Positions 1 through 33,650 are shown, numbered from the stretch's first letter. The stretch: DNA of 33,650 bases from Nitriliruptorales bacterium (GCA_007119305.1 SKPY01000075.1:1-33650), one strand, 5' to 3'. The notes: a model not told the origin generated them from the letters alone. Numbers and translations: made by a program.

Positions 1-612
1 CCCCGCGGCGTGCTCGGCATCCCGGGTTGGGGTGTCGATCTCAGCTCCCTCGACCGCTTCTACTATGTCGTCCTCGTCGTGACCATCGTGGGCGTCTATG
101 TCCTGTGGCGCCTGGTGCGCTCACCGCTAGGGCTCACGTTCCAGGGCATCCGCGACAACGAAACGCGCGTGGCCTACGCGGGCGTGGCGGTACGGCGGGT
201 CCGACTCGTGAGCTTCACGGTGTCGGCGCTGTACGCGGGGCTGGCGGGTTCGCTGTGGTCACCGCTCAACACCAACGCCGGTCCGGGCATGGCGCACTGG
301 ACGTTCTCCGCCGAGCCGGTGCTCGCTTCGCTGCTCGGTGGGGCGCACGTCTTCGGCGGGCCGCTCGTCGGGGCGTTCCTGCTGTTCTTCATCAAGCAGA
401 TGGTGGTCCAGTTCACGCAGTACTGGCTGCTGGTGCTCGGGGTCATCGTCGTCGTGCTGGTGCTGGCGTTCCGCGGCGGAGTCGCGAGCGTCGCGCTCGC
501 GCTCGGCCCTCGCATCCCCGGCGTGCGGCGCCTGCAAAGCCGCGATGCCCCGGGCGGGGCCCGGGTCGAAAACGCCGATCGGGTGTCGTCAACGGGGGGC
601 TCCGATGGGTGA
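1..612 (+). CDS. livM: Branched-chain amino acid ABC transporter permease, C-terminal part (5' end lies outside the window)
   Basis: The reading frame is open to the window edge. The translation is hydrophobic and multi-TM, with a LivM/LivH-like core (GIRDNETRVAYAGV...FTVSALYAGLAGSL...GGPLVGAFLLFF). Its stop overlaps the ATG of the next ATPase gene by 8 nt. Confidence 0.8.
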   Translation, partial: PRGVLGIPGWGVDLSSLDRFYYVVLVVTIVGVYVLWRLVRSPLGLTFQGIRDNETRVAYAGVAVRRVRLVSFTVSALYAGLAGSLWSPLNTNAGPGMAHWTFSAEPVLASLLGGAHVFGGPLVGAFLLFFIKQMVVQFTQYWLLVLGVIVVVLVLAFRGGVASVALALGPRIPGVRRLQSRDAPGGARVENADRVSSTGGSDG

Positions 613-1363
613 CCTTCTCGTCGCCCGAGGAGTGACCAAGCGCTTCGGCGCCTTCTGGGCGGTCAAACGCGTGGACCTCACCCTCCCCGCCGGACGTCTC
701 ACCTCGGTGATCGGCCCGAACGGCGCCGGGAAGACCACGCTCATCAACCTTCTGAGCGGGCTCGTCAAGGCCGACGAAGGCAGCGTGGAGTTCCGCGGCC
801 GGGACATCACGACCCTGCCGATCCATGAACGCGTGCGGCGTGGGATCAGCCGTTCGTTTCAGATCACCAGCGTGTTCCCGCGGCTGTCGGTGCACGACAA
901 CGTGCTCATGCCCGTGCTCGCCCGACTGGGCGAGTCCACGCACCCCGTACGGCGGGTCAGGGCCGATGCACCCGCTGCGCTCGAGGCCACCGGGCTGCTG
1001 GAACGGGTTGGCCTGCGCCCCCAGGCACGGCAAGTAGCGGGCGCGCTGTCGCACGGTGACCGCAGGCTGCTGGAGATCGCCATGGCCCTCGCCCCGCAAC
1101 CGGCGCTGTGCTTCCTCGACGAACCATGCACGGGCATGAACCCGTCCGAGCGGCAGCAGATCCTCGCGCTCATCAAGCGCTTGGCCGAGGGCGGCGCGAC
1201 GACGTTCGTGGTCGTCGAGCACGACATGGACGTGGTCTTTGCCATCTCCGAGTGGATCGTCGTGATGAACCGCGGAGAGGTTCTGGTCCAGGGCCCGCCC
1301 GAGGACGTCCGCGACGACCCGGCCGTGCGTGAGGTCTACCTCGGCGAGGAGGTGGCGGAATGA
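605..1363 (+). CDS. livG: Branched-chain amino acid ABC transporter ATP-binding protein (LivG type)
   Basis: The ATG is codon 90 of ORF 338..1363. It has Walker A GPNGAGKTT, an ABC signature LSHGDRRLLEIAMAL, Walker B LCFLDEP and a LivG-type tail DPAVREVYLGEE. It overlaps both the upstream and downstream genes. Confidence 0.9.
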   Translation: MGDLLVARGVTKRFGAFWAVKRVDLTLPAGRLTSVIGPNGAGKTTLINLLSGLVKADEGSVEFRGRDITTLPIHERVRRGISRSFQITSVFPRLSVHDNVLMPVLARLGESTHPVRRVRADAPAALEATGLLERVGLRPQARQVAGALSHGDRRLLEIAMALAPQPALCFLDEPCTGMNPSERQQILALIKRLAEGGATTFVVVEHDMDVVFAISEWIVVMNRGEVLVQGPPEDVRDDPAVREVYLGEEVAE

Positions 1364-2061
1364 TGTTGAACCTCGAGGACGTCGAGTCCGCGTACGGCGA
1401 GAGCCTCGTGCTGCAGCGCGTGAGCCTGTCGGTCGAGGCAGGCGAGGTGGTGGCACTGCTCGGACGCAACGGGGCGGGCAAGACCACGACGCTGCGCAGC
1501 ATCATGGGGCTGCTGCGTCCGCGTTCCGGAAGCATCACCTTCGACGGCACCGACCTGGTCGGCATGCCCGCACACCGGATTGCCCGGCAGGGGTTGAGCT
1601 ATGTCCCCGACGACCGGCGCATCTTCGCCGAGCTGACCGTGGAGGAGAACCTGGAGCTGGCCCGCCGTGCGGCCAGGCGCGAGGGCGAGTGGGACCTGAA
1701 CCGGGTCTACAAGCTGTTCCCAGTCCTCAAGGACTACATCCGCCGAGGCGGCATGCAGCTGAGCGGCGGAGAGCAGAAGATGCTAGCCACCGGCCGCGCG
1801 CTGATCCAAAACCCGCGGATGCTCCTGCTCGACGAGGCCTCGGAGGGGCTCGCGCCGAAGATCGTGCAGCAGTTCGTCGAGGTGGTGCGTGAGATCAGCG
1901 CGACCGGCATCACCGTGCTGCTCGCGGACCAGAACCTCAAGTTCGCCCGGCGCGTCGCGGATCGCGGCTACATCATGGACAAAGGCGTCATCGAGCACAG
2001 CGACGACATCGAGGCGATCTGGGCGGACGAGCAGATCGTGCGACGGTACCTGTCGGTGTGA
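1360..2061 (+). CDS. livF: Branched-chain amino acid ABC transporter ATP-binding protein (LivF type)
   Basis: It has Walker A GRNGAGKTT, signature LSGGEQKMLATGRAL and Walker B LLLDEASEGLAP. An ATGA start/stop overlap links it to livG. Confidence 0.9.
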   Translation: MMLNLEDVESAYGESLVLQRVSLSVEAGEVVALLGRNGAGKTTTLRSIMGLLRPRSGSITFDGTDLVGMPAHRIARQGLSYVPDDRRIFAELTVEENLELARRAARREGEWDLNRVYKLFPVLKDYIRRGGMQLSGGEQKMLATGRALIQNPRMLLLDEASEGLAPKIVQQFVEVVREISATGITVLLADQNLKFARRVADRGYIMDKGVIEHSDDIEAIWADEQIVRRYLSV

Positions 2062-2087
2062 TCCGAGGGCCACATGCCCCCGGGTGA

Positions 2088-3146
2088 TCAGCGGCGGGGG
2101 CCCACCACGTCGAAGACACCCGGGCACGGGGTCGCGCACGACGGGCAGCGGCCGTCCGCGGTCAGGTGGTAGCCAGTGAGCACGTACCCGGCACGCACGA
2201 TCAGCGCAGCGCCGCAGGCGTGGCAGCTGGTCGTCGCGCCGGCCGGATCAGGCAGGTTGCCCGTGTAGGCGTGACGGATCCCGTTGCGGCGCGCGATGGC
2301 CCGGGCGCGCCGGAGCGTCTCGGACGTGGTCGGAGGCACGGCGCGCATGCGGAAGTCCGGGTGGAAGGCGGTGAAGTGCATGGGTACGTCGGGCCCGAGG
2401 TGCTCGACCACCCAGGCGGTCATGCGGTCGAGCTCGTCGTCGGAGTCGTTGTGGCCGGGGATGACGAGGTTGGTGATCTCGAGCCAGACGCCGGTGCCCG
2501 CGAGGTAGCGCAGCGTGTCGAGCACCGGCTCCAGACGGCCGGCGCAGACCCGCCGGTAGAAGGCGTCGCTGAAGGCCTTGAGGTCGACGTTCGCCGCGTC
2601 CATGTGCGCGTAGAACTCCGCGCGCGGGGCTGGGTTCACGTACCCGGCGGTCACCGCCACCGTGCGGATATCGCGGGCACGGCAGGCTTGCGCGACCGCG
2701 ATCGCGTACTCGTGGAAGACCACCGGGTCGTTGTAGGTGAAGGCCACGCTGGGGCAGCCCAGCCGTGCGGCGGTGGACGCGATGTCCGCCGGGGTTGCCT
2801 CCACCGCGAGGATGGCCGTCGCGCGGGCCTTGCTGAGCTCCCAGTTCTGGCAGAACCGGCAGGCGAGGTTGCAGCCGGCGGTGCCGAACGACAGCGTCGT
2901 GGTGCCCGGCAGGAAGTGGTGCAGGGGCTTCTTCTCGATCGGGTCCACGCAGAAACCGCTCGACCGCCCGTACGTCGTCAGCACGATCGAGCCGTTGACG
3001 CAGGCGCGCACGAAGCACAGGCCACGCTGCCCCTCGTGGAGCTTGCACGCCCGGGGGCAGAGGTCGCACTGCACGCGACCGTCGTCGAGGCGGTGCCAGT
3101 GCCGTGTGGGCTGGCTGCCGGCCGCGTCGAGACCAACCGATGGCAT
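2088..3146 (-). CDS. amrS: AmmeMemoRadiSam-system-type radical SAM enzyme (pyruvate formate-lyase activase-like)
   Basis: This is the 352-aa C-terminal part of ORF 2088..4163, starting at MPSVGL. Motifs: N-terminal Cys motif CDLCPRAC...CFVR, DPIEKKPLHHFLPG, radical SAM CxxxCxxC as GCNLACRFCQNWELS, TYNDPVVFHEYA, NVDLKAFSDAFY, WLEITNLVIPGHNDS and a C-terminal Cys knuckle SCHACG...DGRCPSCATPCPG. A GAAGGGGA Shine-Dalgarno-like motif lies just upstream of the ATG. Confidence 0.85.
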   Translation of the reverse strand: MPSVGLDAAGSQPTRHWHRLDDGRVQCDLCPRACKLHEGQRGLCFVRACVNGSIVLTTYGRSSGFCVDPIEKKPLHHFLPGTTTLSFGTAGCNLACRFCQNWELSKARATAILAVEATPADIASTAARLGCPSVAFTYNDPVVFHEYAIAVAQACRARDIRTVAVTAGYVNPAPRAEFYAHMDAANVDLKAFSDAFYRRVCAGRLEPVLDTLRYLAGTGVWLEITNLVIPGHNDSDDELDRMTAWVVEHLGPDVPMHFTAFHPDFRMRAVPPTTSETLRRARAIARRNGIRHAYTGNLPDPAGATTSCHACGAALIVRAGYVLTGYHLTADGRCPSCATPCPGVFDVVGPRR

Positions 3147-3178
3147 GTCGTCCCCTTCGGCGGCGCGGGAGTGGGTCG

Positions 3179-4072
3179 TCAACCCTTCATCGCGCCGGCC
3201 ATGAGCCCCCGCACGAAGTAGCGGCCGAGCAGCACGTACACGGCGAGCGTGGGCAGCGCTGCGAGCAGGGCGCCCGACATCTGCACGTTCCACTCGACGA
3301 TCTGGCTGCCCGCGAGGTTGTTCAGCGCGACGGTCACCGGCCAGGAGGCCGGGCGCGTGAGCACGATCGCGAACAGGAACTCGTTCCAGATGTTGGTGAA
3401 CTGCCAGATGAGCACCACCGCGAACGCCGGGGGGCTCAGCGGAAGCATGATGTGGCGGTAGATCCGGAACATGTCCGCCCCGTCGATCCGCGACGCTTCG
3501 ACCAGCTCCGTGGGCACGCTGGCGTAGTAGTTGCGGAAGATCAGCGTCGTGATGGGGATGCCGTAGACGATGTGCACGAGGATCAGGCCGGGGATGCCAC
3601 CGTAGAGGTTGATGGTCTGCATGAACTGGACGAGGGGGATCAGGATGCTCTGGTAGGGGATGAACATCCCGAACAGCAGCAACGTGAAGAGGGTCTGCGA
3701 GCCACGGAAGCGCCACTTCGACAGGACGTAGCCGTTGAACGAGCCCAGCACCGCCGAGCCGACCGCGGCCGGAACCGTGAGGGCCAGGCTGTTTAACAGG
3801 TTCGGTCGCAGCGCCCGGAACGCGGCCGCGAAGTTGTCGAAGTAGATCCCGGTCGGCAGCCTCCACATCGTCGCGAGGCTGACTTCCTCGAACGACTTCA
3901 GCCCTGTGATCAGCATGACGTAGATCGGCAGCAGGAAGAACACCGCCATGAGGCTGAGCAGGGCCACCCCGGCCCAGCGCAGGAGGCGGGCCCGCCGCCG
4001 CCGGGGCGCGACGGGCGTCACCCGCACGGCAGGCGGGGGAGCCGGCCGGGCTGCGGTGGCGGGAGCGCTCAC
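3179..4072 (-). CDS. Carbohydrate ABC transporter permease (MalG/CUT1 type)
   Basis: 297 aa starting from a GTG that overlaps the upstream permease stop (GTGA). It has six predicted TM stretches and the EAA loop EASRIDGADMFRIYRHIMLPLSPPA. The longer ORF 3179..5044 is an artefactual upstream extension. Confidence 0.85.
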   Translation of the reverse strand: MSAPATAARPAPPPAVRVTPVAPRRRRARLLRWAGVALLSLMAVFFLLPIYVMLITGLKSFEEVSLATMWRLPTGIYFDNFAAAFRALRPNLLNSLALTVPAAVGSAVLGSFNGYVLSKWRFRGSQTLFTLLLFGMFIPYQSILIPLVQFMQTINLYGGIPGLILVHIVYGIPITTLIFRNYYASVPTELVEASRIDGADMFRIYRHIMLPLSPPAFAVVLIWQFTNIWNEFLFAIVLTRPASWPVTVALNNLAGSQIVEWNVQMSGALLAALPTLAVYVLLGRYFVRGLMAGAMKG

Positions 4073-4956
4073 AGCTCCGCCTCCTGCCGGCGTGCGTACC
4101 ACAGGTAGGGCACGACCAGCACTGCGACCGACAGGAGCAGCAGGATCCCGATCGCCGCACCACGGTTGAAGTTGTTCGCGTCGAAGGTGGTGGTCCACAT
4201 GTAGATGGCGGGGACGTCGAGCGCCAGCTGCCGCCCGCTGAGGGCGATGATGAGGTCGAAGATCTTGAGCGAGATGTGGCCGAGGATGATCACGACGGAC
4301 AGCGCGGCGGGGCGGAGCAGCGGCAGGATCACCCGGCGGTAGACCTGCAGCTCCGACGCCCCGTCGACCCGAGCGGCTTCGCGCAGCTCCTCGGGGATGG
4401 AGCGCATCCCGGCGAGGAAGATCGCCATCGCGAAGCCCGACATCTGCCACAGCGCGGGGATGGCCACGAAGGCCATGCCCCACGGGGGGCTCGTCATGTG
4501 CCACTGATTGATGAGGAAGTCGAGCCCGAGCCGTTCGAACAGCAGGTTCAGCCCGCTGACGCGGACGCCGAGCGCGGGGTTCATCAACCACCGCCACGCC
4601 ACCCCGGTGACGATGAACGACACCGCCATGGGGAACAGGAACACGTTGCGGAAGAACGTCTCGGCGGGGAGCTTGCGGTCCAGCATGATCGCCAGCAGCA
4701 GCCCTAGCGTCGTCGCGCCGCCGAGGAAGGCCACCGAGAAGACCGCCGTGTTGCGGATGTCGACTCGGAAGCGCCGGTCGTTGAACAGCAGGTGCGCGAA
4801 GTTGTCGAGGCCGGTGAAGTTGTAGCTCGGGATCAGCCCCTGCCAGTCGCTCATCGACACCCGCAGCGACCAGGCGATGAACCCGTACACGAAGATGCCG
4901 ATGAGGATCGCAGACGGGGCGACCATCGCTGCAGCCGTCAGGCGATCGCGCGTCAA
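4069..4956 (-). CDS. Carbohydrate ABC transporter permease (MalF/CUT1 type)
   Basis: 295-aa multi-TM protein with the EAA loop EAARVDGASELQVYRRVILPLLRPA. It is translationally coupled to the downstream permease. Confidence 0.85.
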   Translation of the reverse strand: MTRDRLTAAAMVAPSAILIGIFVYGFIAWSLRVSMSDWQGLIPSYNFTGLDNFAHLLFNDRRFRVDIRNTAVFSVAFLGGATTLGLLLAIMLDRKLPAETFFRNVFLFPMAVSFIVTGVAWRWLMNPALGVRVSGLNLLFERLGLDFLINQWHMTSPPWGMAFVAIPALWQMSGFAMAIFLAGMRSIPEELREAARVDGASELQVYRRVILPLLRPAALSVVIILGHISLKIFDLIIALSGRQLALDVPAIYMWTTTFDANNFNRGAAIGILLLLSVAVLVVPYLWYARRQEAEL

Positions 4957-5059
4957 CGGACTTCGTCCTCGGAGCAGAGCCGCGGGTGGTGCCAGCTACG
5001 GTCGTCGGGAGTCGACAGCTGGCGGCCGTGACGGCCGCCAGCATGCCGAGCTGATGTCG

Positions 5060-6400
5060 CTACTCGCAGGGACCGGCCGCCTCGCAGGCGTTGACCAGCT
5101 CGTCCTGGAGCGTGTCCCCATCACGGTCGGCCAGGAACAGCCCAAGCGCGGTGTCGATCTCCGCCTTGAACGCGTCCGAGGCGACCGTGCCGTGCGCGAG
5201 GCTGCCGGCCAGCTCGTCCGACTCCCAGTCGTCCATCGCAGACAGCAGGTAGTCGTCGTAGAGGCTGCGGTCCCCGTCCATGCGGGCCGGGATCGAGCCC
5301 TTGATCGGGTTGAAGGCGTCCTGGCCTTCCCGCGAGCCGGCGACCCGCAGCCAGGCGATCGCGCCTTCACGGTTGTGCGCGTTGACAGGCAGCGCGAACG
5401 AGTCCGACAGCCACTGGAAGACCCCGTCGGTGCCCGGCACCGGAGCCCAGCCGTAGCCGCCTGCGCTCGGCTCGAGCCCTTGCGCGCCGAAGTACCCGGC
5501 CGCCCAGTCGCCCATGATGTTGAAGGCCGCCTCCCCGTCGATCACCAGCTGTGTGGCCTGGTCCCACGACAGGGTCGGGGCATCGGGGTTCGTGTAGTCG
5601 AGGACCCGGTCCAAGACCTCGATCGCCTCGGCGACCTCGGGGCCGCCCCAGTCGGTCGAGCCGTCCCAGAGCCCGTCATAGGTGCTCACGTCCATCGTGC
5701 CGAGCAGCACGGTCTCGAACAGGTGCATCAGCGTCCACTGCTCGCCGAGCGCGAGCGGGATCACGCCCTGCGCCTCGAGCTCGTCGGCCACCGTGAAGAA
5801 CTCGTCCCAGGTGGTCGGGACGTCGACGCCGAACTCGTCGAGCTGCTCGGGCAGGTACCACAGGATGTTCGCGCGGTGGATGTTGACCGGCACCGAGTAG
5901 ATGTTCCCCTCGTGCGAGATCTGCGGGATGATCGCGTCCGGGAAGACCTCCAGCCAGCCCTCCTCTTCGAACAGGAAGTTGAGCGGCTCGAGCTGCCCGG
6001 CCACCACGTAGGTCCCGATGAGCTCCTGGCCGGCGTGGCCCTGCCACGACGACGGCGGATCCTCCGCCGCCAGCCGCGAGGCCAGCACGGCACGCGCAGC
6101 CGTCCCGGCACCGCCGGCGACTGCCGCGTTCACGAAGGTGTACTCCGGGTAGCGGTCTGCGAACACCTCGACCATGGCCTCCAGGCCCTCGGCCTCGCCC
6201 CCGGCGGTCCACCACGTGAACACCTCGACGGCCTCCTCCTCGGCGGGCGCCTCGAAGACGTCGTACTCGGCCGCTTCAGGGTCATCGAGCGCAGGTGCGT
6301 CCTCGGGCGGCTCGACGGGTTCGATCTCGTCGGGCTGGCCGCAGGCGCCTGCCAGCAGCAGAAGGCTGACCGCTACGGCCAGCATGCGCAGTGTTTTCAT
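5060..6400 (-). CDS. ABC transporter extracellular sugar-binding lipoprotein (family 1 solute-binding protein)
   Basis: The ATG is codon 43 of ORF 5060..6526 and is preceded by GGAGG. It has a signal peptide plus lipobox MKTLRMLAVAVSLLLLAGAC, followed by an acidic linker and then an SBP_bac_1-like body (VFTWWTAGGEAEGL...NILWY...GDWAAGYF). Confidence 0.85.
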   Translation of the reverse strand: MKTLRMLAVAVSLLLLAGACGQPDEIEPVEPPEDAPALDDPEAAEYDVFEAPAEEEAVEVFTWWTAGGEAEGLEAMVEVFADRYPEYTFVNAAVAGGAGTAARAVLASRLAAEDPPSSWQGHAGQELIGTYVVAGQLEPLNFLFEEEGWLEVFPDAIIPQISHEGNIYSVPVNIHRANILWYLPEQLDEFGVDVPTTWDEFFTVADELEAQGVIPLALGEQWTLMHLFETVLLGTMDVSTYDGLWDGSTDWGGPEVAEAIEVLDRVLDYTNPDAPTLSWDQATQLVIDGEAAFNIMGDWAAGYFGAQGLEPSAGGYGWAPVPGTDGVFQWLSDSFALPVNAHNREGAIAWLRVAGSREGQDAFNPIKGSIPARMDGDRSLYDDYLLSAMDDWESDELAGSLAHGTVASDAFKAEIDTALGLFLADRDGDTLQDELVNACEAAGPCE

Positions 6401-6579
6401 GTGTGCCTCCGAACTCTTCCCGGGGCACCGGCGGCCCCCGGGGCACGCCAACCAACCGACGTCACGACCGCTTGCGCGGAAGGAGGACGCCACCTTGAGC
6501 ATCCGCCTCGGCTGCCCTGCGGCCAAGGGCCGATCGGCTGCGCGTGCAGGGACCTACGGCGCTGATAGTTGCCGTGGGG

Positions 6580-8115
6580 TCACACCGCGTCGAGCAGCGC
6601 GAGCGCGACCACGCCGACGACGGCGACCGCGGCGACGGGGAGCATCGTCTTCAGGGCGCGGCGCAGGATCTCGCCCTCTGCGCCGGACGCGCCGACGGCC
6701 GCGGCGGCGATGACCGCGTTGATCGGGGTGAGGGCGTTGCCGATGTTGCCGCCTACGGTCTGCGCGACGAGCAGTGTCGTCGGCGCCAGGCCGAGCTGGG
6801 CGGCGGCGTCGGCCTGCAAAGGCGCGAGCAGCGCGTTCGACGCGGTCGTCGAGCCGGTCAGGACCGTGCCGCCAGCCCCGACGATGACGGCGAGGGGGAC
6901 AAAAGCCAGGCCCAGCGCCGCGGTGAGCGCCTGGGCCATCGCGGCCAGCATCCCCGCGTCCACCATCACCCCTGCCAGGGTGGTGAGGCCCAGCAGCGAG
7001 ACGATCGTTGACCGGGAGCGGCGCGCCCAGGGCGCGACGAAGGCACGCGTCCAGCGGTCCTGGGGCCACCAGCCCAGACGGCGGTACACGAGCGCGCCGA
7101 CCGCTGCGGCAACGAGCAGGTAGGGCCCCGGGTGCAGCAGCGGACGCAGCGGCTGGTGCGCCGCGACCGCCGCGTTGACGTGGCCGAATGCGGCGATCGT
7201 CTCGGGGAACGAGGGGGCGAGCGCCGGCACCTGCTCGGCGAGCTCACGCACCTGCGGCACTCCGAAGACGGCGACCACGAGACCGGTCAGCAGCAGGTAG
7301 GGGCTCGACGCGAGCAGCAAGGGGCGGGCCTGCGGGCGCTCCCCGGCCCTGGGGAACAGGAGCCAGGCGGCGAGGAGGCCCGCCAGGCCGGCTGCCGTCG
7401 AGCCCAGCGCAGGTTGCACCGCGGCGACGCCCACGAGGGTCGTGCCCATCACCACCGCAACACCCGCAGCGCGCGGCCCATCACGGCGCAGCCCTCGGGC
7501 CTGGCGCAGCAGGACGGCAGCCGTCGCCGCTGCTCCGACGGCGAGCAGGATGGCCGCCTGGACGGCGAACCGGCCGGCCTCGTCCGCGGGGAGGTTCGCG
7601 GTCCCGACGGCAACGAAGAACGACGACCCCATCGAACCGAACGTCACCGACCAGTGGTAGCCCACGAGGCATGCCGCGACCGCCGCGGCCGGGGCCATGC
7701 CGGTGCGGACGAGCATGGGGGCCGCGACGACGACGGGGACGCCGAAGCCCGCAGCGCCCTGCAGGAACGAAGGGAACGCCCAGCCGATGAGCAGCAGCCG
7801 GCGACCCGGCGTCGGCGCGACGTCGCCCAGCGCGTCGCTGAGGCGATCCAGCCCGCCGGTGCTGTCAGCCACCTGGAACAGCAGGAGCGCGGGCACGACC
7901 AGCAGCAGGATCCACACGCCGGTCCAGGCGCCCTTCGCGGCGCCCGCGAGCAAGCCCGCAGGCGACAGCCCGAACGCGGCCACGGCGAGCGCCGACGCGC
8001 CAGCCGTGACGATCCAGGCGGCCGTGCCGAGCGATAGCTCGGTGCGGAACACGGCGAGGGCGAGGGCGAGGAGCGGGAGCGCGGCGAGGAGAGCGGCGTA
8101 GACGGGGACGTACAC
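6580..8115 (-). CDS. L-lactate/glycolate permease family (LctP) transporter
   Basis: 511 aa starting from the GTG at codon 74 of ORF 6580..8334. It closely resembles LldP-type motifs (FPSFLQGAAGFGVPVVVAAPMLV; LTGSTTASNALLAPLQADAAAQLGL...VGGNIGNALTPINAVIAAAAVG). The start codon choice is tentative. Confidence 0.8.
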   Translation of the reverse strand: MYVPVYAALLAALPLLALALAVFRTELSLGTAAWIVTAGASALAVAAFGLSPAGLLAGAAKGAWTGVWILLLVVPALLLFQVADSTGGLDRLSDALGDVAPTPGRRLLLIGWAFPSFLQGAAGFGVPVVVAAPMLVRTGMAPAAAVAACLVGYHWSVTFGSMGSSFFVAVGTANLPADEAGRFAVQAAILLAVGAAATAAVLLRQARGLRRDGPRAAGVAVVMGTTLVGVAAVQPALGSTAAGLAGLLAAWLLFPRAGERPQARPLLLASSPYLLLTGLVVAVFGVPQVRELAEQVPALAPSFPETIAAFGHVNAAVAAHQPLRPLLHPGPYLLVAAAVGALVYRRLGWWPQDRWTRAFVAPWARRSRSTIVSLLGLTTLAGVMVDAGMLAAMAQALTAALGLAFVPLAVIVGAGGTVLTGSTTASNALLAPLQADAAAQLGLAPTTLLVAQTVGGNIGNALTPINAVIAAAAVGASGAEGEILRRALKTMLPVAAVAVVGVVALALLDAV

Positions 8116-8216
8116 GATCCCGCAGGCTAACCCCGGACGGCAGCGCGGCTCCAGCACCGCACGCCGTCGTCGGTAGACTGCCGGGCGTTCACGTCCGACG
8201 ACCCGAGGAGCGCACC

Positions 8217-8996
8217 GTGGGCGAGCACGTGACCGTGACCACCGACGAGCACGGCGTGGCGACGCTGCGCCTCGACCGTCCGCCCGTGAACGCGTTGAAC
8301 CCGCAGGTCTGGACCGAGCTCGGCGAGGCCGCACGCGAGCTCACGGACGACGACGACGTCGCGGCCGTGGTCATCTGGGGCGGCGAGAAGGTCTTCGCCG
8401 CGGGGGCGGACATCAAGGCGATGAACGAGATGACCTTCCAGGAGTTCTTCGCCCACGGAGGGACGCTGCAGGAGGCGTTCAAGGCGCTCGCGCGCATCCC
8501 GAAGGTCACGATCGCCGCGATCAACGGCTACGCGCTCGGCGGCGGCAACGAGCTCGCGCTCACGGCCGACTTCCGCTATGCCGCGGAGAACGCCAGGCTC
8601 GGGCAGCCCGAGATCAAGCTCGGCATCATCCCCGGCGCCGGCGGCACCCAGCGGCTCGCCCGTCTCGTCGGGCTGGCGAAGGCCAAGGAGATCGTCTACG
8701 GGGGGGAGATGTACTCGGCGGACCAGTGCCGCGACATGGGGCTGGTCGACAAGGTGCTGCCGCCCGGTGAGGTCTACGAGGTGGCGGTCGAGACCGCCCG
8801 GCGCTACGCGCAGGGTCCCTACGCGCTGCGCATGGCGAAGAAGGCGATCGACGAGGGCGCCGAGATGGACCTCGACGCGGCCCTGCGCCTCGAGACGACG
8901 CTGTTCACCGCGACCTTCGCCACCGAGGACCGCAAGATCGGCATGGCCTCCTTCCTCGAGCACGGACCGGGCAAGGCGCAGTTCACCCGCAACTGA
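8217..8996 (+). CDS. Enoyl-CoA hydratase/isomerase (crotonase family)
   Basis: 259 aa with crotonase hallmarks: [52 protein letters not shown]. Confidence 0.9.
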
Positions 8997-9069
8997 GGGC
9001 GTGGGCGAGGGGGACGGCACGCGTGCGCGAGGTGCGAACACCTGCAAGCGGGCGGGCGTGGGTCCGGAT

Positions 9070-9103
9070 TTGACCACGCAAGTTACCGGTGAGTAACTAG
9101 AGT
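9070..9103 (+). promoter_or_regulatory. Candidate promoter/operator upstream of etfBA: perfect inverted repeat AGTTAC-N6-GTAACT in a locally AT-richer patch
   Basis: The sequence reads TTGACCacgcaAGTTACcggtgaGTAACTAGAGT and lies about 100 nt upstream of the etfB GTG. TTGACC and TAGAGT are promoter-like hexamers, but their spacing (about 22 nt) is longer than canonical. Confidence 0.3.
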
Positions 9104-9198
9104 TGGATGTGCGTGCAGCCGCAAGCACGCCGTACGCTGCTCTGCTGAGGTCGCATGCCGCTGCAGGGCGGCACTGAAGCCACCTGGAGGAGCGAGCC

Positions 9199-9990
9199 GT
9201 GAGGATCATCTGCCCCGTGAAGCGGGTGCCGGACACCGCTGCCGAGAAGAAGATCGACGCGAGCACGAACACGGTCGACCGCGACGCGAGCGAGCCCGTG
9301 CTGAACGCCAACGACGAGTGGTCAATCGAAGAGGCGATGCGCATCAAGGAGCGCACGGACGGCACGGAGGTCATCGCGCTGTGCATGGGCCCCGAGGCGG
9401 CGCAGACGACCGTGCGCAAGGCGCTGTCGTACGGGCTCGACGGCGCGATCCAGGTCACCGATGACGCGCTGGCCGGCTCCGACGCCGTCGCGACCGCACG
9501 GGTGCTCGCTGCCGCGCTGGCCGACGAGGACTTCGACCTCATCATCATGGGCAACCAGTCATCCGACGCGCGGACGATGCTCGTGCCGGCGATGCTCGCC
9601 GAGTTCCTCGGGCTGCCGGCCCTGACCTACGCGAAGCGCCTCGAGCTCAGCGACGGCAAGGCGGTCGCCGACCGTGAGACGCCGACGGGCCACCAGACCG
9701 TGGAGGCGCCGCTGCCGGCGGTCGTGAGCGTCGTGGAGGCGATCAACGAGCCCCGCTACCCCTCGTTCAAGGGGATCATGGCAGCCAAGTCGAAGCCGCT
9801 GGCGTCGAAAGCGCTCGGTGACCTCGAGGTCGACGCCGGGGAGGTCGGGCTCGAGGGCTCGCGGACGCGGGTCGTCGAGATCACGCCGCGGCCCCCGAGG
9901 GAGGCCGGCGAGAAGGTCGAGGACGACGGCTCGGGGCAGGTCGGCGCGCAGGCGCTGGCCGACTTCCTCGCCGCGCAGAAGCTGATCTAG
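9199..9990 (+). CDS. etfB: Electron transfer flavoprotein beta subunit
   Basis: GTG start preceded by GGAGGA. The N-terminus MRIICPVKRVPDT is typical of EtfB/FixA, as is the internal LIIMGNQSSD motif. etfA follows directly. Confidence 0.9.
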   Translation: MRIICPVKRVPDTAAEKKIDASTNTVDRDASEPVLNANDEWSIEEAMRIKERTDGTEVIALCMGPEAAQTTVRKALSYGLDGAIQVTDDALAGSDAVATARVLAAALADEDFDLIIMGNQSSDARTMLVPAMLAEFLGLPALTYAKRLELSDGKAVADRETPTGHQTVEAPLPAVVSVVEAINEPRYPSFKGIMAAKSKPLASKALGDLEVDAGEVGLEGSRTRVVEITPRPPREAGEKVEDDGSGQVGAQALADFLAAQKLI

Positions 9991-10025
9991 CCCAGACGGG
10001 GCACGCGAAGGAGCAGGAGAGCGCC

Positions 10026-10997
10026 ATGGCAGACATCCTCGTCCTCGTCGATCACGACCAGGGCACACCGAAGAAGGTCTCGAACCAGATCCTGACGGCC
10101 GCACGTGGCCTCGGCGACGATGTGCACGCCGCCGTGTTCGGTCCGGGCGCGGCCGACGCCGGCGCGAAGGCCGGGGCCTACGGGGCGTCGAAGGCGTTCG
10201 TCTGGGAGGCCGACGACGTCCACGACTACGCGACGGAGCCCCTCGCCGCGGGACTCGTCGCAGCCATCGAGGCATCGGGTGCGCAGGCGCTGTGCTACCC
10301 GGCCGACCCGTTCCTCGCCGACGCGGTCGCGCGGGCGGCGGTGCGCCTCGGTGGCGGAGTCATCACGGACGCGGTCGACCTCGAAGCCGACGGGGAAGTG
10401 CTCGTGGCCACCAAGGCGATCTTCGGCGGCGACATGGTCTCCAAGTGCCACGTGGTCGCCGGCGCGCGGCAGTTCATCGGCGTGAAGCCGAACGCGTTCA
10501 CGGCGGAGGAGTCCGGCGGTTCCCCGGCCGAGGTCGTGGAGCTGTCCGTCGACCTCGACGACGCTGCCAGGCGCGCGCGGGTCATCGACGTGGTCGAGGC
10601 CGAAGCCGGTGGCCGGCCGGAGATGACCGAGGCGTCGATCATCGTGGCCGGTGGCCGGGGCCTCGGCGACGCCGAGGGGTTCGGCCTCATCGAGCAGCTC
10701 GCGGACGCCCTCGGTGCTGCCGTGGGGGCGTCACGCGCGGCGACCGACGCGGGCTGGTACCCGCACCAGCACCAGATCGGGCAGACCGGCAAGACGGTGT
10801 CGCCGCAGCTGTACATCGGCGCCGGGATCTCCGGGGCGATCCAGCATCGTGCCGGCATGCAGACCTCGCAGACGATCTGTGTGATCAACAAGGACGAAGA
10901 GGCACCGATCTTCTCGATCGCCGACTTCGGCGTGGTCGGCGACCTCTACAAGATCATCCCGCCGCTGGTGGAGGAGATCAACAAGCGCAAGGAGTAG
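10026..10997 (+). CDS. etfA: Electron transfer flavoprotein alpha subunit
   Basis: 323 aa with the C-terminal FAD-binding region SRAATDAGWYPHQHQIGQTGKTVSPQLYIGAGISGAIQHRAGM. Confidence 0.9.
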   Translation: MADILVLVDHDQGTPKKVSNQILTAARGLGDDVHAAVFGPGAADAGAKAGAYGASKAFVWEADDVHDYATEPLAAGLVAAIEASGAQALCYPADPFLADAVARAAVRLGGGVITDAVDLEADGEVLVATKAIFGGDMVSKCHVVAGARQFIGVKPNAFTAEESGGSPAEVVELSVDLDDAARRARVIDVVEAEAGGRPEMTEASIIVAGGRGLGDAEGFGLIEQLADALGAAVGASRAATDAGWYPHQHQIGQTGKTVSPQLYIGAGISGAIQHRAGMQTSQTICVINKDEEAPIFSIADFGVVGDLYKIIPPLVEEINKRKE

Positions 10998-11037
10998 CGG
11001 GCCCGCTGCTTCCCCGCGTGCACCGTCGGGTGCCGCG

Positions 11038-11143
11038 CCGCGTGGCGCTCCCGGCGGGGCCGCGGCGTGTCTGCAGCCGGTGGGGCCCTCCCGCGTGGCG
11101 CTTTCGGCGGGGCCCGCGGCGTGTGTGCCGCTGGCGGGAACCC
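11038..11143. repeat. Imperfect tandem direct repeat (2 x about 53 bp) in the etfA-PBP intergenic region
   Basis: CCGCGTGGCGCTCCCGGCGGGGCCGCGGCGTGTCTGC (about 11038-11074) recurs as CCGCGTGGCGCTTTCGGCGGGGCCCGCGGCGTGTGTGC (about 11091-11128). The flanks are similar too (GCCGGTGGGGCCC versus GCTGGCGGGAACC). Each unit holds a GCCGCGGC-type palindrome. Confidence 0.6.
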
Positions 11144-11208
11144 GCACGGCGTGCCCTGCGTTGTGAATACTACGATTGCGCTAGTAGCACCGTAGGAAGA
11201 CCACCGCG

Positions 11209-13254
11209 ATGCACCTCTTCCCCGACGAGAGGCCGCAGCCCCTCCGTCGCATCGTGGACCGTCGCCCCCCGAGCCCTGCGCGGCGCGGCCAGACCGTGCT
11301 GGTCGCCAGCTGGCTGGCCCGCGCGGTCGCGCTCGTCGTCGGCGTGGGACTCGCCCTGCAGGGCCTCGAGCCGTTGTTGGCACGCACTGTGGCAGCCACG
11401 GCCGCGGCGTTGCGCCACGCCGTGGCGGTGCAGCTGGTGCTGCCCGACCCCGACCCGCTCCCCGAGCTCGCCGAGCGCTCCGTCGTCGTCGCGGGCGGCA
11501 GCGACCGGGTGCGCCTGGCGACGCTGCACGCAGAGCACAACCGCTGCATCGTGGCGCTGGATGAGCTGCCGGCGCATGCTGTGCAGGCGGTGCTGGTGGC
11601 CGAGGACCGCCGCTTCTTCGAGCACGACGGCTTCGACCCCCGGGCAGTGGCCCGGGCCGGCCTCGCCAACCTGCGCGCACGTGACATCGTGCAGGGCGGC
11701 TCGACGATCCCCCAGCAGCTGGCCAAGACGCTCGTCGGCGACGAGGTCACCTTCGAGCGCAAGTACCACGAGCTGCTCATCGCGCTCGCCCTCGAACGGC
11801 GCCACGACAAAGAGGTGCTGCTCGAACGGTACGTGAACGAGGTGTACCTCGGTGCCGGCGCGTACGGCATCGAGGCAGCGGCACAGGAGTACTTCGCGGT
11901 GTCGGCAGCGCAGCTGCGGGTAGAGCAGGCCGCCCTGCTGGCCGGACTGATCCGCTCCCCGGAGCGCTTGAGCCCCCGGCGCCAGCCGGAGCGCGCCCTC
12001 GCCCGCCGCGGCGCCATCCTCGCGGGCATGGCCGCCGAGGGCTACCTGGACAGCGCCACGGCGGCACGGCTGCAGGCCCTGCCGCTCGGCGTCCTCCCCG
12101 CACGCGAGCGCGACACGGTCGCCCCGCACATCGTCGAGGCCGTCAAGCGGGAGTTCCTCGCACTCCCCGCCGTGGGGGAGAGCTGGCACGACCGCAGGCA
12201 GCTGCTCTTCGAGGGTGGGGTCACGATCGAGACCACGATCGACATGGTCGCACAGCGCCGCGCTGAGTGGCTCCTCCGCGAGCACGTGCCGGCAGGCGAC
12301 GTGGCCGGCGCCATCGCCGCCGTGGACCCACGCGACGGCAGGGTGCTGGCCGCCGCCACCGGGCGCGACTTCCACGAGGAGCAGTTCAACCTCGCGCTCC
12401 AGGGGCGCCGCCATCCCGGCAGCGCGTTCAAGACGTTCGTGCTCGTCGCCGGGCTGGAGCAGGGCCTGCCGCTGTCGACAACGCTGGAGGGTCGCAGCGG
12501 CGCCACGTTCGGAACCGAGCGCACCACCGGTCCGTGGGCGGTGCGGGGGGTCCGCAACTTCGGTGGGCGCAGCTGGGGCGAGGTCGACGCCCGTACGGCG
12601 CTGGTCCGCAGCGTCAACACCGCCTTCGCCGACCTCGTCCTGCGCGTCGGGACGCCCGCCATGCTCGACGTCACGGACCGGGTCGGCATCAGTCGCGCGG
12701 CCTACGGGGGCCGCGCCACCCCCGCCAGCGCGCTGGGCGGCCTCGACCGGGGCGTCACACCGCTGGAGATGGCCTCCGCCTACGGCGTCTTCGCGGTCGG
12801 CGGCGAGCATGCGCGGCCCCACCTGATCGCAGCGGTCGTCGACCGCGACGGCACTGCGCTCTACCGGGCGGCGGCCAGCCGGGAGCGGGCGGTCGACCCG
12901 GACGTGAGCGCGGTGGTGCGCGCTGTGCTGGAGGAGGTCGTGCGCTCGGGCACCGGCGTGCACGCCCAGCTCGCAGGGTGGCCGGTGGCGGGCAAGACCG
13001 GCACCAGCCAGGACCACGCCGACGTGTGGTTCGCCGGCGCCACACCGACGCTTGCGGCCGCGGTCTGGGTCGGCAACCCGGACGCGCGCACGCCGTTGCA
13101 CGGGATGAGCAGCTCCCGCACCGCCGCGCCCCTGTGGCGCGCGTTCATGGAGCAGGAGCTGGCGGACAAGCGTCCGCAGGCCTTCCCCGGCGCGGACCGG
13201 CCGTTGCCCGCGCCGCTGCTCGGCTCACCCGAGGACGACGGCGACGAGACCTGA
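11209..13254 (+). CDS. Class A penicillin-binding protein (glycosyltransferase GT51 plus transpeptidase)
   Basis: It has an N-terminal TM anchor. GT51 motifs are AEDRRFFEHDGFD, GGSTIPQQLAK and RKYHELLIALALERRHDKEVLLERYVNEVYLG. Transpeptidase motifs are SAFK (SxxK), SVN (SxN) and KTGTS (KTG). Confidence 0.9.
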   Translation: MHLFPDERPQPLRRIVDRRPPSPARRGQTVLVASWLARAVALVVGVGLALQGLEPLLARTVAATAAALRHAVAVQLVLPDPDPLPELAERSVVVAGGSDRVRLATLHAEHNRCIVALDELPAHAVQAVLVAEDRRFFEHDGFDPRAVARAGLANLRARDIVQGGSTIPQQLAKTLVGDEVTFERKYHELLIALALERRHDKEVLLERYVNEVYLGAGAYGIEAAAQEYFAVSAAQLRVEQAALLAGLIRSPERLSPRRQPERALARRGAILAGMAAEGYLDSATAARLQALPLGVLPARERDTVAPHIVEAVKREFLALPAVGESWHDRRQLLFEGGVTIETTIDMVAQRRAEWLLREHVPAGDVAGAIAAVDPRDGRVLAAATGRDFHEEQFNLALQGRRHPGSAFKTFVLVAGLEQGLPLSTTLEGRSGATFGTERTTGPWAVRGVRNFGGRSWGEVDARTALVRSVNTAFADLVLRVGTPAMLDVTDRVGISRAAYGGRATPASALGGLDRGVTPLEMASAYGVFAVGGEHARPHLIAAVVDRDGTALYRAAASRERAVDPDVSAVVRAVLEEVVRSGTGVHAQLAGWPVAGKTGTSQDHADVWFAGATPTLAAAVWVGNPDARTPLHGMSSSRTAAPLWRAFMEQELADKRPQAFPGADRPLPAPLLGSPEDDGDET

Positions 13255-13356
13255 CGCGCTCGGTCGTCCCCGTGGCACGGCGTATGATGCGTGGCCGCTT
13301 CCCCTGATGGTTGGAGTGCAGACGGTGCTGCCGGTGACCGCCGCCCGCCCGGAGCC

Positions 13357-13857
13357 ATGAGCGGGCAGCACGTGGAGATCCGCCCCGTGCGCAGCGCCGA
13401 GCAGGCCCAGCTCGGTGCGGTGACCGTGGCCGCCTACGCGGCAGCGCTCGGCCCCGCGCTCGACGACGGGTACGCGCAGGTGCTGCGAGACGTGGCGGGA
13501 CGGGCGACAGCCGACACCGTCCTCGTCGCGGTGGAGGGCGACCGTGTGCTCGGTGGGGTGACCTACGTCGGCGATCCCGACAGCCCCAACGCGGAGTTCC
13601 CGCAGCGCGACGATGCCGGCATCCGCTACCTCGCCGTAGACCCGGCCGCGGGCGGACAAGGGCTGGGAGCCCTGCTCGTGCGGGCCTGCATCGACTGGGC
13701 CCGGGCCGAGGGCAAGCACCGGATCGTCCTGCACACCATCGCCGCGCTGAGCGCCGCCCAGCGCCTGTATGGCCGCCTCGGCTTCACGCGTGCGCCCGAC
13801 CTCGACTGGGAGCCGGAGCCGGGGTTGCACCTCGTGGCGTTCACCTATGCCCTGTAG
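13357..13857 (+). CDS. GNAT family N-acetyltransferase
   Basis: The ATG is codon 23 of ORF 13291..13857. The acetyl-CoA binding motif is LAVDPAAGGQGLGALLV, followed by ...YGRLGF. Confidence 0.8.
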   Translation: MSGQHVEIRPVRSAEQAQLGAVTVAAYAAALGPALDDGYAQVLRDVAGRATADTVLVAVEGDRVLGGVTYVGDPDSPNAEFPQRDDAGIRYLAVDPAAGGQGLGALLVRACIDWARAEGKHRIVLHTIAALSAAQRLYGRLGFTRAPDLDWEPEPGLHLVAFTYAL

Positions 13858-13912
13858 CGACGTGCGCAGCGGTGAGGCACGGTGGCGGCGGCGGTGCGCT
13901 AGCGTCGAGGTC

Positions 13913-15073
13913 ATGTCGGCCTACCTGGACCACGCCGCCACGACCCCCATCGACCCGTCCGTGTGGGACGCCATGCGCCCGTATCTCGAGGGGCGGCATG
14001 GGAACGCCTCCTCCCTGCACGCGGCAGGCCGGGAGGCGCGGGCGGCGGTCGAGACTGCCCGCGAGCAGGTCGCTCAGGCGCTCGGTGTCGCCCCCCTCGA
14101 CGTGCTGTTCACCAGCGGCGGAACAGAGGCCGACAACCTGGCCGTCAAGGGCCTTGCGTGGGCAGGCCGCGACGCGGGGCAGGGCGCGCACCTCGTCACC
14201 ACCGCCATCGAGCACCACGCGGTGCTCGAGTCGGCTGAGTGGCTGGCCGCGCGCCAGGGCTTCGCCGTCACGGTCGTGCCGGTCGAGCGCGACGGCCTCG
14301 TCGACCCCGAAAGGCTGCTCGATGCTGTGCGCCCCGACACCGTCGTCGTGTCGGTGATGGCGGCGAACAACGAGATCGGCACGGTGCAGCCGCTCGAGGT
14401 GATCGGACCCGCGTTGGCCGACCGCGGGGTGGCGTTCCACACCGACGCGGTGCAGGCGTTCGGGCGCTCGCGGCTCGACCTCGCCGCCTGGGGCATCGGC
14501 GCCCTGGCGTTGTCCGCGCACAAGTTCAACGGCCCGAAGGGCGTCGGGGTGCTCGTCCTGGGGCGTGACCTCGCCTGCGAGCAGGTGCTGCACGGGGGCG
14601 GACAGGAGCGGGGGGTGCGGTCGGGCACCCTCAACACCGCAGGCATCGTCGGCTGCGGTGCCGCCGCCGAGCTCACGGCGACCACGAGGGCCGACGAGGT
14701 CCCACGGCTGCGCGCGCTGCGTGATCGTCTGCTGGACGGCCTCGCGGCGATCGACGGGGTCAGCCTCAACGGCTCACGCGAGCGCCGCCTGCCCCACAAC
14801 GCGCATGTCGCGATCGCTGGCTGCGACGGGGAGGCGCTGCTGCTCGCGCTCGACGCCGCCGGCGTGGCCGCGTCAACCGGCTCGGCCTGCCAGTCCGGCG
14901 CTGCCGAGCCGAGCCACGTGCTGCGCGCCATCGGCGCCCCGACCGAGCAGGTGGCCCACCTGCGTTTCACGTGCGGGCGCACGACCACGCAGGCGGACGT
15001 CGACCTCGCCGCCTCGGCCTGCACCGATGCCGTGAAGCGCCTGCGCGCCGTGGGCGGCGGTGCCCTGGCCTGA
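13913..15073 (+). CDS. iscS: Cysteine desulfurase (NifS/IscS class, PLP-dependent)
   Basis: The ATG is codon 49 of ORF 13769..15073. The N-terminus is YLDHAATTP, the PLP-lysine motif is LSAHKFNGPKGVG and the catalytic Cys loop is STGSACQSG. In a conserved arrangement it normally sits directly upstream of mnmA. Confidence 0.9.
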   Translation: MSAYLDHAATTPIDPSVWDAMRPYLEGRHGNASSLHAAGREARAAVETAREQVAQALGVAPLDVLFTSGGTEADNLAVKGLAWAGRDAGQGAHLVTTAIEHHAVLESAEWLAARQGFAVTVVPVERDGLVDPERLLDAVRPDTVVVSVMAANNEIGTVQPLEVIGPALADRGVAFHTDAVQAFGRSRLDLAAWGIGALALSAHKFNGPKGVGVLVLGRDLACEQVLHGGGQERGVRSGTLNTAGIVGCGAAAELTATTRADEVPRLRALRDRLLDGLAAIDGVSLNGSRERRLPHNAHVAIAGCDGEALLLALDAAGVAASTGSACQSGAAEPSHVLRAIGAPTEQVAHLRFTCGRTTTQADVDLAASACTDAVKRLRAVGGGALA

Positions 15074-15190
15074 TCCCTGTCACCGCACCCGACACCCCGA
15101 CCGCAGCCGTGGGCGAGCGTGAACGTGCGACGGGCCGCCGGATGTGAACCCCTCGGCTGTGCGCCGCGCGGGCCAGGCTCCCGCGGAGCC

Positions 15191-15220
15191 TGTGTTACCA
15201 TGTACATCGCTACAAGCACA
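15191..15220 (+). promoter_or_regulatory. Candidate parDE promoter/operator (AT-richer patch with the 8-bp palindrome ATGTACAT)
   Basis: TGTGTTACCATGTACATCGCTACAAGCACA lies about 20-50 nt upstream of the parD ATG. It is the only low-GC stretch in this intergenic region, and RHH antitoxins typically autoregulate through palindromes at this position. Confidence 0.25.
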
Positions 15221-15238
15221 CCGAGATGGGGTCGCGCC

Positions 15239-15535
15239 ATGGCCGACAGCACCTTCACGTTTCGCGTGGACGACGAGCTGAAGGCGGCATTCGCTGAGGT
15301 AGCAGCAGCCCAGGAGCACACGGCTGCGCAGCTTCTCCGCGTGCTCATGCGCGATGCGGTTCAGCGTTGGCACGAAGCGCAGGAACACGACGTGTGGTTC
15401 CGTAGCGAGGTCGAGCAAGCGGTCCGCGAGGCCGCCGATCCAACGGTTGATCGCATCCCCCATGATCGGGTGATCTCGAGTTGGCGCCAGCAGCGGGCTG
15501 AGCTGGAGCGCCGCGCAGCCGGTCGGACTGCGTGA
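15239..15535 (+). CDS. parD: Ribbon-helix-helix antitoxin (RelB/DinJ/ParD-like), partner of the ParE-family toxin
   Basis: 98 aa from the ATG at codon 41 of ORF 15119..15535. The N-terminal beta-strand/helix pattern FTFRVDDELKAAFAEVAAAQEHTAAQLLRVLMRDAV is typical of RHH antitoxins. Its stop overlaps the toxin start (GTGA). Confidence 0.75.
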   Translation: MADSTFTFRVDDELKAAFAEVAAAQEHTAAQLLRVLMRDAVQRWHEAQEHDVWFRSEVEQAVREAADPTVDRIPHDRVISSWRQQRAELERRAAGRTA

Positions 15536-15813
15536 GGGTCGAGTGGCTGCCTGAGGCCGAACGGAGCCTCGCGGCCCAACTCGAATGGATCGCTGAGCAC
15601 AACCCATGGGCGGCCCTCGACATGGGCGATGCCATTCACGCGGCAGTGGGACGTCTCGCTGACTACCCAGCGATGGCGCGGTCAGGGCGAGTCGCCGGAA
15701 CCCGCGAGTTGGTCGTCGTGGGCACCCCGTACAGCGTGGTCTACCGCATCGGACCGTCCGCTGTGGTCATCCTCCGCGTGCTGCACGGCGCGCAGCGCTG
15801 GCCCAGCGACTGA
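15532..15813 (+). CDS. parE: Type II toxin, RelE/ParE family
   Basis: 93 aa with a ParE-like pattern: EAERSLAAQLEWIAEHNPWAA...GRVAGTRELVVVGTPYSVVYRIGPSAVVILRVLHGAQ. Confidence 0.85.
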   Translation: MRVEWLPEAERSLAAQLEWIAEHNPWAALDMGDAIHAAVGRLADYPAMARSGRVAGTRELVVVGTPYSVVYRIGPSAVVILRVLHGAQRWPSD

Positions 15814-15819
15814 CGAGCG

Positions 15820-15975
15820 CCCGATCTGCTCGGCGAGGTCATCGTGAAGGTCGGGGAACGCCTCGACGTACATCTGTGGCATCTTCACCGCCGCGTCGGG
15901 ACTCTGGCCGAGCCCGAGCTCCTCGGGCACGTGGACGACGGCGTCGTCGGTGACGCACTCGCGGAAACGCTGGGT
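15820..15975 (-). pseudogene. Remnant of a SnoaL-like ester cyclase gene (central about 50 codons only)
   Basis: The minus-strand translation QRFRECVTDDAVVHVPEELGLGQSPDAAVKMPQMYVEAFPDLHDDLAEQI matches the N-terminal half of ester-cyclase-type proteins (the ...AFPDLH...IAEGD pattern). The 3' half is missing because the frame runs antisense into parE. No credible start codon or complete N-terminus is present. Confidence 0.35.
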
Positions 15976-16295
15976 GCTCGTTGGTGACCTCGCCCTCGCG
16001 CAGTTGGCCCGCGTAGGATGAGCGGCCGCAGATCGAGGTGGCGTGCCCCTTCTCGCGCGGCAGCCGCAGGTGCCGGTACGGCTCGTGGCGCGGAGGCGGT
16101 CCAGCGCCGGCAGGCCGCTCGTTTGCGTAGCGGTTCCCGTCGACATGGCCTGCTCATCCCGATGGGTTCAGCCGGTGCAGGCACCTCGCGCCGGGGCCGG
16201 TCGGCAGCGCCTCGGTAGGGCTGCCTATCTTGCTGGGGCCGGTTTCGGCCCTGTACGGGTCCCCGGGACGCACCTAGACTCACTCGGCGGGTGAT

Positions 16296-17840
16296 GTGAT
16301 GCGGCTTGCGGACTTGTTGGCGGGACTGTCGCGGCTCGCTGACCTGGGGTTTGGGATTCCGGCGGGGGAGGCGCTGCGAGCGGCTGCGCTGAGCCTGGTG
16401 CTCGGCCGCTCGCTCAACCTGTCGGATGACGACCTCCGTGCGGGGATGTACACCGCGCTGCTGCACCACGTGGGCTGCACCGGGTACGCGCACGAGGCTG
16501 CACGGGCCGTCGGTGACGAGCTGACCATGTACTCGGTGACCGCGCAGACCGACCTGGCCGCCCCCAAGGAGATGTTCACGGTCCTCCTGCCGGGGTTGAC
16601 CCGCGGGCATCCGCTGCTGGAGCGGGCCAGGTTGGCGCTGGTCACGTTCACCCGCGGGCAGCGCATCGGGGTCGAGTCGACTACCGCCGCCTGCGAGGTG
16701 GGTCGTGACGCCGCACGTCGTCTGGGCCTGTCCGAGCAGGTGCAGCACAGCCTGTACCGCTCCTATGAGTGGTGGAACGGCAAGGGGGTTCCCGACGGGC
16801 TGGTCGGCGACGACATCCCGGTAGGCGCCCGGCTTGCGGCGCTGACCAGCACCGCGGCCCTGCTGGATGCCACCGCTGACGTCGAGCGGGCTGTCGAGGT
16901 TGTTCGGGGTGGCAGCGGCAAGTTGTTCGACCCCGAGCTCGCCGCCCGCTTCGCCGATGACGCCGTGAGCCTGCTCGGCGAGGTCAACGCCGCCGACCCC
17001 CAGCAGCTGGTGCTCGACGGCGAGCCCCGCCCGGTGATGAACGTAGCGGAGCCGGCCCTCGTTGAGGTCGCCACCGTCTTCGGCGACCTGGCCGACTTGA
17101 AGACCCCCTACACCCACGGCCACTCGCGCGAGGTCGCGACGCTGGCGCGCGACGCCGGCGAGCGGCTCGGCCTGTCGGCCGGCGACCTCGGCGACCTCGA
17201 GGCAGCGGCGCTGCTCCACGACGTCGGCCGGGTCGCGGTCTCCTCGGCCGTGTGGGACAAGCCCGGCCCGCTGAGCGCCCACGAGTGGGAGCAGGTGCGG
17301 CTGCACGCCTACCACTCCGAGCGCATCCTGGCCGCCTCCGAGCGGCTGGCGCCGCTGGCGTCGCTGGTCGGCGGCCACCACGAGCGCTGCGACGGCAGCG
17401 GCTACCACCGCGGCTGCACCCACGCCGAGCTGTCGCTGCCGGCCCGGGTGCTGGCCGCCGCCGACGCCTACCAGGCCATGACCCAACCGCGTCCGCACCG
17501 GCCGGCGCGGACCCCCGAGCAGGCCGAGGCGCAGGTGTGCGCCGACGTCGACACCCGACGCCTCGACCCGGACGCGGTAGGGGCCGTGCTCACCGCTGCC
17601 GGCCACCAGGCGGTGGTCCGCCGACAGCCGCCCGCGGGGCTGACCGACCGCGAGGTGGAGGTGCTCGCCCTGGTCGCCGAGGGGTGCAGCAACAAGCAGA
17701 TCGCCCAACGGCTGGTGATCTCCCGGCGCACCGCCGAGCACCACGTGCAGCACATCTACACCAAGATCGGCGCCTCCAGCCGGGCCGCCGCGGCGCTGTT
17801 CGCCATGGAGCACAAGCTGCTCGCACCGCAAGGTAGGTAA
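16296..17840 (+). CDS. HD-GYP-type phosphohydrolase domain protein fused to a LuxR-family HTH (transcriptional regulator)
   Basis: 514 aa. The N-terminal HD-like module is degenerate (LLHHVGCTGY in place of HD). The second module is intact, with AALLHDVGRV and HHERCDGSGYHRG. The C-terminal LuxR/GerE HTH is LTDREVEVLALVAEGCSNKQIAQRLVISRRTAEHHVQHIYTKIG. Confidence 0.85.
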   Translation: MMRLADLLAGLSRLADLGFGIPAGEALRAAALSLVLGRSLNLSDDDLRAGMYTALLHHVGCTGYAHEAARAVGDELTMYSVTAQTDLAAPKEMFTVLLPGLTRGHPLLERARLALVTFTRGQRIGVESTTAACEVGRDAARRLGLSEQVQHSLYRSYEWWNGKGVPDGLVGDDIPVGARLAALTSTAALLDATADVERAVEVVRGGSGKLFDPELAARFADDAVSLLGEVNAADPQQLVLDGEPRPVMNVAEPALVEVATVFGDLADLKTPYTHGHSREVATLARDAGERLGLSAGDLGDLEAAALLHDVGRVAVSSAVWDKPGPLSAHEWEQVRLHAYHSERILAASERLAPLASLVGGHHERCDGSGYHRGCTHAELSLPARVLAAADAYQAMTQPRPHRPARTPEQAEAQVCADVDTRRLDPDAVGAVLTAAGHQAVVRRQPPAGLTDREVEVLALVAEGCSNKQIAQRLVISRRTAEHHVQHIYTKIGASSRAAAALFAMEHKLLAPQGR

Positions 17841-17916
17841 CCCTACCGATGCGCTCTGACCGGTCGTGGTAGATGCTGCCGGTCCCGGTTGCACCCGACG
17901 GGAAGCGAAGTCCGGC

Positions 17917-18153
17917 ATGACCGCCAGCGACCAAGCGACCCTGTCGCACACCACCTCCCGTGACGGCACTGCGATCGTCTACTGGACGACCGGCGAGGGC
18001 CCCCCGCTCGTCCTGGTGCACGGCAGGAGCGCCGACCACACACGCTGGGACGCGCTGCGGCCGCACCTGGAGCCGTCCCGTCGGTGGGCGCGCAACCGAG
18101 CGCGGGCATCCCGTCAGCGCGTCGCGCCTGGCCACCCAACACGCCGCGGCTAG
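17917..18153 (+). pseudogene. Remnant of an alpha/beta-hydrolase gene (first about 55 codons, then unrelated residues and a stop)
   Basis: MTASDQATLSHTTSRDGTAIVYWTTGEGPPLVLVHGRSADHTRWDALRPHLEPS matches the canonical N-terminus of alpha/beta-fold hydrolases. The ORF stops after 78 codons, before any nucleophile elbow (GxSxG), and mnmA starts at 18165. Confidence 0.4.
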
Positions 18154-18164
18154 GGTGGGCGGCG

Positions 18165-19217
18165 ATGAAGGTGCTCGTCGCGCTGTCGGGTGGCGTCGAC
18201 TCGTCGATGACCGCCGCGTTGCTCTGCGATGCCGGCCACGACGTGACCGGCGTCCACCTGAAGATGGCCTCAACTCGCCCCGAGGGGCGAGGCCGCGGCT
18301 GCTGCACGCTCGACGACGCGCGCGACGCCCGCCGCGTCGCTGACGCGTTGGGGATCCCCTGCTACGTCTGGGACCTCTCCGAGGCCTTTGCCGAGCGGGT
18401 CGTGGACGACTTCGTCACGGAGTACGCCGCGGGGCGGACGCCCAACCCGTGCATCCGCTGCAACGAGCGGGTGAAGTACTCGGCCCTGCTCGCTCGCGCG
18501 CGTGCGGTCGGCTTCGACGCCCTCGCCACCGGCCACCACGTGCGGCTGCGGCACCAGGGCGGTCGCTGGCGGCTGCGGCGTGCGGCGGACCCCGCGAAGG
18601 ATCAGACCTACGTGCTCTACATGGCCACGCAGGACCAGCTCGCGCACACGCTGTGGCCCGCGGGCGAGCACACCAAGGCGGACCTGCGGGCGCTGGCTGC
18701 CGAACGCGGGCTCGTCACCGCATCCAAGCCCGACAGCCACGACATCTGCTTCATCCCGTCGGGAGATGTCGCCTCGTTCCTGCGCCCGCGGATCGGCGCA
18801 CGCGCCGGCACGTTCGTGGGCCCCGGAGGCGAGGTGCTCGGCCGACACGACGGGGCCTACCGGTTCACCATCGGGCAGCGGCGCGGCCTCGGGCTGTCCG
18901 GACTCGACGAACCCCTCTACGTGACGGGCATCACCGGTGAGACGGTCCACGTGGGTCCGCGGACAGCGCTGGAGGTGACCGACCTCGAGGCGAACGGGGT
19001 GTCGTGGGTGGCCGGCACCCCGCCAGCAGCACCCATGGTCGGCGCGCAGGTCCGCTACCGCGGGCGGCCGTTGCCGGCACGCCTCGACGTCGACGGCGAT
19101 CGCATCCGCGTCGCGTTCTCTGACGAGTACCCCTCAGGGGTGGCGCCCGGACAGGCGGTGGTGCTCTACGACGGCGGGGAGTGCCTCGGCGGCGCGACGA
19201 TCACCCGGGCCGCGTAG
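18165..19217 (+). CDS. mnmA: tRNA 2-thiouridine(34) synthase
   Basis: The ATG is codon 28 of ORF 18084..19217. It has the PP-loop ALSGGVDSS, the catalytic Cys region TPNPCIRCN and DQTYVLY. Confidence 0.9.
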   Translation: MKVLVALSGGVDSSMTAALLCDAGHDVTGVHLKMASTRPEGRGRGCCTLDDARDARRVADALGIPCYVWDLSEAFAERVVDDFVTEYAAGRTPNPCIRCNERVKYSALLARARAVGFDALATGHHVRLRHQGGRWRLRRAADPAKDQTYVLYMATQDQLAHTLWPAGEHTKADLRALAAERGLVTASKPDSHDICFIPSGDVASFLRPRIGARAGTFVGPGGEVLGRHDGAYRFTIGQRRGLGLSGLDEPLYVTGITGETVHVGPRTALEVTDLEANGVSWVAGTPPAAPMVGAQVRYRGRPLPARLDVDGDRIRVAFSDEYPSGVAPGQAVVLYDGGECLGGATITRAA

Positions 19218-19291
19218 CAGCCACGCAGAGGGGCGCCGCGTCGCCAGGGTGGCGGAGCAGCGCGCAGTCCGGTGTCGCTCCGCCGGCGTGA

Positions 19292-21382
<2,091 letters not shown>

Positions 21383-21391
21383 GGGTCTGGT

Positions 21392-22402
21392 GTGCGTGCG
21401 TGGGCGGTGGTTGACCCCGCTCCGATCGAGCGCAGGCCGCTGCGGGCGGTCGAGCGTGCTGTGCCCGACCCGGGTCCCGGGGAGGTGCGCGTGCGGGTGC
21501 GCGCGTGCGGGGTGTGCCGCACTGACCTGCACCTCGCTGAGGGCGATCTGCCGCCCCGGCGGCCCGGGGTGGTCCCGGGGCACGAGGCGGTGGGCACCGT
21601 CGAGGGCCGCGGGCCGGGTGCCGAGCGGTTCGCCTCCGGCGCCCGGGTCGGCGTCCCGTGGCTGCGCCGGACCTGCCACCGCTGCCGCTTCTGCCGCTCG
21701 GGCCGCGAGAACCTGTGCGTGGCCCCTGAGTTCACCGCCTGGGACGCCGACGGCGGCTTCGCCGAGTACTGCACGGTCCCGGAGGCCTACGCCTACGATC
21801 TGACGGGCCTCGACGGCGTGTTCGACGACGAGCACGCCGCGCCGCTGCTGTGCGCGGGCATCATCGGCTACCGGGCCCTGCGCCTCAGCGGCGCCGGCCA
21901 GGGGGATGCGCTCGGCATCTACGGGTTCGGCGCGTCGGCCCATCTCGCGGCGCAGGTCGCCGTCCACCGCGGCATGCGCGTGCACGTGCTGACGCGCAAC
22001 CCGCGGGCCCGGTCGCGGGCGCTCGCCCTCGGTGCGGCGAGCGCACAGGATGCCGCGGCGCCCCCGCCCGAACCGCTCGCTGCCGCGGTGCTGTTCGCCC
22101 CCGACGGCGGCCTCGTGCTCCCCGCGCTCGAGGCGCTGGACCGAGGCGGGACCCTGGCGATCGCGGGGATTCACCTCACGGACGTGCCGGCCCTCAGCTA
22201 CGAGCGGCACCTGTTCTACGAGCGCCGCGTCCGCAGCGTCACGGCCAACACCCGCGCGGACGGCGAGGAGTTCCTGCGCCTGGCCGCGGCGATCCCCGTC
22301 CGGGTGACCACGAGCCCGTACGGGCTGGACGAGGCTGACGTGGCGCTCGAAGCGCTCGCGCGGGGACGGGTGCGAGGAGCCGCGGTCCTGCTGGCGCGCT
22401 GA
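21392..22402 (+). CDS. Zinc-dependent alcohol dehydrogenase family oxidoreductase
   Basis: The catalytic Zn ligands are in CGVCRTDLH and GHE. The structural Zn motif is CHRCRFCRSGRENLC. The nucleotide-binding glycine motif is GIYGFGASAHLAAQVA. Confidence 0.85.
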   Translation: MRAWAVVDPAPIERRPLRAVERAVPDPGPGEVRVRVRACGVCRTDLHLAEGDLPPRRPGVVPGHEAVGTVEGRGPGAERFASGARVGVPWLRRTCHRCRFCRSGRENLCVAPEFTAWDADGGFAEYCTVPEAYAYDLTGLDGVFDDEHAAPLLCAGIIGYRALRLSGAGQGDALGIYGFGASAHLAAQVAVHRGMRVHVLTRNPRARSRALALGAASAQDAAAPPPEPLAAAVLFAPDGGLVLPALEALDRGGTLAIAGIHLTDVPALSYERHLFYERRVRSVTANTRADGEEFLRLAAAIPVRVTTSPYGLDEADVALEALARGRVRGAAVLLAR

Positions 22403-22476
22403 ACGCCACGCCCCGGACGTGCGGGCGGCTTCGTCCCCGGCGCTGCCGAGCGCGCACTCCCGTGACGGGCGCAGTG

Positions 22477-22905
22477 CTACGGTGCGAGCACCGCGCGGGC
22501 GGTCCACAGACCGTCATGGGGGTCGAGCTCCAGCTGCGCACCGGTGATCCCCCGCGGCGCTGCTCCCGTCGGTTGCACCACCGCGAGCGCTGCGACGTCC
22601 ACGCAACCCGCGAGTCCGCCGTCCTCGGTCTCGGCGAGGGCGATGTCGACCGGGACCACCTGCAGCAGCGCCCGCAGCTCGAGCACCTGCTCCAGCAGCT
22701 CGGAGAGCTGCTCATCCCCGGGGGCCGGTGGCAGCACCAGGGTCAGGGTCTCGGTGGTCACGACGGAGGAGGTATCGGCGAACGCCTCCACGAGTGCGCG
22801 CACCGCCTGTGCAAGGCACTCGGGCTTGGACGGCGCCCAGGCCTCGACGATGCAGCCGGCGGTGCCCGGCAGCACCCGGTGGCCGCGCTCTGCCGTTGTC
22901 GCCAT
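22477..22905 (-). CDS. Archease-like protein (divergent)
   Basis: 142 aa with GAGGAG upstream of the ATG. It is collinear with archease: HRVLPGTAGCIVEAWAPSKPECLAQAVRALVEAF aligns with the F..L.HTAD..v.a.G......F..AA.A pattern, and the C-terminal RGITGAQLELDPHDGLWTARAVL aligns with VKAvTyH.l.v....g.w.a.vv.D. The normally conserved HTAD reads GTAG here. Confidence 0.65.
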   Translation of the reverse strand: MATTAERGHRVLPGTAGCIVEAWAPSKPECLAQAVRALVEAFADTSSVVTTETLTLVLPPAPGDEQLSELLEQVLELRALLQVVPVDIALAETEDGGLAGCVDVAALAVVQPTGAAPRGITGAQLELDPHDGLWTARAVLAP

Positions 22906-23094
22906 GCGCGCTCCTCGCTCGCCTTGCCTTGAGCCTTGGGCACGCGCAGGCGTGGCGGCAAGGGCCCATCGGCCCCGCCGGGCCGGGCCGAGTGCAGCCT
23001 TGTGGAGCCGCGGAGCTGGCGGGGGACTCCAGTCCCTGTGCTCATGGCCCGTTCAGCCCTGTCGAGTGCCAGGGCGGGCCTCCAGGCTCGGCGC

Positions 23095-24099
23095 ATGGCT
23101 CCACCCACGGCGCTGCGCAGGCAGGTGCCGGCGTCCGCACACGGCGGCGGTCGGTTCGTCGTGCCGCGTGCGGAGTTCACGCCGGCCTACCTGCGCACGC
23201 ACGAGCAGGGTCTGCTGGAGCGCAAGGCCGAGGAGGCCAGAGCGCTCCTGCGGCCCTGCCGTGTCTGCCCCCGACCGTGTCGTGACGTCGATCGGCTGGC
23301 GGGTGAGGTCGGTGCCTGCCGCATCGGCCGGTGGGCGCGGGTCGCCTCCGCGTGCGTGCACCACGGCGAGGAGGAGGTGCTGCGCGGGCGGCATGGCTCC
23401 GGCACGATCTTCTTCTCGGGCTGCAACCTGCGGTGCGTGTTCTGCCAGAACGCCCAGATCAGCCAGCTGGCCATCGGTGAGGACGTCACGGCCACCGACC
23501 TCGCCGGGCTCATGCTCGACCTGCAGAAGCGCGGCTGCCACAACGTGAACCTCGTCACGCCCGAACACGTCGTGCCGCAGATCCTGGAGGCGCTGCCCCT
23601 CGCCGTGGACGCCGGCCTGCGGGTTCCGCTGGTCTACAACACCAGCGCGTACGACGGGCTGGGCAGCGTCGAGCTGCTCGACGGGGTCGTCGACGTCTAC
23701 ATGCCCGACTTCAAGCTCTGGGAGCCCGCGAGCTGCCATCGCTACCTCGGCGTGCGCGACTACCCCGACGTCGCCCGGGCAGTCATCACCGCGATGCACG
23801 CGCAGGTCGGCGACCTCATGGTCGACGAGGACGGCCTGGCGCTGCGTGGCCTGCTGGTCCGTCACCTGGTCATGCCGGGCCTGGTAGACGAGTCGCGGCG
23901 CATCCTCGAGTTCCTCGCCCTGCTGTCACGCGACACCTACGTGAACGTGATGGACCAGTACCGCCCGGCATGGCGGGTGGTGTCCACCCCGCGGTACGCC
24001 GAGCTCGCCCGGCCGGTTGCGGGCGCGGAGACGGCAGCCGCCCTGGCGCACGCGCGGGCGGTCGGCCTGTGGCGGCTCGATGCGCGCTGGGGGCGGTGA
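23095..24099 (+). CDS. PflX/COG1313-type radical SAM protein (PFL-activase homologue of unknown substrate)
   Basis: Motifs: LLRPCRVCPRPCRDVDRLAGEVGACR, HHGEEEVLRGRHGSGTIFFSGCNLRCVFCQNAQIS (CxxxCxxC), GCHNVNLVTPEHVVPQI, VPLVYNTSAYD, VDVYMPDFK, RGLLVRHLVMPG and VNVMDQYRPAW. The start is uncertain: ATG 23044, ATG 23095 and an internal GTG are all possible, and none has a strong SD. Confidence 0.8.
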   Translation: MAPPTALRRQVPASAHGGGRFVVPRAEFTPAYLRTHEQGLLERKAEEARALLRPCRVCPRPCRDVDRLAGEVGACRIGRWARVASACVHHGEEEVLRGRHGSGTIFFSGCNLRCVFCQNAQISQLAIGEDVTATDLAGLMLDLQKRGCHNVNLVTPEHVVPQILEALPLAVDAGLRVPLVYNTSAYDGLGSVELLDGVVDVYMPDFKLWEPASCHRYLGVRDYPDVARAVITAMHAQVGDLMVDEDGLALRGLLVRHLVMPGLVDESRRILEFLALLSRDTYVNVMDQYRPAWRVVSTPRYAELARPVAGAETAAALAHARAVGLWRLDARWGR

Positions 24100-24109
24100 G
24101 GCCCGCACC

Positions 24110-24760
24110 GTGGGCGCTCAACGTCTGCGGTCGCGGCGACTCGTGCCGCCGGTGGTCTGCGTGGTCACCGCGGCGGGGCTGGTGCCCGATCGCGACCACC
24201 TCGCTGTGGGCGCGGCCGCCCTGGCTGGTGGCGCGGACATGATCCAGCTGCGGGGGCCGGAGCTCGATGCGCTCGCGCTGCGTCCGCTCGCCGAGCGTCT
24301 CGCGGAACGCTGCCACGCGGCCGGGCGGCTGCTCATCGTCAACAACGCGCTGGACGTCGCGTGCACGGCCGGCGCGGATGGCGTGCACCTGGGGCAGTCC
24401 GACCACCCGGAGACCGCGCGGCGCCGCCTCGGGGACACCCTCCTGCTCGGCGTCAGCGTGGCCACCGCGGGCGAGGCCCACGCGGCCGCAGCTGCAGGCG
24501 CGGACTACGTGGCCGTGACCGTGTGGTCCACCGCGACGAAGCCAGACGCGCAACCGGTGGGATTGGCCGGCCTGGCCGAGGTCGTCACCGCGTCACCGTT
24601 GCCGACTTTGGCGATCGGGGGGATTACGGCGGGCAACTGCGGCGACGTGCTCGCCCGGGGCGCCGCCGGGATCGCCGTCGTCTCCGCGGTCGCAGGCGCC
24701 GCAGACCCCGTCACGGCCACGCGGGAGCTCGTCGCAGCCGCCCGCGCCGCAACAACCTGA
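24110..24760 (+). CDS. thiE: Thiamine-phosphate synthase family protein (ThiE/TenI fold)
   Basis: Motifs: VVCVVT...GADMIQLRGPELD, LLIVNNALDVACTAGADGVHLGQSD, LGVSVAT..EA, GADYVAVTVWSTATKPD, PTLAIGGIT and GAAGIAVVSAV. The GTG at 24110 is 10 nt after the radical SAM stop and has GGTGAGG upstream. An alternative ATG at 24080 would overlap the radical SAM gene by 20 nt. Confidence 0.75.
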   Translation: MGAQRLRSRRLVPPVVCVVTAAGLVPDRDHLAVGAAALAGGADMIQLRGPELDALALRPLAERLAERCHAAGRLLIVNNALDVACTAGADGVHLGQSDHPETARRRLGDTLLLGVSVATAGEAHAAAAAGADYVAVTVWSTATKPDAQPVGLAGLAEVVTASPLPTLAIGGITAGNCGDVLARGAAGIAVVSAVAGAADPVTATRELVAAARAATT

Positions 24761-24858
24761 CATGACCCAAGCGCCAGCGCCGCGGTCGCATGCTCCGAAT
24801 ATCCGGTTGTGGCGGTCGCGTCAGCGACCGTCATGGAGGTGCTGAGGAGGCAGACGCC

Positions 24859-25917
24859 ATGAAGAGCCCGGCAGGCAAGGTGGGCGCACGCGTGTTCGAG
24901 CAGGTCATCCTGCGCCATCTCGGTGCGCGCGACCCCGACGTCATCGTGGGCCCCGCCTACGGCGTCGACGTGGGGATCGTGCGCCTCTGCCCAGGACGCG
25001 TCGCCGCGGTGACGGCCGATCCCGTCTTCGTCGTTCCCGCCTACGGGTGGCAGCGGGCCGCGTGGTTCGCGGTGCACGTGCTCGCCTCCGACGCGGCGCT
25101 GAGCGGCTTGCCGCTGCGGTGGCTGGCCGTGGACCTCAACCTGCCGCGCGACACGAGCGACGAGGATCTCGAGGCGCTGTGGCTCGCGTGGTCGCAGGCG
25201 TGTGACGACCTCGGGGTCGCGGTCGTCGCAGGCCACACCGGTCGCTACGACGGCTGCGCCTGGCCGATGGTGGGCGGGGCGACCTGCGCGGCGGTGGGTG
25301 CCGACGACGCCTACGTCACGCCGGCGATGGCGCAGGTCGGGGATCTCCTCGTCGTCACGAAGGGGGCGGCGATCGAGGCGACGGCGCTGTTCGCCGCGAC
25401 GTTTCCCGACGCGATCGCCGAGGCCGTGGGGCACGCCGCCTGGGCGGCCGCCGACGGGCTGTTCGAGGCGATGACCGTCGTGCCCGAGGCGCGCGTCGCG
25501 GCGGAGTTCGGCTTGCGGGACGCCGGCGTGACCGCGATGCACGACGCCACCGAGGGGGGCGTGCTCGGGGGGCTGGCCGAGCTGGCAGGTGCCAGCGGCC
25601 ACGGCCTGCGCGTCGTCGCGGAGGACATCCCGGTGCGCGCTGAGGTGCGTGCCGTGTGCGCTGCGGTTGGCATCGACCCGTACGCGGCCATCTCGGAGGG
25701 CACCCTCATCGCCGCCGTCCGGCCGGCACACGCCGAGGGCTACGGTGCCGCGCTGCAGGCCGAAGGCATCGACGCCGCGATCGTGGGCGAGGTCGTGCCG
25801 GCCCGGCACGGCGCGGTGCTCGTACGCGCTGGCCGGGACGAGGTCTTGCAGCACCCGGGCGTCGACCCCTTCTGGAGCGCGTTCGACCGTTGGGCGCAGG
25901 CCCACGGCCCGTCCTGA
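24859..25917 (+). CDS. AIR synthase-related protein (PurM/HypE/ThiL/SelD superfamily)
   Basis: The ATG is codon 24 of ORF 24790..25917, with GAGGAGG 8 nt upstream. The N-domain pattern is GKVGARVFEQVI...GPAYGVDVGIV...AVTADPVF...AVHVLASDAALSG, the motif is VVAGHTG and the C-domain is MHDATEGGVLGGLAELA. Confidence 0.75.
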   Translation: MKSPAGKVGARVFEQVILRHLGARDPDVIVGPAYGVDVGIVRLCPGRVAAVTADPVFVVPAYGWQRAAWFAVHVLASDAALSGLPLRWLAVDLNLPRDTSDEDLEALWLAWSQACDDLGVAVVAGHTGRYDGCAWPMVGGATCAAVGADDAYVTPAMAQVGDLLVVTKGAAIEATALFAATFPDAIAEAVGHAAWAAADGLFEAMTVVPEARVAAEFGLRDAGVTAMHDATEGGVLGGLAELAGASGHGLRVVAEDIPVRAEVRAVCAAVGIDPYAAISEGTLIAAVRPAHAEGYGAALQAEGIDAAIVGEVVPARHGAVLVRAGRDEVLQHPGVDPFWSAFDRWAQAHGPS

Positions 25918-25948
25918 CCCCGACGCCTGCGGTGACTGGGGGTGGCGC

Positions 25949-26242
25949 TCAGTGCTTGCGGTGCTCCAGCCAGTAGGCGAGCGCCTCGAGGCGCTGCGGC
26001 GCGACGTTGAGCGCGAACTCGCAGGTCGGGGGGTCGCCGCACGCCGGGACCAGATCGTCGGTGGCGAAGTTGTACAGGCACGTCGGACAGCGGGTGTCCA
26101 GCGCCTCAGGCAGGTACGGGCAGTCGTAGTAGTGGCAGCCGCGTGCGCCCTCCCCGGTGGCGAGGTCGTGGTCGCAGAAGGGGCACTGCGTGAACGACAA
26201 CAGCTGTTCCAGCTCCTCCTGGCGGGTCCTCGGCTTCATCAT
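25949..26242 (-). CDS. Small cysteine-rich protein with two CPxC-x12-C-x4/5-C modules (function unknown)
   Basis: This is the 96-97 aa tail of ORF 25949..26530, starting at tandem ATGs (26242/26239). GGAGGTGG lies immediately upstream. The sequence is MMKPRTRQEELEQLLSFTQCPFCDHDLATGEGARGCHYYDCPYLPEALDTRCPTCLYNFATDDLVPACGDPPTCEF..., with eight Cys in a duplicated spacing. Confidence 0.55.
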   Translation of the reverse strand: MMKPRTRQEELEQLLSFTQCPFCDHDLATGEGARGCHYYDCPYLPEALDTRCPTCLYNFATDDLVPACGDPPTCEFALNVAPQRLEALAYWLEHRKH

Positions 26243-26429
26243 CCACCTCCATGAGGTCCGCAGGGTCTCCCTGAAGGGTCGTTGCTCGCGGGGCTGCGCG
26301 GCAGGGCCGAAGGTCACGCGCGCTCGGACCGACCGGCACCCCCGCAGGCGGCCGGCCGGCGGGTCGGTGGCGCCGCGTGGAGGGCGCGCGGTAGCGTCAG
26401 GGCCACAGCGACCTGCAAGGAGGAAGCCG

Positions 26430-26726
26430 GTGACGCTTTCCGATGACGACGTGCGCCACGTGGCGCGGCTGGCACGCCTGGATCTCAGCGACGAGGCAGT
26501 GGAACAGCTGCGCTCGCAGCTGGCGGACATCCTGGCCTACGCCGAGCAGGTGGGGGAGGTCGCCACCGCAGACGTCCCCCCGATGCGTCATCCCTTCGGC
26601 CTGCGCAACGTCATGCGGGAGGACCTCGCGGGGGAGTCGCTGCCGCGTGACGAGGCGATCAGCGCCGCCCCCGAAGCCGAGGACGGGCGCTTCCGCGTGC
26701 CGCGGATCGTGGAGGCCGAGCAGTGA
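26430..26726 (+). CDS. gatC: Asp/Glu-tRNA(Asn/Gln) amidotransferase subunit C
   Basis: The GTG is codon 92 of ORF 26157..26726, with AAGGAGGA upstream. [39 protein letters not shown] is the canonical GatC sequence. It overlaps the gatA start. Confidence 0.9.
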
Positions 26727-28210
26727 TCGACCTCGTCACCAGGAGCGCCCTCGAGCTGCGCGACCTCGTCGCTGCGGGCGAGGTGAGCGCGGTGGACGTC
26801 GCGACGGCGCACCTCGAGCGGATTCACGCCACCGACGAGCGGGTCGGCGCCTTCCTGCGCACCCTCGACGACGAGGCGCTCGCCCACGCTGCTGACATCG
26901 ACCGGCGCCGGGCGGCCGGTGAGGACCTCGGCATGCTCGCCGGCGTGCCGCTGGCAGTGAAGGACCTGCTGTGCACGCGGGGCGTCGAGACGACGGCGGG
27001 ATCGCGGATCCTCGCGGACTACCGGCCCCCCTACGACGCCACCGCGGTCATCCATGCCCGCGAGGCCGACGCCGTCATCATCGGCAAGACGAACATGGAC
27101 GAGTTCGCCATGGGCTCGTCGTGCGAGAACTCGGCGTTCTTCCCGACCCGCAACCCGTGGGACCTCGGCCGTGTGCCCGGCGGGTCGTCGGGCGGCTCGG
27201 CGGCTGCGGTCGCGGCCTTTCAGGCCCCGCTCGCGCTCGGCACGGACACCGGCGGGTCGATCCGGCAACCGGCGTCGCTGTGCGGGCTGGTGGGAGTGAA
27301 GCCCACGTACGGCCTCGTCAGCCGCTACGGGCTCATCGCGTTCGCCTCGTCCCTCGACCAGATCGGTCCGTTCGCCCGCACTGTCGTGGACGCCGCGGAA
27401 CTGCTCACGGTGATCGCCCGGCCCGACCCGCGGGATTCGACGTCCATCCCGAAGCCGCCGCCGAACCTGCTCGCCGGCCTCGACGACGGAGCCGACGGCC
27501 TGCGGGTCGGGGTGGTGGCGGAGTTCTTCGGCGACGGGCTCGAAGCGGGCGTGCGCACCCGGGTCACCGAAGCCGTCGAGCGCCTCGCCGGGCTGGGCGC
27601 GGACGTCGTCGAGGTAAGCCTGCCGCACGCACCCTACGGCCTGCCGGCGTACTACCTCATCGCCCCCAGCGAGTGCTCGAGCAACCTCGCGCGCTACGAC
27701 GGCGTGCGCTACGGCCTGCGCGAGGAGGGGGCGACGAGCGCCGCGATGATGGCCGCCACCCGCGGCGCCGGCTTCGGCACGGAGGTCAAGCGCCGGCTGA
27801 TGATCGGCACGTACGCGCTGTCGGCGGGCTACTACGACGCCTACTACGCCCAGGCGCAGCGGGTGCGCACGCTGATCGCGCGCGACTTCGACGCGGTCTT
27901 CGCGAACTGCGACGTGATCGTCGGCCCGACCGCCCCGACGGCCGCGTTCCCGCTCGGCGCGAAGACCGACGATCCGCTCGCGATGTACTTGAACGACATC
28001 TACTCGGTGCCGGCGAGCCTCGCGGGCATCCCGGCCATGAACCTGCCCGTCGGCCTCGACGACGACGGCCTGCCCGTCGGGCTGCAGCTCATGGCGCCGA
28101 TGCTCGACGAGCCCGTGATGCTGCGCGTCGCCCGGGCGCTCGAGGCGGCCGTCGGGTTCGCGACGACCCCGCGAGGGCCGGAGGCGCTCGAGGCCCCGGC
28201 TGCTGCCTAG
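26723..28210 (+). CDS. gatA: Asp/Glu-tRNA(Asn/Gln) amidotransferase subunit A
   Basis: It has the amidase signature [13 protein letters not shown]...[13 protein letters not shown] and [13 protein letters not shown]. Confidence 0.93.
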
Positions 28211-28220
28211 GAGGAGCGCA

Positions 28221-29699
28221 GTGACCGACACGCCCCGTGCCGCGCCCGCCGAGGAAGCCTGGGAGGCTGTCATCGGCCTCGAGGTTCACGTCGAGCTGGC
28301 GACGGCGACGAAGATGTTCTGCGGCTGCTCGACGGACTTCGGCGGCGCGCCGAACACTCGCACGTGCCCGGTGTGCCTCGGTCAGCCCGGCACGCTGCCG
28401 GTCACGAACCGTGGTGCCGTGGAGAGCGCCATCCGCCTCGGCCTGGCGCTCGGCTGCGACATCGCCCCGTCCAGCCAGTTCCACCGCAAGAACTACTTCT
28501 ATCCCGACATGCCGAAGAACTACCAGATCTCCCAGTACGACGTGCCCATCTGCCGGGGCGGGGCGCTCGAGGTCAGCACCGACACGGGCACCACGACGGT
28601 CGGCATCACCCGCGTCCACATGGAAGAGGACACCGGCAAGAGCCTGCACATCGGAGCGACGGGCCGGCTGCACGGCGCCGAGTACTCGCTCGTGGACTAC
28701 AACCGGGCCGGCATCCCGTTGCTCGAGATCGTCTCCGAGCCCGACATCCGCTCGGCGGAGGAGGCCGCCGCCTACGTCGCTGAGCTGCGCGCCATCGTCC
28801 TCGCGCTGGGCATCAGCGACGCGAAGCTCGAGGAAGGCTCGATGCGCTGCGACGCCAACGTGTCGATCCGCCCCCGGGGCTCGGGGGCCTACGGCACCCG
28901 AGCTGAGGTGAAGAACCTGAACAGCCTGCGCAGTCTGCGGCGCGCCGTCGCCTACGAGATCGAGCGCCAGGTCACCCACCTCGAGGACGGCGGCGAGGTC
29001 GTCCAGGAGACCCGCCACTGGGACGAGGACGGTGGCCGCACCTACACCCTGCGGACGAAGGAGACCACCGAGGACTACCGCTACTTCCCCGACCCCGACC
29101 TCGTGCCCATCGAGCCCGATCCCGCCTGGATCGAGGAGATCCGGGCCAGCCTGCCGGAGCTGCCGGCCGTGACGCGCGCGCGGCTCATGGAGGTCCATGG
29201 GCTGTCGCGGGAGCAGGTGGCCGTGCTGGCCGGCGCCGGTCTCGTCGCGGTCCTCGAGGAGGCGGTCGAGGCGGGCGCAGAGGCCGGTGAGGCCACGAAC
29301 TGGTTGACCAACGAGGTCGTCGCGTGGGCGGGGGAGCGCGACGCTGACCCCGCCCGCGCGCTTGCGGGCGTGCACCTGGCCGAGCTGCTCGCGCTGGTGG
29401 CCGACGGGACGCTGTCGAAGAAGCTCGCGCGCGAGGTGCTCACCGACGTGCTCGAGGGCGGCGGCACACCCCGCGAGGTCGTCGCCGAGCGCGGGCTCGA
29501 GCAGCTGTCGGACGAGGCCGAGCTCGCGGCGGTCTGCGACCAGGTCATCGCCGACAACGCCGAGGCCGCCGAGGAGGTCCGCCAGGGCAACGCAAAGGCC
29601 ATCGGTGCGCTCGTGGGTGGGGTGATGCGGGCCACCCAGGGCAAGGCGAACCCCCAGCTGGCCAACAAGCTCCTGCGGGAGCGGCTCGCCGCGGAGTGA
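28221..29699 (+). CDS. gatB: Asp/Glu-tRNA(Asn/Gln) amidotransferase subunit B
   Basis: AGGAGGAG lies upstream of the GTG. Motifs: WEAVIGLEVHVEL.T.TKMFCGC, CPVCLGQPGTLP, NYFYPDMPKNYQISQY, MEEDTGKS and a YqeY-like C-terminus. Confidence 0.93.
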   Translation: MTDTPRAAPAEEAWEAVIGLEVHVELATATKMFCGCSTDFGGAPNTRTCPVCLGQPGTLPVTNRGAVESAIRLGLALGCDIAPSSQFHRKNYFYPDMPKNYQISQYDVPICRGGALEVSTDTGTTTVGITRVHMEEDTGKSLHIGATGRLHGAEYSLVDYNRAGIPLLEIVSEPDIRSAEEAAAYVAELRAIVLALGISDAKLEEGSMRCDANVSIRPRGSGAYGTRAEVKNLNSLRSLRRAVAYEIERQVTHLEDGGEVVQETRHWDEDGGRTYTLRTKETTEDYRYFPDPDLVPIEPDPAWIEEIRASLPELPAVTRARLMEVHGLSREQVAVLAGAGLVAVLEEAVEAGAEAGEATNWLTNEVVAWAGERDADPARALAGVHLAELLALVADGTLSKKLAREVLTDVLEGGGTPREVVAERGLEQLSDEAELAAVCDQVIADNAEAAEEVRQGNAKAIGALVGGVMRATQGKANPQLANKLLRERLAAE

Positions 29700-29730
29700 A
29701 GGGCTGCGGAACGTGGCGCGGGCCGCCGCA

Positions 29731-29760
29731 CTATTGTCGACTAACTTGTGCTAACATCCG
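29731..29760 (+). promoter_or_regulatory. Candidate crt operon promoter region (AT-richer patch with a CTAAC direct repeat)
   Basis: CTATTGTCGACTAACTTGTGCTAACATCCG lies 50-80 nt upstream of the first candidate crtE start. It contains TTGTCG and TAACAT hexamers, but their spacing is only about 12 nt, so the hexamer assignment is insecure. Confidence 0.25.
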
Positions 29761-29809
29761 GCCCAGGTCCACCGGACAGGCCGGGTGCCGGGACGGTAGC
29801 CTCCAGCAC

Positions 29810-30937
29810 ATGACGAGGGGCAAGATGCTCGGGTCTGCCACACAAGCCAACCCCGGGATGCGCACCGCCGCACGCGCGGCCGGCTGCCCGGCCCTGGAGC
29901 CGGTCGGCGCCCCCCTGCAGGCGCTGCTCGACGAGTTCCTGGCCGCTCGCGTGGGCGAGCTCGCCGAGATCGACGGCACGCTCGAGCGCATCGGCACGGA
30001 GATCCGCGAGTTCGTCCTGGCCGGCGGCAAGCGCCTGCGCCCGGCGTTCGTGTACTGGGGCCACCGCGCCACCGGTGCGGAGCACGACGAGGGGGTTCTG
30101 CAGCCCGCCGCCGCGGTCGAGCTGCTGCACAACTTCGCGCTCATCCACGACGACGTCATGGACCGCAGCGCCACCCGGCGCGGACGTCCGACCGTGCACG
30201 AGGCGCTCGCGGCGGTGCACGGCGACGAGGGCCTCGTGGGCGATCCCGCCTGGTTCGGCATCGGGGGCGCGATCCTCGCCGGCGACCTCGCGTTCGTGTG
30301 GGCCGACCAGCTGCTCGACGCCGCCCCGGTCGACGCCGGTGCGATCAGCCGCGCGCGAGCGGTGTTCACCCGGCTGCGCACCGAGGTGATGGCCGGCCAG
30401 TACCTCGACCTGCGCCTCGCGGGCAGCACCGACGCCGCGGAGGCCGACAGCCTCCGGGTGGCGCTGCTGAAGTCCGGCCGGTACACCGTCACCCGGCCCC
30501 TGCAGCTCGGCGCTGCCCTGGGGGCCTCGGAGGCGGTCCTCGACGCCGCCCTGTGCGCGTACGGCGACGCGGTCGGGATCGCGTTCCAGCTGCGCGACGA
30601 TATCCTCGGCCTGTTCGGCGACCCCGCCGAGACCGGCAAGAGCGCCGCCGAGGATCTGCGTGAGGGTAAGCGCACCATGCTCGTGCTCCGCGCGCTCGAG
30701 CTCGCGGAGCCGGCACAGCGCGACGCGCTTGCGGGCATGCTGGGCGATCCTGACGTGGACGACGACACCGCCGACCGGGCCCGCGACATCGTGTTGCGCA
30801 GCGGCGCGCTGCACGCGGTCGAGCGCTACCTGGAACGCCAGCACGAGCGCGCTCGCCGGGCCCTGGCGCCGGTCGACCGGACCGCGCGTACGGCGCTCGA
30901 GCAGCTCGCAGACCTCGCGCTGCACCGGGAGGGCTGA
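29810..30937 (+). CDS. crtE: Polyprenyl (geranylgeranyl) diphosphate synthase
   Basis: The first aspartate-rich motif is LIHDDVMDRSATRRG and the second is FQLRDDILGLFGD, with GKRLRP and GKSAAEDLREGKRT also present. The start is uncertain (ATG 29810, 29825 or 29858). It sits directly upstream of crtI-crtB. Confidence 0.85.
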   Translation: MTRGKMLGSATQANPGMRTAARAAGCPALEPVGAPLQALLDEFLAARVGELAEIDGTLERIGTEIREFVLAGGKRLRPAFVYWGHRATGAEHDEGVLQPAAAVELLHNFALIHDDVMDRSATRRGRPTVHEALAAVHGDEGLVGDPAWFGIGGAILAGDLAFVWADQLLDAAPVDAGAISRARAVFTRLRTEVMAGQYLDLRLAGSTDAAEADSLRVALLKSGRYTVTRPLQLGAALGASEAVLDAALCAYGDAVGIAFQLRDDILGLFGDPAETGKSAAEDLREGKRTMLVLRALELAEPAQRDALAGMLGDPDVDDDTADRARDIVLRSGALHAVERYLERQHERARRALAPVDRTARTALEQLADLALHREG

Positions 30938-30945
30938 CGGCTTTG

Positions 30946-32448
30946 ATGCGCAGACGGGTCGTGGTGGTGGGGGCGGGCTTCGGTGGGCTCGCGGCTGCCG
31001 TCCGGCTGGCCGCCGGCGGCTGCGACGTCACCGTGCTGGAGCGCGAGGCCGTCGCGGGTGGGCGGGCCGGCCGGCTGGAGCAGGCTGGCTTCGCCTTCGA
31101 TACGGGCCCGAGCGTGCTCACCATGCCCGAGCTGCTCGACGAGCTCTTCGCGGTGGCGGGTGAGGAGCGCCGCGACCATCTCGCGCTCGTCCGGCTCGAC
31201 CCCGCCTACCGGGCGGTGTTCCACGACGGCTCGGAGCTCGCCGTCCGCGGCTCGCTCGAGGCCTTCGCGGCCGAGGTGCACGCGACCTGCGGGGCTGCGG
31301 AAGCCGACCGGCTCCGGCGCCTCGCCGCGCGCCTGGAAGCGCTGTACGAGGCGGAGTTCGGCACGTTCATCGACCGCAACTTCACGTCCGCGCTCGCGCT
31401 TGCGCGGCCCACGCAGATGGCACGGCTCGCGCGCCTGGGCGGGTTTCGGCGTCTGCATCCGCTCGTGGCCAGCCACCTCACCGACTGGCGGCTCATCCGG
31501 CTGTTCACGTTCCAGGCGATGTACGCGGGGATGAGCCCCTACCGGGCGCTGGGCGTCTACGCGGTGATCGCCTACATGGACATGATCCGGGGCGTGTACG
31601 GCGTGCGCGGCGGCGTGCACGCGGTCGCGGCGGCCCTCGCCGGCCTGGCCGTGCGCGCCGGGGTGGACCTGCGGCTGTCGACGCCGGTCACGCAGGTGGA
31701 GGTCGCCGGCGGACGCGCCGTGGCGGTCCGCACCGCCGGCGGTGAGCGGGTCCCGGCCGACGTGGTGGTGCTGAACCCCGATCTGCCGGTGGCCTACCAT
31801 GACCTGCTGCCGGCCGCGGCGGCTCCGCGCCGCGTGCACCGGCTGCGCTACTCGCCCTCCTGCGTCGTCGTGCACCTCGGGTTGGACCGCCCGCTGGACG
31901 GCGCCGCCCATCACAACATCCACTTCGCGCGCAACTACCGCGCGGGCTTCGACGACATCCTGGCGGGACGACCACAGGGGGACCCGTCGTGGTTCCTGTC
32001 GGTGCCGACCCTGACCGACCCGGCGCTGGCACCGCCCGGTGGCGCGGTCGGGTTCTACCTGCTGCCGTGCCCCAACCTGCAGACCGCGCCGCTGGACTGG
32101 GACGCGCGCGCCGCGGCGGAGCTCCAGGCGGCCCAGGAGCGCCTCGAGCGGGCCGGCTACGGCCGGGTCAACGCCGCGACGGTCACGAGCGCGGTCGTCA
32201 CCCCGGCGGACTGGGCGCGTGCGGGCATGGCGGCGGGGACGCCGTTCGCCGCGAGCCACCACTTCGTCCAGACCGGGCCGTTCCGGCCCGCCAACGTCGC
32301 GCCGAAGGTCGGCGGGGTCGTCTTCACCGGCTCCGGGACCGTCCCCGGGGTGGGGGTGCCGATGGTGCTCGTCTCCGGCAAGCTCGCCGCCGAGCGCGCC
32401 CAGACGCTGCTCGGCGGCCAGCGTGTGCCCGCGGGGGGACGCCGATGA
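30946..32448 (+). CDS. crtI: Phytoene desaturase
   Basis: The N-terminal FAD dinucleotide fold is VVVVGAGFGGLAAAVRLAAGGCDVTVLE, followed by FDTGPSVLTMP and the C-terminal motif VFTGSGTVPGVGVPMVLVSGKLAAE. A TTG at 30943 is an alternative start. Confidence 0.9.
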   Translation: MRRRVVVVGAGFGGLAAAVRLAAGGCDVTVLEREAVAGGRAGRLEQAGFAFDTGPSVLTMPELLDELFAVAGEERRDHLALVRLDPAYRAVFHDGSELAVRGSLEAFAAEVHATCGAAEADRLRRLAARLEALYEAEFGTFIDRNFTSALALARPTQMARLARLGGFRRLHPLVASHLTDWRLIRLFTFQAMYAGMSPYRALGVYAVIAYMDMIRGVYGVRGGVHAVAAALAGLAVRAGVDLRLSTPVTQVEVAGGRAVAVRTAGGERVPADVVVLNPDLPVAYHDLLPAAAAPRRVHRLRYSPSCVVVHLGLDRPLDGAAHHNIHFARNYRAGFDDILAGRPQGDPSWFLSVPTLTDPALAPPGGAVGFYLLPCPNLQTAPLDWDARAAAELQAAQERLERAGYGRVNAATVTSAVVTPADWARAGMAAGTPFAASHHFVQTGPFRPANVAPKVGGVVFTGSGTVPGVGVPMVLVSGKLAAERAQTLLGGQRVPAGGRR

Positions 32449-33545
32449 GCGCTGCGGTCGCGCCGCCGGTGCGCACGGATCCGTACGCTGCCGGCGGGTA
32501 CCGGCACCCGGCGCCGGCGCCACGGCTCGTGCGCGACACCGCGCCTCGGGGGTGCGCTGCGCGCACGCGCCTGCAGGACGCCTACGAGGTCTGCCGCCGT
32601 CTCCACGCCGCCCACGGGCGCACCTACTACCTCGCGACCCGGTTGCTGCCCCCCGACCGGCGCCACCACGTGCATGCGCTCTACGGGTTCGCCCGCTACG
32701 CCGACGACCTCGTCGACCACCTGGGGTTGGACTGGGACGCCACGCGGCGGCGGGCAGCCCTCGAGCAGTGGAGCGCCCAGGCCCTGGCCGCGCTCGCCAC
32801 GGGGTGGAGCACCGAGCCTGTGCTCCACGCCGTGGCGCACACGGTGGCCGTGCTGCGGATCCGACACGATGACCTCCGAGCCTTCCTCGCGGCCATGGCA
32901 GCCGACCTCACGGTCACCCGCTACGCAACCTACGACGACCTGTACGGCTACATGTACGGCTCAGCAGGCGTCATCGGCTCGATGATGCTGCCCGTGCTGG
33001 GAGCGCCCGCCGCAGCGCGTGAGCGCGCGCTGGACCTCGGCGTCGCGTTCCAGCTGTCGAACTTCCTGCGCGACGTCGCCGAGGACTGGGACCGCGGTCG
33101 CATCTACCTGCCGCTCGAGGACCTGGAGCGCTTCGGGGTGACCGAGTGGGACTTTCACGCCCGGCACGTCGGCCCGCGCTTCCGCAACCTGCTGGCCTTC
33201 GAGATCGCCCGCACGCGGGCACTGTACCGGCGGGCCGAGCAGGGGTGGGCATACCTGCCGCCCGCGAGCCAGCGCTGCATCCGCGCCGCGCACCGTCTCT
33301 ACGGCGGCATCCTCGACGCGCTCGAGGCCTGCGACTACCAGGTGTTCCGGGTCCGCGCGGCCGTTCCCACCTACCGGAAGGCGGCTGTGGCGGTGACCGA
33401 GGCGCTGCGGCCCACGCGTGCGCCCGTGACCTCGCCCGCTCCGTCCGGCAGAATGGCCGCTGAGAGGCCAAGGTGCCACCATGGAGCGGCGAGGGTCGGC
33501 GTACCGACCAGCCGTCATGCGCTGTGGGAGCCAAGCGCGACGTAG
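32445..33545 (+). CDS. crtB: Phytoene synthase
   Basis: The ATG is codon 153 of ORF 31989..33545 and forms an ATGA overlap with the crtI stop. Motifs: YYLATRLLP, LYGFARYADDLVD, YMYGSAGVIG, AFQLSNFLRDVAEDWDRGRIYLP. It is 366 aa, with about 45 extra N-terminal residues and a C-terminal tail relative to the catalytic core. Confidence 0.88.
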   Translation: MSAAVAPPVRTDPYAAGGYRHPAPAPRLVRDTAPRGCAARTRLQDAYEVCRRLHAAHGRTYYLATRLLPPDRRHHVHALYGFARYADDLVDHLGLDWDATRRRAALEQWSAQALAALATGWSTEPVLHAVAHTVAVLRIRHDDLRAFLAAMAADLTVTRYATYDDLYGYMYGSAGVIGSMMLPVLGAPAAARERALDLGVAFQLSNFLRDVAEDWDRGRIYLPLEDLERFGVTEWDFHARHVGPRFRNLLAFEIARTRALYRRAEQGWAYLPPASQRCIRAAHRLYGGILDALEACDYQVFRVRAAVPTYRKAAVAVTEALRPTRAPVTSPAPSGRMAAERPRCHHGAARVGVPTSRHALWEPSAT

Positions 33546-33650
33546 TTGCATCGATCGGAACGACGAAAGCGAGAAGCGTGCAGCCGTTCACCAACCCACG
33601 GTCCGACGTCGGCGGCGGCCCCAGCACCAACGGGACGCATCCGGCTCCCG

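Follow-up and report, generated by a model that had tools for sequence, protein, structure and literature searches.

The window analyzed here, a stretch of 33,650 nt from the metagenome-assembled genome (MAG) of a Nitriliruptorales bacterium (GCA_007119305.1, SKPY01000075.1:1-33650), contains a plus-strand row of three genes, in which thiE stands between a radical SAM gene and a gene of the PurM superfamily. The neighbors of the last gene within the window are thiE, the radical SAM gene, an archease gene, ligA, and gatCAB. The features of the locus are as follows.

22477..22905, minus strand: Archease-family gene; flank, divergent from the radical SAM gene and outside the thiamin module
23095..24099, plus strand: PflX/COG1313-type radical SAM gene, 334 aa; 5' neighbor of thiE
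24095..24112, plus strand: radical SAM/thiE junction, sequence read directly
24110..24760, plus strand: thiE, thiamin-phosphate synthase (TIGR00693, TMP-TENI); second copy in the genome
24761..24858, plus strand: spacer of 98 nt between thiE and the PurM-like gene, with GAGGAGG at 24844-24850, sequence read directly
24859..25917, plus strand: PurM-superfamily gene ("AIR synthase family protein", 352 aa); candidate thiamin-precursor kinase
25949..26242, minus strand: small ORF of 97 aa, rich in Cys (CPFC and CPTC motifs) and converging on the PurM-like gene

The three-gene layout given in a preliminary description of this DNA, including the 98-nt gap and the GAGGAGG site in front of the PurM-like gene, proved to be real. 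The stop codon of the radical SAM gene (24097-24099) falls within a GGTGAGG ribosome-binding site (24095-24101), 8 nt after which thiE begins with GTG at 24110. An alternative thiE start, ATG at 24080, would result in a 20-nt overlap with the radical SAM gene, so that the coupling of the two genes, as previously claimed, is tight with either start. The ATG of the PurM-like gene at 24859 lies 98 nt past the thiE stop codon (24758-24760). From thiE on, a separate assembly exhibits the same layout, with thiE, a 98-nt gap, the PurM-like gene, a 31-nt gap, and a 96-aa minus-strand gene, providing independent support for the gene arrangement. The ORF of the radical SAM gene extends from 22936 to 24099 on the plus strand. 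The start previously assigned to it, ATG at 23044, is in frame and possible, but 23095 is the likelier start because the gene call in the database (P0274) has 334 aa, homologs are about 335 aa long, and the codon-position GC pattern is typical only from about 23095 on.

The radical SAM protein has a CNLRCVFC (CX3CX2C) motif and an N-terminal Cys cluster. It scored 29.1 bits with the Pfam Radical_SAM model, for which the cut-off is 29.5, and 23.9 bits with Fer4_12, and PF04055 is recorded for it and for every homolog among the matches listed. Its homologs of about 335 aa, which are 62-75% identical and spread over several phyla, are named "radical SAM protein" or "putative PFL activating enzyme". 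The gene had been presented as a partner of thiE, but it was present in none of 80 related PurM-like loci, and a search for the radical SAM-thiE arrangement in these loci, 40 relatives, and six database homologs found none. Moreover, variable and unrelated genes surround both its orthologs, found in 4 of 24 same-family genomes, and its closest homologs in the databases. Thus, absent from the related loci and with its orthologs placed elsewhere, the radical SAM gene is a chance neighbor of thiE, and the pairing is specific to this genome. Its co-transcription with the thiE-PurM-like pair is plausible. No terminator-like site was found on the plus strand from 22300 to 26800, and a promoter scan, which is uninformative at 72% GC, returned no sites.

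The product of thiE scored 152 bits with TIGR00693, above the equivalog cut-off of 145.1, and 161.5 bits with the Pfam TMP-TENI model. The other thiE of the genome, on contig C27, scores 173 bits and shares only 33% identity with it. Among the 13 Actinomycetota genomes that carry the PurM-like gene, furthermore, 11 have no thiE other than the linked one. Because the equivalog cut-off is passed and the PurM-linked copy is so often the only one, the window ThiE is best explained as a working thiamin-phosphate synthase, and the proposal that the ThiE fold has been recruited to different chemistry is not supported.

The lack of a TPP-riboswitch leader noted earlier was confirmed: none was detected in the whole window at the Rfam gathering threshold, in 22300-24900 at E≤10, or in the window with a custom TPP model that matches 49 related loci, and a degenerate riboswitch was thereby rejected by three methods. 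The only TPP riboswitch of the genome (RF00059) is at C27:1755-1867. Elsewhere, TPP riboswitches closely precede the PurM-like operon on its own strand: Rfam detects one at 5 of 11 loci, and the custom model does so at 49 of 78 related loci. The pair in this window is an extra copy without the usual riboswitch. As for the riboswitch-less Actinomycetota loci, their upstream gene content gave ORF lists that were too noisy at such GC.

We then placed the PurM-like protein in its superfamily. It matched the Pfam models AIRS (36.6 bits; cut-off, 24) and AIRS_C (74.1 bits; cut-off, 23.1), whereas its scores fell below the cut-offs of TIGR01379 for ThiL (65.6 versus 184.15 bits), TIGR02124 for HypE (75.3 versus 251.6 bits), and TIGR00476 for SelD (50.7 versus 125 bits). 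Residues G29-K30 align with the Cys/Sec-Lys motif of SelD, which they do not reproduce. In the superfamily tree, the PurM-like proteins form a clade of their own (SH-aLRT 99) on the HypE side, and ThiL, including the real ThiL of this genome, groups with SelD in another clade (SH-aLRT 95). The AlphaFold model (pLDDT 96) has a PurM fold; its top PDB matches are all PurM-superfamily enzymes, the nearest folds being HypE and ThiL. HMM scores, tree, and fold thus bear out the view that the downstream protein is nearer HypE and is not ThiL; it is distinct from ThiL, HypE, and SelD alike, and its clade is an uncharacterized one with HypE as its nearest relative.

Residues D60, D77, D101, D185, D252, G148, G257, G304, and G333 align with conserved columns of ThiL, HypE, and SelD, among which D60, D77, D101, D252, G148, and G257 are invariant in those rows; the PurM row keeps most of these Asp and Gly columns, D77, D101, and D185 among them, but not D60 or D252. 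Such columns provide metal or ATP ligands in this superfamily. The protein therefore looks like an active PurM-type enzyme, as judged from its alignment and model. HypE (PDB 2Z1E, 3VYT, 2I6R) shares with it an N-terminal G-K motif and E264. However, the C-terminal cysteine that is carbamoylated in HypE is missing: the tail of the protein (...DRWAQAHGPS) has no cysteine, a Cys is not conserved at the C-terminus of the family consensus either, and, unlike HypE genes, the PurM-like gene has no hyp neighbors. The family is named "AIR synthase family protein" or, in many databases, HypE. The latter annotation, which is also used by JGI, was rejected for this protein on the basis of the HMM score, the missing cysteine, and the gene context, and it is an error for the family; true HypE genes lie separately in the carrier genomes. 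Grouped at 50% identity, the family comprises 329 clusters (E≤1e-30), ranging from Actinomycetota to Thermoplasmata and haloarchaea, and a literature search for it found nothing on the family.

The genomic context of the family is that of thiamin. The PurM-like gene adjoins thiE in 61 of the 80 loci, which are distributed over Actinomycetota, Chloroflexota, Bipolaricaulota, Kryptonia, Ignavibacteria, and Thermoplasmata. Its operon neighbors include genes for a CytX-like permease, ThiXYZ-like ABC transporters, ThiT (134 bits; cut-off, 108), and thiamin pyrophosphokinase. Fusions occur in both orders, PurM-like::ThiN and ThiN::PurM-like, the former mirroring the ThiD::ThiN architecture; one such fusion adjoins thiC and a 295-aa AIRS protein. 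Other conserved neighbors are a methyltransferase in four phyla and, in Actinomycetota, a PfkB kinase and a PsuG-like enzyme. Linkage to thiE or ThiN and to TPP riboswitches accordingly connects the family with vitamin B1 metabolism in both bacteria and archaea, and the non-thiamin context perceived in the preliminary description, at odds with the riboswitches heading the pair elsewhere, the adjoining thiamin and HMP transporters, and the ThiN fusions, is local to this window. The pair itself is rare among the relatives of this genome, occurring in 2 of 41.

The complement of thiamin genes limits what the PurM-like protein could do. A true ThiL (282 bits; C319:22438-23403) is encoded in this genome, and thiD, thiG, and the other thiE also lie elsewhere in it, as was thought worth checking, although thiC, sought likewise, was not found in this MAG, which is 83% complete. 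Because these canonical genes lie elsewhere, the case of an ordinary thiE-thiL pair in a genome without other copies does not apply. ThiL also exceeds the cut-off in 25 of 30 other carriers, with three more having split genes, and the earlier idea of a non-orthologous ThiL replacement consequently fails. ThiM was found neither in this genome nor in any of the 30 carriers, and TPK is present in only 3. ThiD is present in 19 of the 30, and also in a fusion-bearing genome, and 10 of the 30 lack any ThiD/PdxK-type kinase; in G016 and G018, such a kinase is missing with every other pathway step present. In 12 of the 13 Actinomycetota carriers and 2 Thermoplasmata, ThiD, ThiE, and ThiL are present without ThiG, Thi4, or ThiM. 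Two MAGs (G029 and G030) lack ThiE, ThiN, ThiD, and TPK but have ThiL and a PurM-like gene preceded by a TPP riboswitch, and related Thermoplasmata-type genomes have the opposite pathway holes. All carrier genomes are MAGs, which makes gene absences uncertain. ThiC is missing from 26 of the 30 carriers; a ThiC-independent pyrimidine route suggested by this anticorrelation was rejected by a control on relatives, because 38 of 41 lack ThiC and only 2 carry the PurM-like gene.

From these data, we infer that 24110-25917 could be an accessory module for the salvage of thiamin precursors, consisting of ThiE and a PurM-fold precursor kinase and acquired horizontally as a pair, a reading to which we assign about an even chance. 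The PurM-fold protein would be an ATP-dependent kinase-type enzyme that gives ThiE a phosphorylated substrate, and this is its most likely role as judged from gene content and homology. For the actinobacterial/Thermoplasmata subclade, we lean toward phosphorylation of the alcohol of hydroxyethylthiazole (HET), a ThiM-like job; a close alternative is the conversion of HMP-P to HMP-PP, the second ThiD reaction, which has the same chemistry as the ThiL reaction. The pair would probably have come by horizontal transfer, without the usual riboswitch, and landed behind the unrelated, widely conserved radical SAM gene, probably sharing a transcript with it. In broader terms, it is fairly probable that the protein represents an undescribed B1 enzyme, a kinase of the PurM fold standing in for ThiM, ThiD, or ThiK, and subclades of the family may have different substrates.

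Some observations do not fit readily into a kinase model. No single substrate closes every pathway hole in the phyletic table of 30 genomes. Carriers that make the thiazole de novo, as this genome can with thiG, would not need a thiazole kinase, and many carriers, this genome among them, have ThiD as well. G029 and G030 fit a thiamin kinase better than a precursor kinase, and the conserved methyltransferase, PfkB kinase, and PsuG-like neighbors are left unexplained by a simple kinase.

Four other explanations were considered. The PurM-like enzyme may carry out a non-kinase PurM-type reaction on a salvaged or damaged thiamin fragment, for example, by using ATP to activate an amide or lactam oxygen of formylaminopyrimidine or an oxo-derivative in the manner of PurL, PurM, and HypE, with the neighboring methyltransferase or the PfkB and PsuG-like enzymes as partners. 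The close relationship to the amide-activating HypE enzymes, with which the family shares the G-K motif and E264, points in this direction, as do the methyltransferase-PurM-like-ThiE triad kept in four phyla, the thiE-PurM-like-PfkB-PsuG operon kept in Actinomycetota, and the presence in the same operons of ThiY (NMT1/THI5-type), a binding protein for formylaminopyrimidine or HMP. We nevertheless regard this as unlikely, considering that no specific substrate can be named for such a reaction, that the missing kinase steps of many carriers would stay unfilled, and that the window has no methyltransferase, PfkB, or PsuG neighbor. Alternatively, the enzyme could be a ThiK-like thiamin kinase, converting imported thiamin to TMP and thereby trapping it for ThiL, in which case ThiE would be adjacent only because both enzymes make TMP. 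This would suit the near-universal ThiL and rare TPK of the carriers, the gene content of G029 and G030, a Nitrososphaerota locus with the ThiT thiamin transporter directly 5', and locus L088, in which a TPP riboswitch, an ECF S-component-like gene, and the PurM-like gene follow one another; thiamin and HET also have the hydroxyethyl acceptor group in common. However, it would leave ThiD and ThiE of the Actinomycetota and Thermoplasmata carriers without a source of thiazole phosphate, and a fusion with ThiN would join two enzymes with the same product, which is unusual. Several loci, furthermore, adjoin CytX-like or ThiXYZ-like pyrimidine importers, and most of the supporting loci belong to the tree's other subclade, making a thiamin kinase quite improbable for the family member studied here.

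It is very unlikely that the protein is a divergent ThiL isozyme converting TMP to TPP, with the window holding an ordinary thiE-thiL pair. The two are indeed members of one superfamily and thiamin-pathway enzymes; ThiL structures (PDB 3C9T, 1VQV), which have the same two-domain fold, are among the best matches (TM-scores, 0.62-0.77), both have the Asp and Gly columns that bind metal and ATP, the gene adjoins thiE, and the aromatic W362 near the C-terminus is common only to ThiL in the alignment. However, the ThiL model score is far under its cut-off, the protein has GHT and HDxTEGG motifs in contrast to GDT or GNT in ThiL, and it is placed outside the ThiL clade. As a true ThiL is present in this genome and about 28 of the 30 carriers, the function would be redundant everywhere, and the substrate of the PurM-like enzyme must differ from that of ThiL; the transfer from phosphate to diphosphate by ThiL on TMP is, however, the same as that proposed for HMP-P. 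Finally, the radical SAM enzyme, ThiE, and the PurM-like enzyme could form a joint new pathway, leading to the thiamin pyrimidine independently of ThiC or to a non-thiamin product. Points in favor are the tight coupling of the radical SAM gene to thiE, the failure to find ThiC in the MAG, and the fact that ThiC is itself a radical SAM enzyme. However, we consider a joint pathway very improbable in view of the chance association described above, the incompleteness of the MAG, and the absence of ThiC as a lineage trait seen in relatives with or without the pair.

The proposed precursor kinase has parallels in known systems. It takes the same place in operons and fusions as ThiD, the kinase for HMP and HMP-P, and ThiDN, its archaeal fusion with ThiN: it stands beside, or is fused with, a thiamin-phosphate synthase and follows HMP importers, and it could fill the ThiD gap in the 10 carriers mentioned above, although ThiD has a ribokinase-type fold and not a PurM-type one. 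The operon logic of riboswitch, thiE, and kinase is also that of ThiM, which occurs in thiM-thiE operons and in fusions such as yeast THI6. However, the fold of ThiM is unrelated, no thiazole transporter ThiW was seen beside the PurM-like gene, and in this genome the thiazole can be made with ThiG. Phosphorylation of an alcohol has a precedent in the PurM superfamily in the alpha-ribazole kinase CblS, which acts on a salvaged cofactor precursor and is encoded beside an ECF-type importer, the transporter CblT. The CblS/CblT layout is that of loci L068 and L088, but the cofactor concerned is B12 and not thiamin.

In soil and aquatic habitats, microbial communities are shaped by thiamin auxotrophy and the exchange of precursors, and the genome-based prediction of precursor use depends on knowing the enzymes. 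Since the PurM-like family is present in TPP-riboswitch operons of genomes that lack ThiM, ThiD, or both, assigning a reaction to it would close a recurrent gap in B1 reconstructions and correct thousands of annotations. If true, a PurM-fold kinase would explain how uncultured bacteria and archaea without classical kinases use thiamin-phosphate synthase. For this window, the meaning is more modest: it holds a riboswitch-less extra copy of the module, and its exotic-looking radical SAM link is incidental.

With regard to the flanks, the Archease-family gene scored 39.9 bits with the Pfam model (cut-off, 25), and its codon-position GC pattern is typical of coding sequence. The small Cys-rich ORF, whose place is taken in the separate assembly by the 96-aa minus-strand gene, had no Pfam or NCBIfam match, and its GC content at the three codon positions is 0.64, 0.47, and 0.94.

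The window belongs to a 3.4-Mb MAG (547 contigs, 83% completeness, GC ~72%) and contains a five-gene block that is flanked by ligA with a Zn-alcohol dehydrogenase gene and by gatCAB, as follows:

19310-21382, ligA (flank)
21392-22402, Zn-alcohol dehydrogenase gene (flank)
22477-22905, minus strand, archease gene, first of the block
23095-24099 (favoured start), plus strand, radical SAM gene with a CX3CX2C motif
24110-24760, plus strand, thiE, GTG start, with a GGTGAGG site 8 nt before the start
24859-25917, plus strand, "AIR synthase family protein" gene (PurM-like gene), ATG start, with GAGGAGG in front
25949-26242, minus strand, small Cys-rich ORF of 97 aa with a good coding GC pattern
26723-28210, gatA (flank)
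28221-29699, gatB (flank)

The radical SAM reading frame extends from 22936 to 24099, and a start at 23095 was favoured over the 23044 of the preliminary description on the basis of the database gene call (334 aa), the length of homologs (~335 aa), and codon-position GC. The thiE start is most likely the GTG at 24110, with the GGTGAGG site overlapping the whole stop codon of the radical SAM gene; the alternative ATG at 24080 would result in a 20-nt overlap with that gene. The layout as initially described was accurate and recurs in an independent assembly, with the identical order of thiE, a 98-nt gap from its stop to the PurM-like ATG, the PurM-like gene, a 31-nt gap, and the small minus-strand gene. 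The Cys-rich ORF, also conserved there, has the pattern CPFC...C..C...CPTC...C...C and found no match in Pfam or NCBIfam. The archease gene is divergent from the radical SAM gene; archease is a cofactor of the RtcB ligase, and no rtcB was seen in the annotated part of the window.

The PurM-like protein has both AIRS domains, and its scores for HypE (75 bits), ThiL (66 bits), and SelD (51 bits) were each far under the curated cut-off. In a superfamily tree of 50 sequences, for which ThiL, HypE, SelD, and PurM were taken from genomes carrying the PurM-like gene (carriers), the family formed its own clade on the HypE side (SH-aLRT 99), and ThiL and SelD, including the genome's own ThiL, formed a separate one. 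The AlphaFold model (pLDDT 96.3) was best matched in the PDB by HypE (TM-scores of 0.76-0.79) and next by ThiL, with no solved structure found that belongs to the family. The HMM scores, tree, and fold matches thus bear out, on the HypE side, the initial impression of a protein nearer to a HypE/SelD-related clade than to ThiL. The label "HypE", given to the family in databases beside "AIR synthase family protein", is wrong. HypE has a C-terminal cysteine, which the PurM-like protein lacks, and SelD has Cys/Sec-Lys where the PurM-like protein has G-K. Because the Asp and Gly columns common to the ThiL, HypE, and SelD alignment rows are kept, the protein appears to be an active enzyme that uses ATP. 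The family comprises 329 clusters at 50% identity (E<=1e-30), full-text searching of the literature yielded nothing on it, and we regard it as a family of PurM-fold enzymes still without an assigned part in a well-known pathway.

The family is firmly tied to thiamin metabolism by its gene neighbourhoods, riboswitches, and fusions and by the linked thiE copies. Among the best 80 related loci (those around PurM-like homologs in species-representative genomes), thiE adjoined the PurM-like gene in 61, on its 5' side in Actinomycetota and on its 3' side in archaea and the other bacteria. In 49 of 78 loci, the operon had a TPP riboswitch just 5' of it on the same strand. The operons were as follows:

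Operon contexts of the PurM-like gene
Bipolaricaulota, Fraserbacteria: riboswitch, ABC ATPase, permease, ThiY-type binding protein, methyltransferase, PurM-like, ThiE
Thermoplasmata: riboswitch, in some a CytX-like permease, PurM-like, ThiE
Nitrososphaerota: ThiT, PurM-like
Ignavibacteria: riboswitch, TonB-dependent receptor, methyltransferase, PurM-like, ThiE, thiamin pyrophosphokinase
Actinomycetota: riboswitch, thiE, PurM-like, PfkB kinase, PsuG-like enzyme

Furthermore, the PurM-like domain was found fused, in both domain orders, to ThiN, an alternative thiamin-phosphate synthase (proteins P0130, P0191, and P0158), and at locus L125:2798-6566 a PurM-like/ThiN fusion is encoded divergently from thiC and from an AIRS protein of 295 aa, which is probably ThiL. 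The PurM-linked thiE was the only thiE of the genome in 11 of 13 Actinomycetota carriers, one complete chromosome among them, which speaks against the earlier suggestion that the ThiE fold was recruited to different chemistry; the ThiE adjoining the PurM-like gene is probably an ordinary thiamin-phosphate synthase. The riboswitch-controlled instances are more striking than that of this window.

Downstream neighbours of the PurM-like gene included a PfkB gene in 27 of 80 loci and a PsuG-like gene in 21 of 80. In L046:5286-8951, L014, L044, and ~20 more Actinomycetota loci, a TPP riboswitch precedes thiE, the PurM-like gene, a PfkB-family kinase, and an Indigoidine_A/PsuG-like C-glycosidase, and pseudouridine-type enzymes are under TPP control there; ThiC, ThiG, Thi4, and ThiM were absent from the genomes with this chain. 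A class I SAM methyltransferase (Methyltransf_11, BioC/UbiE-like) is encoded directly 5' of PurM-like-ThiE in Kryptonia, Ignavibacteria, Bipolaricaulota, and Fraserbacteria (L081:5281-7725, L089:5237-7714, L069:5304-7707, and L064:5180-7791); ThiD, ThiC, ThiG, Thi4, and ThiM were not found in any of these four genomes, and to our knowledge no known thiamin step requires a methyltransferase. A custom TPP covariance model, built from six Rfam-verified TPP riboswitches, gave matches of 78-100 bits in archaeal MAGs (Bathyarchaeota, Thermoplasmata-type) at L077:1723-1836 and at ~5840-5970 in L070, L071, L074, L075, L078, L084, and L091, immediately 5' of the PurM-like gene or a small membrane-protein gene, and Rfam likewise identified the one in L075. 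In haloarchaea, the PurM-like gene lies directly 5' of a ThiD-ThiN fusion gene, not thiE (G026:C1:291228-294426, locus L090, and G025:C38:16780-18910), and genome G026 has two PurM-like paralogs in tandem.

The reaction was approached through a pathway gene profile of 30 carriers, in which ThiL was present in ~28, ThiD in 19 over the cut-off plus one frameshifted, Thi4 in five, ThiC and ThiG in four each, TPK in three, and ThiM in none, the ThiD absences also holding under the broader Pfam model Phos_pyr_kin. ThiL is present in nearly all carriers, and a true thiL in this genome, so the family does not stand in for ThiL, and the proposed non-orthologous replacement is not supported. As for missing steps, 12 of 13 Actinomycetota and two Thermoplasmata carriers had ThiD, ThiE, and ThiL but lacked any known route to thiazole phosphate; in G016 and G018, where ThiC, ThiE, ThiL, and a thiazole synthase were present, only an HMP-P kinase was missing; and G029 and G030 had only ThiL and a riboswitch-controlled PurM-like gene. 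No one substrate accounts for all three patterns, MAG gaps blur the picture, and the tree divides the family into two subclades, which may differ in substrate; we therefore commit only to a candidate ATP-dependent kinase-type enzyme that would supply the thiamin-phosphate synthase. For the window's subclade, we lean to hydroxyethylthiazole as the putative substrate, with HMP-P a close second. Rival readings are a thiamin kinase and PurM-type chemistry of a non-kinase kind.

The radical SAM enzyme had been noted as an unexplained partner of the pair. In Actinomycetota, Blastocatellia, Verrucomicrobiia, and Chloroflexota, its homologs show an unusually high conservation, at 62-75% identity, and carry no annotation beyond "radical SAM protein" or "putative pyruvate formate lyase activating enzyme". 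Co-transcription with thiE is plausible in this genome, given the tight junction. The gene occurred in none of the 80 related loci, its orthologs in four of 24 same-family genomes have other neighbours and no thiE beside them, and six closer or more distant homologs adjoin unrelated genes, including transposase, SufBD, and sugar-metabolism genes. The PflX/COG1313 family has no conserved neighbours. Thus, the association with thiE is specific to this genome, and the neighbours in these loci, orthologs, and homologs gave no sign of the enzyme taking part in thiamin chemistry.

The absence of a TPP riboswitch noted at the outset was upheld by Rfam over the window at the gathering threshold, by a relaxed scan of 22300-24900 (E<=10), and by the custom model over the window. 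The genome's sole TPP riboswitch lies on contig C27, between thiG and another thiE (173 bits) that is only 33% identical to the window's. As that thiE, thiG, thiD, and the true thiL (282 bits) are all encoded elsewhere in the genome, the window does not hold an ordinary thiE-thiL pair; ThiC and ThiM were not found, absences that are uncertain in an incomplete MAG. The rarity of the thiE-PurM-like pair among this genome's kin (2/41) and its 62-73% identity to other Actinomycetota MAGs suggest that this extra, riboswitch-less copy may have been acquired horizontally. ThiC was missing in 26 of 30 carriers, and an anticorrelation with the PurM-like gene, which would have suggested a new pyrimidine route, was rejected because ThiC was also missing in relatives without that gene: 38 of 41 relatives lacked ThiC and only two had the PurM-like gene. 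The absence of ThiC is thus a lineage trait and no evidence for such a route. In the class-level group of this genome (41 genomes, including G031-G070), the presence of ThiC in only three points to a widespread reliance of the lineage on external thiamin pyrimidine.
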